Assembly (NCBI GenBank): GCA_036522305.1
Contig: DATDGB010000007.1
Span: forward strand, 18,342 to 82,341
Origin: Candidatus Acidiferrum sp.
GTDB taxonomy: Bacteria; Acidobacteriota; Terriglobia; Acidiferrales; UBA7541
Direction of reading: 5' to 3'
DNA length: 64,000 nt
The notes under the pieces: generated by a model
The model's input: the letters and a program-made list of their open reading frames with translations, nothing else
Database searches by the model: none
What the model was told of the DNA's origin: nothing
Made by a program: the position numbers and the translations under genes
Part shown: one piece after another, positions 1 through 64,000 of the stretch
Position numbering within the stretch: position 1 is the first letter of the stretch
How the letters are laid out: each line of letters begins with the position of its first letter

Positions 1-1081
1 GACGCCGATGCGCGGGGAGCGCAATTACCTAGTGTATATTCCGCTGGGAGTAGGCGTGGTGATTCCGCCGTGGAATTTTCCTTGCGCGATCATGGCGGGA
101 CTGGTCTGCGCTTCGCTGGTGACCGGGAATACGGTGGTGCTGAAGCCAGCGGCGGATTCGCCGACAATTGCGGCGAAATTTATCGACATCCTGTTTGAGG
201 CGGGCGTGCCGAAGGAAGCGGTGAACTTTATCACCGGGCCGGGGAGCGTGATCGGCGACGCACTGGTGCAGCATCCGAAGACGCGCTACATCGGGTTCAC
301 GGGGTCGAAGGAAGTGGGGCTGCGAATCAGCGAGTTTGCGGGGAAAACGGTTCCGGGGCAGATGTGGATCAAGCGCACGGTGCTGGAGATGGGTGGCAAG
401 GACGGCATCGTGGTGGACGAAGAAGCAGACATCGATGCGGCGGTGGAAGGCACGGCGCAGGCGGCGTTCGGCTATCAGGGGCAAAAGTGCTCGGCTTGTT
501 CGCGGGTGATCGTTTCGGAAAAGATTTACGATACGTTTGTGCAGAAGCTGGTGGAGCGCACGAAGAAAATTACGGTGGGACCGAGCGACGATCCGGCGAA
601 TTACATGGGACCGGTGATCAGCCAGTCAGCGATGAAAACGATTCTGGATTACATCGAAGTGGGAAAGAAGGAAGGGAAGCTGCTGACGGGCGGCAAACGC
701 GCGGCGGGCGACGGGTATTTTATTGAGCCGACGATTATTGGAGACGTGGATCCTCATGCGCGGCTGGCGCAGGAAGAAGTGTTCGGCCCGGTGCTGGCGG
801 TGATCAAGGCGAAAAATTACGACCAGGCGCTGGAAATTGCGAACAATACGGAGTTTGGATTGACGGGCGCGGTGTACTCGAAGAATCCGGAGAAGATAAA
901 GAAGGCGGAAGAGACGTTTCACGTCGGCAATTTGTATCTGAACCGGAAGTGCACGGGCGCGATGGTGGGCGCGCATCCGTTCGGCGGATTTAACATGTCG
1001 GGAACGGATTCAAAGGCGGGCGGGAAAGATTATTTGCTGCTGTTCATGCAGGGGAAATCGATCGCGGAAAAAGTGAGTTAG
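1..1081 (+). CDS. pruA: L-glutamate gamma-semialdehyde (P5C) dehydrogenase, 5'-truncated by window edge
   Basis: ALDH motifs PWNFP, FTGS, LEMGGK, YQGQKCSAC, EEVFGP and PFGGFNMSGTDSKAGG; frame is open to the window start. Confidence 0.9.
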   Translation, partial: TPMRGERNYLVYIPLGVGVVIPPWNFPCAIMAGLVCASLVTGNTVVLKPAADSPTIAAKFIDILFEAGVPKEAVNFITGPGSVIGDALVQHPKTRYIGFTGSKEVGLRISEFAGKTVPGQMWIKRTVLEMGGKDGIVVDEEADIDAAVEGTAQAAFGYQGQKCSACSRVIVSEKIYDTFVQKLVERTKKITVGPSDDPANYMGPVISQSAMKTILDYIEVGKKEGKLLTGGKRAAGDGYFIEPTIIGDVDPHARLAQEEVFGPVLAVIKAKNYDQALEIANNTEFGLTGAVYSKNPEKIKKAEETFHVGNLYLNRKCTGAMVGAHPFGGFNMSGTDSKAGGKDYLLLFMQGKSIAEKVS

Positions 1082-1104
1082 GCATATTCTGCGATGAAGG
1101 CAGC

Positions 1105-1131
1105 GGTCCGCCCCGGAAGGCGGACCCTGCA
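1105..1131. repeat. REP-like hairpin between convergent genes
   Basis: GGTCCGCC-ccggaa-GGCGGACC followed by CTGCA, a variant of the CTACA tail of other copies. Confidence 0.6.
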
Positions 1132-1143
1132 CGGAAATGCATG

Positions 1144-2565
1144 TTAGGAATTCTTGGTGGCGCTGGCATCGGCGCGAAGGGTGGCCCACTTCAAGGCGCG
1201 AAAAACGGGATAGCTCAAGACGAGCATGCCCAGCGCCAATGGAGCGTTCTTTTGGTCAGTGACGATCGAACCAATCAAGAAAAGGGCGGAAGCGGCCAAT
1301 GCAATTCCAGTGGTCCAAGGATAGCCCCACGCGCGGTACGGTCGGTCCATCTGTGGCTCGCGCTTGCGGAGCGCGAAGAGAGAAAAATACGAGAGCGTGT
1401 AGTTGGCGACAAAAAAGAAGGAAAGCATCGCGATAACGCGCTCGAAGGCGTTGGCGCTTAAGAAGGAGATGAGGACGAAGAGGACGCCAACAATCGTGCT
1501 GAGGAGCAACGAAACTGTGGGAGTTCCACCAGCGTTGACATGCGTAGCGCGGCGGAAAAACAAGCCGTCGCAGCTCATCGTGTAAAGAGTGCGCGTGCAG
1601 AAAAGCTGATTGGCGTTCATGCAGCTCAGCATGGAGACGACCATAATGGAGCGGATGATGGGGTCGCCAAGGCTTCCGAAAACGCGGCCGGCGACGGAGC
1701 CGAGAGCGAAATTATTTCCGGCGATTTCCTTCATGGGCAGGATGTATACCGCGATCAGATTCAGGAGCAAATAAATCCCCATGATGGAGAAGACGCTGCC
1801 GAAAATGGCGCGAGGGATGTCGCGGCCAGGATTGCGAACTTCTGCCCCAAAATAAATGATACCGTCCCACCCGTCGACGGTGTAAATCACGGATTGCAGG
1901 CCGAGCATGAAGGCGATGGCCAAAGCCCATCCGCTGGCCATGGGAAGCGCTGACGGGCCAGATTCGATGGCGGCTTTGTGCGCCGGGCCGCCGAGAAGAA
2001 AACAAGCAATCACCAAAGTCAGGAAAGCCGCAGCCTTCATCGTGGCGGAGGCGAGCTGCGCGCCGCTGCCCCATTTGATCCCGCGCCATTGCAGGACTCC
2101 GAATCCACAGATGATAGCGATAGAGAGGATTTCCGTTTTTGTATTGCCAGCCAGAATGGGGAAAAGGTGGCCGCTGTAATCGGCAATGACGATGGAGACG
2201 GCGGCGGCGGTGCCGCAAGTGGAAAGCCAGTCGCTCCAGCCGACGATGAATCCGGCATAATCGCCGAGAGCGCGGCGGGAAAAATTATATTGACCGCCGC
2301 TGCGTGGAATGGCGGCGCCGAGTTCGGCCATAGAGGACGCGCCGGAAAGCGCGTAGAGGCCGCCGAGGAGCCAGACGCCGAGGAACATCCAAGCGTGGGG
2401 AAGAAGCCTGGCGACGTCGCCGGGTGTTCGAAGGATGCCGGCGCCGATGGTATTGCCGAAAGCGGCGGCCATGCCGAACCACATGCCCAGGACTTGAAGC
2501 AAGCGGCCGCGGCTGGCCGCGGGCGTGGAGGTAGGTGTGGAAGAGGCGTCCGATGTGCCGGGCAA
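1144..2565 (-). CDS. APC family amino acid permease
   Basis: About 12 TM segments; IGAGI, ELGAAIPRSGGQY, EVRNPGRDIPRAI and RPYRAWGYP motifs. Confidence 0.9.
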   Translation of the reverse strand: MPGTSDASSTPTSTPAASRGRLLQVLGMWFGMAAAFGNTIGAGILRTPGDVARLLPHAWMFLGVWLLGGLYALSGASSMAELGAAIPRSGGQYNFSRRALGDYAGFIVGWSDWLSTCGTAAAVSIVIADYSGHLFPILAGNTKTEILSIAIICGFGVLQWRGIKWGSGAQLASATMKAAAFLTLVIACFLLGGPAHKAAIESGPSALPMASGWALAIAFMLGLQSVIYTVDGWDGIIYFGAEVRNPGRDIPRAIFGSVFSIMGIYLLLNLIAVYILPMKEIAGNNFALGSVAGRVFGSLGDPIIRSIMVVSMLSCMNANQLFCTRTLYTMSCDGLFFRRATHVNAGGTPTVSLLLSTIVGVLFVLISFLSANAFERVIAMLSFFFVANYTLSYFSLFALRKREPQMDRPYRAWGYPWTTGIALAASALFLIGSIVTDQKNAPLALGMLVLSYPVFRALKWATLRADASATKNS

Positions 2566-2703
2566 AGTGAGTTCTCGAGGGCTCCGAGAAATGCAGCCAT
2601 CATAACGGCGGGAAGAGAAAATGCAAGCTGGAAGTGCGATGAGGAAGTTTTAAGTTCTTAGCAAGAGGCGGAAAATAATTTACTGCGGGCGAATTGTTGA
2701 TTG

Positions 2704-3408
2704 TTATTTGGGAGTGCCGACGAAATTCCATTTGCCCCAGGCGAAGGATTCGTGAACGGAAACGAAGTGAACGCAGGCAATTTTTTTGATCAGTTCGGGC
2801 TGGGAAAGCCATTGTTGGTAAGTGCGGCGTTCGAATTGAATCATTGTGGCTAAAGCATCCATTCGGTTGGAAATGCGGCGCGCCAGGGGATTTTCTGAAA
2901 CTTTATGCACAAACTTCAGAAAAGGAGTCAGCCATGGCTCCACGAACAGAACTCGGCCCTCTTTCCGCAACACGCGTTGCATCTCCGCGAAAGATTGCTC
3001 CAAATCTTCGGGCAGAGTTGGCAGATGGTGCAAACCGCCCTGGACGATCAAAACATCCTTGCTGCGATCCGCAAAGGGAAGCTGACGGCAATCGCCGACG
3101 ATACATTTTGCCGGCCCGCGATATTGGGCGACCAGCCGGGGGGAAAGGTCCACACCTTCGAGCCGGGTGAAGCCGAGACGATCGAGAGCGACCAGACCGT
3201 TGCCGCGGCCGCAAAATAGCTCGACGATTTCGGCGTCGCGGGGCCACTGCGGTGCGCCCAAGCGATTGAGGCGGCCAATAAATTTTTGGATTTCCTCTTC
3301 GGGCGTTTCAAAGCGGAGATAGGCGGCTTCCCAAGGATCGGGGGCTAACGCGCTCTGCGTCTGAGGACTTGTCGCGTTTTCGGGCGTCCCTGCTGGAGAT
3401 GTCGGCAT
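2704..3408 (-). CDS. Class I SAM-dependent methyltransferase
   Basis: ELFCGRGNG, GVDLSP, GDCRQLPF, LHHL; start taken as ATG 3408 because the longer ORF overlaps the GT2 gene. Confidence 0.8.
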   Translation of the reverse strand: MPTSPAGTPENATSPQTQSALAPDPWEAAYLRFETPEEEIQKFIGRLNRLGAPQWPRDAEIVELFCGRGNGLVALDRLGFTRLEGVDLSPRLVAQYRGPAKCIVGDCRQLPFADRSKDVLIVQGGLHHLPTLPEDLEQSFAEMQRVLRKEGRVLFVEPWLTPFLKFVHKVSENPLARRISNRMDALATMIQFERRTYQQWLSQPELIKKIACVHFVSVHESFAWGKWNFVGTPK

Positions 3409-3565
3409 CTTCGGAGATGGAAAAGAGAACCACCGAAGGTTCCCATAGATTGTGGGCCAATTCAAGGCGATGGCGGTCTCTTCGGGAAGCGTGGAGGGGC
3501 AATCGAATAGCCAGAAACTGCAGTTGCAGGATCGTAGGTGGGTGAAATGTGGGGGAGAGCGCGAT

Positions 3566-4804
3566 ATGATGGTGCCAACAATGGGGACAATCTTAACTTC
3601 AGAAACTGTGCAGACTGCGCGAACAGAGACGCCGAATGGCGTCGAAGTGTCGGTGGTGATTCCGTGCTTGAATGAGGCGAATTCACTGGCGTTCTGCGTG
3701 GACAAAGCATTGAAGGCGTTTAGGGCGGCGGGGATGAACGGGGAAGTAATTGTAGCGGACAACGGCTCGACGGATGGCTCGATTCGAATTGCGGAGGAGC
3801 ACGGGGCGCGCTTGATTCATGTGGCGGAGCGCGGCTACGGGGCGGCGTTGCGCGCGGGCATCGCCGGATCGCGAGGCGCGTTCATCATCATGGGCGATGC
3901 GGACGACAGCTATGATTTCACGGACGTGCCGCGGTTCGTGGAAAAGCTGCGCGAAGGAAATGACATTGTGATGGGCAACCGGTTCAGCGGGGAAATCAAA
4001 CCGGGTGCCATGCCGCCGCTGCACAAGTACTTCGGGAATCCCGGGCTTACCGCGCTGCTCAATACTTTGTTCCATGCGGGCATCGGGGACGGTTACTGTG
4101 GCATGCGCGGGTTTACGCGGAGTTTGTACGACCGTTTGGATTTGCGAAGTTCGGGGATGGAGTTTGCGCTAGAGATGATTATTAAGTCAACGCAAATCGG
4201 TGCGCGCATCGCGGAGATTCCCATCATTTTGTGGCCCGATAAGCGCGGGCGCGCGCCGCATCTGCGGAGTTTTCGCGACGGATGGCGCAGCCTGCGATTC
4301 ATGCTGCTCTACGCGCCAAACTGGCTTTTCCTGCTGCCCGGCGCGACGCTGGTGTTGGCTGGACTTTTTCTGGTGTTTTGGCTGCTGCCAGGACCGCGCT
4401 ACATCTCGCCACGAGTGGGGCTCGACATTCACACGATGATTTTTGGAGTTATTTTTACTCTGCTGGGCGTGCAGATACTCTCGATCGGGGCGTTCGCGAA
4501 AGTATTCAGTTATGCGGAGAGATTTGACCGGCGTTCGGTGTCGTTGCGGCGGATGCTGAAGAAGGTCACTCTGGAAACGGGCTTGCTTTTGGGAGGAAGT
4601 TTATTTTTGATGGGATTCGCCGGGTGCGCGTGGGTCACCTGGCAGTGGGCGGCAAGCGGATTCGGCGAGCTGCACCAAGTCCGGCAGGTTCTCTTCTGGT
4701 CGATGTGGCTGTTCCTTGGATTGCAGACTATTTTTGGAGCTTTCTTCCTCAGCATGCTGGGCATCAGCCGCGAGACATTTATCGGCGACTACGACCTGAA
4801 ATAA
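3566..4804 (+). CDS. GT2 glycosyltransferase (DPM1/GtrB-like) with C-terminal TM helices
   Basis: VSVVIPCLNE, DNGSTDGS, GYGAAL, DAD motif; GGGGGAG RBS before ATG 3566. Confidence 0.88.
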   Translation: MMVPTMGTILTSETVQTARTETPNGVEVSVVIPCLNEANSLAFCVDKALKAFRAAGMNGEVIVADNGSTDGSIRIAEEHGARLIHVAERGYGAALRAGIAGSRGAFIIMGDADDSYDFTDVPRFVEKLREGNDIVMGNRFSGEIKPGAMPPLHKYFGNPGLTALLNTLFHAGIGDGYCGMRGFTRSLYDRLDLRSSGMEFALEMIIKSTQIGARIAEIPIILWPDKRGRAPHLRSFRDGWRSLRFMLLYAPNWLFLLPGATLVLAGLFLVFWLLPGPRYISPRVGLDIHTMIFGVIFTLLGVQILSIGAFAKVFSYAERFDRRSVSLRRMLKKVTLETGLLLGGSLFLMGFAGCAWVTWQWAASGFGELHQVRQVLFWSMWLFLGLQTIFGAFFLSMLGISRETFIGDYDLK

Positions 4805-5452
4805 ATGGCCGCCCCTCCGCAGACACCCCGGCCAGTTTCGTGGCCATTCTCCTGGATCGGGGCCTGGCACCGAACTTTCATATTTCGGCGGCGCACCCGG
4901 GTGCTGGCGGAAATGCTGGCGGAGCAGATTCCTCAACGTGCGTCCGTGCTGGATATTGGCTGTGGGGATGGCACCATCGCGAGCCTCATCGCCCAGCTTC
5001 GCCCGGACATTTCCATCCAAGGCGTCGAGTTTCTGGTGCGGCCGGAATGCAAGATCGAATGCCGCGCGTTTGACGGAACTTCGCTGCCTTTTCCGAATGC
5101 TACTTTCGACGTATGCCTATTCGTGGATGTGCTCCATCACACCGGAGATCCAGCAATCCTGCTGCGCGAGGCAGTGCGGGTCAGCCGTTCGTTCGTACTA
5201 ATTAAGGACCACCTGGACGAAAATTTCGTCGACGACGCAATCCTGCGTTTCATCGACTGGGTGGGCAACCGGCCGCATGGAGTGGTATTGACGTACAACT
5301 ATCAGAGCCGCAAGGAATGGGAGAAGTATTTTTCTAGCTGCGGGCTGGCGGAGAAAAGCTGGACCACGCGAGTGCCATTGTACCCGCCCCCGGCCAGTCT
5401 ACTGGTTGGACGGGGTTTGCACTTCGTGTCGTTGCTCAGGAAAACAAAGTAG
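4805..5452 (+). CDS. Class I SAM-dependent methyltransferase
   Basis: VLDIGCGDG, LPFPNATFD, DVLHH; starts immediately after the GT2 stop. Confidence 0.88.
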   Translation: MAAPPQTPRPVSWPFSWIGAWHRTFIFRRRTRVLAEMLAEQIPQRASVLDIGCGDGTIASLIAQLRPDISIQGVEFLVRPECKIECRAFDGTSLPFPNATFDVCLFVDVLHHTGDPAILLREAVRVSRSFVLIKDHLDENFVDDAILRFIDWVGNRPHGVVLTYNYQSRKEWEKYFSSCGLAEKSWTTRVPLYPPPASLLVGRGLHFVSLLRKTK

Positions 5453-5461
5453 CCGCCGCGT

Positions 5462-7168
5462 TTACGGTTTAGAAGGAACGGGCTGGGCAGAGTAGGGAAT
5501 TAGTTCTGAATTGTCTTTGTCCGGGTAAACGAACCAGATGTGGCGATCCTTGAAATAAGCAAAGAGTTTGGCGTTTTGAACAGGATCGATGTCACGAGCC
5601 CAAAGGACCTTGGCGGTGTCGATATCCGCTCCGTTGTACACCCACTCGTCGTGCAGGTTGTGATCCGGATCGTAGCTCACCACGACCAAGTGCTTGCCGG
5701 GAATCTTGGAAAGATCCTTAGCGATGACCTTGCGGCTGGAGTCTCCCTTGCAGGTCCATTCCAACGGGTCACAGATCCGGCGTGAGACAGAGAGTCCCAC
5801 GTCGGCCGCAAGAAGAGAAACGATAGCCCAGGAAAACGCGAGGCCGACAGGACGTCCGCCAATGCGAATCGTGCGCAGGTGGCGAATGGCTTGCACCAGG
5901 AGCAGAAAAATCACGCAGGTCAACGGCGCCGCGTAGTGTGGAAAAGACCAGATCAACGAAAAGAACGCTACCGTTCCGAGCAGGAAGATTAGAAGCGGCA
6001 GGCGCATCTTGCGGTTGAAGAAAACGAAAGGCAATCCTGGCAGAAGTAAGAAGGCACCCCACCAGAGAAAGACGCTGCCGCCGCGAATCAGTTTTTCAAC
6101 GGAAACTTTCAAAACGTCCGGCCAATTGTTGTCATAGTTCTCGCGTTCCCATCCATTGTAGAAATCCTCGAACTGCTGGTTGTTGTATGCAAGCGGCGGC
6201 TTAGGTCGGTCCCATAAGAAAAGTCCAGTGGTTCGGTAGGTGCGCGAGTTCAAGACATGCGGAAATAGCAGGGCACTTCCCGCAACGCGCCAATTGTAGT
6301 AGGCAATGAAGGCGACGGTAAGCGTCAGCGCAATGGCAAGCGGGGCGAACACCCGTACGATGCGCGTTCGCGGCGACGCAGGCGATTTGGTTTTTCCTGC
6401 AAGCCACCAGAGCAACCAGCCGGCCACGGGGAGACAAAAGAGGAGGCCCTCAAAGGGACGTGTGGTTGCCAGAATGGCCATTCCTAGGCCGAGCAGCAAA
6501 GCATCGCCCGCCCGCGCCCGGCGCACGATACGGGGCATTGCGCCAAGCACGAGTGCGCCACCGATTGCCGCAAGCGATCCGCCCCAATAGCTGTTTATCC
6601 AGTAACTCGCCACGCCGAATTTCAGGGCGACCAGCGTAGCGCCGAGGAAGGCCCACCTTGCCGGAAGCCAGACTTGCAACATCCAGAGAATCGCGGCGCA
6701 CATCGTGGCAGCGCTGAGCAGCACCCCGATCCAGGGATGTCCGAGCAATTGGCCTAGCGCCAGGAAGGCTCCCTGCCCAGGCGGATACTTCGACGCGTAC
6801 GTGGGAAACCAATTGATGTGAAAGGATTCGAAACTCTTCCACATGGGATGGGTCGGATTGGTGAGGCGGCCGTGGGCGAGCGTATCGCCCAGCAGTAGAT
6901 AACTGTATTCATCGTGGATCCCCGGGACGGGCACCGGCAATTTTGGGAGCACGGCAAGGCGGACACCGATGACGATGAAGAAAAGAGCGATGATCGCGAG
7001 CGTCTTCTGCTCCGCGAAGCGCGACAGGAAAGACTCGATCGTGTGGAACACTTTTGATGCGAGGCGCGGCAGGAACAGGGCAAGAAGCGAGAAGGAACCG
7101 GCGATAGGCAAAAGCATGTAGAGCGCGTAAGGCACGCGCGATGACAGAATGTCAAGGAGGTCGCTCAT
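5462..7168 (-). CDS. Polytopic membrane protein, probable GT-C glycosyltransferase
   Basis: HDEYSY acidic motif in first loop, KYPPG, many TM helices, soluble C-terminus EWVYNGADID. Confidence 0.65.
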   Translation of the reverse strand: MSDLLDILSSRVPYALYMLLPIAGSFSLLALFLPRLASKVFHTIESFLSRFAEQKTLAIIALFFIVIGVRLAVLPKLPVPVPGIHDEYSYLLLGDTLAHGRLTNPTHPMWKSFESFHINWFPTYASKYPPGQGAFLALGQLLGHPWIGVLLSAATMCAAILWMLQVWLPARWAFLGATLVALKFGVASYWINSYWGGSLAAIGGALVLGAMPRIVRRARAGDALLLGLGMAILATTRPFEGLLFCLPVAGWLLWWLAGKTKSPASPRTRIVRVFAPLAIALTLTVAFIAYYNWRVAGSALLFPHVLNSRTYRTTGLFLWDRPKPPLAYNNQQFEDFYNGWERENYDNNWPDVLKVSVEKLIRGGSVFLWWGAFLLLPGLPFVFFNRKMRLPLLIFLLGTVAFFSLIWSFPHYAAPLTCVIFLLLVQAIRHLRTIRIGGRPVGLAFSWAIVSLLAADVGLSVSRRICDPLEWTCKGDSSRKVIAKDLSKIPGKHLVVVSYDPDHNLHDEWVYNGADIDTAKVLWARDIDPVQNAKLFAYFKDRHIWFVYPDKDNSELIPYSAQPVPSKP

Positions 7169-7267
7169 CGAGGGCGCGAGTTTTCTGCTTTGGATTGTGA
7201 CATGCGCCGGAAAAAGTAGAAAGGCGGATGCTTCGTTGAGTTACCGGGAATAGGCGAAGCGATTGAT

Positions 7268-8524
7268 TTAGCGCTCGATTTCGATTTCGGTGGTAACGTT
7301 GGGGTCGCGAGCCGCGGGCTTGGCTGCGGCGGGGCGCTTCGGGCGATCGTCGAGATAGTCGGCCATTTCCAGGCGAAAGTTTCCCGCGTTCGTTGAATAC
7401 GTGACTCCGGTTTCGAAATCGACGATGCCGGCGCGAATGAGCTTTTCAATCTCGCCATCAAAGTACTGCATGCCCTCGGTGCTGCCGTCGCGCATGGCAT
7501 CGAGGAGTGACTTGCCTTCCGTTTCTCCCTTTTCCACGTAATCCCTGGTGCGCATGGTGGACTTGAGAATCTCCACGGCGGCGATGCGGCCCTTGCCGTC
7601 CCTGCGCGGGAGCAGGCGTTGGGAAACGATGCAGCGAAAAGCCTTTGAGAGGCGCGAGCGGATGCTCTGCTGGTCGGAGAGAGGAAAAACTCCCACGATG
7701 CGCTCGACGGTCTTGGAGGCATCGATGGTGTGGAGGGTGGAGAGCACCAAGTGGCCGGTTTCCGAGGCTTCCAAAGCGATTTCAATGGTCTCGCGATCGC
7801 GCATCTCGCCGACAAGGATGACTTTTGGGGCCTGGCGCAAAGCGGCGCGCAGGGCCAGTGCGAAACTGGGCGTGTCCGTGTGCAGCTCGCGCTGATGGAT
7901 GGTCGATTTCTTGTGCCGGTGCAGGAACTCGATGGGGTCTTCAATGGTGAGGATGTGATAGGCCTTTTCCTCATTCATTTTGTCGAGGATAGCCGCGAGC
8001 GTGGACGACTTGCCGGAGCCCGTGGGACCGGTTACGAGCACGATGCCGTTCCGCATTTCCACGACTTCCTTCAGTACTTCTGGAAGGTTCAATTCCTGGA
8101 ACCCGGGAATCTTGTCGGGGATCACGCGCATCACCACGGCGCAACTGCCGCGTTGCCGGAAAATATTTACGCGGAAACGCGCGACGCCGGTAATGCCATA
8201 GGAAAGGTCAGCGGAGCCGTCCTGTTCGAGCTTGCGCACGGGCGTCTCGTTTTTTCCCATGATGTCGTTCGCGATGAAGCTGGTGTCCTGGGGAGTCAGG
8301 CACTCGAGGCCCTTGTATTTCAATTCGACCAACTGGCCGCTGACTTCGATTTGAGGAGCGCGGCCCGGCGAAAAAATGAGATCGCTGACGTGCGGGCTGG
8401 ACTTCAACATTGCGGTGACCAACTGCGCGGTGTGAATGGTGCGCTGCGCGGCGGGCGCCGAAGAGGGCGCCGGAACCTGCGGGGGAGTATTCTGCGGAGG
8501 CATAGTAGTCGTCGTAGTTGCCAT
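7268..8524 (-). CDS. PilT/PilU family type IV pilus ATPase
   Basis: RFRVNIF, Walker A GPTGSGKS, TIEDPIE, ALRQAPKVILVGEMRD, His box GHLVLSTLH. Confidence 0.92.
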   Translation of the reverse strand: MATTTTTMPPQNTPPQVPAPSSAPAAQRTIHTAQLVTAMLKSSPHVSDLIFSPGRAPQIEVSGQLVELKYKGLECLTPQDTSFIANDIMGKNETPVRKLEQDGSADLSYGITGVARFRVNIFRQRGSCAVVMRVIPDKIPGFQELNLPEVLKEVVEMRNGIVLVTGPTGSGKSSTLAAILDKMNEEKAYHILTIEDPIEFLHRHKKSTIHQRELHTDTPSFALALRAALRQAPKVILVGEMRDRETIEIALEASETGHLVLSTLHTIDASKTVERIVGVFPLSDQQSIRSRLSKAFRCIVSQRLLPRRDGKGRIAAVEILKSTMRTRDYVEKGETEGKSLLDAMRDGSTEGMQYFDGEIEKLIRAGIVDFETGVTYSTNAGNFRLEMADYLDDRPKRPAAAKPAARDPNVTTEIEIER

Positions 8525-8781
8525 AAATTGATTTGTATCCTTGCGAGGCCCGAGAAGCGGAGGCGAGTCGCGCTAGCGGCAGTAAATCGCTTTTCTCTGT
8601 AGCTCCTCAATTGTACGCGAAGCCATACCGGCGGCCAGCAAAGGCTTGGAATGCCATTTCTTGAGGATTACTGTCCGGAAGGGCAGGTTGGTCCAAAAAA
8701 AGTACAGCCGCTGTCGCGAAATGCGATGGCGACCGCGGCCAGAGCGAAATTATCTTCACGCCAGCTTATTTATTTGCTCGG

Positions 8782-10347
8782 CTACTGCTTGGAAGCGCCC
8801 TCGATAAAGTTGGCGATATTGGTTTTAAGCTTGGCGAGATCTTCGTCGCGCAAATACATCATGTGCCCGGCGTCGTAATACTGCAGGTGGATGTTTTTCT
8901 GGAGTTTATCGGGCAGGCCAAGATGCTCCACGGTGTACTCGGTGGCAAAGAACGGCGTGGCCAAATCGTAGATGCCGTTTTCGACTTCGACTTTGAGGTG
9001 TGGATTCGTCAGCATAGCCTGAATCAAGTCGCCTTCCACATTCGGTGAACCGGGGAAACCGAAATTGTCGCCGGCGCTGCGATGCTTCCAATCCCAATTG
9101 TTGCCAGCTTCGTCGGAGCCGGTGTGATAGACCTTGTCTTGACCGAACTTCAGTTCATCGCGTACGTAGTTGTTCCAAGCCGCCGTGAAGGGCCCGGTGA
9201 TCGAGGTGTCCTGCGGGTCGTACTCGGCATATTCGCCGAGTAAATCGTAGCTCCAGCCCGAGAAACGCGCGTCGAGGCGGCCGGTGGTCAAGCCGCGGCT
9301 GCGCTGCAGCTCTTTCATGAATTGCGGCAAGTTAACGCGCAGATTGGCTTTGACGAGATAGTCTTCGCTGAGACCAGTGAAGCGGGAGAGTTTTTTCGCT
9401 ACGGCTGCCTTTTCGGCCTCGCCCAGCTTGGAACCCTTCATCAGCGCATCGGCATAGTCGGTTTGCGCATACTTCCTCGCTTCGTCGAGAAACGGGGTCA
9501 AATTGTCAGGGCGGTCCTTCAACACTTTGTGATACCAGGCGGTGGCGGCGTAGCTGGGCAAGTAGAAGATGTAGGGCATATCTTCGCCGGCGTTGAAGGA
9601 AATTGTTCCCAGATTTAGCACGGAAGAGATGAGCACGATACCATTGAAATACAAGCCGTCATGCGACTGCAAATAATTGGAAAGCGCGGCGGAGCGGAAG
9701 GTGCCGTAGCTTTCGCCAATAAGAAACTTCGGGGAATTCCAGCGGCTGTTGCGGCTGGTGTAGGTGTTGATGAATTGCGCCAGGGACTTGACGTCCTGAT
9801 CGACGCCCCAGAAATCCTTGTCCTGAGCTTTGCCGACGGCATGGCTGAATCCCGTTCCGACGGGGTCCACAAAAACCAAATCCGTCTTGTCCAGGAGGCA
9901 GTATTGGTTCTCGGTGAGTTTGTACGGAGCCGGAGGCGTAGCTTCGGCGTTCACGGTGATCACGCGGCGCGGGGAAAAGGAGCCCATGTGCAACCAGACC
10001 GAGGCCGAGCCCGGCCCGCCGTTGTAAACGAACGAGACGGGGCGCTGGCTGAGGTCCTTGGCGTCGCTGCGCGTGTAGGCGGTGAAGTAAACGAGCGCGG
10101 TGGGTTCATCCTTTTCGTTCTTGAGGAGAATGGTCGCGGCAGTCGCCTTGTAGGGAATGGTCTGGCCGCCGATTTTGATGCTGTGGTCGGTGACGGAAGA
10201 TTCTTCTTTAGGAGGTGCGGCGGGAGCGGCTTCGGCGGGCTTGTCGGCAGGTTTGGCGTCTTTATCCTGCGCACGCGCTACCGCGGCCATCGCGATCATG
10301 GACAAGGCCAGGGTGAGCAGCACGCTCAAGTTTTTCACACGCATCAT
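8782..10347 (-). CDS. Secreted peptidase S10 (serine carboxypeptidase)
   Basis: Signal peptide, YNGGPGSAS, DPVGTGFS, GESYG, YDAGHMMY. Confidence 0.9.
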   Translation of the reverse strand: MMRVKNLSVLLTLALSMIAMAAVARAQDKDAKPADKPAEAAPAAPPKEESSVTDHSIKIGGQTIPYKATAATILLKNEKDEPTALVYFTAYTRSDAKDLSQRPVSFVYNGGPGSASVWLHMGSFSPRRVITVNAEATPPAPYKLTENQYCLLDKTDLVFVDPVGTGFSHAVGKAQDKDFWGVDQDVKSLAQFINTYTSRNSRWNSPKFLIGESYGTFRSAALSNYLQSHDGLYFNGIVLISSVLNLGTISFNAGEDMPYIFYLPSYAATAWYHKVLKDRPDNLTPFLDEARKYAQTDYADALMKGSKLGEAEKAAVAKKLSRFTGLSEDYLVKANLRVNLPQFMKELQRSRGLTTGRLDARFSGWSYDLLGEYAEYDPQDTSITGPFTAAWNNYVRDELKFGQDKVYHTGSDEAGNNWDWKHRSAGDNFGFPGSPNVEGDLIQAMLTNPHLKVEVENGIYDLATPFFATEYTVEHLGLPDKLQKNIHLQYYDAGHMMYLRDEDLAKLKTNIANFIEGASKQ

Positions 10348-10424
10348 CGTCTCTCTCCTCGGAACAGACTGGTATTTGTGTTTTTGCGAAGCTGAGATTC
10401 TACCTGTTTGTACGGACCACAGGA

Positions 10425-11093
10425 CTATTTTGTTCGGCGCGCGAGAAGCAAGAACTCTTCGCTTTGCGCGGAAGAATCAAGAAAAAGTTCGGCGCAGTTA
10501 TCGACGATCCAGTCCGCGCCAGCGTCCAGGAGTTCTGCTTCAGGCGCCGTGGTGCGCAACGCGAGAATGCGTGCTCCCGCGGCTTTGCCGGCGCGAATGC
10601 CGGCGGGCGCATCCTCTAAGACGATGCATGCGCTCGCCGGTACGCCGAGAAACTGCGCGCCTTTCAGGTAAGGTTCGGGATCCGGCTTGCCATTTTTAAC
10701 ATCCGTGGCGGTAACCAAATGTTTGGGCTTGGGCAACCCCGCGGCGGCGATGCGCACGTGGGCCAACGCGCGCGTGCAAGAAGTCACGATGGCCCAGCGC
10801 TCCAGCGGGAGCGCCTGCAGCAACTCCATCGCACCGGGCAAGGGGATGACTCCATCGGTGTCGGCGATCTCACGGCGCTCGACTTCGCGGTCTTGCGCGG
10901 CGTGATCGGCGTTGGGGAGCAGCTCGCGGATGGTGGTGATGCTGGGCCGCCCGTGCGCCTTTTTTACGACTTCATCGGGGTCGAAACCGTGTTCGTGCGC
11001 CCAGCCAGCCCAGACTCGGGCGACGGCGGGCGTGGAATCCACCAAAACACCATCCAGATCGAAGAGTACGCCACGACAACGGATGCTAGTCAT
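10425..11093 (-). CDS. HAD-family phosphatase (sugar-phosphatase-like)
   Basis: FDLDGVLVDS, IVTS, GKPDPEPY, EDAPAG; start MTSIRC. Confidence 0.88.
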   Translation of the reverse strand: MTSIRCRGVLFDLDGVLVDSTPAVARVWAGWAHEHGFDPDEVVKKAHGRPSITTIRELLPNADHAAQDREVERREIADTDGVIPLPGAMELLQALPLERWAIVTSCTRALAHVRIAAAGLPKPKHLVTATDVKNGKPDPEPYLKGAQFLGVPASACIVLEDAPAGIRAGKAAGARILALRTTAPEAELLDAGADWIVDNCAELFLDSSAQSEEFLLLARRTK

Positions 11094-11228
11094 GCATTTA
11101 TGATAGGCAGAAACCGTCGAAATACGAAATGTGCGGTGTGGCCTGAGGTTCTCTTCGCGTGCGGCTTGGTTGCAAGATCTGGGTGCGGCCAACGGCGCTA
11201 GACAAACAAGGAAAGGAAAACGCGATCA

Positions 11229-11245
11229 ACTTGACTTAGTCTAGT
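11229..11245. promoter_or_regulatory. Imperfect palindrome, putative TA operator
   Basis: ACTTGACTTAGTCTAGT ends 8 nt before the antitoxin ATG. Confidence 0.45.
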
Positions 11246-11253
11246 ATGGTGGC

Positions 11254-11525
11254 ATGAAAGCGGTGAATACATACGAGGCGAAAACGCAGTTCTCGCGGCT
11301 GCTGCGCCGCGTGGCCACAGGCGAGGAAATTACCATCGCCAACCGCGGAGTTCCGGTGGCTCGATTGGTCCCAGTCCCCCCGAGAAAGAGAAGCGTTTTC
11401 TGGGAATGTTTCGCGGGCAGTTCAGCGTCCCGGAAGATTTTGACGCCCCGCTGCCCGACGACCTCCTTGATCTATTCGAAGGGAAAAAACCCAGGCGCTC
11501 CAAGAGAGCGAAGAAGCAATCATGA
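11254..11525 (+). CDS. Phd/YefM antitoxin, frameshifted at C6 run 11376-11381
   Basis: N-terminus YEAKTQFSRLL..GEEITI..GVPVARL; the -1 frame gives KRFLGMFRGQFSVPEDFDAPLPDD and ends in ATGA overlap with vapC. Confidence 0.8.
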
Positions 11526-11917
11526 AGTTTCTGCTCGATACGAGCGTGTTTCTCTGGGGCCTTTCCGAAGAACATAGACTTAACCGGAAGGCGCACGAGA
11601 TTCTGGCGTCCTCTTCGTCGGAGTTGTATTTCTCGGCGGCAGGCACATGGGAAATCGCTATTAAATACGCCCTTGGCGCGCTGCCTCTTCCGAAGACTCC
11701 TGAGGAATTCGTTTTTCACGCGTTACGTTCAGGGCCCATCCAGGCGCTCAATATCACCCATGAACACGCCCGGCACGCCGGCGAACTGCCTACGCATCAC
11801 AGGGATCCGTTTGACCGCATGATCATTGCGCAAGCGCTCTCCGAGAAGATGACGCTGCTCTCGGCAGATCGTACATTTCAAAAGTACAAAGTGGATTGGA
11901 TTTATTGCGGGAAATAA
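11522..11917 (+). CDS. vapC: PIN-domain toxin (VapC family)
   Basis: LLDTSVFLW, WEIAIK, HRDPFDRMIIAQA, LLSAD. Confidence 0.9.
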   Translation: MKFLLDTSVFLWGLSEEHRLNRKAHEILASSSSELYFSAAGTWEIAIKYALGALPLPKTPEEFVFHALRSGPIQALNITHEHARHAGELPTHHRDPFDRMIIAQALSEKMTLLSADRTFQKYKVDWIYCGK

Positions 11918-11921
11918 AATT

Positions 11922-11998
11922 TGGGGTGGGAGACGGGGCTTGAACCCGCGACATTCGGTGCCACAGACCGACGCTCTACCAGCTGAGCTACTCCCACC
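11922..11998 (-). tRNA. tRNA-His (GTG), with encoded G-1 and CCA
   Basis: Acceptor stem GTGGGAG/CTCCCAC, anticodon arm TCGGT-CTGTGGC-ACCGA, T-loop GGTTCAAG, C discriminator then CCA. Confidence 0.97.
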
Positions 11999-12008
11999 AC
12001 TCGAATCA

Positions 12009-12037
12009 AGTTTACCACGCCGGCTGTGCACTGTGAA
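12009..12037 (-). promoter_or_regulatory. sigma70-type promoter of tRNA-His
   Basis: TTCACA-17 nt-TAAACT with extended TG. Confidence 0.6.
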
Positions 12038-12144
12038 AGGTGAGGAATAGCGCTCTTCTGCATTAGGAATGACATAGTTTGGTGCGGGAGGGCCGACCTG
12101 CGAGTAGGCCAGCAGTTCATTTGCGTATCAACTCGCCTGCTCAT

Positions 12145-12378
12145 TCATGGCAAAGGCTGTGCCTCCGCCGGGGAATAGGGCTTGAGTTCTCTAGCCTCCC
12201 GGTCCATCTCGTCGGGCCTCACCAGCCAGATTTGGCGATCCTTGAAGTAGTCAAAGAGTTTTTTATTTTGCAGCCCATTCATATCCCGTGCCCACACTAT
12301 TTTCGCGGAGTCGATTTCGGCCCCGTTGTAGACCCACTCGTTGTGAATCTGGACGCGATGCTTCACCGCCCGTTGCAA
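12145..12378 (-). pseudogene. C-terminal fragment of a paralog of the 5462-7168 membrane protein
   Basis: HNEWVYNGAEIDSAKIVWARD..YFKDRQIW matches HDEWVYNGADIDTAKVLWARD..YFKDRHIW; TM region absent. Confidence 0.8.
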
Positions 12379-12448
12379 GCTGGAAAACTCCGCCTCAACC
12401 CAGCTCTCGACAACTCTCCCGCCTTGCTAGACTAACTGAACAGGACAC

Positions 12449-14131
12449 GTGTCCCCGCGCATGAGCCCCCATCAAACGGACCGTCACCATTTCGACCGCC
12501 AAATCGTTTATGCGCGACCGGTCTTTATTTTGCTGGCGCTGCTGGCGGTGCTGGAGCAGCCGCCCTCGCGCGAGTTGCCCCGTTCCGTTTCATTCCTGAT
12601 TGCTTACCTCATCGTTGCGCTTGTGGTGACTCAGTTGGAGCGGCTGCTGCGCAAACGCTCTTGGCATTTGCCGCTGGTATGCGATCTGCTCGCCCTTGGA
12701 TATTTCATCTTCATTAGCCCTTCGACGGTCCCGGTGTGGTTCCCATTCATGTTTATTTGTTACGCCGGAGGCATTCGGTGGGGACTCGGTTTAACCGTTC
12801 CTCTTGCCGGCGCTCTTTCTCTCATTCTGGTTTTGCGAACCGCAGGGCGTGGCGAAGTCGATTGGATGCGCTGGGTCGCCTGGCTCGGGCTTCTAACCGG
12901 AACCTTTGCTGGCGGGGCGGGCTTGGCGTATCTCGGCGACCTCAACCGCCGATTTGTGGCCCAGATCGATTTCTTTTCGCGCATCAACGCAACGATGCAA
13001 GTAGACCAAGGGTTGGCGGAGTCGCTTCGCCTCTTTCTCGACGAACTGGCCACGACGTTCGGTGCGCAAGAAGCTCTATTGCTCTTCCGCGATACCGATC
13101 TCGAACGCATTTTTCTTTGGCGCCTGAAGGCCGGTGAAAGCGAGCGGTTGGTGCCAGAAAGCATGCCCCTGGCGCGCACCGATGGTTTCTTGCTGGACGA
13201 TATGGACGCCGCGCTCTGCTGGAACTCACTTACTGGACCCGGTTCTGGTTTTGGGTGGGATCGTAGGGACGGCCGTGTCATCACCAATCTGCCCCGCCTG
13301 CCCGGCCCGGCCGTGCAAGAGTTTAAGGTCCAGTCTTTCCTGACGGTGGCCTTCGACCAGGCAGGCCAGGCGAGCGGCCGGATTTTTCTCCTGAATGGCC
13401 TTAAACCATTCCAAAAACAGGACTTAGCCTGGCTCGAAAGCATCGCCGGGCACATCTCTCCGACCCTCGAGAACATCTTTCTTTTGAGGCACTTACGCGC
13501 CCGCGCCATCGAAGCCGAGCGGAGCCGCATCGCCCGCGACCTCCACGATGGCATTCTCCAGACCCTCTTGAGCATCGAGATTCAGCTCGACGTCCTGCGG
13601 CGCCGGGTCTCCGCCTCGCCGGAACAGGCCGTCAGCGGCCTCGCCAGCCTCCAACAAACGGTCAAAAACGAGGGTGCCGAGCTCCGCCAGACGGTCACCG
13701 ACCTCCGCCCGCTGCGTGTCCAGAGCGCCGACTTGGTCGATTTAATGCGCGGATTCGCCGAGCGTTACCGCAACGAATCCACCGTAGCCCTGGATTTGCT
13801 CATCGATTCGGCCCAATTGCGCGCTCCCGACCGCGTCTGTCGCGAGATTTTCCAGATTTACCGTGAAGCACTCAACAACATAAAAAAGCATGCCAAGGCT
13901 TCCCATGTCGTGGTAAAACTGTCGCAGGATGACAGCCGTCTAGTACTCGTAGTAGACGACAACGGTGAGGGGTTTAGCTTCGCCGGCCGTTTTACCGGCG
14001 ACGAGTTGGATCGGTTGCGGCTGGGTCCCATTTCCATTAAGGAGCGCGCGCGTACCGTGGGTGGGGTTTTGACTGTTGAGTCAAACCCGGGTCATGGAGC
14101 GCGTTTAACGATCGAAGTTCCGCTGGGTTAA
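12449..14131 (+). CDS. Membrane sensor histidine kinase (HisKA_3 type)
   Basis: TM helices, ERSRIARDLHDG H-box, EALNNIKKHA N-box, DDNGEGF. Confidence 0.9.
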   Translation: MSPRMSPHQTDRHHFDRQIVYARPVFILLALLAVLEQPPSRELPRSVSFLIAYLIVALVVTQLERLLRKRSWHLPLVCDLLALGYFIFISPSTVPVWFPFMFICYAGGIRWGLGLTVPLAGALSLILVLRTAGRGEVDWMRWVAWLGLLTGTFAGGAGLAYLGDLNRRFVAQIDFFSRINATMQVDQGLAESLRLFLDELATTFGAQEALLLFRDTDLERIFLWRLKAGESERLVPESMPLARTDGFLLDDMDAALCWNSLTGPGSGFGWDRRDGRVITNLPRLPGPAVQEFKVQSFLTVAFDQAGQASGRIFLLNGLKPFQKQDLAWLESIAGHISPTLENIFLLRHLRARAIEAERSRIARDLHDGILQTLLSIEIQLDVLRRRVSASPEQAVSGLASLQQTVKNEGAELRQTVTDLRPLRVQSADLVDLMRGFAERYRNESTVALDLLIDSAQLRAPDRVCREIFQIYREALNNIKKHAKASHVVVKLSQDDSRLVLVVDDNGEGFSFAGRFTGDELDRLRLGPISIKERARTVGGVLTVESNPGHGARLTIEVPLG

Positions 14132-14190
14132 GGGTTTGTACTTGCAAACCTTTATATAAAAAAGTTTAAGGGTTTGTGAGTAGAAACCCT
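14131..14190. promoter_or_regulatory. Two tandem inverted-repeat operators AGGGTTT-N8-AAACCYT
   Basis: Copies at 14131-14152 and 14169-14190 in the AT-rich gap before the regulator. Confidence 0.6.
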
Positions 14191-14200
14191 GACATAAATT

Positions 14201-14869
14201 ATGGCTAAGTCAACGAAACCGCAGATACGGGTACTACTAGCCGATGACCACGCGATCTTTCGCGATGGCCTTCGCAAGCTGCTCGATTCCGACGAAGACA
14301 TCACCATCGTCGGCGAAGCCCAGAACGGCGCCGAGTGCATCAAGCTCCTCGCCAAGCTCAAGCCCGATATACTTCTCCTCGACCTCCGCATGCCGGATAA
14401 AGACGGCTTGGCAGTCTTAGAAGAAGTTAATTTCGATACCTTACCGACGCGCGTGGTTGTTCTGACCGCCGCGGAGGACGATCGCGACGTGGTTCGCGCC
14501 ATGCGCCTCGGCGCCCGCGGCGTTGTTCTGAAGCAGTCCGCCACCGATCTCCTCGTGAAAAGTATTCATCGTGTGCACGCCGGTGAAATCTGGCTCGACA
14601 ATCGCATGACCGCCGAAGTCATGAAAGCCTTCTCGAAGTCCAGCGAATCCGGCCCGCGCCGCGAAAAGCCGCTGCTCAGCGACCGCGAAAAAGAAATCGT
14701 CCAGCTCGTCGCCCAAGGTTTCCGCAACAAGGAAATCGGCGAAAAACTTTTCATCTCCGAGCAAACCGTCAAGAACCACTTGCACAACATTTTCGACAAG
14801 CTCGGCGTCTCCGACCGCCTCGAACTCGCTCTTTACGCGATTCACCACAGACTCATCGATCAGTCGTAG
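14201..14869 (+). CDS. NarL/LuxR family response regulator
   Basis: ADDHAIFR, LLDLRMP, LSDREKEI..SEQTVKNHLHNIFDKL. Confidence 0.95.
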   Translation: MAKSTKPQIRVLLADDHAIFRDGLRKLLDSDEDITIVGEAQNGAECIKLLAKLKPDILLLDLRMPDKDGLAVLEEVNFDTLPTRVVVLTAAEDDRDVVRAMRLGARGVVLKQSATDLLVKSIHRVHAGEIWLDNRMTAEVMKAFSKSSESGPRREKPLLSDREKEIVQLVAQGFRNKEIGEKLFISEQTVKNHLHNIFDKLGVSDRLELALYAIHHRLIDQS

Positions 14870-14998
14870 TTCATCCGTTCGCGTACCCGCAGCGCGATTG
14901 CGCGACCTTCCTAGAGCATCACGAAGGCAGCTGATCGGAGGATCGTGGCCCTCATTCTTCAATCTGTCTTGGAACGTCGGAGTTCAACCCGGGGAGTC

Positions 14999-15300
14999 CT
15001 AAAGCAATGGTTTGTCTCCAGATTTGAATAAGCCAGCTTTAAATGTTAATCCGACACAGAAATATCCATTCGTCAGGGGCTCACAGTAGACCACGTTCGC
15101 TTGCAAGCGAATGTCGTTTGTCGTCGAAGCCAGCCAGGGCCTCTCGTCAGTCCGCCAGTTCCCCCGGGTTACCACGCGAGCGCCGTGAGGGCTGACGTTG
15201 ACGGTGATCGCCCGTTCGGCAAAGAGCAGTTCCTCCGCCGTGACAAGATAAACTGAAACGCCGTGGGGACGCGCTTCTCGATTCTTCCATCCAAAGTCAT
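14999..15300 (-). CDS. PilZ-domain protein, frameshifted near 15260
   Basis: MTLDGRIEKRVPT then, in shifted frame, VSVYLV..TVNVSPHGARV..ANVVYCEP..CVGLTF; 302 nt, one short of a whole number of codons. Confidence 0.7.
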
Positions 15301-15322
15301 GGGAACTGAACTTCTTCCCCAG

Positions 15323-16168
15323 CTATCTTTCTCGAGAGCTCGTGCTGGAATCTGCCGTTCCGGTAGTTCCGGTAATGGGTTTCCGGTGGTTCCGTTTTTG
15401 CTCATACATGGCCTCGTCTGCTTTTGCCATCAGTTCACCGAGCGAGATGGCATGCTTCGGATCAAACCGCGCCACACCAACACTAAGCGCAAGCTCGTAA
15501 CGAGATTCGCTTGCTTTCGCCTTCTTGAGACGTTTTTCCAATCGGCGCAGAAGGATTTCCTGGGTTTGGGTTGACGTTTCCGATGCCAATACCACAAATT
15601 CATCTCCACCGAGGCGAGCCAGAATATCGGAATCACGGAATGCCAGTTCCATGGCGTCCGCGGTGCGAATCAGTGCCAGATCTCCCTCTTGATGTCCATG
15701 GGAGTCGTTGATCTTCTTCAGGTTGTCGACATCACAATACAACAACAACAGGCTCTGCCCCTGCCTGCTCGCCAGTTTGAGCCGCTGCACTGCGGCGGCA
15801 AAAAATCCGCGCCGGTTATAGAGGCAAGTTAATTCATCGGTGAGAGCCAGACGGCGGAGCTCTCTGTCCAAAAGAGCCTGCTTGACGGCGCACCAGACCG
15901 CCGGATGCGCTGCAGCCCTGAGGGTCTGCGCGTCTGGGGAGTCTAACTTCAACGTCTTAGAAATTTCGTCCACTTCATGCAAAATCTGACCAAGCTCATT
16001 GTCCGCGGTTCGCAATGCAGTGGACAGAATCTCCTCAAGGCCTTCCTCGGCAGGGCCATTCCTTCGAACCATGGCGAGAACCTTGCGATTGGATGCTTGC
16101 TTCGGCGAACCAGCCCTGGGACGAGCATCCTGCAATTGGCAATCGGCCTGAATTTCATGTATCGGCAT
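15323..16168 (-). CDS. GGDEF diguanylate cyclase
   Basis: TDELTCLYNRR, KKINDSHGHQEGD, RDSD I-site, ARLGGDEF; AGGAGGGG RBS before 16168. Confidence 0.88.
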   Translation of the reverse strand: MPIHEIQADCQLQDARPRAGSPKQASNRKVLAMVRRNGPAEEGLEEILSTALRTADNELGQILHEVDEISKTLKLDSPDAQTLRAAAHPAVWCAVKQALLDRELRRLALTDELTCLYNRRGFFAAAVQRLKLASRQGQSLLLLYCDVDNLKKINDSHGHQEGDLALIRTADAMELAFRDSDILARLGGDEFVVLASETSTQTQEILLRRLEKRLKKAKASESRYELALSVGVARFDPKHAISLGELMAKADEAMYEQKRNHRKPITGTTGTADSSTSSRER

Positions 16169-16365
16169 CACCCCTCCTGCCAGCAAGCGCGGAGAGTTGT
16201 CTCGCTGGAAAGCACATAATTCCACCGGGCTGAACAGGTAACAAGAGGGCGAGAGCTGTAGTGTGGGCTCAGGTGATTCCACTAGTACCTCTGCGCGATG
16301 GGACAATTCACAACCCGCTTCCGAAGACCTCGGTCCACTCGTCCTGACAATCATTTGGCCCGCAG

Positions 16366-16383
16366 CTCAGGTATTTACCTGAG
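16366..16383. promoter_or_regulatory. Palindrome CTCAGGTA-tt-TACCTGAG, putative regulator site
   Basis: 8-bp arms; partial copy at 16268-16285; lies between divergent genes. Confidence 0.45.
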
Positions 16384-16454
16384 GCCGATCGCAGGAGTTC
16401 ACTTGCTTGAGAGGGCCGGCTGGTGGATCATCCTTGGCGCACTAGCTCCGCTCG

Positions 16455-16498
16455 GGGTGGCCTACCTTTTCGGGTTTGCTCTTTGAAAAGGTGGGCCC
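16455..16498 (+). repeat. REP-like hairpin, GGGTGGCC family
   Basis: Closely matches the reverse complement of 31216-31259. Confidence 0.7.
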
Positions 16499-16678
16499 GC
16501 TCTTCCTCTTGGGGGCGTTGTTGTCTAATACTCTTGGCTTTCTTCCATGATTTTGCCGGGGGCAGCAGTTCCGCGCTGCCCCTAATATCGTTTACGGTAA
16601 CTTCGCACGACTGCCTCACTCTGCACGTGCCGCCATGCGATAAAATAATACTGAGAGTGACTAAGGAGAATCCCCTCC

Positions 16679-17413
16679 GTGCGCCGCGCCCTTTTTGCCT
16701 TCGTACTCGCACTCCTGACAGCGGGACTGTCCGCCTGGGCGCAGTCGACCGATCCCGCGAGTACCCCGCCACCGCCGCAGGCTCCTGCGCCTTGCACCGC
16801 AAACTGCCGCCAAACGCCAGTCAAACCCGCAACCTCGACTCTCGATTCACCCTCCAAGCCGTCCGCGAAGCCCCACAAAGTTTTCACCAACGACGATATC
16901 GACGCCCGCCCTCACGACGTTACGATCCAGGGCGGTCGCGACATCCTGCAGCAACTCAATACCTGCGACCGCACCTGCTTCGATCAAGTGGCGCAACGCG
17001 GCGGAGTAAGCGGCGGCTACACCGCTCGATGGAAACTCGCTCTTCTCGACGCCATTGAAACCGTAAAGCGCGACGCTGACTGGCAGAGAAATCTTGGCGA
17101 AATTCTTGGCGTCCAGGGACTGGCGTGCGAAACGCAAGTCCGGAAAACGGAAGACCTCAGGAAATATGCCGACTCCCGCAACATCACGCCAAGCGAACTG
17201 GCCGTCGAGCGCCAATACGAACCGAAGTTCCGCGAGATTCGCGCGCGCCTGAACGCCGCGCTGGACCGCGCCAACGCGCACATCACCAAAATCTCGCCCG
17301 GCACTGTCCAGGCTCAATACATGCACTTGCAGGTCGATAAACTGGTTAAAGCTACCTGCACGATCAATGTCCCCGCGCCTCCGGAAGACACGGATGATCC
17401 CGCTGACCCCTGA
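16679..17413 (+). CDS. Secreted hypothetical protein, paralog 1
   Basis: AAGGAG RBS, GTG start, signal peptide, Pro-rich linker, KVFTNDD, CDRTC. Confidence 0.75.
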   Translation: MRRALFAFVLALLTAGLSAWAQSTDPASTPPPPQAPAPCTANCRQTPVKPATSTLDSPSKPSAKPHKVFTNDDIDARPHDVTIQGGRDILQQLNTCDRTCFDQVAQRGGVSGGYTARWKLALLDAIETVKRDADWQRNLGEILGVQGLACETQVRKTEDLRKYADSRNITPSELAVERQYEPKFREIRARLNAALDRANAHITKISPGTVQAQYMHLQVDKLVKATCTINVPAPPEDTDDPADP

Positions 17414-17441
17414 TCTCTATCGCATCCGTTTTTTGCCGCGT

Positions 17442-18167
17442 ATGCCGTTTCCCCGCACGCAAAGCAACAGCTATTTTTGGTTTTTTATTTTGCTTTTTGT
17501 CGCTGGCTCGCTATCCTCTTTCGCCGCGCCACGGCAATCCTCTGAAAATCCCAGTGCCAAGCCTGCGCCTGTTCCAGCCACCCAGCAACCGCCAGCAGCT
17601 TCCCCCGCTTCTTCTCCCGCCGCGTCAACCGACTCGAAGCCTCCCCAGAAAGCCGTTCATCAAAAAAAGGTGATCACTGAAGATGACTTGGTGAAGCCGC
17701 CCAAACCAATTTCCCTGAGCGACCTCGATGGCGAAGAAAACAATCCGATGTGCGATCTCTCCTGCGAAGCGGAACTTCGCGCGCAAATGGGTTTCGGGCC
17801 CGAACGCGAAGCCGAATTTCGCAATCAATTGACACTTGCCCGGAACGAGATCGGCAGCGACCGCGTTTGGAATGATGCTTTACAATCCGCTCTTCGGGCG
17901 GCCGGCGATTATTGCGACATCCAATCCCAGAAGGCGAAGATCCTCGGCAAGGGCAACGCCGCGCCTTACACTCGCGACAATGTGAATTCTCGTTTCGCCG
18001 AGCGCGAACGCAAACTTGTTTTGCAATACCGGGAGTCGACGGGCCTCCTTACTCACCGCGTGGAAGCCATTCAGCGCTTCGCTCCATTCCGCGCCAGCGT
18101 TATGCAGCACCAAATGAGTGGAGCGGCTGCCCGAGTTTGCCCGGATTACCCTCTTCCATCCCAATGA
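17442..18167 (+). CDS. Secreted hypothetical protein, paralog 2
   Basis: Signal peptide, Pro/Ala linker, KVITEDD, CDLSC. Confidence 0.72.
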   Translation: MPFPRTQSNSYFWFFILLFVAGSLSSFAAPRQSSENPSAKPAPVPATQQPPAASPASSPAASTDSKPPQKAVHQKKVITEDDLVKPPKPISLSDLDGEENNPMCDLSCEAELRAQMGFGPEREAEFRNQLTLARNEIGSDRVWNDALQSALRAAGDYCDIQSQKAKILGKGNAAPYTRDNVNSRFAERERKLVLQYRESTGLLTHRVEAIQRFAPFRASVMQHQMSGAAARVCPDYPLPSQ

Positions 18168-18940
18168 TTGCCGCCTCAAACTCGCGCGCCGCCACCGTCC
18201 GCCCTGCGCGCCTTCTTGCTTCCTTTTTCCTTCTAGCGTTTCTTGGCACACCGCATGACGCCCTTGCGCACACTCCGCAATCCGCCGATGCTCCACCCAC
18301 CCAGCAACAGACTCAGGATCCCGCAAAAAGAGATCCCGCAGCAACCACACCCGTCGCGGCCGCTGCCGCAAAAGCGAGTGCCCCCAAGCCTCATCGCGTC
18401 TTCACCAATGACGATTTTTCCTCCAGCTCCACCATCCCCGTCGCTCCGGGAGCGCGCCGCCGCCTTAAGCAACTCAATCGTTGCGACCACACCTGCTTCA
18501 ACGAAGTGAAGAAGCAAGCCCTGAATTTTGGCTACCTCACCGTTTTTCCCCGCTCCACGCGCGAAGAGATGGACGACCGCCTCGCCAACGACATCGAGGA
18601 ACTTCAGAACGACCCCAAGTGGCAGCGCCTGCTCCTCGAAATGATTTCCTCGCACATCGATCACTGCCTGCTAAGGCAGAAGGGTCCGCCCGCGGACAAC
18701 AATCAGCCCCCCACGCGCGACGAACTCCAAGACGAGGAAGAGCGCATGAAGAATTACCGGCCGCCCCCCGGGAGCAATTACAACACAGCCGGTTCCGCGC
18801 TTATGTCTTACCGCTTCAATAGCCGGCCAGATCCGTTAAAAGCTTCCCTCATGGTCCATCAATATATGGATGAGGCCCATCGGGACTGCTCCGCCGTCCT
18901 GCCCACTCCGAATTCCCAAGATGACAGCGATGATCCATGA
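18164..18940 (+). CDS. Secreted hypothetical protein, paralog 3
   Basis: ATGA overlap with paralog 2, signal peptide, RVFTNDD, CDHTC. Confidence 0.72.
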   Translation: MIAASNSRAATVRPARLLASFFLLAFLGTPHDALAHTPQSADAPPTQQQTQDPAKRDPAATTPVAAAAAKASAPKPHRVFTNDDFSSSSTIPVAPGARRRLKQLNRCDHTCFNEVKKQALNFGYLTVFPRSTREEMDDRLANDIEELQNDPKWQRLLLEMISSHIDHCLLRQKGPPADNNQPPTRDELQDEEERMKNYRPPPGSNYNTAGSALMSYRFNSRPDPLKASLMVHQYMDEAHRDCSAVLPTPNSQDDSDDP

Positions 18941-18991
18941 TCTTCGCGTCGCTTCTGCACCCTCTCCAAAGAATCACGAAATGACTCACTC

Positions 18992-20227
18992 ATGAAATCC
19001 ACAAGGGTTTTCCTCCTCTCCACCGTGCTACTCGTAGTTTGTCTCGGTGGTCTTTCAGCGTGCCGTCGTCATCCAGCAGTTTCCGAGGGATCCGCCGGCC
19101 CCCGCATCCTGTGGTCCTATAATTCAGGCTCAGACCTCGTCTCCGGAATGGCTCTCTCTCCCAACGGCACCGTCCACTTCGCCGCTGACAATGGCATCTA
19201 CGCTCTCTCGCCCGAAGGCAAATTGCTCTGGAAAGCCCCGCTGCCATCCGGTCCTGTCATCGCAGCCCCAACCATCTCGCCCACCGGCACGCTCTACGCC
19301 GCGAGCCAGTCCGGCAAACTCTTCGCGCTCGACACGTCCGGCAACCTGACTTGGCAATCCGCCGCTACCAAACACAAATTATTCACTCCGCTAGCCCTTG
19401 GAACTGGCGACGCCCTTTACGTCGCCGACGACTTCACCGACATCTTCGCCTTCACCCCGAGCATCGGCACCGACCTCACTTGGAAACAAATGACCTTCAG
19501 TCCCTCCGGCTCCCGCGATGACATCCTCCTCGGCACCAACACCGGCCTCTATGGATACGGCCCCGGCGAGTGGCGCTCCTCTCCCGTGATCGCTGGCGAC
19601 GACATGATCTATCTTGCCCATCAGCAGTGGCTCTACCGCCTCAATCTCCACGGCGACGTTCTCTGGTTCGTTCAATTGCCGAGCAGTCCGCTTGGGTTTC
19701 CCGCCATTGGCGCAGATGGCGTTGTCTACCTCGAAGGCCACGGTCCTCCCGTCCTCTTCGCCATCGGCCCCGAAGGCAAGCAACGCTGGGCCGTTCGCCT
19801 CTCTAACCGCTTGCTCGGCTCTCCAGTAGTCGACAACGCCGGCGTCATTTATTTTTGCGATTCCGATTTCGTCAAAGCCCTCCTGCCCGACAGCCAGAGC
19901 AAATGGTACGTCCAGGCCGAGTGCAACTCCGGCCCGGCCCTAGCCGCCGACGGCACAATTTATCTTGGAATGAACCGCCGTGACCCCGGCCGCGGCCCTC
20001 ACGCCACGTTTTTCGCCGCCTTCACTCCCGACGGCCAGCTCAAATGGAAAATCGAAGTAAACGGCTCAGTCCGCGACGCTCCCGCCATCTCCCCCGACGG
20101 CACCATCTTCTTCACCACCGACAAAGGCTACGTCTACGCCATTTCCGGCGCCGGCTCTCCTCCCATGGACTCCCCCTGGCCGCGCTTCCAACACGACGCC
20201 CAAAACTCCGGCCACTCCCGTTTCTAA
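18992..20227 (+). CDS. PQQ-like beta-propeller repeat protein, probable lipoprotein
   Basis: LSAC lipobox, repeated P.I..DG..Y / G...W blades, C-terminal WPRFQHDAQNSG. Confidence 0.8.
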   Translation: MKSTRVFLLSTVLLVVCLGGLSACRRHPAVSEGSAGPRILWSYNSGSDLVSGMALSPNGTVHFAADNGIYALSPEGKLLWKAPLPSGPVIAAPTISPTGTLYAASQSGKLFALDTSGNLTWQSAATKHKLFTPLALGTGDALYVADDFTDIFAFTPSIGTDLTWKQMTFSPSGSRDDILLGTNTGLYGYGPGEWRSSPVIAGDDMIYLAHQQWLYRLNLHGDVLWFVQLPSSPLGFPAIGADGVVYLEGHGPPVLFAIGPEGKQRWAVRLSNRLLGSPVVDNAGVIYFCDSDFVKALLPDSQSKWYVQAECNSGPALAADGTIYLGMNRRDPGRGPHATFFAAFTPDGQLKWKIEVNGSVRDAPAISPDGTIFFTTDKGYVYAISGAGSPPMDSPWPRFQHDAQNSGHSRF

Positions 20228-20488
20228 CGTCTAACATCTTCGTAACTCCATTAGAATCAATGCTTTTCACGGTCAGCACGTTGGGGGTGGGGCACCGTTC
20301 GCTGGTCTCTTGAGAATGGGGCCTTCTTCCGACCCATGTCCCAGCCTCCAACCCAACCTCAAGTCCCAATTTCCGCCTACGTCCTAGTACATCCGTACTT
20401 CTTAAAATTGAATCGTTTTTGTATCCCCAGTCCTATTGTTCCCTGGGCCTTACCCGGATACACTCTCTCTTCAATCAGGAGGACCGCT

Positions 20489-20821
20489 TTGACTGGTTCC
20501 GAACGCCGCACCACCCAGCGCTTTTCCATGCGGCTGCCGCTCACCGTTCGTTGGACGACGGGAGCCGCGGTTGGAGAAACCAGCACCGAGTCTCGGGATG
20601 TCAGCTCCCGCGGTGTCTATTTCTTCCTTTCCAAGGATGTCCGGGAAGGCTCGCCCGTCGAGATCCTTTTGACGCTTCCCAACGAGATCACTCTGGCCGG
20701 ACCGGTTCGCGTCCGCTGCCTCGGCCGCGTGCAGCGCACTGAGCCACGCGATGAAGGCGCCATCGGCGTGGTTGCCGCTATCGAGCGCTACGAATTCCTT
20801 CGCGGCGACGAAGAGAAGTAG
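20489..20821 (+). CDS. PilZ-domain protein
   Basis: AGGAGG RBS with TTG start; ERRTTQRF (RxxxR) and DVSSRG. Confidence 0.85.
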   Translation: MTGSERRTTQRFSMRLPLTVRWTTGAAVGETSTESRDVSSRGVYFFLSKDVREGSPVEILLTLPNEITLAGPVRVRCLGRVQRTEPRDEGAIGVVAAIERYEFLRGDEEK

Positions 20822-21012
20822 GGAAGTAAAGACGAAATGAAATAAATCGAAGTTGCCGCGCCGAAGTGAACTAAGTTTTTCCGCGGCAGCGCAGCAAAGT
20901 AAAAATTTCAGGAAGGGAAGTCCCCCGCTTCCTGGTTCACAGCCGCCCTTAGAGTTTGAGAATGTTTTTTGACGAGTTCCTTGCTCGCTCACTGCGGAGG
21001 CGGGCAGGATAA

Positions 21013-21058
21013 GCCGGGGTGCCTTGGCCCCTCAGCGAAGCTACCCCGGCACTTTTTT
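21013..21058 (+). terminator. Hairpin with T-tract between convergent PilZ and HNH genes
   Basis: GCCGGGGT..ACCCCGGC then ACTTTTTT. Confidence 0.5.
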
Positions 21059-21080
21059 CTTCCCGGTCTTTTTCAGCCGT

Positions 21081-21802
21081 TCATCGTTCAGAAATTTTCG
21101 AACTAGCACTACCTCTTTGGCTGGGAAGCGCAGGCCGAAGCTTTCCCGCAGCGAGCTGCGCCAGCGTGCCGAGTCGCCCGCTGAGTTCGCCTACGCTCAG
21201 CCGTCCCTCGCGGCACAGCCAGCGGATAAAATCCTCGGCCTGACGTTCGCGCTTCAGTGAGTTACATTCCGCACATGCTGACACCAGGTTGCGGTAACCA
21301 TTGCCCCCTCCCCGCGCACGCGGCACCACATGGTCGACGCACCGCACCATCGGTGTCAGCCGGTGCAAGCAGTAAAAGCACCGCCCGCCATCGCGCGCGT
21401 GGATCGCCTGGCGCAGCGTCCGGGTTTCAAAGAAATCCGCCTTCTCGAGGTGGCCTGCGTCAGGCGGACGCCGAGCGATCTTGCCCGCGCGAACCGAGCG
21501 AATCTCCTCGGCAAGCACACCGTAACCACGTGACCCGCTCGGCTACGTTCGGCCAGCCGCAGCACTCTTTTGGCAACCAGGCGTCGCACCGCTTTGCGTG
21601 CGCCCCAGACGGAAACGCATGCGCCGCGAGCCAGCCACAGAATGGAGAAGCGTAGCTGCTTCTTCCCTTCGAGTCGACTGTGCCGCAGCAAATAAGAATA
21701 CATCGCGCGGTCGAACACAGATAGCCGCAGCCCTGGCACCACCAAATCTTCCATTTGTTTCCACACCTGTACCGCATTGATCTTTTTGTTTTTCATATTC
21801 AT
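21081..21802 (-). CDS. HNH endonuclease with N-terminal HTH-like region, frameshifted near 21510
   Basis: RDGGRCFYC, VDHVVPRARGG, NLVSACAECNSLK; ORFs 21356-21802 and 21081-21518 join if one base is added. Confidence 0.8.
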
Positions 21803-21829
21803 TGTAGTGGCGGGTCTTTAGACCCGTGC
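21803..21829. repeat. GTAG-type REP
   Basis: TGTAGTGGCGGGTCTTTAGACCCGTGC; 26/27 identical to the reverse complement of 42781-42807. Confidence 0.8.
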
Positions 21830-21910
21830 TTTCTGCCTTCGTCCCGGGCAAGAAGTTCCAAGCATTGGTTTTGAAGGGCAATACTTTCAGTGGGGGGAAA
21901 ACGAGCCTAC

Positions 21911-21941
21911 AAAAAGAAAAAGCCCCGGCGAAAACCGGGGC
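21911..21941 (-). terminator. Intrinsic terminator
   Basis: GCCCCGG-TTTTCG-CCGGGGC-TTTTTCTTTTT. Confidence 0.8.
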
Positions 21942-21960
21942 ACACTTCTCTACAGGACAA

Positions 21961-21990
21961 ATTCTACTACAGCAGTAACCGCCTTGTCAA
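21961..21990 (-). promoter_or_regulatory. Near-consensus sigma70 promoter
   Basis: TTGACA-18 nt-TAGAAT. Confidence 0.65.
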
Positions 21991-22231
21991 GAACAAAATT
22001 AGTTCGCCTGTCTTGCCTCATCCCCAGGCCAGCCTCCATCACGGAATCTGCTTTCTGCCTACGTAGTGGCCGTTTTTCCGAAGGGGCCGGATCGGGCTCC
22101 AGGGTGTGCTTTACGGGGCAGATTCCTGGCATTCGATCTGCCAGGATGGCTTCAGAGTGGACAATAGTTCGACTCCTACAAGAGCCCGCGCCGCTGTCTA
22201 GCATCCCCGGCAATTCAGGATTGGAGATCAC

Positions 22232-22717
22232 ATGAATCGAAACTTAAGGCAGCCACTATGGGTGTTGGCACTGGGAATCGCCTTCACCGGGCTTAGCACG
22301 GCTACTCTTCGTGCGGCGGTTCCCGCACAGCAGGACCAGGATCAACATCGCTTTCAGGACCAGGACCATAACGACAATCAACGCGGAGCAAGATGGTCCT
22401 TTCAGCAGGGCTTGCAGGACGGCCGCCACGATCGTCAATATGGCGGCAACCGCAGCGATCACCAGCAACCCAGGGATTCATACGACCTCAACGCCTATCG
22501 CGACGGCTACAAACACGGCTATCGCAATATCCCGACCAGCCAGCAGGAGTATCCCACCCGAGTGATGAATTACTTCGACCAGGGTTTGCAGGACGGCCGT
22601 CGCGATCGTCAATATGGCGGCAACCGCAGCGATCACCAGCAACCCAGGAACTCCAACGACCTTAGCGCCTATCGTGACGGTTACAAACACGGCTTCCGCA
22701 ACATCTCGACCAATTAA
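22232..22717 (+). CDS. Secreted protein with internal duplication
   Basis: GGAG RBS, signal peptide, two QGLQDGRxDRQYGGN..AYRDGYKHG units 174 nt apart. Confidence 0.8.
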   Translation: MNRNLRQPLWVLALGIAFTGLSTATLRAAVPAQQDQDQHRFQDQDHNDNQRGARWSFQQGLQDGRHDRQYGGNRSDHQQPRDSYDLNAYRDGYKHGYRNIPTSQQEYPTRVMNYFDQGLQDGRRDRQYGGNRSDHQQPRNSNDLSAYRDGYKHGFRNISTN

Positions 22718-22788
22718 CCGGCGCGTGGCAAGGAAGAGGAATCCGGAATCTTTCAGACTCCCTTCGATCGAACGAGGAAGCTCTCGCA

Positions 22789-22864
22789 CACTCACAACTC
22801 AAAACAACACGCAGGGTGCCCGCGGTTTGCAGTTTGAACCTGGGTCTTGTGGTTGCCTTCTCTC
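22789..22864 (+). repeat. 76-bp dispersed repeat, copy 1
   Basis: 68/76 identical to 23830-23905. Confidence 0.85.
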
Positions 22865-22985
22865 CCAAGCGGCCCGCCCCAGCCCCACCCCGCGCGCAAA
22901 TACTACTCTTCGGTACAGGAGCGTAACGCGACGTTACGCCCGGCCGTCACAGTAGTAGACGAAAGTCCCTGGGAGGAAAGAAACC

Positions 22986-23231
22986 ATGAAACCGCACTCC
23001 TTCTTAAGAATCGGCTTGGTCTCCGCAATGTTGGTGGGCGCCTTCATCGCCGGGCAACATTACTCGCGCACCGCGGCTGCCCAAAGCCCCCCGAAGTGGG
23101 AATACCAGATTGTTGGTTGCGGCGTCGGCTGCTCCAGCCAAGTCGCACAGATCAACAAGCTGGGCGACGAAGGTTGGGAGGTGGTCACGCTGAACGCCAG
23201 TAATCGAATTCTTCTGAAACGCGCCAAGTAG
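22986..23231 (+). CDS. Small exported protein, DUF4177-like
   Basis: GGAGG RBS; KWEYQIV..INKLGDEGWEVV. Confidence 0.7.
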   Translation: MKPHSFLRIGLVSAMLVGAFIAGQHYSRTAAAQSPPKWEYQIVGCGVGCSSQVAQINKLGDEGWEVVTLNASNRILLKRAK

Positions 23232-23402
23232 CGATTCGTGGGCACGCCTTACACCCACCCCGCCCCCCGTAGACGATGCACAACTTGGCAAGGGGTCGCC
23301 TCTCGAACTGTGCTTTATTGAACAGTCAGGCGTCGTTTGGTTGCTTAGACTTCCCGCACTGAGAACTGTCAAAGGCCTTTGAATCCCTCAGGAGGTTTGC
23401 CG

Positions 23403-23768
23403 ATGAAAATGATGACAAGCACTCGACAAGTAGGCGGCGTTACGATTGTGGACATAAGCGGACGAATTGAACTTGGCGAAGAGAGCGCCGCCGTGCGTGA
23501 CATGGTTTGCGACCTGTTGAGCAAGGGAAATAAGCACATTCTACTGAATCTTGGCGATGTCCATTATATTGACAGCTCGGGCTTGGGTGCGCTGGTTAGT
23601 TCCTTCGCGAGCGCGCGGAAGCAGGGGGGAGAACTGAAACTTCTCAACCTCACGGATAAGGTCACAGACCTGATGCAAATTACAAGGCTGTATACTGTCT
23701 TCGACATCATGGACGACGAGGCCGTGGCCGTTAAGTCTTTCGTTCAATCGGCAGCGGCAACCGGATGA
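23403..23768 (+). CDS. STAS-domain anti-anti-sigma factor
   Basis: AGGAGG RBS; YIDSSGLGALV, GGELKLLNL. Confidence 0.9.
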   Translation: MKMMTSTRQVGGVTIVDISGRIELGEESAAVRDMVCDLLSKGNKHILLNLGDVHYIDSSGLGALVSSFASARKQGGELKLLNLTDKVTDLMQITRLYTVFDIMDDEAVAVKSFVQSAAATG

Positions 23769-23829
23769 CCGGGCGGAGGCAAGTCCCGACGTTCAGACGT
23801 TCGGACGATCTTTGCATTGCCAGTCTGCG

Positions 23830-23905
23830 CACTCACAACTCAAAACAACACAGAGGCTGCCCCAGGTTCGCAGTTTGAACCTGCGTCTTGCGGTTGCCTT
23901 CTCTC
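23830..23905 (+). repeat. 76-bp dispersed repeat, copy 2
   Basis: Core CCCAGGTTCGCAGTTTGAACCTG; matches copy 1. Confidence 0.85.
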
Positions 23906-24434
23906 TCACGCTTCCACGTTCCCGGTGGGGTCTTTGCCGTTCCTTCGCTCCAATTTCTACTTTCTGATTTCTACTTTCTAGTTTTCCTGTGGGAGATGCT
24001 GTGGCTCGTCATCAAGTGCGCTACACCGCCAGCGCTGGACGCCACAGACTAATCGTCCGCGGCTGGTTAGAGCCTGCCTCCTCGCCAAGCCCGGCATGTT
24101 GGGCACCCGGAAGGTCGCGACAGGATAACTGTGAGAAAACGTCCTGTCTGTCCCCGCTCCCCCTCTCCCGCTAAAGGGGGCACCACCCGCCCCCAGCGTC
24201 GATCAAATTAAGTTAGGCTAAAATGAAGTAAATATCTGTTGGATTGTTACTTCCTACACTTGACTTCCATGAAAAAAAAGAGCGTAGTCTAGTTGCCGTA
24301 AGCGGGATGCGCCCGTGCATCGAACACGAACGCACCCCTAAGCAATCGGGCCAAAAACCAAGGAGGCCCAAGTGCCCTCTTGCGATTCTACTTCACCCCG
24401 CACTTCCCGCACTCGGTCAAAAGGAGACAATAAA

Positions 24435-24995
24435 ATGTCGCTCACAAAAAGGTTGCTCTCTGCAACCTTCCTCGGAAGTATTGCTTTGTTTCTAGCGTTC
24501 ACACCGACAAGGGTAGTGCAAGGACGCTCGGCTCCGCCCCAACAGGCAGTCGATACCCACATGCACGCCCCGGCAAATATCATCGATGGAAGCGTCCACC
24601 CCGAAATGATTCAAGATCAGGTGGCATTCCGCCTCTTCTTCCTGGCAGCGGCAACCGGGTCAAACCCATCGCCGCAGGACAAGGAGCGTCAACGTGCAAT
24701 GCTGTCCCCGGCCCGGCTCAGTGAGGAGGAGTTGGCAATCTCAAGCACGGCTCTCGCGAACTACCAGGGGCAATACGAAGCAGTCGTTCAGAGGTTTAAC
24801 GACGCGGTTGCATCAGCGGGATCACCCGAACAACTTCCCGATGGCAAACAGTTGGTTGCAGAACTCGATGCACTAGCACTGGCAGTGAAAACAAAACTTG
24901 AGTCCTCCATATCGGGAGCCAGCTCTCTCCGCTTGTATGCGCATGTACAGGGTGAGAAGTCAAAAATGCGGGTCACGGCTGAGCAGTCAAATTAA
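24435..24995 (+). CDS. Secreted hypothetical protein
   Basis: AAGGAG RBS, signal-like N-terminus, predicted helical body. Confidence 0.7.
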   Translation: MSLTKRLLSATFLGSIALFLAFTPTRVVQGRSAPPQQAVDTHMHAPANIIDGSVHPEMIQDQVAFRLFFLAAATGSNPSPQDKERQRAMLSPARLSEEELAISSTALANYQGQYEAVVQRFNDAVASAGSPEQLPDGKQLVAELDALALAVKTKLESSISGASSLRLYAHVQGEKSKMRVTAEQSN

Positions 24996-25015
24996 AGAGC
25001 AAGGAGAACAGATCA

Positions 25016-25719
25016 ATGAAATTGAAACTTATATTTGCATTCGTTTTCGTGTGCTGGCTTTGCTTTCCGGGAACCGCTGGAGCGCAACAGGGCTATTGCT
25101 TCAACTCGAACTTCAGCTCCTACACCAATGATAGCATCGGCAACGACGCTGCCAGCATCATCCAAACGGTTCAAGTAAGCGGATACATAACGCTGAACAA
25201 TCCGGCTGCATGGGGAGGACCCAATACAGGATGGATATACCCTTGCACCAGTCAGAACAATCAGATGCAAAGTAGTACGCACACTTACAGCATCCAAAAC
25301 ATCGTGGGTTCGACTGGTGGTAATTACAGTCAGGGACCGACTCCGGCACTCAACTACAACACATATTCAATTACGATAACAGCTCCGGCCACGCCGGGAA
25401 TAGAATATAGCATTCAGACGAACGACCAAGTGGTCTGCATAACCGCAGGGCCGATCTTTGCTGGGCCGCCCGGGGTGGTACGATTCGTATAGCGGTAGCT
25501 AATTATCTCTATCAAAGCACGTCTTTTGGCATCTGCACATACAAACTGTATTGCACTCTTGGCACGGCTACGTGTGGCTTTCCAACGGTGGCAACGCCCA
25601 CGCCATGCCCGACAAATTACTTCGTGCAATACTCTCTCGTGTACAGAAGCGGAGTAAACTCAACCTGTTTTCCGGTAAGTATTGGACGCTTTTCGCTGAT
25701 ACCAGTTCCTAGTGCCTAA
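25016..25719 (+). CDS. Secreted Cys/Thr/Tyr-rich protein, probable frameshift at G4 run 25472-25475
   Basis: AAGGAG RBS, signal peptide; the -1 frame continues TIRIAVANY..CTYKLYC..TCGFP..CPTN..TCFP to TAA 25719. Confidence 0.6.
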
Positions 25720-25742
25720 GGGAACATTAAAGGAGGAGGACG

Positions 25743-25964
25743 ATGATGCAAACTGGAGGCAAGTTCTTGTCTGTTTTAGCTCTGTTGCTCATCGTCCTCG
25801 CCTTTGTTCTCAAGGCCGTGATCCCTCAGACATATCGCCTCGGCATCGGAGCCTACTTCTACCGCCTGGATTCGACTGCATTTTGGGTGTTAGTAATGGC
25901 GGGCCTTATCCTTGGCGTGATCGTGGCACTCAAGATTGTTGGCTATTGGCCCGCCAAAGCGTAA
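25743..25964 (+). CDS. Small two-TM membrane protein
   Basis: AAGGAGGAGG RBS, two hydrophobic segments. Confidence 0.65.
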   Translation: MMQTGGKFLSVLALLLIVLAFVLKAVIPQTYRLGIGAYFYRLDSTAFWVLVMAGLILGVIVALKIVGYWPAKA

Positions 25965-26012
25965 AGGGCCAGGAAGCCATCCTCCCCTATCTCCTTCAAA
26001 AAGGAGGAAGCC

Positions 26013-26047
26013 GGGTGCCCAAGGTTCGTTGTTGGAACCTGGGTCTT
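26013..26047 (+). repeat. Core copy of the GGGTGCCC-AGGTTCG..GAACCTGGG repeat
   Basis: GGGTGCCCAAGGTTCGTTGTTGGAACCTGGGTCTT. Confidence 0.7.
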
Positions 26048-26911
26048 TCACTTCGCGGAAAGGCGGGCAGCCCAGCCTTGCGCGGGTGGGTTGGACGGAG
26101 CACGCGCGACGATGAGGCCGTAGACGAAATTGCCGGAAGCGAAGCCGGCGCGCATGGCCCGAAAGGCTTTGAGATGGGAGACAATGTTGCTCCCGTATTT
26201 GGCGGCGAGTGCCCAAAAGGATCTGTTTTTTATGATGTCCAGCCCCAGGTCCCAGGTTTTGGCGCAATTCTTGTTCAGAACTTCGCGGTGCGTGATCTGC
26301 AAGCCGTTCGAAGTGAGGTATTGCTCATAGTCGTCCATGATTTGCAGTTCACAGAGCATGCCTTTTTCGATGGGCAGGATAAATTTCTCGGTCTCTGCGC
26401 TTGTGAGATTTTTTTTCTTGAACCAGTCGATGATCCCGAATGCGCCGCCGGGCTTCAGAAGTCTGCTGGCGGAAACAAAGAAATCTTCAAGGTGCTGATA
26501 GTGGGAGATGGATTCCACAGACCAGAGAACGTCGAATTGCTTCTGGAAGTCCATGGCCTCGGCGTCCATCACCAGGAACTTCACGTCGATTCGCTCTCTT
26601 GCCGCAGCCGCGGTTGCCATTTCCACCTGTACTGGGGAAATGGTTATGCCCGTGACGGTGGCGTTATAGTTTCTCGCTAAGTAAAGACTGCTGCCGCCCA
26701 TGCCGCAGCCAATGTCAAGAATTTCTGACCCGGATTTTATGTTTGCGAGCTGCGCGAGGTGCTCGACGAGCTGAAGCTGGGCCTTTTCCTTTGACTCATC
26801 CCCAACAATCCAATAGCCGTGATGCAGGTGCTCCCCCCAGAGGGAGGGATAGTAGGGGCTGATGACGTCGTAGAGCTCGATGATTTTATGTTTATTGTTT
26901 GAACGGGGCAT
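26048..26911 (-). CDS. SAM-dependent methyltransferase (tocopherol/sterol MT-like)
   Basis: WGEHLHHGYW, LDIGCGMGG, GITISPVQ, WSVES. Confidence 0.85.
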   Translation of the reverse strand: MPRSNNKHKIIELYDVISPYYPSLWGEHLHHGYWIVGDESKEKAQLQLVEHLAQLANIKSGSEILDIGCGMGGSSLYLARNYNATVTGITISPVQVEMATAAAARERIDVKFLVMDAEAMDFQKQFDVLWSVESISHYQHLEDFFVSASRLLKPGGAFGIIDWFKKKNLTSAETEKFILPIEKGMLCELQIMDDYEQYLTSNGLQITHREVLNKNCAKTWDLGLDIIKNRSFWALAAKYGSNIVSHLKAFRAMRAGFASGNFVYGLIVARAPSNPPAQGWAARLSAK

Positions 26912-27005
26912 TGTGGAAACGCTCCACTCAGGAGCCGTTTCTAGTCTCCGGCCACAGAACGGATTGCCATTCTAATTGTTGGAACGATTGTAAGCAAATG
27001 GCGGT

Positions 27006-27155
27006 GCGGGTGGCCGCGCCTTAATTCCGAAAAACGCCTTTGGGTGCACCATCCTTGCGAGTTTGTTTTTTGCTTCTCCTCCCATCCCGCTGCTCTTGCG
27101 GGATGAACGGTGGGGCCTTTCTTTTCTCCCTTTTCTAATTTCCATTTTCTAGTTG
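27006..27155 (+). repeat. About 150-bp REP/MITE-like element
   Basis: Starts GCGGGTGGCCGCGCCTTAATT; homologous to 31153-31296 in inverted orientation. Confidence 0.75.
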
Positions 27156-27190
27156 GTCGCTTTCGATCTATATCGACCAACCTCCCACAC

Positions 27191-27637
27191 TCAAATGCTG
27201 TCCGGATGCACTGCTTCGAGGCCCTTGAATCGGCTGAAATCCGTCACATTCATGGTGAGTATGTGGTCTACAGCGTGCACGTACATTGCCGCCGCTAAAC
27301 GCGCGTCGTGCACTTGAACTCCCGATACTCCATACTCTACAACAATTCTTCTCCACTCCCGGTAAACGGCTTCGCTGTCCGGCAATAAACTCATTCCGGA
27401 TTCGATGGTTTGCACTTCGCGTTCGGCATCCGCGGCGGTAAGCCCAAGCCCATTGCGGGCCGCTGGTCGGGTCATCGCGTTCCAGAGCTCCGCGATATTC
27501 TGGTGCGTGTAGTGCAGAGTTGAACCCTGGCCCGCTAGTCGGGAAAGAGCTGTGTCCACTATCTTGTGCTGAGGGTCGGAGCGTCGAGTGATGCGCAAGA
27601 GAATGTTCGTATCGACGAGACACGAAGCAATCGCCAT
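27191..27637 (-). CDS. vapC: PIN-domain toxin (VapC family)
   Basis: LVDTNILLR, QNIAELW, QVHDARLAA, TMNVTDF. Confidence 0.88.
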   Translation of the reverse strand: MAIASCLVDTNILLRITRRSDPQHKIVDTALSRLAGQGSTLHYTHQNIAELWNAMTRPAARNGLGLTAADAEREVQTIESGMSLLPDSEAVYREWRRIVVEYGVSGVQVHDARLAAAMYVHAVDHILTMNVTDFSRFKGLEAVHPDSI

Positions 27638-27880
27638 TTAGTTGTGGTCCTGATAGATCCAGTCGCGCGTAATGTTTTCCGGGAGCGGCGGAATTTTATC
27701 TGAAAACTGGGCCAGCGAGTCCAGCCATGCTCGAATTTCTTCCGGAGAGCGCACCGGCGAAGCAGCCGCGTGCTGCCTCAGTTGTTGCGCAAGAAGCTCA
27801 ACGACATAGTCTTCAACCCGCAAGCCGCGCGATTTGGCTCGGGCAGCCAGTTCATCCGGGATCTTGACTGTCACTTCCAT
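27638..27880 (-). CDS. Putative antitoxin
   Basis: MEVTVKIPDELAARA, abuts the PIN gene; TGtTAGTAT -10 six nt before ATG. Confidence 0.75.
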   Translation of the reverse strand: MEVTVKIPDELAARAKSRGLRVEDYVVELLAQQLRQHAAASPVRSPEEIRAWLDSLAQFSDKIPPLPENITRDWIYQDHN

Positions 27881-27932
27881 AAAAAAATACTAACACGAAT
27901 CGGCGCCACCAGGCGCCCAGATACCGCTTTTC

Positions 27933-28724
27933 TCACTTCAACAGTAGTCTCCCGGCCAATCCCGCAAACCCATCGTGCCACGCATGAGTCATCATTCCCG
28001 GCCGCAAACTCTTCCGTGCCTCCGCCAAAATTCCAAACAGCAAACCGTACACCGCGATGAGGATTGCCGATCTCCCGCCCTGGTAAATATGCCCGGCCCC
28101 AAACGCCGCCGCAGAGAGCAAGACTCCCGCCGCAACATTGCCAGTCCACGCGATAAATTGTTTCTGAAAATACCCGCGGAAAATTGTCTCTTCGCAAATG
28201 CCCGCCGTCATGGACAAAAGAACCCAAAGGAATATTTCCAGGCGAGTTTGCGGCAGCAGGAAGCGAATGGCCTCGCCCCCTCTCGGCGTGTGGAGCGCAA
28301 CCGCAGCGCATAGCAAAACGACGAGCGCGAGGATCCAGAAGCCAGCAGCGATCGCTGCATCCTTTAGAAAATCTGTAACACTGTTCCATCTTCCGCCAAT
28401 GACTTCGCGCAGGGAAGAGCCGTGGCGATGGACGCCCCAGGCGATGTAAGCGACGACGGACCATTCCCACAAGATGGTCAAGACATACATAGGCACGCGA
28501 TGGGCATGCGGGGCGCCGCGCATTCGAGCGGCGCCAAAATAGCCCCAGGCGCTCCAGACAACAATCACGGCAATGAGAAGGGCAGTATGCCACGCGGCGG
28601 CGACGGCGGGCCTGGGTGCGGGCAAGTTTGTCTGCGAGATGACGAGCGAATCCGTGGCCAAGATGGCACCTCGGGTGACCGGGTAAGACTGCAGCGGGAG
28701 ACAAGCACTGCCGTTCGAATACAA
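27933..28724 (-). CDS. CPBP (CAAX/Abi) intramembrane metalloprotease; start uncertain
   Basis: CEETIFRGY, FGAGHIYQG, HAWHD. Confidence 0.85.
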   Translation of the reverse strand: MYSNGSACLPLQSYPVTRGAILATDSLVISQTNLPAPRPAVAAAWHTALLIAVIVVWSAWGYFGAARMRGAPHAHRVPMYVLTILWEWSVVAYIAWGVHRHGSSLREVIGGRWNSVTDFLKDAAIAAGFWILALVVLLCAAVALHTPRGGEAIRFLLPQTRLEIFLWVLLSMTAGICEETIFRGYFQKQFIAWTGNVAAGVLLSAAAFGAGHIYQGGRSAILIAVYGLLFGILAEARKSLRPGMMTHAWHDGFAGLAGRLLLK

Positions 28725-29061
28725 AGGGCGAACGTTCCAAAGCTCTGGTACTAATACGTTCCCGCCGCCCCAATGATTTCGCGGTGATGCCGATTCAGAG
28801 CTTGCTCTTACAGCATAGCCGGGCTGCAGCTTTGCATAGGGCGGATATTCCTTGAGCGGGGAACTGGGAGTTACCTGTGCGCCGCCTGTACTTGTGGGCA
28901 GGCGATTTCCACAGCGTTGTTAAGAGAGGATGGGAGCAGCCCAGCAGACATCTGGCCCGCAGGGGGAATCCTGGCAGTGCCGGGACGGATTCGAATGACA
29001 AGAGTTCGATTCCGCTAAGGAGCGGAATAGATCAGCAATTTGACGGTGGGGGCAAGCAAGA

Positions 29062-31149
29062 ATGTCCGAGAGCGGGCAGAGAAAGTCGGGGGAACACGTT
29101 CGAATGGGCCTGGAACTGAATGCCATCAAAGAAATCGAAGAGCTAAAGAGCGAAATCGCTGCGGACAACTCCCCTGCTGCGGAACCGCCAAGTGAAAACG
29201 ATGCCGCCGGAATCTCCCTCCTCGAACTTGCCGAGATTCTCGATCAGCACAAAATGTGGGTCGAATCGGGCGGCGAATCGGGCGTCAAAGCGGATCTCTG
29301 CGGAATAAATTTGGCCAAAGCCGACCTGACGGGTGTCAATTTGCAGGGCGCTATTTTGCATCGAATGAACCTTACGGGCGCGGATTTGTCGATGGCCAAT
29401 TTGAGAGGAGCAAGCCTGGTCCGTTCGAATCTCCAGAATGCCAATTTATTGGGAACGGAATTAAGAGGCGCAAATTTGATGGGCGCCAACCTTTATGGCG
29501 CCGAAGGCCTATGGTTCGGCCGGTTGGGCGGAACAAATTTATTCGATGCGGTGCTGCCCGAATCGATTTCCGCGGTGGACAGTTCGAAAGCCATCGGCGA
29601 CGCGACGAAAATCGCGCGGTGGTTTTATTTCCTCACGCTGGGAGCAAGCCTGTTGTGCTGCACGCTCATCGCCCTGACGAGTGATGTTCGGTTGCTGTTG
29701 AATGCGTCCGCGGTACCTGCCCTGCGGCTCGGCAATGTGTTGCCCATGACCGGGCTTTATCTTGGTGGCCCGCTTGTTCTCCTGGCGCTTTCTCTGAGAT
29801 TTCATTTTCTTCTATTGAGGTTGTGGGGAAGCATCGCTGCGCTACCGGCTGTCTTTCCGGATGGACAAACGCTGGAAAAAGACGGCCCTTGGTATTTGAT
29901 GGGACTGGTGCGGCGGCACTTCCGGTGGCAGGGCGATACAAAATCGGCGATGACCGCGTTCGAAACAGTTCTTTCGACGGTGCTGGCTTACTGGATCGTA
30001 CCCGCGACGATGCTCTTCTTCTGGATCCGCTATCTGCCGAAGCAGGATTTTCGCGGAACTCTTCTGCACGTTTTGGTGATTACCCTTTCAGTGGCGACGG
30101 CGACTAGCGTTCCGTTTGTGGTTTCGCGAGTGCTGAGGCCGGGCGATATCCGCCTGCCGAAGTCGAAAAATATCATTCGAATGATCCTGGGGACCACGCG
30201 CGCGGCGCTGGCGACTGGATGCATTCTTTTTCTTTTCTCCCTCGGCGTGAACCGGGGATTGCCCTTTGACCACGGCACCACGGCGGGAGAATCCCCTGCG
30301 GATGTGAGACGCTGGGCTTCGATGGTTTTTCAATCCGTGGGCTACCGTCCGTACGCGGAAGTGACAGAAGCGTCTTTGTCCACGCCTCCGCCTCAGGGTG
30401 AAGCCTGGACTGATGAGACCGTCGAAGGAATCGCGGGCGCGCGTCTAAATCAGATGAATCTGCGGTTCGCACGCGGCTACCGGGCTTTTCTGGTCAATGC
30501 AAAACTCTGGCGCGCAAATCTGGAGGGAGCCTACCTCTCCGAAGCCGATTTGCGAAGCGCGAATTTGCGAGAAGCTTTGCTGCGATCTGCAATTCTCGAT
30601 CGCGCCCAGGTGGCGCACGCGGTTTTGGTCTCCGCCAACGCGACCGGCGCAAATTTTTCCGCGGCTGACATGCGATTTGTGGATTTGTCCTACGGGACGT
30701 TTGAAAATGCCGTGCTTTCGAACGCTAGAATTTCCGGCGCCTCGCTCTATGCTGTAAATTTAAGGAATGCCCAACTCCTTCGAACGGACCTTTCGCGCAC
30801 GGACATGCGCGACACAAAATTGGAACACTCGGTGCTGTCCTTTGCAAACCTGGAGCAAACGGATTTGTCCTCAGCCCGGCTCGGGGAAGCGAATCTCACC
30901 GGCGCGATTCTGAAAGGCGCGATCCTCCTTGACGCCGATTTGAAGAAAGCGGATTTGCGAGGGGCTTTTCTGACGGGCGCGATTTTGCGAGGAGTGGAAT
31001 TGGATGGCGCGAACCTGGCGGGTGCGGACTTGCGGGGAGCTTCCGGAATCACGGCGCTGCAGGTTTGTTCCGCTCTGCATGGGCGCTCGGCATTGATGGA
31101 TGCTGATCTGGCAGCGGAAGTCCAACAGCGCTGCGCAGCTTCGCAGTAG
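29062..31149 (+). CDS. Pentapeptide-repeat membrane protein
   Basis: Two A(D/N)Lxx repeat blocks flanking several TM helices. Confidence 0.88.
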   Translation: MSESGQRKSGEHVRMGLELNAIKEIEELKSEIAADNSPAAEPPSENDAAGISLLELAEILDQHKMWVESGGESGVKADLCGINLAKADLTGVNLQGAILHRMNLTGADLSMANLRGASLVRSNLQNANLLGTELRGANLMGANLYGAEGLWFGRLGGTNLFDAVLPESISAVDSSKAIGDATKIARWFYFLTLGASLLCCTLIALTSDVRLLLNASAVPALRLGNVLPMTGLYLGGPLVLLALSLRFHFLLLRLWGSIAALPAVFPDGQTLEKDGPWYLMGLVRRHFRWQGDTKSAMTAFETVLSTVLAYWIVPATMLFFWIRYLPKQDFRGTLLHVLVITLSVATATSVPFVVSRVLRPGDIRLPKSKNIIRMILGTTRAALATGCILFLFSLGVNRGLPFDHGTTAGESPADVRRWASMVFQSVGYRPYAEVTEASLSTPPPQGEAWTDETVEGIAGARLNQMNLRFARGYRAFLVNAKLWRANLEGAYLSEADLRSANLREALLRSAILDRAQVAHAVLVSANATGANFSAADMRFVDLSYGTFENAVLSNARISGASLYAVNLRNAQLLRTDLSRTDMRDTKLEHSVLSFANLEQTDLSSARLGEANLTGAILKGAILLDADLKKADLRGAFLTGAILRGVELDGANLAGADLRGASGITALQVCSALHGRSALMDADLAAEVQQRCAASQ

Positions 31150-31152
31150 ATT

Positions 31153-31296
31153 GGCAGCCGCCCAACTCTGAAAATTGAAATTAGAAAATGGGAATTGGAA
31201 AAAGGGCAAGAGAAAGGCCCCACCCTTGCAAGAAGCAAACCCGCAAGGGTAGGCCACCCAAAGGCCATTTTCGAAATTAAGGGGCGGCCACCCGCC
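31153..31296 (-). repeat. REP/MITE-like element abutting a kinase remnant
   Basis: Starts GGCGGGTGGCCGCCCCTTAATT; homologous to 27006-27155. Confidence 0.75.
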
Positions 31297-31356
31297 GAGC
31301 TTTTCGACCACGCGGTAGTGGGAAATGGTCTGCCCAATGAGGGAGGAGTCCGGCAT
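31291..31356 (-). pseudogene. 22-codon 5' remnant of a Ser/Thr kinase gene
   Basis: [22 protein letters not shown], nearly identical to the starts at 33418 and 36457. Confidence 0.85.
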
Positions 31357-31368
31357 TTGGCGGACATG

Positions 31369-33418
31369 TTAGGTTGGGGGCAGAAACAAGTAAACGAAGA
31401 GAGTTAGAGAGAGGCATTTCCTCTCCTGATGGCAGCACGCTTGGTGTAGTTTGAGGTATTCGGCCTTTGCTTCCTTCAAGATTGGAATGTCGGCGTCGGC
31501 GTCTTTCCATAGAGCGAAAAAATCCTGATAGGCGGAGCGAGCCTTTGCCATATCGCCGGTGAGGGCGTAGGAGCGAGCGAGGCCGAGGTGCGCCAAGGCA
31601 GCCCGCGAGGAATTGCCCACGAGGCCGCGATGGTCCAAAAGTTTCTGGAACTCCGCAGCCGCTTCGTTGCCTTGGTGCAAAAGCAAGTATGCCAGCCCAC
31701 GCAAATAGACAGCGTATAGACTTCCTTCTCGAATCATCTCGAGTGGCGACGTAGCGTTAAGAAATTCGATGGCTCTGGTGGGATTGTTACGGTTGATTTC
31801 AATCGCCGCGCGGATAGTGGGCAGCCAGTAACCTTGGATCAGTGTGTGCAACGGGAAGCGTTTCGCCAGATCGTCGGCCAGTGTCTGCGCGCCCGTAGAG
31901 TCCCCGGCACGGGCGAGACCCAGAGCTGCTGGAATCTGGACCTCGCGGCTCGCAGATCCAGCCAGGGCGGCTTTGGCGTCCTCGCGGGCCCGAGCGCAAT
32001 TACCATAATCCGCTTCCACCCAGGCGGCACCAACTTCGTAGTACGCGGCGGCTTCCACCTTATTGTTTCGCCGCGCCGATTCGATCGCCTGCCGCAACAA
32101 TTCCCGCGCTTTGCGATCACGTACTGACTCCCCAGGCCCGCGATTGCACCGCTCAGGTACGCCTTACTCGCGTCGCGCTGGCAAAGGTCGCGTGCAAGCT
32201 CCGGCGTGAGCCATTCACTGGGCGAACGTCCCATTAATTTCAATGTGTCCTGCACCTTCTGACCCGAAAGGACATTGAAAAAAGGCGACTGCTCGAGTTG
32301 CACAGCGAGGCCTTGCTTCAGGGTGTCGTCAAAGACGGCGTCCCCGGTCGTATTGTTGAAGTCCGCGAGCCCAATGGTGTCTTTGTCCGTTAGAGCGTGC
32401 ATGCGGCGGGCGCGCAACGAAAAAAATGAGGCTGCGCCCAGCGCAAGAACAACTGTCGCCCCAGTTATGATCGCCGTGCGTCTCTTCCACCAAGGAGTGC
32501 GGCGGACATCAGTTACTGCAACCTTTGTTTTTGCAGTGTCTGTATCGCGCTTCAGTCGTTGCAAGTCAGTGCGAATGTCCGAAGCGTGTTGGTAGCGGAG
32601 ATGGCGGTCCTTCTCCAGCGCCTTGTTGATGATTTCTTCGAGTTTTGGAGGAATTTCGGGGTTGATCCGCACCGGAGACACGGGCGGGCGTTCGAGAATG
32701 GCGTGGAAGATCACGCCCGAGGTGTCACCTCGGAACGGTAGTTGCCCGGTGGCCATTTGATACAGCACGGCACCGAAGGAAAACAAGTCCGTTCGCGCAT
32801 CCAAGTCCTTGGCTTTCACCTGTTCTGGCGACATGTAGGCGACGGTGCCGAGAGCAGTACCGGGGCTGGTGAGGTGCTCCTCTACATCAAGAGTTGCGGC
32901 GGTCGGTTCTGTTCTCGTTACCGGTTTGGAAGAGAGTTTTGGCCAAGCCGAAGTCGAGGATTTTGGCGTGACCGCGATCAGTGACAAAAACGTTGGCGGG
33001 CTTGATGTCGCGGTGGACTATTCCTTTGGCGTGCGCCGCGTCGAGTGCGTCGGCAATGTCGATACCAAGAGAGAGAAGGGTTTCCAGTTCCATGGGAAGC
33101 CCGGCGATGCGGTGCTTCAAGGTCTGCCCCTCGAGAAATTCCATGGCGATGAACGCTTGCCAGTGCTGGTCGTCGATTTCGTAAATGGTGCAGATGTTGG
33201 GGTGATTCCAGAGCGGAAGCAGCCTGGGCTTCGCGCTGAAAGCGGCTGAGGGCTTGCGGATCCTTGGCTACCGCCTCAGGCAGGAATTTTAGGGCCACAA
33301 AGCGGCCGAGCTTGACGTCCTCGGCTTTGTAAACGACGCCCATGCCGCCTCCACCAAGCTTTTCAACGACGCGGTAGTGGGAAATGGTCTGCCCGATGAG
33401 GGAAGAGGAGTCCGCCAT
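31369..33418 (-). pseudogene. Ser/Thr kinase-TPR pseudogene
   Basis: Kinase motifs split across frames by extra bases near 33208 and 32938; out-of-frame jump near 32113 from GSQYVI to KARELLRQA. Confidence 0.8.
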
Positions 33419-33580
33419 TTGGCGAAGATGTTAGGTTGAGGGTCACGGTAAGTCAACGAAGAGAGTCAGAAGGGACTTCGGTCTTTCAGGCTCGACTATT
33501 TCTTACGCTAGCGGGAATCCGGAGGCTATTATGGAGGGGTTTGCGGATACGCTTAATGGTCTTCGATAGTTCTCGGGGGG

Positions 33581-33931
33581 ATGCAAACGATGCCTTTGGA
33601 AATAACGCAGCGTGAGATGAAAGGGGTCTACCTTTTGGCGCTTAAAGGGCGACTTGTGCTCGGAGATGAGAGCAGCGGGTTGCTTACAGCGGTCGACAAT
33701 CTGCTGGCATCCGGCGCCACGCGGATGGTCATTAATTTGGAGCAAGTCAACTATGTTGACAGCGCGGGCCTCGGCGCACTTATCGAAATGCATCGGAAGA
33801 CAAAAGCCAAAGGCGGAGGGCTGAAGCTTTGTCATTTGCGCCCGAACTTGAAGCAAGCGTTGCAAATGGCCAAGCTGCTGCCAATCTTCGAGACGTGTGC
33901 GAGTGAAACGGCGGCGGTTGCAAGTTTCTGA
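33581..33931 (+). CDS. STAS-domain anti-anti-sigma factor
   Basis: YVDSAGLGAL, GGGLKLCHL. Confidence 0.88.
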   Translation: MQTMPLEITQREMKGVYLLALKGRLVLGDESSGLLTAVDNLLASGATRMVINLEQVNYVDSAGLGALIEMHRKTKAKGGGLKLCHLRPNLKQALQMAKLLPIFETCASETAAVASF

Positions 33932-33973
33932 GGACGGCGGGCGGGCGGTGAATTCCAGAAGATGCCACGATGG

Positions 33974-36457
33974 TCATTCAGGGAAATTCATTTTTTTTAC
34001 GAGGGCCTGGAAATCCGGGTCGGAATGCAAGGGTGCGAGGATCGGATCGGACTTAATCAACACGATCCCTCCCTCGTGATCCGCGAAAGACTTTTGGAGT
34101 GAGCGCACGGCTTCGGTCTTCCTGCCCAAGAGAGTCAATAGCCTCGCGGCCTCGTAAGGATGCTCGCCGGCACGCGAATCCTTTACGACGTGATCGAGCA
34201 AATCCTGCAGGAAGCCCTGGTAGCCGGAGACTCGATAGGTTTCCCCCAGAGTAGCCGCCAGTGCTGGGTTTCCACGAATCGTTATTACGGCTTGCCATTC
34301 CGCAACGGACTGGGGATACGCCTTCTTTCGTGCGTAAGCATAGGCCAAGTCTAGGCGAACCAAATCAATGTTGGGGTCCATTTGCACGGTCTTTTTGTAC
34401 TGTTCGATGGCCTCATCGTACCTTCTGGAAAAAAGCAATGCGGCGCCCACGGACCCGCTGATGATCGGAGAGAGAGGGTCGAGTTCCTGGGCGCGCTTGG
34501 TTTCCGCGATGGCCTCGTCAAACCGTCCCACACTATAGAGACACTCGGCGTACCATTGGTGAGCGGTGGGGTAGTTAGGGTTCGCCGCAATGGCGCGGCG
34601 GAATTCCTGGTCGGCTTTGATGAAATCCCACTCGTAATAGAGGTAAGTATCGGCGAGGGTGGTGTGCGCCTCAGCCAAAGAATCATCGAGTTCCAAGGCT
34701 TTCAAGGCCGCTGCTTTTGCCTTGGGCCGGGCTTCATTTCCGGTCAGGCCCAGCCATCCGCCATCTCCGACAGCGTAGGAATCTGCTACTCCCGCGTAGG
34801 CGAGCGCGTAGCCAGGATCTTTTTCGATGGCTTGTTGGAAATAGGCGAGTCCTTGTTTCACGCCTTCGGAGGTTCGCTTGTTCCAGAAGTAGCGGCCGCG
34901 GAGATAGAGCTGATAAGCCTCCACGTTTTTGGTATCGCGCTTTGCCAGCTTTTGTTGCTCCGCGCCTGTCAATTCGACCTTGAGATGATCGGCGATGGCC
35001 CTTGAAATTTGATCCTGGATGCCGAGGATGTCCGAAAGCTTCTGGGAATACTGATCGCCCCAAAGCTGCGAATCTTTGCTGACATCCATGAGTTCGGCGC
35101 TGACGATGAAGGAATCGCCACGGCGGGTCACCCTCCCGGTTACCACGGCGCGGACATTTAGATCGTGCCCGATTTTCTCCGGAGTGTTGGCCTGGCCCTT
35201 GTAGCGAAAAACGGTGCTGCGAGGGACGACGCGCAGCTTGGAGACCCTGGAAAGGTTGTTGATGAGCGTTTCGGTGATCCCATCACTGAGGTATTCCGTG
35301 TCCTGGTCTCCTCCGGCATTTGCAAATGGCAGGACTGCCACAGAGTTAATCGATCCACCTGGAGAGGGAGCGCCCGAATGAAGCAGCCAGTAGCCAACCA
35401 CGGAGATGATGGCGATGATCCCCGCCAGCGCTAGAAGCAGCTTCTTCTTGTGGCGCTTTGCCAGGCCGACCGCCAGAACCGTGTCAGAACTGTGTTCCGG
35501 TTGCGTCTGCCGCGCCGACTCTTGCGAGTCCGGTGTCGCGTCGAGGCTTACTCTTGCCGAGCGGCTCGAATCCGTGTCGCGCTTCAAGCGAGCCAGATCG
35601 GTCCGCAGATCCGCCGCGCTTTGGTATCGAAGAGTGCGGTCTTTTTCGAGGGACTTACTGATAATGCGATCGAGTTCGGCGGGGACGTCGGGATTGAGCC
35701 TTACTGGAGGAGCGGGAGCACGCGAGAGGATGGCTTCAAAGATCACCGCGGAAGTGTCGCCGCGGAAGGGGATCGTGCCAGTCGCCATTTCGTACAGGAC
35801 CGCGCCAAAGGAATAAAGATCGGTGCGTGCATCCAGTTCTTTTCCCCGGGCCTGCTCGGGAGACATGTAGGCAACGGTACCGAGCGCCGTGCCGGGGCTG
35901 GTGAGGTGCATGTCATCCAGAGTAGCCCCGGCGATTGCGCCGGGAGACTGGCTCGCAGAATTGTTGGCGGGCGTGACCTTGGCAAGGCCAAAGTCGAGAA
36001 TCTTGGCATGGCCACGTTTGGTGACAAAGATGTTGGCGGGCTTAATATCGCGATGGACGATGCCCTGGGCATGAGCGGCATCGAGAGCGTCAGCGATTTC
36101 AATGGCCAGAGCGAGATTTTTTTCTATTTCCAGAGGCTGGCTGTTGATCAGGTGCTTGAGGGTGAGGCCATCGAGGAATTCCATGGCGATAAAAGCTTTG
36201 CCTTCATGGTCGCCGATGTCGTAGATCGTGCAAATGTTGGGGTGGTTCAGGGCGGAAGCGGCCTGGGCTTCGCGCTGGAAGCGAGTCAGGGCTTGAGCGT
36301 CGCGCATGAGGTCATCAGGAAGGAACTTGAGCGCGACGAATCGGTGTAGGCGCGTGTCTTCCGCCTTGTAGACGACGCCCATGCCTCCGCCGCCGAGTTT
36401 TTCGACGATGCGGTAGTGTGAGATGGTTTGCCCGAACAGGGAAGAGGGGTCCGTCAT
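33974..36457 (-). CDS. Ser/Thr protein kinase with TM, TolB-like and TPR regions
   Basis: [40 protein letters not shown] helices. Confidence 0.93.
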
Positions 36458-36466
36458 CAGGTGGAC

Positions 36467-36495
36467 ATGTTAGGTGCCGGGCGGAAACAAGTCAA
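36467..36495 (-). promoter_or_regulatory. sigma70 promoter conserved before all three kinase starts
   Basis: TTGACT-17-TAACAT-9-ATG; also 33428-33456 and 31366-31394 (TTTACT). Confidence 0.7.
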
Positions 36496-36603
36496 CGAAG
36501 AGAAAGAGCAGTGTTTGCGGGCTGCTGGAGTGGTTGTAGCACAACCCCATCGAGACGCCACATTGTGCTCGCAGAATTCAAGAGTCAGCTAATCGAATAG
36601 CTT

Positions 36604-37479
36604 TTATTGGACGCCGGCGGCGGCTGCGAATGCACCTTGTTGTTCGTTCTGTTCGGTCGGCAACACTTCCGCCTTGCTTGCGGCGGGGGCTGTTTGCGTT
36701 GGATACGTCGCATAGAGCGCCATGCCAGTCAGCAACGTGCCGGCGAATAGATTGCCGAGGGTGACGGGGAGCAGGTTCCAAAGAAGTGCTTGCGCGATCG
36801 AGATGGGTGCGCCGAGCATCATGCCTGAGGGGATGAGGAACATGTTGACCACGGAATGCTCGAAACCGAGCGCGAAGAAAGTCATGATGGGAAGCCACAT
36901 GGCAGCAATTTTTCCAACAGTAGACTTCGAAGACATCGCCAACACCGCGCCGATGGTCACCATCCAGTTACAGAGAACAGCCTTTACTAGCGCGGTGCCC
37001 CAGCCACTCGGGCCTAGCGCCATATAGGCCAGCGTTTTTTTCTGCGCGGCCTGCTTTAGAAGATCCGCGACTGCACCGCCATTGCCAGTGCGCCAGTTGG
37101 TGATCGCCAAATAAAAAAGTCCCGCGTAGAGCAAGCTGCCGATTAGGTTGCCAAGGTAGACCCAGGCCAAATTGCGCAACAACTTTGTCATGCGAACCTT
37201 GCCAGCCATGACTCCGGCGGGCAAGAGCGCAAAGTTGCCGGTGACCAGCTCCAGCCCGAGAAGCACCAGGATCACGAAACCGACCGGGAAGAGAATTGCG
37301 CCGACGATAGGAGGGAGTCCTTGCGACAGGACGACAAAGACAAGGGAGGTGGCGTACCCGAGAAAAGCACCCGCGAGGATACCTCGAATCAACATGTCGC
37401 GGATGGAAAGTTCGGACTTTTTTTTCGCCAATTCCACTGCTTCTTGCAGAAGCTCCATTGGACGTACGTAATCAGCCAT
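36604..37479 (-). CDS. Formate/nitrite transporter (FNT, NirC-like)
   Basis: ELVTGNF, LCNWMV, FEHSVVNM; GAGGAGG RBS. Confidence 0.9.
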   Translation of the reverse strand: MADYVRPMELLQEAVELAKKKSELSIRDMLIRGILAGAFLGYATSLVFVVLSQGLPPIVGAILFPVGFVILVLLGLELVTGNFALLPAGVMAGKVRMTKLLRNLAWVYLGNLIGSLLYAGLFYLAITNWRTGNGGAVADLLKQAAQKKTLAYMALGPSGWGTALVKAVLCNWMVTIGAVLAMSSKSTVGKIAAMWLPIMTFFALGFEHSVVNMFLIPSGMMLGAPISIAQALLWNLLPVTLGNLFAGTLLTGMALYATYPTQTAPAASKAEVLPTEQNEQQGAFAAAAGVQ

Positions 37480-37561
37480 TGTAATTCCTCCTCTGAGAAA
37501 CTCTCGGCAGTCCTCGATCAAATAGAAATCAGCAAATTCCGCGAGCCACCGCAGGGCGCAA

Positions 37562-39256
37562 TTATGCTTGCGGTTGAATCAGAACCGGGCCGGGACCTGG
37601 CGGAAACGCGCGCGGGAAGCGCCACGAAGCCAATCCTGCGGTCGCAGCGGCCGTGAACAGAGGGTCGCTGAGGGCCACATGCTTCCTGGCTTCGACCTCG
37701 AGGCGATACGATTGGATGACGCTGGCGACGACGTCCGGCAGCGATTCATCGCAAGGGACGGTTTCCAGAATCTCTTGGCCCGCGATGGCGTGAGGGCCGG
37801 TCCGCCCGCCAGTGTAAATCGCCACGGCGTCCACAATTTTTCCGTCAATTTTTGCTTTGAAACCGCGAAGACCGACGTCGGCGGCTTGATGATTGCCGCA
37901 GCCCGCCGGGCAGCCGGACCAGTGAATCGTAAGGGGATTTGCGCCGGAGCCCATTTTATTGTGGAGCGCCTGGGAGAGCGCTACGGCGCGGCTCTTGGTT
38001 TCGATGAGGGCGAGGTTGCAATAATCCGTGCCGACGCAGGCGACCAACCCGCGCATAAAAGGGGAAGGGCGAGGCGAAAGCTGTTTGAGCAGATGTTCTG
38101 CGAGAAGAGCGGCAACGCGTTCCTGAGGAACATTCGGAATAATTGCGTTTTGTCCGGTGGTGAGGCGGATCTCGCCGTTGCCATAGAAATCAGCCAGACG
38201 TGCGATTTCGTCCAAGTGGTCCGGGTTGACTCTGCCGGTAGGAATGCAGAGGCCTACGGCTACAAGCTCCGGCTGTTTTTGTGAACTTGCTCCGAGATGG
38301 TCGGCATGGGCGGAACCGCGCATGTCGCGGCCTTGGAAGGCATGCTCGCGGCCGAGGCGCGCGACAAGCTCAGAGCGCAAACGGCGAAGGCCCCATTCCT
38401 CGACCAGAAAAGCGAAACGGCACTTGGAGCGGGCTTCGCGCGGGCCGTGATCGCGATAAATCTTGATCAGTTCCAAAACTACAGCGGCCGCCTGGAACGG
38501 TTCGACAAAAACATTCAGCGGCGAAGCAACGGTGAATCCTCCGGAGCCCATCTTGCCGCCTACAAGTACGTTGAAGCCGAGCCTTCCCGCTTTTTGCGCC
38601 GGAATGAGCGCGATATCCTGCGATTCACTGTGCGTGCAGTTTTCGGTGCAGCCCGTTACGACGATATTGAATTTTCGCGGCAGATTGGTGAACTCCGGGT
38701 TGCCATCGCTGCCGACAATGATGCGATCCAGTTCCTGGACGACCGGAGAGGCGTCAAACAATTCATGAGGCGCCAAGCCGGCCATGGAGCAGCCGTTGAT
38801 GTTGCGAACGTTGTCGATGCCAGTTTGCAGAGAGCCAAGGTCCACGCCCCGGAGCTTTTCCCAGATTTCCGGCACAGTGTCGAGCGTGAAGCCGCGAAGC
38901 TCAATCTGCTGGCGGGTGGTGATATCGAGGACGCTGTTGCCGAGCCTCCGCGAGAGCTCTGCGATCGTGCGCAATTGGCTGCTCTTGGCAAAACCATTCG
39001 GCATGCGGATGCGCATCATGAATTTGCCGGGAGTAGGCCTGCGGAAGAACACACCGACCCACTTCAACAATTCCTTTTCTGCGGGAGTGAGGGCCGCAGC
39101 GCCTCGCTCGATAATCTGTGGGAGGTGCGCCAAGATGCGCAGGCCATCGCCGTTCATGGAGGCTTTATAGCCTTCGACCGCGTTCGTGCCCCCAGGGACG
39201 CTTGGGGAATTTTGGTGTTCCCCCGTGGCGGAAACCTGTTGCGTGGCAGGATTCAC
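37562..39256 (-). CDS. nirA: Ferredoxin-nitrite reductase (siroheme)
   Basis: FMMRIR, TTRQQI, DNVRNI, LPRKFN, CVGTDYC, SGCPAGCG; GTG start with GGAGGG RBS. Confidence 0.85.
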   Translation of the reverse strand: MNPATQQVSATGEHQNSPSVPGGTNAVEGYKASMNGDGLRILAHLPQIIERGAAALTPAEKELLKWVGVFFRRPTPGKFMMRIRMPNGFAKSSQLRTIAELSRRLGNSVLDITTRQQIELRGFTLDTVPEIWEKLRGVDLGSLQTGIDNVRNINGCSMAGLAPHELFDASPVVQELDRIIVGSDGNPEFTNLPRKFNIVVTGCTENCTHSESQDIALIPAQKAGRLGFNVLVGGKMGSGGFTVASPLNVFVEPFQAAAVVLELIKIYRDHGPREARSKCRFAFLVEEWGLRRLRSELVARLGREHAFQGRDMRGSAHADHLGASSQKQPELVAVGLCIPTGRVNPDHLDEIARLADFYGNGEIRLTTGQNAIIPNVPQERVAALLAEHLLKQLSPRPSPFMRGLVACVGTDYCNLALIETKSRAVALSQALHNKMGSGANPLTIHWSGCPAGCGNHQAADVGLRGFKAKIDGKIVDAVAIYTGGRTGPHAIAGQEILETVPCDESLPDVVASVIQSYRLEVEARKHVALSDPLFTAAATAGLASWRFPRAFPPGPGPVLIQPQA

Positions 39257-39285
39257 GCGCGCCCTCCGGGGCCCCGGCGAACGAT

Positions 39286-39303
39286 TTGCATGAGTACCGC
39301 CAG
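39286..39303 (-). promoter_or_regulatory. sigma54 (-24/-12) promoter of nirA
   Basis: CTGGCGGTACTCATGCAA, i.e. GG-N10-GC, about 30 nt before the start. Confidence 0.55.
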
Positions 39304-39616
39304 CAGAGGCAGTCTCGCTCGAAAAGCCATCTTGACGAGGACCAAACTTAGGATGAAATAAACGAGCACTGGCCAAGATGGCGAGCTGATCAAACCACTC
39401 GCGATAAGCATCGCCGGGATAGTGTCACTTTCCGGATGGCAGAGGCCAACGCAAAATTTGGCTCGCATCTATCAAAAATCCGAGGATTGCCCGCAGTTTT
39501 TATCCATTTCGGGCTACGGGGCGTGTAGCGGGGGGTTGTAATTCGAACGGGGGAGGTGGCAGCGGTGTCTGGATAGATGAAGGCGCAAGATGCGCCTTCC
39601 AAGGAGATCTGCCACC

Positions 39617-40159
39617 ATGAAGAAGATGAAATTCGCTTTTGTCTTGCTTGCCGCAATTCTAGTGAGCTACGAAGGGGCGAACGCGCAAAAGGTTTCTCCC
39701 AAGTCTGCGCCGGCGATCACTATTCCGGATTTGTCGAAGCTCAACATCGATAAAATATTGCAACAGGTACAGACGACCAGTGTTCAGCCGAGCGCCCAAG
39801 AAGCAACACTTTTGCAGGTCGTGGCTGAATTTCTGCAACTGCGGCCCGGGCAAGTGGGCCAGCTAGAGCACCTGCTACAGGCGCGCCAGGCGGCGCTTGT
39901 GCCCCTATTCCAAACTGCGCAAGGGCTGACGCAACAGCTGGGAGTGCTGCTGAATTCCGGAGGAAATCCGGCTCAAGTGGGAATTCTAGTGATCCAGATT
40001 CACGCGTTGCAGCAGCAGGCGGCGCAAACACAACAGGCGTTCCTCGGGCAATTCGTGGCCAGCCTTGACCCGGAGCAGTTGCAAAAGCTTCAGGCGGTGC
40101 AGATCGCAGCGCAACTGCAACCGATTCTTCCGGCGTTCCAACCCATTTTTCTCTTTTGA
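39617..40159 (+). CDS. Secreted Gln-rich helical protein (Spy/CpxP-like)
   Basis: AAGGAG RBS, signal peptide, LDPEQLQKL (LTxxQ-like). Confidence 0.6.
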   Translation: MKKMKFAFVLLAAILVSYEGANAQKVSPKSAPAITIPDLSKLNIDKILQQVQTTSVQPSAQEATLLQVVAEFLQLRPGQVGQLEHLLQARQAALVPLFQTAQGLTQQLGVLLNSGGNPAQVGILVIQIHALQQQAAQTQQAFLGQFVASLDPEQLQKLQAVQIAAQLQPILPAFQPIFLF

Positions 40160-40324
40160 TGGCAAGATGTGCCAGCGACCGGGTGTGGGCGGCGGGGCCG
40201 CCCACACTGTGCCGCCAGCGTCATGGGGGCGTTCGAATGGAGGGCTTCCAGCAAGCACTCGGCGTGTTATTTTCTGAACGGGCAAACGGTCGGCGGTGTC
40301 TATATGTAGAGAGGCAAGTACGGC

Positions 40325-40864
40325 GTGACAGGGGCATTCGTGAATGCGCTGATCTTGAAAGCCGAGGCGCCTGAAACGGAGGCGGGATTTGGCGAGCGCA
40401 TCGCTGAGAACCAGCGGCGCGTTTTTCAGATTGCTTACAGCGTCCTTGGAAACTCCGCCGACGCGGAAGATGTTGCCCAGGAAGCGTTCTTGCGCGCTTA
40501 TCAGAAGTATGCTTCTCTGCGCGAAGCCGAAAAATTTCGAGCGTGGGTGAACCGCATCGTATTCCGGCTGGCCCTGAACCGCCGGAGGGGCCATCTGCGG
40601 CGGCTGACACGAGATACCGCGTGGCAATTCACAGAAGCCCCGGCGATGATTGACGGAGCGAAAGACGCGGAGCAACGTGTGATGCTGGAGCGCTTGCGAA
40701 AGCAAATTGAACTGTTGCCGGAGAAATTGCGAAGCGTCTTGCAACTCTCGCTGGTGGAAGAGATGGAAGCCGCAGACGTTGGAGCGGTGCTGGGGATTCC
40801 TGCAGGGACGGTAAGGTCGAGAGTGCACACGGCCCGAAAACTTTTGTTGGAAGCGATGAAATGA
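40325..40864 (+). CDS. ECF sigma factor
   Basis: DAEDVAQEAF, FRAWVNRI, GIPAGTVRSRVH. Confidence 0.92.
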   Translation: MTGAFVNALILKAEAPETEAGFGERIAENQRRVFQIAYSVLGNSADAEDVAQEAFLRAYQKYASLREAEKFRAWVNRIVFRLALNRRRGHLRRLTRDTAWQFTEAPAMIDGAKDAEQRVMLERLRKQIELLPEKLRSVLQLSLVEEMEAADVGAVLGIPAGTVRSRVHTARKLLLEAMK

Positions 40865-41361
40865 AGAACGAGTGCGAAAAATGGAAAGACCAGCTCCTGG
40901 AAACGGCGCTGACAGGAACAGCGTCTGCGGATTTCGAGACGCATCTGCGTAGCTGCACAATTTGTTCGAAGGAGTTGGATGCTGCTCGGGCACGCAAGGC
41001 GCGGCTAGACGAGCTTCTGCCGCTCGCGGCGCGAGGAGCGGAGCCGCCAGTGGATTTCAGGGCGCGGGTGCTTGCTGCATCGGAGGCGGTCAGAGAAGGA
41101 AGCAGGGCGCGGCGCTGGCGGCTATGGACTCTGGCGGGAGCCACGGCGGCAATTGTGGTGCTGATGATTGGCGTGACGATTTACCGGAGGACCGCGCCAG
41201 CATTTCCGAAAGAGGAACTGGCCATGGCGCAGAAACTGGCGGAATGGCGAGCCCCCAGCGACGGCCTGCTACGGACTCCTGGGCAGGAGATGTTGCGGAC
41301 GATGCCGCGGCTCGGTAAGTCGTATTTGAATGTCCCCGTGAAGAAGGATGAGGAGGAGTGA
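40861..41361 (+). CDS. Putative zinc-finger anti-sigma factor
   Basis: HLRSCTIC (HxxxCxxC), one TM, overlaps the sigma stop. Confidence 0.8.
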   Translation: MKNECEKWKDQLLETALTGTASADFETHLRSCTICSKELDAARARKARLDELLPLAARGAEPPVDFRARVLAASEAVREGSRARRWRLWTLAGATAAIVVLMIGVTIYRRTAPAFPKEELAMAQKLAEWRAPSDGLLRTPGQEMLRTMPRLGKSYLNVPVKKDEEE

Positions 41362-41362
41362 G

Positions 41363-41791
41363 ATGAGGGCTAGAATTTTCTGCATTTGCGCGATATTTCT
41401 TTTCGGGGCGAGTGTGGTCCGCGCGCAACAGCCCGATCAGGATCCGATCGGGCAGAGCTTTTTTGCGCCGGAACTCGTGATCCAGCACCAGGAAGCGATC
41501 GGGTTGAGCGCCGAGCAGAGAGACTATTTCAAGTCGGAAATCCGCCAGGCGCAACTGAAATTCACGGAATTGCAATGGAAGCTACAGGATGAAATGGAAA
41601 AGCTCGTTACGCTGGTGAAGCAGCCACGCGTCGAGGAGCAACAGGTTCTCGCGCAGCTAGAAAAAGTGCTGGCCGCGGAGCGCGAAGTGAAAAGGGAGCA
41701 GGTAACGCTGCTGGTGCGAATCAAAAACAAATTGACTCCGGAGCAGCAAGGAAAATTGCTCGAGCTGCGAAGTAAAACGGCGACCAAATAG
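41363..41791 (+). CDS. Periplasmic Spy/CpxP/ZraP-like protein
   Basis: Signal peptide, LSAEQ and LTPEQ motifs. Confidence 0.75.
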   Translation: MRARIFCICAIFLFGASVVRAQQPDQDPIGQSFFAPELVIQHQEAIGLSAEQRDYFKSEIRQAQLKFTELQWKLQDEMEKLVTLVKQPRVEEQQVLAQLEKVLAAEREVKREQVTLLVRIKNKLTPEQQGKLLELRSKTATK

Positions 41792-41837
41792 GAAAGGGAA
41801 GCGAGTCGCGGCGGTGCGGAGCAACTGAACTGCTGGA

Positions 41838-42758
41838 TCAGTCCAGTTTGTGGAGGTAGTCGTAATTCACTTTAATGGCTTCGATGGCGGGCATGCTGGT
41901 GAATGGGGGCTCCTGCTCCACGTAGAACCACTCGACTTCCGATTTTTTTGCGGCGGCAAAAATGGGCCGGTAGTCAATGTGACCGCGCCCGAGTTCGGCA
42001 GGTTTCGGACGAGAGCTCTCGTCGAGGCCCACGCTCGGAGTTGCGGTGGGCTGGAAGTCCTTGATGTGCAGTAGGCGGTAGCGGTTTGGATATTTTGCGA
42101 TATAAGCGGCAGGGTCGTGGCCGGCTGCGACCATCCACCCGCAGTCGAGTTCGAACTTCACCAAGCCCGGATCAGTGTCGCGGAGCAACTCGTCGTAGCC
42201 GATCCCGCCAGGAAACGGTTTGAACTCAAAATTGTGATTGTGATATCCGAATTGCAAGCCGGCTTTTTTTGCTTGCTCGCCCATCTCGTTGCAGCGTTGT
42301 GCCATGGGCTTGTAGTCGTCCAATGTCAAGGCAGCTATCTGCGCCATGAACGCTTTCAAATCGAACTTAGCGGAACTTGGCGGCTTCGGCAAAGTGACGG
42401 AAGAGATGACGTACTTAGCGCCGAGTTCGGTGGCGAGGGGCACGGCCTCTTCCATTCCACCCATGCCGATATGCACGCTGCGGCAATGGAGTCCCGCTGC
42501 TTGCAGCGAACTCTTGATTTCGGCGGGCTTCTTGCCAAAGACCCCGGCTAGTTCGACTTCGCGGTATCCGATCGCGGCAATTTGGCGCAGAGTGCCGTCG
42601 TAATCCTTTTCGAGTTGCGCGCTAACGGTGTAGAGCTGAAGTCCTATGGGCTTTCCAAGCGGGTTCGCAAAAAGACGTGAGGTGTGGCCGAGAGCGAAGG
42701 AACTCGCGGCTAGCGCGCTGCCGGTACGGATCAGAAATTCTCGTCGCGATGAATTCAT
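41838..42758 (-). CDS. Tat-exported sugar phosphate isomerase/epimerase (TIM barrel)
   Basis: SRREFL, GLQLYTV, YHNHNFEF, ELDCGW, LHIKD, VEQE. Confidence 0.88.
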   Translation of the reverse strand: MNSSRREFLIRTGSALAASSFALGHTSRLFANPLGKPIGLQLYTVSAQLEKDYDGTLRQIAAIGYREVELAGVFGKKPAEIKSSLQAAGLHCRSVHIGMGGMEEAVPLATELGAKYVISSVTLPKPPSSAKFDLKAFMAQIAALTLDDYKPMAQRCNEMGEQAKKAGLQFGYHNHNFEFKPFPGGIGYDELLRDTDPGLVKFELDCGWMVAAGHDPAAYIAKYPNRYRLLHIKDFQPTATPSVGLDESSRPKPAELGRGHIDYRPIFAAAKKSEVEWFYVEQEPPFTSMPAIEAIKVNYDYLHKLD

Positions 42759-42780
42759 TGCTGACTCCTGATTTTCGAAC

Positions 42781-42807
42781 GCACCGGTCTAAAGACCCGC
42801 CACTACA
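42781..42807. repeat. GTAG-type REP
   Basis: Inverted near-identical copy of 21803-21829. Confidence 0.8.
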
Positions 42808-42821
42808 AGGGCAAATGAAGA

Positions 42822-44945
42822 TCAGGCTTCTTCGCCGAAGCGCTTGATGTCTTCGGGGCCTTCCTTGAGGGGGCCCATGTTGCGGCCCTGGACGAGCTCG
42901 CGGATTTGCTCGACGATGTCGGGATTGGCGAGCGTGGTAATGTCGCCGGTGTCCATGTGATTGGAGATGGCGGCAAGCACGCGCCGCATGATTTTTCCGG
43001 AGCGTGTCTTGGGCATGTCCGGAACGATGTGGACGGACTTGGGGCGGGCGATTTTGCCGATCATGGTTTCAATGGTGGAGACGACTTTGTCTTGTATGGC
43101 TTTGGTGGTCGGAACGCCGGGCTTGAGTGAGATGTAGACGACGGGGACGCGGCCCTTGACTTCGTCGACTTCGGGGACGACGGCGGCTTCGGCGACTTCG
43201 CCAATAGTGAGGCAGGCGGATTCAACTTCCTTGGTGCCGAGGCGGTGGCCGGCGACGTTGATGACGTCATCGACGCGGCCGAGGATGCGGAAGTAACCGT
43301 CGGCAGGCAGCATGGCGCCGTCAGCGGCGTAGTAGGGCCAGTCGCGCCAGTCTTTACTCTTGGGGTTCTTGTTGTATTTTTTGTAATACTGACTGACGAA
43401 GCGTTGCGGGTCGCCCCAAATCGTTTGCATGATGCCGGGCCAGGGATTGCGGATGCAAATGTTTCCGGCTCGTCCGGAGCCGGCTTTCAGCTCTTGGCGG
43501 TTTTCGTCCCAGATTACGGGATAAATTCCGAGCGCGCCGGGGCCGGCGCTGCCGGGCTTCATCGGATCGAGAGCAGGCTTGGTGGTGCAAAGGAAGCCGC
43601 CGGTTTCGGTTTGCCACCAGGTGTCGACGATGACCGCTTGCCCCTTGCCAACGATGTTGTAGTACCACTTCCAAACTTCCGGCTCGATGGGCTCGCCGAC
43701 CGTGGTCATGTGTTTGAATTTGTAGTTGTAGATTTTTGGCTCGTGGAAACCGGCTTTGCGCAACATGCGGATCGCGGTGGGCGAAGTGTGGAAAATGTTG
43801 ACGCCCAGGCGTTCGGCGATGCGCCAGGGGCGGCCGGCGTCGGGGAATTGCGGGACGCCTTCGTAGAGCACGCTGGTGGCGGCGAGCGCCATCGGGCCGT
43901 AGACGATATAGGAGTGGCCAGTGATCCAGCCGATGTCGGCCATGCACCAGTAGACATCCTCGGGATGAATGTCCTGGTAATACTTCGCCGTGCCGGTCAC
44001 GTAGGCGAGATAGCCGCCGGTGCGATGCTGGCAGCCTTTCGGCTTGCCGGTGGTGCCGCTGGTATACATCAGGAAGAGCGGTGCTTCGGCGTCCTGCGAG
44101 ACAGGCTCGACAATCTGGTTGCGATAATCTTTCAGGACATCATCCACGAAATAATCGCGGCCCATGATCATGGGGGTCTCGGAAGAATATTTTGCAGGAT
44201 ACCGCTTCCAGATGAGAACCTTCTCGATCGCTTGCCCTTCTTTGGTGGCGGTGTGTACAGCAATGTCCGCGCTGGCCTTGTGGTCCACCCACTTGCCGTT
44301 ACGGCTGTAGCCGTCGGCGTATATCAGCACGCGGCTGCCGGAATCGGCGGCGCGCAAGCCGCAGGCTTCGCCGCTGAAACCGCCAAAGACGACGGAGTGG
44401 ACTACGCCGAGGCGCGCGCAGGCCAACATGGTGATGGGCAACTCCGGAATCATCGGCATGTGAATGGTGACGCGGTCGCCGTTTTTCAATCCGGCGAAAT
44501 CACGAAGCATGGCGGCAACTTCGTTTACGCGCTTGTAGAGCTCCAGGTAGGTGATGACCGTGGTTGCTTCGGTTTCCTGCTCGGGAACGAAAATCAGCGC
44601 GGCCTTGTTTTTGTATTTGGCGAGATGGCGGTCAACGCAGTTGTAGCAAACGTTGAGTTTGCCGCCCACGAACCATTTCCAGAAGGGCGGCTTGCTGGTG
44701 TCCAGCGTCTTGCGCCAGGGCTTGTCCCAATCGAGCAGGGAAGCGTAATGGTCGAAACACTCCGGAAAATGCTTTTCGCTGAATTTTCTGACGAAAGCCG
44801 GATCGGCAAGATTGGCCTGGGCGATGAATTCTTTGGAAGGGCGGTAATACACTTCTTCCTTCCAGTGGACGGCGATCTGGGCTTCGGTGAGCTTTTGCTT
44901 GCCTTTGGATGCTTTCGCAGCTAGTTTCGGTCGGACGGTGGCCAC
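42822..44945 (-). CDS. acs: Acetate--CoA ligase
   Basis: YTSGTTGKPKG, DTWWQTETGG, PKTRSGKIMRR. Confidence 0.95.
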   Translation of the reverse strand: MATVRPKLAAKASKGKQKLTEAQIAVHWKEEVYYRPSKEFIAQANLADPAFVRKFSEKHFPECFDHYASLLDWDKPWRKTLDTSKPPFWKWFVGGKLNVCYNCVDRHLAKYKNKAALIFVPEQETEATTVITYLELYKRVNEVAAMLRDFAGLKNGDRVTIHMPMIPELPITMLACARLGVVHSVVFGGFSGEACGLRAADSGSRVLIYADGYSRNGKWVDHKASADIAVHTATKEGQAIEKVLIWKRYPAKYSSETPMIMGRDYFVDDVLKDYRNQIVEPVSQDAEAPLFLMYTSGTTGKPKGCQHRTGGYLAYVTGTAKYYQDIHPEDVYWCMADIGWITGHSYIVYGPMALAATSVLYEGVPQFPDAGRPWRIAERLGVNIFHTSPTAIRMLRKAGFHEPKIYNYKFKHMTTVGEPIEPEVWKWYYNIVGKGQAVIVDTWWQTETGGFLCTTKPALDPMKPGSAGPGALGIYPVIWDENRQELKAGSGRAGNICIRNPWPGIMQTIWGDPQRFVSQYYKKYNKNPKSKDWRDWPYYAADGAMLPADGYFRILGRVDDVINVAGHRLGTKEVESACLTIGEVAEAAVVPEVDEVKGRVPVVYISLKPGVPTTKAIQDKVVSTIETMIGKIARPKSVHIVPDMPKTRSGKIMRRVLAAISNHMDTGDITTLANPDIVEQIRELVQGRNMGPLKEGPEDIKRFGEEA

Positions 44946-45095
44946 GGCGGCAACTCCCCTTCGAAGAATAGATTCGATTGTTACGCAACAACGAGGAAGA
45001 CAGTGACGCGGGCAAGCTGATATCCCATCGGGAATGAGCTTGCCCGCAAAAATGATGCTCCCGCAGGGGCGCGGGAGTCAATCCGCGCAGCTGCG

Positions 45096-46559
45096 CTATT
45101 TCATGCCGCCGACTTCGTCCCAGATCTTGTGCCCGTGCGTTTCCTTTAGCAGGAGGCCGCCGACGACAAAGGTCATCGAGGCGACAATCATGGGGTAGTA
45201 GAGGCCGGCAAGAATGTTGCCGGTTGCCGCGCAGCTCCATAATCCGATGAGCGGCAGAAGGCCGCCAAAAACGCCGTTACCGATGTGGTAGGGAAGCGAA
45301 AGAGATGTATAGCGAATCTTCGCCGGGAAAGCCTCCACAAGATATGCTGCGATGGGACCGTAGACCATGCAGACGTAAATCACCTGGATGAAGACCAGAA
45401 AAACAAGCATAGGCACATTTGGGTTGGGAGCTTCTTTCGCGGGGACTAGCGCGTTGGTAACGGGGTCGGTGGTCATGGCCGTCAAAGTGGTGGCGCCGGT
45501 GACTTTGTTTTTTGCAGATTTTACGGTGACAACGTTGTTACCCGCGGCGCTCTGCATTGCCTTGTAGATGGGGATGTAGGTAACGACGGCGAGCAGACAT
45601 GCACCCAGCATGAGCCACTTGCGGCCGATCCTGTCCGAGATTGCGCCAAAAACCGTGAAGAATGGCATGGCGCAAAGCAGAGCGATGGCAATGATGATGT
45701 TGGCGGTCTTGGTGTTCACCTTAAGGATCGTCTGCAAGTAGAAGAGGGCATAAAACTGGCCGGTGTACCAAACGACGCCTTGGCCTGCTGTGGCCCCGAA
45801 GAGGGAGATGAGCACGCGCTTGAGGTTTTCCCACTTCCCGAATGCATCCTTCAGAGGCTGAGCGGAGGTCATGCCCGCGCTCTTGATAGAGGCGAAGATC
45901 GGCGATTCCTTCATCTTCAATCGGATGTAAAGCGAGATCGAGACCAGGATGATGGAGATCAGGAAAGGAAGGCGCCAGCCCCACGCGCTGAAAGCCTCCT
46001 TGCTCAGGGACTGCTGAGTGAGGAGGATCACGATGAGCGAGACGAAAAGACCCAGAGTCGCGGTGATCTGAATAAAGCTGGTGTAGAACCCACGCTTGTT
46101 ATCGGGAACATGCTCGGCGACATAGACCGCCGCGCCGCCGTACTCACCACCAAGGGCCAAGCCCTGCAAGACGCGGATGAGAATCAGCGTGATCGGGGAG
46201 AGCCAGCCGGCAGTGCTGTAGACAGGCAGAAGACCAATCAGAAAAGTTGCGCCTCCCATAATGGTTAGCGTTACGAGAAAGGCGTATTTCCTTCCAACCA
46301 AGTCGCCGATGCGCCCGAAGAAAAGCGCTCCGAATGGACGCACCAGGAAGCCCACGGCGAATGTCGCCAGGTAGGCCACGTAGGCGAACGTATCGTTTCC
46401 GGGGGGATAGAACTTGAGCGCGAGGACGGCCGCCAGACTGCCGAAGATGTAAAAGTCGTACCACTCGATCATGGTCCCGACACTGGAGGCCATAATGACT
46501 TTCCAGATGCTGTATTCCGCGGTACCGCCCATCGGGATTGCGTCTGCACGGCTGGCCAT
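45096..46559 (-). CDS. MFS transporter, MHS family
   Basis: GTMIEWYDF, GDLVGRK, GGEYGGA; AGGAGG RBS. Confidence 0.9.
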   Translation of the reverse strand: MASRADAIPMGGTAEYSIWKVIMASSVGTMIEWYDFYIFGSLAAVLALKFYPPGNDTFAYVAYLATFAVGFLVRPFGALFFGRIGDLVGRKYAFLVTLTIMGGATFLIGLLPVYSTAGWLSPITLILIRVLQGLALGGEYGGAAVYVAEHVPDNKRGFYTSFIQITATLGLFVSLIVILLTQQSLSKEAFSAWGWRLPFLISIILVSISLYIRLKMKESPIFASIKSAGMTSAQPLKDAFGKWENLKRVLISLFGATAGQGVVWYTGQFYALFYLQTILKVNTKTANIIIAIALLCAMPFFTVFGAISDRIGRKWLMLGACLLAVVTYIPIYKAMQSAAGNNVVTVKSAKNKVTGATTLTAMTTDPVTNALVPAKEAPNPNVPMLVFLVFIQVIYVCMVYGPIAAYLVEAFPAKIRYTSLSLPYHIGNGVFGGLLPLIGLWSCAATGNILAGLYYPMIVASMTFVVGGLLLKETHGHKIWDEVGGMK

Positions 46560-46858
46560 GCTTCCTCCTGTGAAGTCCGACCTTCTTGCGACAGCGTGAC
46601 GCTGGCTGATCGCTCTATTGAGCGAGGCCCGCGGCACACCTCCCCTGACGTCTTTTTTCCTTCCTTTGAATCCCCCCTGTGACTCGCCATTGGGGTGCGA
46701 GCCAAGTCTTCAGTGGTGGAAGGGCTTTAGAATGCCCCGTTAATATACGGGTCGGCGTTCGTTGTCAAGAAATGACTTAACGCCACTTGGGTGCGCAGAG
46801 CCAGACTCGGGTGTGGACTCATTGGAGTCCCAACCGCATTCGTGGTAAAACTTTCCGT

Positions 46859-47626
46859 TTGAACTTGCACAACGCTATCTTCCTCTTTTTCGCCGGCGCC
46901 CTAGGCGGCGGGATCAACGCGGTCGCCGGCGGCGGGAGCTTCGTTGCTTTCCCCGCACTCTTGTTCACTGGTGTCCCGCCCATCCCCGCCAACGCCACCA
47001 ACACTCTTGCCCTCTGGGTGGGCACCACGGCGAGCAGCGGCGCCTATCCGCAAAAGTTGAACATCCCTAGCCGCGTAATGATCCCTCTCGTCCTGACCAG
47101 CATCATTGGTGGCCTGGCCGGCGCCTTTCTCCTGATCAAGACTCCCGCGCAAACTTTCCTGCATGTCCTCCCGTGGCTCATGCTCGGCGCTACTTTGCTT
47201 TTCGCCTTCGGCAAGCACCTGACCGGGCGCATTTCCGCCGGCATCTCGCATGACGCCACCAACGCCGCCGTCGCGGGAGCCTCCATCTTCGAACTCCTCG
47301 TCGCCGTCTACGGCGGCTATTTCGGCGGAGGCATCGGCATCATGAACCTGGCGATGCTCTCCGCGCTGGGCATGACCGAAATTCACGCCATGAACAAGCT
47401 CAAAGTCATTCTCGGCGGAGTGATCAACGGCGTCGCCACCGTGACATTCATCGTGACCCGCGCCATCGTCTGGCCTCAGGCCATCGTCATGAGCGTGGGT
47501 TCCTTGGTTGGCGGCTACTCCAGCGCGCACTTTGCGCAAAAGCTCCCGCAAGCGTGGGTGAAGTCCTTCGTGATCTTGGTCGGCACGGCCATGACCATCT
47601 ATTTTTTCGTTCGCGGTTATCGCTAG
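46859..47626 (+). CDS. TSUP (TauE/SafE) family transporter
   Basis: NAVAGGGS, ANATN, YGGYFGGGIG; start approximate. Confidence 0.85.
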   Translation: MNLHNAIFLFFAGALGGGINAVAGGGSFVAFPALLFTGVPPIPANATNTLALWVGTTASSGAYPQKLNIPSRVMIPLVLTSIIGGLAGAFLLIKTPAQTFLHVLPWLMLGATLLFAFGKHLTGRISAGISHDATNAAVAGASIFELLVAVYGGYFGGGIGIMNLAMLSALGMTEIHAMNKLKVILGGVINGVATVTFIVTRAIVWPQAIVMSVGSLVGGYSSAHFAQKLPQAWVKSFVILVGTAMTIYFFVRGYR

Positions 47627-47706
47627 ACTATTCGGTCAAAGCTGTGCCTCGCACTTCGCCCGATTTTTCTTTCACGCCCAACGGCTTTTGATATAGTGCC
47701 CGCTAT

Positions 47707-49020
47707 ATGTCCACTCTTGGCGTCCACCCACAATCACAAACCGCCCAAGGGACGCCACTCACAAGAAATCAGATCCGCGGTTTCTGGGCCTCCTGGGGAG
47801 GCTGGACGCTCGACGGCATGGATTCTTTTATTTATGCCCTCGTCCTCGTGCCCTCTCTGCGCGATCTGCTCCCGCATTCGGGCATTGCCGCCACGAAAGC
47901 CAATGTCGGCCGTTATGGCGGCCTGCTCTTCGCTCTTTTTCTGGTGGGATGGGGACTGGCGTTTTTGTGGGGGCCCGTCGGCGATAAATTTGGACGAGTG
48001 CGAACGCTCATGCTGACGGTTGTCTGGTACTCCGTGTTCACCTTTCTTAGCGCCCTGGTCACAAACGTCTGGCAATTGGCGGCCTTGCGTTTGCTCGCCG
48101 GGATCGGCATCGGCGGCGAGTGGGCCATGGGTGGCACCTTCGTCGCGGAAGAATGGCCGGAGAACCGCCGCCGCGCTGGCGCCGGCTACATGCACACCGG
48201 ATACTACGTGGGCATTTTCCTGGCGGCCATTCTGAACTATCTCATCGGCAGTAAATTTGGATGGCGCTGGATGTTTGCGGTCGGCGGGCTTCCCGCTCTT
48301 TTGTTGGCGTGGGTGCGGCACGGCGTCACCGAACCTGAGCGCTGGCAGAAAAAAGAAAAAGTTGTGAGCACTTGGCGGATTTGGCAGCCTTTCGCAACAC
48401 TTTTTTCCGCCACACTCCGACGCCGGACCATTCTAAACACGTTGTATATGCTTGCTTCCATTTGCGGCCTATGGGCCGGAACCGTTTATGTGCCGGCGGC
48501 TGTGACGGCCCTCGCGGAAGCCGGCGGGCGAGTCGGGCCGCAAGCGGCGCAACTCGCCTCCACGGCAACCATGCTCGTCGCCTTTGCCACAATTCTGGGA
48601 TGCCTGACGATGCCGTGGCTCGCAGAAAAATTGGGCCGGCGCGGAGTCTTGGCATTTTTCTTCGCGTTGATGGCGGTCTTCATCGCACTTACGTTTGGAA
48701 AAGTGTTCTATCTCGGCCCGGCGGCTCTTCCCTTGTTCTTTGTCTGCCTTTTCTTTCTCGGCTTCGCCGGCACAAATTTCGCTGTTTATACGCTTTGGCT
48801 GCCGGAGCAATATCCCACCGAGTGCCGCGCCAGCGCCTTTGCGTTTTCCACCTCCTTCGCGCGATTCGGCGGAGCCGGAATTACTTTTCTAGTCGGCGCC
48901 GGTGTTCAACATTATGGATCGCTAGGAATTCCAGTCGCACTTACGTCTATCGCGTTCGTCATTGGTTTGATTCTGATTCCTTTTGGTACAGAGACCCGCG
49001 GACAGATTTTGCCGGCGTAA
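47707..49020 (+). CDS. MFS transporter
   Basis: GWTLDGMD, GDKFGRVR, GIGGEW, EQYPTECRA. Confidence 0.9.
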   Translation: MSTLGVHPQSQTAQGTPLTRNQIRGFWASWGGWTLDGMDSFIYALVLVPSLRDLLPHSGIAATKANVGRYGGLLFALFLVGWGLAFLWGPVGDKFGRVRTLMLTVVWYSVFTFLSALVTNVWQLAALRLLAGIGIGGEWAMGGTFVAEEWPENRRRAGAGYMHTGYYVGIFLAAILNYLIGSKFGWRWMFAVGGLPALLLAWVRHGVTEPERWQKKEKVVSTWRIWQPFATLFSATLRRRTILNTLYMLASICGLWAGTVYVPAAVTALAEAGGRVGPQAAQLASTATMLVAFATILGCLTMPWLAEKLGRRGVLAFFFALMAVFIALTFGKVFYLGPAALPLFFVCLFFLGFAGTNFAVYTLWLPEQYPTECRASAFAFSTSFARFGGAGITFLVGAGVQHYGSLGIPVALTSIAFVIGLILIPFGTETRGQILPA

Positions 49021-49044
49021 ATTTTACGAAAGGGCGGACAAAAC

Positions 49045-50136
49045 ATGGCCGAAGTGGAGACCAAAGTTTTCCCCATCGAAGCATTGCGCGAGTTCAGTAT
49101 TCGCATGTTCATCCATTTCGGTGTCCCCAAAATAGACGCCGCCCAGGCCGCCGATGTCCTCGCCGCTGCCGACCTGCGCGGCATCGACTCCCACGGCGTT
49201 GCTCGCCTGCACAGTTACTTTGACATGCTCGCGCTTCGCCGCATCAACCCCTTGCCTGAAATCAAAGTGCTGCGCTCCACGCCCAGCACCGCCACGATCG
49301 ATGGCGACAACGGCCTCGGCCTCGTCGTTGGCCCGCACGCCAATCGCTTTGCCATGGACATGGCCGAACGCTTCGGCTCCGGCTGGGTCAGCGTGCAAAA
49401 CACCAATCATTACGGCATCGCCGGCTACTACGTCTTGAAAGCGCTGGAGCGCAACCTCATCGGCTGGGCCATGACCAATTCCACCAAGCTGGTCGCGCCG
49501 CTTTGGGGAGCTGAACGCATGCTCGGCACCAACCCCATCGCCATCGGTTTTCCCGGCCTGGAAGAGCCGCCCATCGTGATCGACTTGGCCACCAGCGCCG
49601 TCGCTTACGGAAAAATCGAAATCGCGCGCCGGCGTGGCGAGCCCATTCCCGAAGGTTGGGCCGTCGACAGCGAAGGCCGCGACACAACCAATCCAAATGA
49701 CATGGTCGATGGCGGCGCGCTCTTGCCGCTGGGTTCCGATCGCGACCGCGGCGGACACAAAGGCTACGGCTTGGCCATTATGGTGGACGTCTTGTGCGGC
49801 GTGCTCAGCGGTGCGAATTGGGGACCGTTCACTCCGCCCTTTGCGCTGCGGCAGGAAATTCCAAAGCGCAGCGTCGGCAATGGCATCGGACATTTCTTCG
49901 GCGCGATGCAAATCGATGGTTTCATCGACCGCGATTCTTTCAAGCGCCAGATCGATGACTACATTCGCACTTTTCGCGCCACCAAACCCGCTCCCGGTAC
50001 CAACGGGCCACTCTTGCCCGGTGATCCCGAACGCGAAGCAGAAAAGTTGCGCCGCAAGTATGGCATCCCGCTAGTGATGCCCGTCGTCGAAGAACTCCGC
50101 GACATCGCCAAACAAACCGGCATTTCCTTCGAGTAG
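49045..50136 (+). CDS. Ldh_2 family (malate/L-lactate/ureidoglycolate) dehydrogenase
   Basis: DLRGIDSHG, NHYG, GTNPIA, GHKGYGL. Confidence 0.9.
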   Translation: MAEVETKVFPIEALREFSIRMFIHFGVPKIDAAQAADVLAAADLRGIDSHGVARLHSYFDMLALRRINPLPEIKVLRSTPSTATIDGDNGLGLVVGPHANRFAMDMAERFGSGWVSVQNTNHYGIAGYYVLKALERNLIGWAMTNSTKLVAPLWGAERMLGTNPIAIGFPGLEEPPIVIDLATSAVAYGKIEIARRRGEPIPEGWAVDSEGRDTTNPNDMVDGGALLPLGSDRDRGGHKGYGLAIMVDVLCGVLSGANWGPFTPPFALRQEIPKRSVGNGIGHFFGAMQIDGFIDRDSFKRQIDDYIRTFRATKPAPGTNGPLLPGDPEREAEKLRRKYGIPLVMPVVEELRDIAKQTGISFE

Positions 50137-50151
50137 AAGTTGGGGAATACT

Positions 50152-51480
50152 CTAACGTAGGAGAGATTCGCTCGACTCGCCGCGAATTGACGCATCGAGG
50201 ATTTGAATCGTGTGCAACACGCGAGTCTTTTGCCCGCCTCGCGCCAGCGCGGATTGCATTTGCAAAATACATCCGGGATTCCCTGTCGCCACTACATCCG
50301 CATTCAGCGGCTCAATAAGATAAGCCTTGCGGTCCCCGAGCTCGTTGGCCGCTTCCGGTTGCACAAGATTAAAAATTCCCGCCGAGCCGCAACAAATCGC
50401 CGCTTCCGGAATTTCCGCAAGCTCCAGCCCGGGAATGCCCGAAAGCAGTGCGCGCGGCTGCAGACGAACGCCCTGCGCATGCTGCAAGTGACACGAATCG
50501 TGAAATGCCACGCGCAATTCTAACCGCCGGCGTTTCGCCCGCGGCTCGAGTCCGGCCAATACTTCGCTGATATCTTTGCACTTCGCCGCGAACACCTTCG
50601 CGCGCCCTGCGTAAACCGGATCATCCCGAAGCAAGTGCCCGTACTCCTTCACGTTTGAGCCGCAGCCGGCGGCATTCGTGACGACCGTCTCGACGTTCGC
50701 GCGTTCGAACACCTCAATCGTCCGTTTCGCCAGTTCCACCGCCGCCGCTTCCTCTCCGGCGTGCACCAGAAGCGCCCCGCAGCAAGGTTGCTCTTCCGGC
50801 GCAACGACTTCGCAGCCTTCCGCGGCAAGAACTCGCGCCGTGGCGGCATTCACTTGCGAGAAGAATTCTCGTTGCACGCAGCCCAGCAGCAATCCAACCC
50901 GCCGCCGCTTCGTGCCTATGGCCGGCGTAACTCCCGCGACCGCTTCCCGTCTTCCCAGCTTCGGCAGGAGCGCTTCCATCGTTTGAAGCTTCTTCGGCAA
51001 TAACTTCAGCAGACCCAATCCTCGGGCGACTGCCTGCAATCCCAGTTTTTGATAAGCCAGCAGCGGCAACCGCATTCGCCGCAGGCGATCCGGCTGCGCA
51101 AAGTTCTCGAACATAAATCGCCGGTGGCGTTTTTCTCCCGGCGAACGTTCGGTCTTTCGTTCGATTTGCGCGCGCGTCGCCTCGATCAGTTTTCCATAAT
51201 CCACGCCGGAAGGGCACGCCGTCATGCAAGCCATGCAGCCTAGGCAGCTGTCAAAGTGGCTCACCCACGTCGCATTCATTTCCGCCGCGCCCTCGCTCGC
51301 CATCTTCATCAGGTAGATTCGCCCGCGCGGCGAATCCATTTCCTGTCCCCACAAAACGTACGTGGGACACACCGGCAAACAGAACCCGCAGTGCACGCAC
51401 TGTTCGATGATGGCCTTCGAAGGCGCATGGTGTGCGTCAAATGCACTGGGTTGCTGAGTGTTTGGTGTTTTAGTGGTCAT
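50152..51480 (-). CDS. glcF: Glycolate oxidase Fe-S subunit
   Basis: CVHCGFCLPVCPTY, CLGCMACMTACPSGV, two CCG domains. Confidence 0.9.
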   Translation of the reverse strand: MTTKTPNTQQPSAFDAHHAPSKAIIEQCVHCGFCLPVCPTYVLWGQEMDSPRGRIYLMKMASEGAAEMNATWVSHFDSCLGCMACMTACPSGVDYGKLIEATRAQIERKTERSPGEKRHRRFMFENFAQPDRLRRMRLPLLAYQKLGLQAVARGLGLLKLLPKKLQTMEALLPKLGRREAVAGVTPAIGTKRRRVGLLLGCVQREFFSQVNAATARVLAAEGCEVVAPEEQPCCGALLVHAGEEAAAVELAKRTIEVFERANVETVVTNAAGCGSNVKEYGHLLRDDPVYAGRAKVFAAKCKDISEVLAGLEPRAKRRRLELRVAFHDSCHLQHAQGVRLQPRALLSGIPGLELAEIPEAAICCGSAGIFNLVQPEAANELGDRKAYLIEPLNADVVATGNPGCILQMQSALARGGQKTRVLHTIQILDASIRGESSESLLR

Positions 51481-51499
51481 TTTATTTCGCCCAGATGAT

Positions 51500-52105
51500 T
51501 CAGGCGGAATCCTTGTGCAGTGCCCGGTCTAAGTCGTTTTGCAGAGTTTCTGGCGCTGCGCCGAACAACTCCACGGGGCCGTATTTGTGATTGGGTCGCA
51601 GCTTTACGGTGGAATGCTCCGGTTCGATTGTCGCTCCGGTCACCTCGATTCGGATTGGTTTCTTGGTATCCGCCCAGCAATGAAGCCGAAAGGATTCACT
51701 GGGAAACGAATCATAATCCATGAGCCACTGGCCAATGAGAAGCATGGCTTTCTCGCCGCCAGCAAAAAAGCAGAATGCGGGGCCATCGTCACCAATAAGC
51801 TCAATATCCAAGACGCGGGAATCCGAAACTTCGAATACTTCGACCGCCTTTTCATTTGTTTTTTGACTTTCGCGCCGCTGTGCCCCTTGAAAGAAACGGA
51901 TATTAGAATAGGATGACGCCAGGAAAAGGCCCACGCCAACTACGCTGGCGATCAACACCGATCGCCATAGGAAATAAACGCATCCAGATAACACAAGGGA
52001 AATCGGAAGCACGACCACCAGGAGATTGCGTCTCAATGACCCGCCGCCCCGGGTCAGCGCTTTAGGATCGAGGTCGTCCGCAGCGCGCTGGTAGATGTTC
52101 AGCAT
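51500..52105 (-). CDS. Hypothetical membrane protein between glcE and glcF
   Basis: 201-aa ORF with two N-terminal TMs filling the gap. Confidence 0.65.
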   Translation of the reverse strand: MLNIYQRAADDLDPKALTRGGGSLRRNLLVVVLPISLVLSGCVYFLWRSVLIASVVGVGLFLASSYSNIRFFQGAQRRESQKTNEKAVEVFEVSDSRVLDIELIGDDGPAFCFFAGGEKAMLLIGQWLMDYDSFPSESFRLHCWADTKKPIRIEVTGATIEPEHSTVKLRPNHKYGPVELFGAAPETLQNDLDRALHKDSA

Positions 52106-52116
52106 GAAAATAATCT

Positions 52117-53409
52117 TCAGATGCCGCCCACAAATCGCCCCGGATTCAGCGAGTTTTTTGGATCGAGCCGCTGCTTCAGCGCTTTCATCAGCGGCAGCGC
52201 GTCTCCCGGGTTTCCCCAGGCCTCAAACTCGGCCATTTTTTCCGGCCGATGCAGCGCTACGAGCGATCCGCCATGAATTTCCATTTCCACGCGCAGCAGT
52301 TGCAGCGCGCCCTTTAGGGCTGCCGGCTTCCCCTCCAGCCGGACCCATCCGAGTCCTGTCGCGTACACCAACGCACGCCAACGCAGGTGGTGCAACTTGG
52401 CTGCCTGCTCCACTCCTCCCATTGCGCGCGCTAAATCCCCCGGCAACAGGCTGACCTTTGCAACCGCCGTTGTATTCGGATCCACAAAGTTCCATAATTC
52501 CTCGCGCGCCGCCCAAGTCGGAGTGGAAGCCTCCATCACGTTTGCAGGCGCGGCCAAACTTCGCAATTGCGATTCCTGTGCCGTCAGCCCAGCCTCCGTG
52601 CCTTCAAACAAAATGTCGGAAACGGGCGGAGCTTCGTCGGAAAATTGGGATTGCAGAAACGTGTGAGCGAGTTTCGAGTCCTGAACCGCTAACACAAACC
52701 GCTGCGTTTCATCGGCCTTCGCGGAAAAGACAGAAAACGAGCGCGTGTTCCGGGGAAGCGGGTGCAGACGAAACACCGCGCGGGTAATCACGCCGAGCGT
52801 TCCCAGCGCGCCAGTGACTAGCTTCGGCAGGTCATAGCCGGCCACGTTTTTTACAACTTTGCCGCCGCTGCTCGCCAGCGTCCCATCCGGCAGCGCGATG
52901 GTAGCGCCGATGATCAAGTCGCGCAGCGCGCCAAATCGCAATCGCAGCGCCCCGCTGTCGTTGGTGGAAAGCACGCCCCCAACGGTAGCTTTCTCCGGCC
53001 AAAGGGGATCTAGCGCCAGCCGCTGCCCATGCTGCGCCAGCGTTTCCTGCAATCTTTGAATGGTGCCGCCGGCTTCGACACTTACGGTGAGGTCTGCCCA
53101 GGCGTGCTCGATGATTTCCGTCATCCGCGCTGTCGATAAAATCAAATCCGCGCGCGCCGGCGGATTTCCCCATCCCAGCTTCGTCCCGCCGCCCCGAGGA
53201 ATCACCGCCAGCCCCGCCTCATTCGCAAGCCGCAAAACTTCGGCGAGCTCGCTTTCCGTTCCCGGTTCAATCACCAGTTTCGGCTGCACTCCCGCGACGG
53301 CATCCGCAGCACCCGCAGCGTGCACATTCTCATTCCCCACTAGCGCGATGATTTTGTAACGCAGCGATGAATGCAGGCCGCTGGATTCGGATTTGGTTGC
53401 GACATCCAT
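52117..53409 (-). CDS. glcE: Glycolate oxidase FAD subunit
   Basis: GGKVVKNVAGYDL, LDPKNSLNPGR. Confidence 0.85.
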   Translation of the reverse strand: MDVATKSESSGLHSSLRYKIIALVGNENVHAAGAADAVAGVQPKLVIEPGTESELAEVLRLANEAGLAVIPRGGGTKLGWGNPPARADLILSTARMTEIIEHAWADLTVSVEAGGTIQRLQETLAQHGQRLALDPLWPEKATVGGVLSTNDSGALRLRFGALRDLIIGATIALPDGTLASSGGKVVKNVAGYDLPKLVTGALGTLGVITRAVFRLHPLPRNTRSFSVFSAKADETQRFVLAVQDSKLAHTFLQSQFSDEAPPVSDILFEGTEAGLTAQESQLRSLAAPANVMEASTPTWAAREELWNFVDPNTTAVAKVSLLPGDLARAMGGVEQAAKLHHLRWRALVYATGLGWVRLEGKPAALKGALQLLRVEMEIHGGSLVALHRPEKMAEFEAWGNPGDALPLMKALKQRLDPKNSLNPGRFVGGI

Positions 53410-53418
53410 GATTGAGTG

Positions 53419-54876
53419 TCAGTAGCGCTCCGCGATCCCCGCGGATTCCGCCGGATGCGCCACATATTCGCCGGGCTTTTCCCCGCAGAGGCGCGGAGTC
53501 GGAAAAACTTTCGTGGGATTCGAAAGCTGCAGCGGATCAAACGCACACCGCACCCGCTGCATCGTCGCCAAATCCGGCTCGGCAAACATCTTCGACATCG
53601 CTTTCTTTTTGTCCTCGCCCACGCCGTGCTCCCCGGTAATCGAGCCGCCCGCCTCAATGCATAACTCCAGGATTCTCGCCGAAAGCGCTTCCGCCGCCTT
53701 TTCTTGGCCATCGATGCGGCGATCGTAAAGGACCAACGGATGCAAGTTTCCGTCGCCGGCGTGAAACACGTTGGCCACACGCACTCCCGCTTCTTCGCTG
53801 AGTCGGTTGATTTCGCTCAACACTCGCGGTAACGCCGTGCGCGGAATCACTCCGTCCTGCACGATATAGTTCGGCGAAATCCGCCCCATCGCGGCAAACG
53901 CCGCCTTGCGCCCTTTCCACACCAGCGCGCGTTCCGCATCTGACTGGGCCACGCGAATCTCCGACGCGCCATTCGATCGGCAAATCTCGTTCACGTCGGT
54001 CATCAAGGCTTCAACCTCAGCCACAGGCCCATCGAGTTCCACGAGAAGCAAGCCGCCACAGTTCGGATAGTTCGCGTGTACCGCCGCTTCCGCTGCTTGA
54101 ATCGACAGGTCGTCCATCATTTCAATCGCTGCAGGCAGCATGCCAGCCGCGATGATATCGCTCACCGCCGCCCCCGCTTCATTCGTGGATGGAAATGCCG
54201 CCAGAAGTGTTCGAATGCACTCCGGCCGCTTCACGATCCGCAAAATAATTTTCGTGGCTACGCCCAGCGTGCCTTCCGAGCCAACGAAAACTCCCGCCAG
54301 ATCGTAGCCAGGCGCATCGAGCGTCTTTCCGCCGAAATGCACCAGCAAGCCATCCGGGAGCACAACTTCCAGTCCCAGAACATGCGTCGTCGTGAATCCG
54401 TACTTCAGGCAATGTGCCCCGCCCGAATTTTCCGCCACGTTTCCGCCGATGCTGCAAATCGATTGCGACGAAGGATCAGGCGCGTAAAAATAATCTTGCG
54501 GTGACACCCGTCCTGTCACGTCGAGATTGATGACGCCGGGTTCGACGACCACGCGCGCATTCGGAAAATCCACTTCAAGAATGCGATTCATCCGCGCCAG
54601 GCTGATCACGATCCCGTTCTGAACAGGCAGCGCCCCGCCGCTCAGTCCTGTGCCCGAGCCGCGCGCCACGAATGGCATTCGTTCGCGGTGGCAGATTCGA
54701 ATGATCGCCTGAACTTCTTCCGTGGAATTGGGCAGCAGCACCGCGCGAGGCATCACGCGGAAATTGGTCAATCCATCGCACTCGTAGGTATGGAGTTCTT
54801 CCGGCGAAGAAATCAGTCCGCGTCCGCCGACGATCTCTCGAAGCTCATCAAGAAGGCGTGCTTCCATAGGCTTCAC
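53419..54876 (-). CDS. glcD: Glycolate oxidase subunit D
   Basis: GSGTGLSGG, PDPSSQ, GGAHCLKYG, HAGDGNLHP, GEHGVG. Confidence 0.9.
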   Translation of the reverse strand: MKPMEARLLDELREIVGGRGLISSPEELHTYECDGLTNFRVMPRAVLLPNSTEEVQAIIRICHRERMPFVARGSGTGLSGGALPVQNGIVISLARMNRILEVDFPNARVVVEPGVINLDVTGRVSPQDYFYAPDPSSQSICSIGGNVAENSGGAHCLKYGFTTTHVLGLEVVLPDGLLVHFGGKTLDAPGYDLAGVFVGSEGTLGVATKIILRIVKRPECIRTLLAAFPSTNEAGAAVSDIIAAGMLPAAIEMMDDLSIQAAEAAVHANYPNCGGLLLVELDGPVAEVEALMTDVNEICRSNGASEIRVAQSDAERALVWKGRKAAFAAMGRISPNYIVQDGVIPRTALPRVLSEINRLSEEAGVRVANVFHAGDGNLHPLVLYDRRIDGQEKAAEALSARILELCIEAGGSITGEHGVGEDKKKAMSKMFAEPDLATMQRVRCAFDPLQLSNPTKVFPTPRLCGEKPGEYVAHPAESAGIAERY

Positions 54877-54906
54877 TCACCGGAATGCAAGTAGCAGCTT
54901 GCTCCA

Positions 54907-56622
54907 TCAGTGAATGAAGTTCAACCCATTCGGGATGAATTGTGGGAATACGTAGGCGTACATCATCACGATGATGCCCACAATGGCCGCCAGCGCGACG
55001 GAGTGCCAAAAAACAAATCGAAAGATCGATCCTTCGTTGCCAACCTGGTTGGTCGCCGCCGTAGCGATGCAAATGGATTGCGCGTCGATCATCTTGCCCA
55101 TCACGCCGCCCGCGCTATTCGTCGCACACATCAAAATCGGGCTCAGGTTGAGCTGCTGCGCAGTAATTTTCTGCAAACCGCCGAAGAGCACGTTCGAAGA
55201 AGTGTCGCTGCCCGTCAACGCCACGCCGAGCCACCCGATAAACGTACCGAAAAACGGAAAGAACCATCCTGTTCGCGTGAATGCCAGCCCTAAGACCGCG
55301 TCCATGCCCGAGTAGCGTGTCACATACCCCAGGCCCAGCATGCACGTCATCGCCACGATCGCGAATCTCAATCGCACCAGCGTACGGCCGAATATTGTCA
55401 AAAGCTTTCCTGGCCCCAGACCCAGGAGCAGCCCGGCAAGAATCGCCGCAATGAAGCAGCCCGTTCCGGTAGCCGTCAGCCAATTGAAATCGAAACGCGC
55501 ACCCTCGGGCGTCGCTTTTGCCACAACCGGCGCCGTTCGAAACACTTTGTTGTGCAAATACGGCCAGTCCCATCCCGCCGGGCCCGGCCGCGGTTTGCCA
55601 TCGGGAAGCGTGACTTTAAAAGCCGGCGTCGTCGCTTTGTTCATCGCCAACTTTATGCTCGGCAATCCCCAGATCAGTACCAGCACAGAGAGAATCGCAA
55701 ACGGCAACCACGCCTTGGCCGTCTGACCGGCCGTATAGCGCTTGACCACTTCGTTGCGGGCCACTTTCGCTGCATCTTCCTCGCGTTCGTCTTCGAAGCG
55801 CCAGATTCGCTTGGGCTGCCACACGCGCAAGAAAAGCATTGTCGCAAGCAGGGATACCACTCCGGCCGCGATGTCCACAAGATTGCTGTCCATGTGATTG
55901 GACCAGAACCATTGCGTCACCGCGAAGGAGCCCCCAACCACGAGGATGGCCGGAAGTACTTCGAACGTTTCCGACCAGCTCACCATCGCGCGAACCAGCC
56001 AGAAGGGAACAATGACTGCCGTAATCGGAAGAATGCGGCCAATCATCGCGCTCAGATCGCTTTCCGACAGCGCGGTCACGTTCGCCAGTGCGTGCACCGG
56101 AGTACCGATCGCGCCCCAGGCAACAGGCGCAGTGTTGGCAATCAAGTTGAGCGCCGCCGCTTGAAACGGTTTGAACCCTAGCCCAATCATGAATGCACCG
56201 GCGATTGCGACGGGCGCGCCAAACCCCGCGCAGCCTTCAATGAATGCGCCGAAACAGAACGCCACGAGCAAGAGCTGCAACCGGCGATCGGGCGTAATCG
56301 CCGCGACGGAATGCTTCATGATTTCGAACTGGCCGGTCTCCACGGAAATGTCATAGAGAAAAACAGCCGCGATGACGATCCACACGATTTTCAGCAGGCC
56401 AAACGCCGACCCATAAAAAAAACTGCTCACTGCGAGTACCGCGGGCATTTTGAAAACCAGGATGGCGCACAGGACCGCGGTGGCCGCGCCGGCTACGGCG
56501 CACAGGTGCGCCTTCACCTTTAATCCCGCTAGCAGGCCCAGCAGGACGATAATCGGCAGCGCGGCGACGAGCGTCGAAAGCCACCAGTGCCCCAGGGGAT
56601 CGTAAACTTGTGTCCAAGTCAC
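54907..56622 (-). CDS. L-lactate/glycolate permease (LctP family)
   Basis: WTQVYDPLG, EGCAGFGAP, TGSDTSSN, GGVMGKMI. Confidence 0.92.
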   Translation of the reverse strand: MTWTQVYDPLGHWWLSTLVAALPIIVLLGLLAGLKVKAHLCAVAGAATAVLCAILVFKMPAVLAVSSFFYGSAFGLLKIVWIVIAAVFLYDISVETGQFEIMKHSVAAITPDRRLQLLLVAFCFGAFIEGCAGFGAPVAIAGAFMIGLGFKPFQAAALNLIANTAPVAWGAIGTPVHALANVTALSESDLSAMIGRILPITAVIVPFWLVRAMVSWSETFEVLPAILVVGGSFAVTQWFWSNHMDSNLVDIAAGVVSLLATMLFLRVWQPKRIWRFEDEREEDAAKVARNEVVKRYTAGQTAKAWLPFAILSVLVLIWGLPSIKLAMNKATTPAFKVTLPDGKPRPGPAGWDWPYLHNKVFRTAPVVAKATPEGARFDFNWLTATGTGCFIAAILAGLLLGLGPGKLLTIFGRTLVRLRFAIVAMTCMLGLGYVTRYSGMDAVLGLAFTRTGWFFPFFGTFIGWLGVALTGSDTSSNVLFGGLQKITAQQLNLSPILMCATNSAGGVMGKMIDAQSICIATAATNQVGNEGSIFRFVFWHSVALAAIVGIIVMMYAYVFPQFIPNGLNFIH

Positions 56623-56691
56623 AGCTGCGCCTCCAGCATATCGGCAAACCTTGCGTTCCGGTGGCTGAAATACTTCCTTCCCGCGTTCTTG

Positions 56692-58131
56692 TCAAGCGTT
56701 AACTATTTCCTCTTTTGAGCCCTTTGGCCGTAAGCGGCGGAAGAGCTGTGCTGCAACGGCCAGCAGTGCGGGGAAGCAGACCAGCACGTAGCGCGGCTCA
56801 CAGGTTTGCAATTGTGTGAGGAAGGCGGTGCGAACGACGATGAATGTGACGATGAGAAGAACTCCAGGATTCGTACGGCAAAGCCACGCGGCGGCAAGAA
56901 AAAGTACAACATAGAAAACATTGAGGAATGCAAATCCAAGAGTGACCTCAAACTCGGCAGGATTGCGGTGGTAGCTATCCGCGAGCGGCCAGAAGCGGCC
57001 GGGAAAAGGCAGCAGCGTAGTTCGCGGAGTAAACCACATCGAAGCGGAGCGCTCGAGCGGGACCCAAACGTAAGTGCGAATCGGATGATGCCTTGATCGT
57101 TCGCGTGCCAACTCGGCAAACTGCAGATCGAGTGAGCGAGTCATGCCGTGCGTGCGACTGTACTGATCGAGCAGGGAAGCGACGCGCGACAATTCTTCGG
57201 GAGAATCCACCGCGTACGACGGAAGATTCTTCGCGTCGATCGGCTGTGCGGGCAGCTTCCAGGTGAAAAGATAGGCATCGCGAAAACGAAACATCCAGGT
57301 TTTCGTCCAGGCGTAAAAACCTGTTGGAAGAACATCGCCGTACGTTTCCGCGTAGCGCGGCGCAAGAAATTGCACGCGACCAACACTCAATGCATTGCGC
57401 GCGGCCCACGGTGCGAGCGGCAACAACAATCCGGCGATCGTCCAAAGTGTTGCGAGCGCTAATTTTTTCCAATTCGCGGGACGCCGATATCGGAGCCAAA
57501 GCGCGACCAGTACGGCAACGAGAAGCAGCGGCGTTTCCGGGCGAACGAGAGTGCCGAAGCCAACCACGAGTCCGCCGGCGAACCAAATTTTTGCGGCGCG
57601 GAGCGCATCGCGGTTGGTGACGATGCGATCGACCTCCAATCCCGCTGGCGACAGAAAAATCAGCAGCGCAAGCGTGGTGAGAAATACCGCCAAGACTTCC
57701 GTGAGCGGTACTGCAGCGTAGTTCGCCGTGAAAGGGCAAAGAGCTGTCAGCCAGAGCGCAGCAATTGCGACGCGGCCTCGAGCGGCTTCCGAGGCGCCAG
57801 CTGCCAGGCGAGCGGCGATGTCCACAGCCAGCACGCACGTGGCGAGGTCGACGAAAGCTTGCGCCAGCATAACCGCCTGGCGGCCCGCGCCGGCCAGGAA
57901 ATAAATGGCAGAGAGGAATGCAGGATAGCCGGGGCCGCGCGCATCGGACGGAAGAAGCTGCCCGTGCGAATAGAAGCCGTAGATGCCGTGGTAGAGCCAG
58001 TTGCGGGCGAGTTCTTCGTAGTAGGCGGTGTCGCCGGAGTAAAAAGGGAATCGCCAGATGAAGAAGAGGCGCAAGGCCAGTCCGGCGAGGAGCGCGGGCG
58101 CGAGATGTTTGTATAAAACTTTGGAGAACAT
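56692..58131 (-). CDS. GT-C (family 39-like) membrane glycosyltransferase
   Basis: GDTAYY, PGYPAFL, LTEVLA, PWAARN, EPRY; many TMs. Confidence 0.7.
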   Translation of the reverse strand: MFSKVLYKHLAPALLAGLALRLFFIWRFPFYSGDTAYYEELARNWLYHGIYGFYSHGQLLPSDARGPGYPAFLSAIYFLAGAGRQAVMLAQAFVDLATCVLAVDIAARLAAGASEAARGRVAIAALWLTALCPFTANYAAVPLTEVLAVFLTTLALLIFLSPAGLEVDRIVTNRDALRAAKIWFAGGLVVGFGTLVRPETPLLLVAVLVALWLRYRRPANWKKLALATLWTIAGLLLPLAPWAARNALSVGRVQFLAPRYAETYGDVLPTGFYAWTKTWMFRFRDAYLFTWKLPAQPIDAKNLPSYAVDSPEELSRVASLLDQYSRTHGMTRSLDLQFAELARERSRHHPIRTYVWVPLERSASMWFTPRTTLLPFPGRFWPLADSYHRNPAEFEVTLGFAFLNVFYVVLFLAAAWLCRTNPGVLLIVTFIVVRTAFLTQLQTCEPRYVLVCFPALLAVAAQLFRRLRPKGSKEEIVNA

Positions 58132-58241
58132 TTTGTGCGGCCGAAGCTGAATCGGATGGCACGGGCATTGTAGCAAGCGCGGGACTTAGGGCAAAAAACT
58201 CCGCTGACAAGGGCTTGACACTCAGGGTAGAATCGCTGCAA

Positions 58242-58622
58242 ATGGCTAACGCACCGGATGCTGTAAAAGCCCCTGGAATGGTGCCCGACGAGCAGAAGTT
58301 TGAACCGCGCTCGAAGGGAATCTCCACTGCGCGCAAGAAGAAGCCGAAAGAACTGGCCGTCATTACAGAGTGCTGCACCGGTTGCGCCGGATCGCCGGCT
58401 TGCGTGGAGTACTGCCCGGTGGAAGATTGCATGTTCTGGGTGCCGGACGAGGACAATCCACCGTTCGGGCGCATCCAGATTGACCCCCTCCAGTGCATCG
58501 GCTGCAAGAAGTGCCTCAGCAAAGGTCCGGACGGCTGCTTCCTGGACGGTTGCCCGTGGGACGCCATCGTCATGGTGGATATCGCCGAAGTCGAAAAAGA
58601 AGTCGGCCCGATGTCGTATTGA
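58242..58622 (+). CDS. 4Fe-4S dicluster ferredoxin-like protein
   Basis: CTGCAGSPACVEYCP and CIGCKKC..GCPWDAI. Confidence 0.85.
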   Translation: MANAPDAVKAPGMVPDEQKFEPRSKGISTARKKKPKELAVITECCTGCAGSPACVEYCPVEDCMFWVPDEDNPPFGRIQIDPLQCIGCKKCLSKGPDGCFLDGCPWDAIVMVDIAEVEKEVGPMSY

Positions 58623-58801
58623 TTGCATTCCTTCGTGTTCGGAAAATCTCGTTAACAAGAACCGTGCCCCTCTGTTTTTCATAAGTTGCATCTAAGGGGT
58701 TTAGTCTCCCTGTAAATCCATTAGAATCAAAACTTACGGATCATCGCGCAAGGGCAATAATATACTTGACTCAGTAAAGCGTTTCTGCCATACTTTGACC
58801 A

Positions 58802-59764
58802 GTGAGAGACGCCATGAAAAAGCCAAGAACCTTGCAGCAAGCCATCGTTCATTACTCCAAGCCAGAGAATTGCCTCGCGTTCATCGTTGAACGTCGCTGG
58901 CCGAACGGCGTTGAGTGCCCCACCTGCGGCAGCAAGGAAGTCCGCTTTCTCGCTACCCGCAATCTCTGGGAGTGCAAGTCGAAGCATCCTCGCAAGCAAT
59001 TCAGCGCGAAGGTTGGAACTATCTTCGAGGATTCCGCTCTCCCGCTTGACAAATGGCTCATCGCTATTTGGATGATTTCCAATTGTAAGAATGGCGTCAG
59101 CTCTTACGAAATTGCTCGCGCTCTTGGCGTGACTCAAAAGAGTGCGTGGTTCATGCTTCACAGAATCCGTCTCGCAATGCAGGCTAAGTCTTTCGTTAAA
59201 CTCGGCGGGAACGGCACTCCGGTTGAGGTAGATGAAACCTTCGTTGGTGGCGCTGCGCGATTCATGCACGCCGACAAGCGCCAGCGCCGGATTACTGAGA
59301 CTGGCACTAAGGACAAGATTGCGATTCAGGGGATTCTGGAACGTGGTGGAGAAATTCGCGCTGACGTTGTGTGGAATCGCAAAAAGCATTTGCTCCAAAA
59401 GAACATTCGCACTCACGTCAAAGCTGGCAGCGCAATCTACACTGACGCGCTCATGTCCTATATGGGACTCAATCAGGATTTCGCTCACCAAGTCATTGAC
59501 CACGCGGAACGGTACGTTGACGGACAGGTTCACACCAACGGACTCGAAAACTTCTGGAGTCTTTTGAAGCGCCAACTCAAGGGCACTTACATTAGCGTTG
59601 AAGAGTTCCATCTATTCCGTTACCTCGCGGAGCAAGTATTCCGCTACAACTATCGCGGCCTGCCTAACGACGGCGCTCGTTTTGTCGAAGTCGCATCTCA
59701 AATCTTTGGCAAGCGCCTGACCTACAAAGAACTCACCGGAAAAACAGAGTCCGCGGTCAATTAA
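58802..59764 (+). CDS. IS1595 family DDE transposase
   Basis: RWPNGVECPTC zinc ribbon, KSAWFMLHRIR, VEVDETF, YTD, HTNGLENFWSLLKR. Confidence 0.93.
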   Translation: MRDAMKKPRTLQQAIVHYSKPENCLAFIVERRWPNGVECPTCGSKEVRFLATRNLWECKSKHPRKQFSAKVGTIFEDSALPLDKWLIAIWMISNCKNGVSSYEIARALGVTQKSAWFMLHRIRLAMQAKSFVKLGGNGTPVEVDETFVGGAARFMHADKRQRRITETGTKDKIAIQGILERGGEIRADVVWNRKKHLLQKNIRTHVKAGSAIYTDALMSYMGLNQDFAHQVIDHAERYVDGQVHTNGLENFWSLLKRQLKGTYISVEEFHLFRYLAEQVFRYNYRGLPNDGARFVEVASQIFGKRLTYKELTGKTESAVN

Positions 59765-59934
59765 GCCGGGGCACTTGCTTCGCGGCCCGAAGCGGAAGAT
59801 TTCTTAGATTTCTTCCGCTTTTTTCTAGATTTTTCTTCTTCTAGCAGGGGTTTGATTTCAGCGTGCGGAACTTTCAAAAGGCTACGCATTGTCTCATCGA
59901 AAGTTTCGTATTCACTTTTTCTTGGATTTGCCAT
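59761..59934 (-). CDS. 57-aa protein with basic tail, not in the ORF track
   Basis: MANPRKSEYETFDETMRSLLKVPHAEIKPLLEEEKSRKKRKKSKK..; overlaps both neighbours. Confidence 0.6.
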   Translation of the reverse strand: MANPRKSEYETFDETMRSLLKVPHAEIKPLLEEEKSRKKRKKSKKSSASGREASAPA

Positions 59935-60715
59935 CGCTCTTCTTCTTTTTCATCGCTTCAATCAATGACTTTGCATGCTTGTCTAGCATAATCTTATCGG
60001 CAAAGCAGGTAGATACTTCCCAAATCTTCTCATGCGGTTTTGGCTGGCTAATCATTTCTTGGAACAGCGGTTCGTAATCGTGGGACAAACTTAACATTTG
60101 CCTTCCGGCTTCGAGGCGCACCAAGCCTGAAACAAAATCGGCTGCCTGCAATCCAAATAGGTATCGATCTTCGGCAAACGTAATGGCAACAAGTTTGTGC
60201 CGTATATCGGGTTTAACTCTTCGGATTTTCCGGTATAAATAAAAGAATTTGTTTCCAGTTTCCAAATCGTCATCACAGGTAAAACTCAGTTTGTCATTCT
60301 CTCCGGTGAATTCCTCGGCCTTGAGAAGAGCCCTCGCGAATGCCATATACACAGGGTCGCGATCATAAACTTCATGGAATCTTTGCGGTAATGCTTTGTA
60401 TGCAGCTACGTCCACGGCAATTGCAGTGACGAGCTGCAAGTGTTTTCTGATGCATCTAATGAATGGAAGAAGGTCTTCTATTCTTTCTTTTACTCCAGTT
60501 CTGTTGTTCTTAGTGCTCAGTGGTTTATTCCAATTAAATGATTCCTTGGCGCTTAGGACCTGAATACCGTTCTTAGAAAGCAGCCTTCCCCATTCGTCAG
60601 CGAATGGATTGAAAAACTCGTTATAAGCGCACACTCCGCCGAAACAAATGACCTGCCGGTCTTTAAATTTCCCACTCTCATCCATAAATGTGGTTACGGT
60701 ATTGTAGCCGGCCAT
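59912..60715 (-). CDS. DUF3800-like protein (IS passenger)
   Basis: FMDESG at N-terminus, LQAADFVSG near C-terminus; AAGGA RBS; AT-richer than host. Confidence 0.72.
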   Translation of the reverse strand: MAGYNTVTTFMDESGKFKDRQVICFGGVCAYNEFFNPFADEWGRLLSKNGIQVLSAKESFNWNKPLSTKNNRTGVKERIEDLLPFIRCIRKHLQLVTAIAVDVAAYKALPQRFHEVYDRDPVYMAFARALLKAEEFTGENDKLSFTCDDDLETGNKFFYLYRKIRRVKPDIRHKLVAITFAEDRYLFGLQAADFVSGLVRLEAGRQMLSLSHDYEPLFQEMISQPKPHEKIWEVSTCFADKIMLDKHAKSLIEAMKKKKSDGKSKKK

Positions 60716-61024
60716 CACCAATTCCTTTGGAGTGGGGCAACTAGCCAGAAATTGCAATCACGCACATTCCCTCTCTTGGCAAGGAACAATATGACTGACT
60801 CCATGCCACTGAGTCAAGTATATTATTGCCGGCAAAAGGATTGAGAGGAAAGGAGTTAGGGAGGCTTTGAAAGGCAAGCGAGGATTTTACACAGAGGGCG
60901 CTGAGATCCCAGCGGGCACGGAGAGGAGGAAGAGCCGACGAATGGTAGGTGAGAAGTGCTGAAGATGGATGCGTAGCGGACAAAGGGAAGCGCTCCTTTC
61001 TCCGCGAACGTGAAGGCTGCAAAC

Positions 61025-61053
61025 ACTATAACACAAATGGTACTTACTTTAAA
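61025..61053 (-). promoter_or_regulatory. sigma70-like promoter pointing into the IS right end
   Basis: TTTAAA-17-TATAGT with extended TG; AAGGAG and TTG downstream. Confidence 0.5.
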
Positions 61054-61254
61054 GGATAACTATATTGCTATTCGAATGGTCGTCGCTATTTGAGACGGCG
61101 GGGTGCAAGTTGGCTGAGGGAAAGGGTTTGCGGGTGAGGTGGGATTCGAAAGGATTGTGGAAATCCGTGGAAAAGTCAAAAGCCGCCAGAAGTTAACAGT
61201 CCCGACCGGGTCGGGATCCTTGATCGACAGTTGAACGCTAGTGAATGACGGAAA

Positions 61255-61285
61255 CATACACCAAAATATTAGGAAATGGTGTATG
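61255..61285. promoter_or_regulatory. vapBC operator palindrome
   Basis: CATACACCA-13 nt-TGGTGTATG overlapping the -10 TATGCT. Confidence 0.7.
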
Positions 61286-61293
61286 CTTTCAGA

Positions 61294-61494
61294 ATGGGCA
61301 GAACGAATATTGAGATTGACGAGAATCTGGTGCGCAGGGCGCGCAAACTGACGCGCCTCAAGACCAAGCGAGAGATCGTGGATGCGGCGCTTGAGCTGCT
61401 GGTTCGCTCGGAGAGCCGGAAGGGCATCCTTCGCCATTATGGAACGGGGATCTGGAAGGGTGACTTGAAAGCGATGCGGAGGAACCGCGGTTGA
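61294..61494 (+). CDS. vapB: VapB antitoxin
   Basis: MGRTNIEIDENL..TKREIVDAAL..WKGDLKAMR. Confidence 0.88.
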   Translation: MGRTNIEIDENLVRRARKLTRLKTKREIVDAALELLVRSESRKGILRHYGTGIWKGDLKAMRRNRG

Positions 61495-61889
61495 TCCTGG
61501 TGGATAGCTCGGTATGGATCGATTTTTTCAGTTCCGCGCCGGGACGGGCAGGGAATGAGCTGCGGCGAATGATTAGCGACGCCGAGCCTTTTGCGCTGAC
61601 GGGAGTGGTGGTCACCGAGATCCTTCAGGGCCTCACGCGAGATGCCGGCCGAGTCGAGGGCTATCTTTCGCAGTGGGAATTGCTCGAGCCCCGTGGCTTC
61701 CGCACCTACCGGGAAGCGGCGGAGATCTTTCGGTTGGGGCGTGCCAAGGGTGTGAGCCTTACAACCGTGGATGTGCTCATTGCGGCAATTGCGCTGGAGC
61801 AGCGCGCCAGCGTGTTTACTCTGGACAAGGATTTTTTCCGCATCGCGCGCTTGACGGGGCTTCCGCTGCATCCGCTACCGGTACCGTGA
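61491..61889 (+). CDS. vapC: PIN-domain toxin
   Basis: LVDSSVWIDF, EILQG, DVLIAAIA, TLDKDF; overlaps the vapB stop. Confidence 0.9.
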   Translation: MILVDSSVWIDFFSSAPGRAGNELRRMISDAEPFALTGVVVTEILQGLTRDAGRVEGYLSQWELLEPRGFRTYREAAEIFRLGRAKGVSLTTVDVLIAAIALEQRASVFTLDKDFFRIARLTGLPLHPLPVP

Positions 61890-61911
61890 AGCGAAGAGTG
61901 CTTCGCCCTGG

Positions 61912-62046
61912 CTAGAGGAGTTCGATCCGTTCGTCCACGGACATTTCGACATCGCCCAGAATGGCGCGTAGCAATCCGGGACCAAGAGTTTCGCCTGAAT
62001 GCACGGGGACGGCGATCGCCCTGCCGTCTGGGTGTTTGAGAAACAA
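61912..62046 (-). pseudogene. HicA toxin C-terminal remnant
   Basis: LFLKHPDGRAIAVPVHSGETLGPGLLRAILGD; in-frame TAG upstream; GSH motif missing. Confidence 0.7.
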
Positions 62047-62067
62047 GGCTCGCGGCTATAATCCGCG

Positions 62068-62166
62068 CACGCGAACGAACAGCATGTGGAGATTTTAAAG
62101 AAAGGCGTGGTATCTTGGAATCAGTGGAGAGATGAGAATTTTCCGGCCAATCCAGACCTCAGGGAG
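62068..62166 (+). pseudogene. 5' remnant of a pentapeptide-repeat gene
   Basis: ANEQHVEILKKGVVSWNQWRDEN..PDL, cut off by a REP hairpin. Confidence 0.6.
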
Positions 62167-62167
62167 C

Positions 62168-62470
62168 GGGCGGGGCAAGCCCCGCCCCTACCGCGGCGAG
62201 TGCAATTTGAGGGGGAGGATTTTGGCTTAGGACTTGAAGTCGGGGTCGGTGGCAAAAAAAATAGGAGTGGTTAGTTCCGGAGGGAAGGGATTAAGAGGTG
62301 CCGCGCCTACAGCGCTCTTCAAAGTGTTTGCCAGCTTTCCCGGCCCTGACCCTTAAACTCCGCTCAGGGCTGGCGGGCTGGGCTAAGTTGTGGCGCACCC
62401 GCGGTGCTCAGGGGAAATCTTCCCTAGAACCCAAGAGAAAAGGGCGCCCGCAGTGGCGGACGCCCTTACA
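62168..62470. repeat. Cluster of REP-like hairpins
   Basis: GGGCGGGGC-aa-GCCCCGCCC-CTAC at 62168-62191; AGGGCGCCCGC..GCGGACGCCCT-TACA at 62441-62470. Confidence 0.65.
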
Positions 62471-62513
62471 AGCTGAAGCAGAAGACGGGCAACAGTTTTG
62501 GCACTATTCGACT

Positions 62514-63845
62514 CTACTGGGAGCCGCCGCCGAAGAGGTGGAGGACGACGCCAGTGGTGACCCAATAGTTGTTCTGGTGCATGTTGGTGCCGAAGGCGGT
62601 GCGGTAGTAGTCGACGTCGATCAGACGGAATTCCCAGTGACGGGTGGGGTGGATGTCGAGTCCGCCGCCGACTTTGTAGGAAATGCAGTTAGACGAATAA
62701 GTGTACCCGCCGGTCCCGGTGATGGTGGTGTCGGCGCGCGATCCTCCGACCATGCCTTCAACGAAGGGGGTGGCGCGGAAGCGATTGCGGCTGCGGTAGA
62801 AATAGCGGGCGCCGAAGTGATTGCCGTAAAGGACGTTCTTGACGCCAGTGGAAGTGGTGTAGTTGTAGGTGCTGTCTGCGACGATCTGCAGCCAGGGCCT
62901 GAGGGTCAAGCCAACGGATCCCATGGCGCCATTGAGATTGCTGTAAGTTCCCCCGCCGCTATTGCTCAGCCGAGCGAACGCGTAACCGCCATAGAACTCG
63001 AAAAGTGTGGGTTTGCGAATGGCTGAGTTGGGCTTCTCCCAGCTTGACCTTTCGGTCTTGGGCCGGATGGGAGCCGCCGCCGGTTGAGGCGAAGCGGGCT
63101 GAGGCTGTGCCGCCGCTGGCGGTTCAGGCTGAGGGACGGGAGCAGCTGATTCCGTGATATGTGACGCAGGTTCCCTCGTTGGAGCCGGGGCCGGTAGAAC
63201 TGCCTGTGGCTGGGCCGGTGCCGGCTCGGGCTGAGCAGAGGCGGGCGGAACGGGTTGCGCGGTGGAAGCTGGCGATTCTGGGACAGTTGATACCGGTACG
63301 GGAGCTGGTGCCGGAGCCGGCGCTGAGGTCAGCGAAACCTCTGTAGTTTGAGCTTGAGCAGGCGTGGACGGAGCAGCCGGTTCGACGGTGCCAATTGGTT
63401 GCGGGACATTCGGCAGGGGAGCGGCCGCACTTGTTGGGGCAGGCTGAGCCGCGACGGGCTGAGATTGCGCGGCAGCAGGTGGATTTGGCGTCACAGTGGC
63501 GGCTGGCGTACTCAGAACTTTTGTTCTGGCGGAGGCAACCTGCAAAGAGCCAGATTGCTGCACCGAGGTGGCATTGCGATCGATCGCGATCATGTTGGAA
63601 TAGACGAAACCAACCCTGCCATCCCGCGTTTGAATCTGGGAAAAGACAAAACCGTAGACTAAGACGGTGAAGCGCTCGCCGCAGGGCACCGAGGCCAGAA
63701 CGTCGGGAGTCTTCCTGGGCTTGGCGAAAACTTGGATGCCGTCTGAATGGCTGGAGCAATCGACGAATCCGATATCGTCAGCCCACGCAGCAGAGGCTGC
63801 GAGAAAACATCCCCCCAATAAGATTAGCAATCGATTACGGAACAT
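62514..63845 (-). CDS. Exported protein: SH3-like domain, Pro/Ala linker, outer-membrane beta-barrel
   Basis: GAGGAGGGGG RBS, signal peptide, QIQTRDGRVGFV, FEFYGGY..GGGLDI..DVDYYRT strands. Confidence 0.75.
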   Translation of the reverse strand: MFRNRLLILLGGCFLAASAAWADDIGFVDCSSHSDGIQVFAKPRKTPDVLASVPCGERFTVLVYGFVFSQIQTRDGRVGFVYSNMIAIDRNATSVQQSGSLQVASARTKVLSTPAATVTPNPPAAAQSQPVAAQPAPTSAAAPLPNVPQPIGTVEPAAPSTPAQAQTTEVSLTSAPAPAPAPVPVSTVPESPASTAQPVPPASAQPEPAPAQPQAVLPAPAPTREPASHITESAAPVPQPEPPAAAQPQPASPQPAAAPIRPKTERSSWEKPNSAIRKPTLFEFYGGYAFARLSNSGGGTYSNLNGAMGSVGLTLRPWLQIVADSTYNYTTSTGVKNVLYGNHFGARYFYRSRNRFRATPFVEGMVGGSRADTTITGTGGYTYSSNCISYKVGGGLDIHPTRHWEFRLIDVDYYRTAFGTNMHQNNYWVTTGVVLHLFGGGSQ

Positions 63846-64000
63846 CGCCCCCTCCTCGGCTCAAGGAGACCTCGAGCCCCAGAGAGAATTATCGGGCTTG
63901 AAGGGTGGCAGGTCAGAGGGAGCGAGGGACAGGACGTTCCAAAGCGGTACTGTACGCGGGGCCGGTGACACTTAGTATACCAAATGGGTTAGGGCCTTTT

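Follow-up and report, generated by a model that had tools for sequence, protein, structure and literature searches.

Results

A promoter closed by a predicted terminator precedes a split HNH gene

The window analysed in this study is a stretch of 64,000 nucleotides from Candidatus Acidiferrum sp., which carries on its minus strand an 80-nt unit (21911-21990) of promoter, purine-rich box, hairpin and T-tract, followed by a gene for a winged-helix (wHTH) HNH nuclease that is split into two ORFs (21356-21802 and 21081-21518). In the direction of transcription, the locus comprises the following features:

21985..21990, minus strand: -35 hexamer TTGACA, found by consensus scan and aligned with TTGACA/TTAACA in paralogous units
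21961..21966, minus strand: -10 hexamer TAGAAT, found by consensus scan and aligned with the extended -10 elements TGnGGTACACT and TGTGATAAT in 26 related units
21941..21953, minus strand: initial-transcribed box GTAGAGAAGTGTG, purine-rich and conserved in alignments of 9 and 26 units
21922..21941, minus strand: terminator hairpin GCCCCGG-TTTTCG-CCGGGGC, eight pairs of which seven are GC, loop of 4, with covariation in 26 copies
21911..21921, minus strand: T-tract TTTTTCTTTTT of the predicted intrinsic terminator, invariant in the unit alignments
21803..21825, minus strand: REP-like dispersed repeat GGGTCTAAAGACCCGCCACTACA, abutting the start codon at the expected ribosome-binding site
21509..21802, minus strand: N-terminal winged-helix part of the gene (ORF 21356-21802), readable up to the frameshift
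21509..21511, minus strand: 1-nt deletion TTGCC^GAGGAG, located by comparing the frames with the intact paralog (...VRVPEEIRAAG...)
21081..21508, minus strand: C-terminal HNH nuclease part (Pfam HNH_5, HNH), in the +1 frame relative to the N-terminal part

The promoter agrees with the consensus at 11 of 12 positions with a spacer of 18 nt, and according to the consensus scan it is the sole promoter-like site on the minus strand of 20500-22800, a region that holds two such sites on both strands together against 0.6 expected. Between the terminator and the ATG of the HNH gene at 21802, about 110 nt from the end of the T-tract, the scan found no further promoter-like site. Transcription likely starts at the A that follows the GT of the box, giving a 5' leader of about 10 nt, and with the RNA end predicted in the T-tract the default RNA would be approximately 38-42 nt long. 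The GC-rich stem-loop and the U-tract by which intrinsic terminators are recognised are both present on the transcribed strand, and the unit RNA folds with -21.2 kcal/mol (z = -4.8 against shuffles), whereby the AGAGAAG of the box is predicted to pair with the U-tract CUUUUUCU. A scan of 20000-23500 against Rfam at E <= 1 gave zero matches, the tRNA/tmRNA scan showed nothing near the unit, and there are no tandem repeats in 20000-23500.

An initial annotation, made from the letters of the window alone, had already described this layout, and its description is confirmed: the TTGACA-18-TAGAAT promoter is present on the minus strand, the roughly 14 unpaired nucleotides correspond to GTAGAGAAGTGTG at 21953-21941, and both the GC hairpin with its T-tract and the distance of about 110 nt to the HNH gene were found, with a stem of eight pairs (seven GC).

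The HNH gene of the window is a decayed member of a very large family

Because of the frameshift and the REP-like repeat in place of a ribosome-binding site, the window copy is a pseudogene. Its 1-nt deletion near 21510, which the initial annotation had implied by speaking of a repaired protein, lies outside any homopolymer and upstream of the HNH domain. The reading frame opens with the ATG at 21802, the family-typical start MKNKK corresponding to the second ATG at 21796, and the N-terminal part is 50-55% identical to an intact paralog of 237 aa on contig C54 (P0001). In the C-terminal frame the HNH motifs are unbroken (CFYC ... DH ... N ... CAECN), as had been annotated for CxxC/DH/N/CxxCN, and Pfam identifies HNH_5 (3e-09, 37.1 bits, cut-off 27.5) and HNH (8.5e-08, 32.7 bits, cut-off 21.4). 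Matches to NCBIfam are confined to the HNH stretch of IscB and Cas9d and lie far under the family cut-offs.

Intact relatives carry AGGA-type ribosome-binding sites at the position taken by the REP-like repeat in the window. A search with its 22-mer (up to 3 mismatches) revealed dozens of copies in the genome, mostly unrelated to HNH genes, and the GGGTCTAAAGACCCGCCACTACA block before the ATG was consequently rejected as a part of the module, being a genome-wide REP-like repeat. The repeat has the form (A/C)GGGTCT(A/G)AAGACCCGCCACTACA, is usually intergenic (e.g., C7:61126, C7:87991, C10:19993 and C100:147600) and may equal the palindromic repeat at 22232-26047 of the window.

A search with the intact paralog gave over 3,600 relatives at E <= 0.001, which their sources name just 'HNH endonuclease' or 'McrA'. 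C143, C146, D158, H159, N173, C178, C181 and N182 are invariant in 42 homologs, and the protein thus displays the CxxC ... DH ... N ... CxxC arrangement (beta-beta-alpha-metal motif) of the HNH superfamily. In the AlphaFold model, residues 1-100 reach a pLDDT of about 85 and the HNH half is poorly modelled; the best fold matches of the N-terminal domain are winged helices of CodY, MarR and ArsR, with weak E-values and a probability of 1.0. The family is distributed patchily, being present in 15 of the 101 genomes from the taxonomic family, and it is multi-copy, with at most 11 copies per genome. Four copies occur in the window's genome, three of them decayed: besides the window copy, the one on C59 has a frameshift at another place and a CxxC changed to CxxF, and the one on C45 is truncated. 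A phage origin of the family was considered and rejected: 50,697 phage records contained no full-length relative, the only match in INPHARED being to the HNH domain at 25% coverage, and IMG/VR yielded no relatives with the patterns used.

The unit is conserved and its hairpin covaries

A covariance model (R1) was built from an alignment (A1) of nine units. In the 4.3-Mb genome it recovers five matches at 63-72 bits, the next best scoring 22 bits; all four copies in the window's genome that can be interpreted lie upstream of wHTH-HNH paralogs, and the fifth lies 220 nt from a contig end. Covariation was assessed on 26 unit copies from 31 genomes of the genus, where 88% of cells in the hairpin are paired versus 40-48% in slid controls, four of nine hairpin pairs show compensatory double changes, and none of 500 shuffles reached the observed covariation score.

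Outside the stem, the box is the most conserved block, with the pattern G.AGA.A..T..G invariant in the nine units and GTAGA(A/G)AA(G/C)T(G/A) nearly invariant in the 26 copies. Its T-A step falls at the expected transcription start position, and the promoter spacer is conserved within subfamilies, with a TA(G/A)A-type hexamer at about -1 to +5. The GTAGA box could perhaps simply be the A-tract of the terminator together with start-site context. Allowing up to 3 mismatches, the HNH mRNA region holds no complement of the 13-nt tail, and genome-wide such complements occur just on the opposite strands of the units themselves.

Related genomes place the unit before HNH genes and phage-like operons

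Across the genus (30-31 genomes) the model found 31 matches, 13 upstream of wHTH-HNH genes, 11 upstream of a phage-like operon with a large terminase and one before an aldo-keto reductase gene at a gap of about 55 nt, the remainder being located at contig ends or before genes of unknown type. The terminase operon follows the unit in at least 10 genomes of the genus, and in G130 it is preceded by two units in tandem. Its gene for the large terminase (PHROG 979, 2.5e-34; Pfam Terminase_3) comes after those for a protein of 123 aa, a Cys-rich protein of 70-90 aa and a basic protein of 286 aa, and before those for a protein of 320 aa and an SLT transglycosylase. Genes of this operon are absent from the window's genome, which is 89% complete. 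None of the conclusions drawn here depends on the unpublished genome of one relative, G002.

The phage-like cluster itself spans about 6 kb in 10 of 30 sister genomes (reference L067, G112:C8, 5223-11217; orthologs in G101, G103, G104, G106, G108, G113, G118, G126 and G130) and has genes for a GYD-domain protein and a Cro/CI-type HTH protein as neighbours. No capsid, portal or tail genes were recognisable within the 18 kb that were read; a defective prophage, a satellite and a GTA-like remnant are possible identities of the cluster. Small Cys-rich proteins are encoded downstream of units at several loci (L072, G108:C11:207218; L067, 5887-6099; L069; L070) and have a zinc-ribbon-like C...C...(F/L)C..H pattern in common; by loose analogy with small zinc-finger phage activators, they are candidates for late-gene regulators.

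A second genus (G049, G001 and G030) has a diverged unit, in which CTTGTCAAG is followed after about 100 nt by GCGAATAATAACC-N9-TGnTATAAT; a leader rich in purines comes next, and a single or double hairpin/T-tract terminator closes the unit. Pattern search in this genus gave 20 matches: 16 stand directly before HNH genes, two before a portal gene (PHROG 2662, 1.7e-17), one before a zinc-finger primase-like gene with an AAA_25 helicase gene, and one before lipA. The two unassigned ORFs after the portal gene (368 and 320 aa) we take to be head genes. Both the portal and the primase operons have two tandem terminators, with a gap of only 10-20 nt from the last T-tract to the ATG; in G120, about 45 nt separate the T-tract from the ATG of the HNH gene. 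In homologs from G001 and G030, the homologous promoter runs directly into the ORF without a terminator. More distant homologs retain the unit or its architecture alone, as in one case where promoter, 7 nt, a 12-bp hairpin and T-tract are kept and the box is absent. The tight spacing of T-tract and ATG and the terminator-less homologs show the promoter to be that of the downstream gene, the terminator being a leader element of this gene.

The cassette was gained, lost and moved within the genus

Among sister genomes, G108 and G112 share the site of the HNH gene, which follows a PilZ-like gene and a conserved element of about 88 nt. At this site the gene is reduced to a remnant in G122 and absent in G103, G102, G115 and G104, with G103 having a copy 3 kb away; because of this pattern of present, remnant, absent and displaced genes, we conclude that the cassette is gained, lost and moved within the genus. 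Clean boundaries of a mobile element were looked for and rejected: filled sites (G108, G112 and the window) and empty sites (G103, G102, G115 and G104) differ only by a replaced segment, and target duplications or terminal repeats are lacking.

The 88-nt intergenic element lies at 20972-21059 of the window (plus strand), after the PilZ-like gene (20336-20821) and just past the HNH stop. It is 84-94% identical across genomes of the genus, versus about 77-84% for the neighbouring gene, and its fold consists of two hairpins, with a T-tract behind the second. No Rfam family matches it, and it is too invariant to show covariation; we regard it as a candidate 3'-UTR element or small RNA.

Further observations concern the surroundings of other cassettes. 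Two units 0.8 kb apart flank an NTF2/SnoaL-like gene on the opposite strand, upstream of the HNH gene of G103:C23 (L051, 4877-5771), and both end at the same point (GGGGTGTTT), which suggests recombination or insertion at the unit. Downstream of the HNH pseudogene on C59 (L002, G000:C59, 1-450), genes resembling an AbrB/SpoVT-type antitoxin and a PIN (VapC-like) toxin were recognised by eye, and a ParE/RelE-like pair lies between unit and HNH gene on G103:C12, so toxin-antitoxin pairs seem to gather around the cassettes.

Search for a regulator

Antiterminators of the Q family (PF06530 and PF03589) gave no match in G000, G112, G108, G001 and G049, and neither did AlpA (PF05930) in these five genomes. 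The window's genome encodes the housekeeping NusG only and no extra NusG paralog; such paralogs occur in relatives, but not beside the units. Upstream of the portal-operon unit we found HipA-like, DUF3037 and transposase genes, and since these are not regulators, the possibility of a regulator encoded there was rejected.

Discussion

Proposed mechanism and alternatives

Our preferred reading, which we hold with modest confidence, is a promoter of the phage-late type with a promoter-proximal terminator that is read through only by antitermination, comparable to lambda PR'-tR' with Q or to P. aeruginosa alpB with AlpA, because the cassette heads packaging, head and replication operons, because terminators sometimes occur there in tandem, and because no room is then left for a further promoter. 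The near-consensus sigma-70 promoter would fire, RNA polymerase would run into a strong intrinsic terminator after roughly 10 nt of transcript and by default make just a hairpin RNA of about 40 nt, a by-product, and the wHTH-HNH nuclease gene would be expressed only upon read-through. Such an antitermination-controlled leader would be common to the phage-like operons and the dispersed HNH genes, with the nearly invariant GTAGARAAGTG box and the conserved promoter spacer as candidate loading or pause signals. The elements of the unit, their conservation and covariation, the linkage to HNH genes and the presence before phage-like operons can be read directly from the genomes, and we infer termination, regulated read-through and a trans-acting factor. 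With the phage-like operon being absent from the window's genome, the cassettes there may be without a partner, and this may be why the HNH copies are decaying. The units before the aldo-keto reductase gene and lipA could represent a promiscuous 'mobile promoter' rather than a regulon. Where the initial annotation had left the choice between a discrete tiny RNA and an attenuator, the attenuator fits best, in the form of antitermination, and a discrete functional RNA is less favoured.

We consider it rather unlikely that the unit is a stand-alone gene for a tiny sRNA, whose hairpin RNA of about 40 nt acts in trans (e.g., with Hfq or as a protein sponge) while the downstream genes are expressed separately. 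A strong promoter joined to an efficient terminator is how an sRNA gene is built, the 5' box hardly varies among the 26 copies, a very stable, fully paired hairpin is predicted for the RNA, and the units in the window's genome are still intact where three of the four downstream HNH genes are dead; moreover, StxS is an example of a terminated RNA that gained a function (PMC7547250). However, beyond the opposite strands of the units themselves the genome offers no complementary target, and no Rfam family is matched; in relatives, tandem double terminators abut start codons, some homologs have the promoter without the terminator, and one lineage has the architecture without the box, which argues for a role in cis. 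A stand-alone sRNA would be compatible with the by-product idea.

The sequence-specific conservation of box and promoter spacer exceeds the needs of a plain terminator, and two strong tandem terminators before head and replication operons would leave very little expression unaided. Both points speak against a passive damper or insulator, i.e., a leaky terminator that keeps toxic nuclease or phage genes low without any regulator, and we judge this explanation unlikely, even though A-tract, hairpin and U-tract are symmetric, no antiterminator gene was found in the genomes searched, and the cassette moves with single genes into many contexts. As a variant, the hairpin may stabilise the 5' end of the read-through mRNA and, as a bidirectional terminator, block antisense transcription.

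An element acting at the DNA level, that is a palindromic recognition, cleavage or recombination site (a homing target or cos/pac-like site) used by the wHTH-HNH protein or by the phage-like packaging machinery, with only secondary likeness to a promoter, appears improbable. It would agree with the position of the unit at the far end of an HNH segment of about 1.4 kb that occupies different loci in G108 and G103, with the duplicated unit flanking an inserted gene in G103, and with the unit preceding the terminase operon, where cos/pac sites often lie; HNH proteins are described as acting with terminases in cos phages (PMC3592412). Yet portal/head operons, primase/helicase operons and housekeeping genes have the unit in front of them as well, the spacing of -35 and -10 is canonical, the U-tract occurs on one strand only, and filled and empty sites do not compare as clean insertions.

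Least supported among the alternatives, and in our estimation very improbable, is a short RNA dedicated to the HNH nuclease, whether as its guide, its antitoxin or its cofactor, since the tight linkage of the unit to HNH genes in the window's genome and the similarity of the HNH domain to those of IscB and Cas9d above all others are set against a conserved rather than variable 5' segment, an HNH mRNA without a complement, units before non-HNH genes, and the lack of RuvC, PLMP and Nop domains, omega-RNA-like structure and repeat arrays. The initial annotation had proposed a nuclease-specific guide or antitoxin RNA, and this proposal does not stand up to the near-invariance of the 5' box and the missing complement in the HNH mRNA. 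Co-occurrence of unit and HNH genes, which the annotation had suggested checking, is borne out by all four interpretable copies in the window's genome and by many relatives; variation of the 5' segment is not, the segment being nearly invariant (GTAGA[A/G]AA[G/C]T[G/A]), and in relatives the unit also occurs independently of HNH genes, an outcome that the annotation had named as refuting its proposal, before terminase, portal/head and primase/helicase operons and the aldo-keto reductase gene. Its view that the protein does not look like IscB or TasH, no RuvC or Nop motifs being visible, agrees with our finding of a winged helix plus HNH domain with scores below the cut-offs.

Returning to antitermination, a wider form of this reading is doubtful, namely that the unit marks the regulon of an undescribed processive antitermination system, in which no Q, N-type, AlpA or specialised NusG factor could be recognised, and that this system co-switches the dispersed wHTH-HNH genes and a small, genus-wide packaging cluster (terminase, SLT). 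The HNH proteins would then belong to a domesticated phage-like element, either as its detached nuclease arm or as an arm for defence or suicide that senses phages, and the abundant, blunt hairpin RNA of about 40 nt may itself function. If antitermination does apply, a very large and unstudied family of winged-helix HNH nucleases would be silenced by a promoter-proximal terminator and turned on along with phage-like operons, through a factor outside Q, AlpA and extra NusG paralogs. Late control in the style of lambda would then reach a further bacterial lineage and genes dispersed on the chromosome. The covariance model R1 provides a simple sequence handle for finding the regulon and the missing regulator. 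The window itself holds only a decaying copy, and for it the guide-RNA idea fails.

Comparison with known systems

The best named matches of the HNH domain are the HNH stretches of IscB and Cas9d, and a small RNA (predicted) is encoded beside the gene, as in the OMEGA and TIGR-Tas systems. In contrast to IscB and IshB, the protein has no PLMP, RuvC or bridge-helix and begins with a winged helix, and the match to the IscB family NF040563 covers the HNH stretch only (45.8 bits versus a cut-off of 175). Unlike OMEGA systems, the locus has no long structured omega-RNA (HEARO-like), the only RNA-like unit being about 40 nt long with a conserved 5' end, and it differs from TIGR-Tas (TasH) in that Pfam detects no Nop domain and 20000-23500 contains no tandem guide array. 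From type I toxin-antitoxin systems it is set apart by a unit RNA without complementarity to the HNH mRNA.

Packaging-associated HNH endonucleases of phages are encoded beside cos/terminase genes (PMC3592412). The window's protein likewise is an HNH nuclease with two CxxC pairs, and in relatives its control cassette is common to a terminase-containing operon. It differs in that a terminase gene is neither adjacent nor present elsewhere in the window's genome, in having an N-terminal winged helix instead of zinc-ribbon extras, and in that no full-length relative was found in the phage records or viral contigs searched.

Transcription from the lambdoid promoter PR' starts constitutively and likewise ends constitutively at tR', yielding a short RNA by-product until Q brings about read-through (PMC7547250). 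In the window, too, a strong, seemingly constitutive promoter is followed almost immediately by a predicted intrinsic terminator, with a short RNA as the expected default product; in silico, this terminator lies between the promoter and the first gene, no other promoter intervening, and in relatives the units stand before genes of phage structure and packaging, in terminase, portal and SLT operons. The elements for Q binding and pausing in lambda lie in the promoter spacer and the first transcribed bases. The corresponding parts of the unit, spacer and first transcribed bases, are conserved and are candidates for such signals. The differences from the lambdoid system are the length of the RNA (about 40 nt versus 194-258 nt), the lack of a Q homolog in the five genomes searched, the occurrence of the unit before single, dispersed chromosomal HNH genes, and, in the window's genome, the restriction to HNH genes with no late genes behind the unit.

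AlpA of Pseudomonas aeruginosa binds between -35 and -10, upon which polymerase bypasses one or two terminators upstream of its targets (PMC7969949). The arrangement at alpBCDE and PA0807 resembles ours in the one or two intrinsic terminators between promoter and first gene and in the common control of several unlinked loci (PMC7969949), which for our unit is a proposal. It differs in that the five genomes encode no AlpA-family protein and in that the targets here are nuclease genes together with phage-like head, packaging and replication operons.

Reused or mobile promoters, finally, are highly similar promoter units before non-homologous genes, both within and between genomes (PMC3575422). 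A similar unit before non-homologous genes is found here as well, but the reused unit always brings along a terminator as well as a conserved leader box, and it occurs predominantly at genes that are mobile or phage-like. Overall, what we propose is a known kind of control in a new variant, attached to an unstudied nuclease family.
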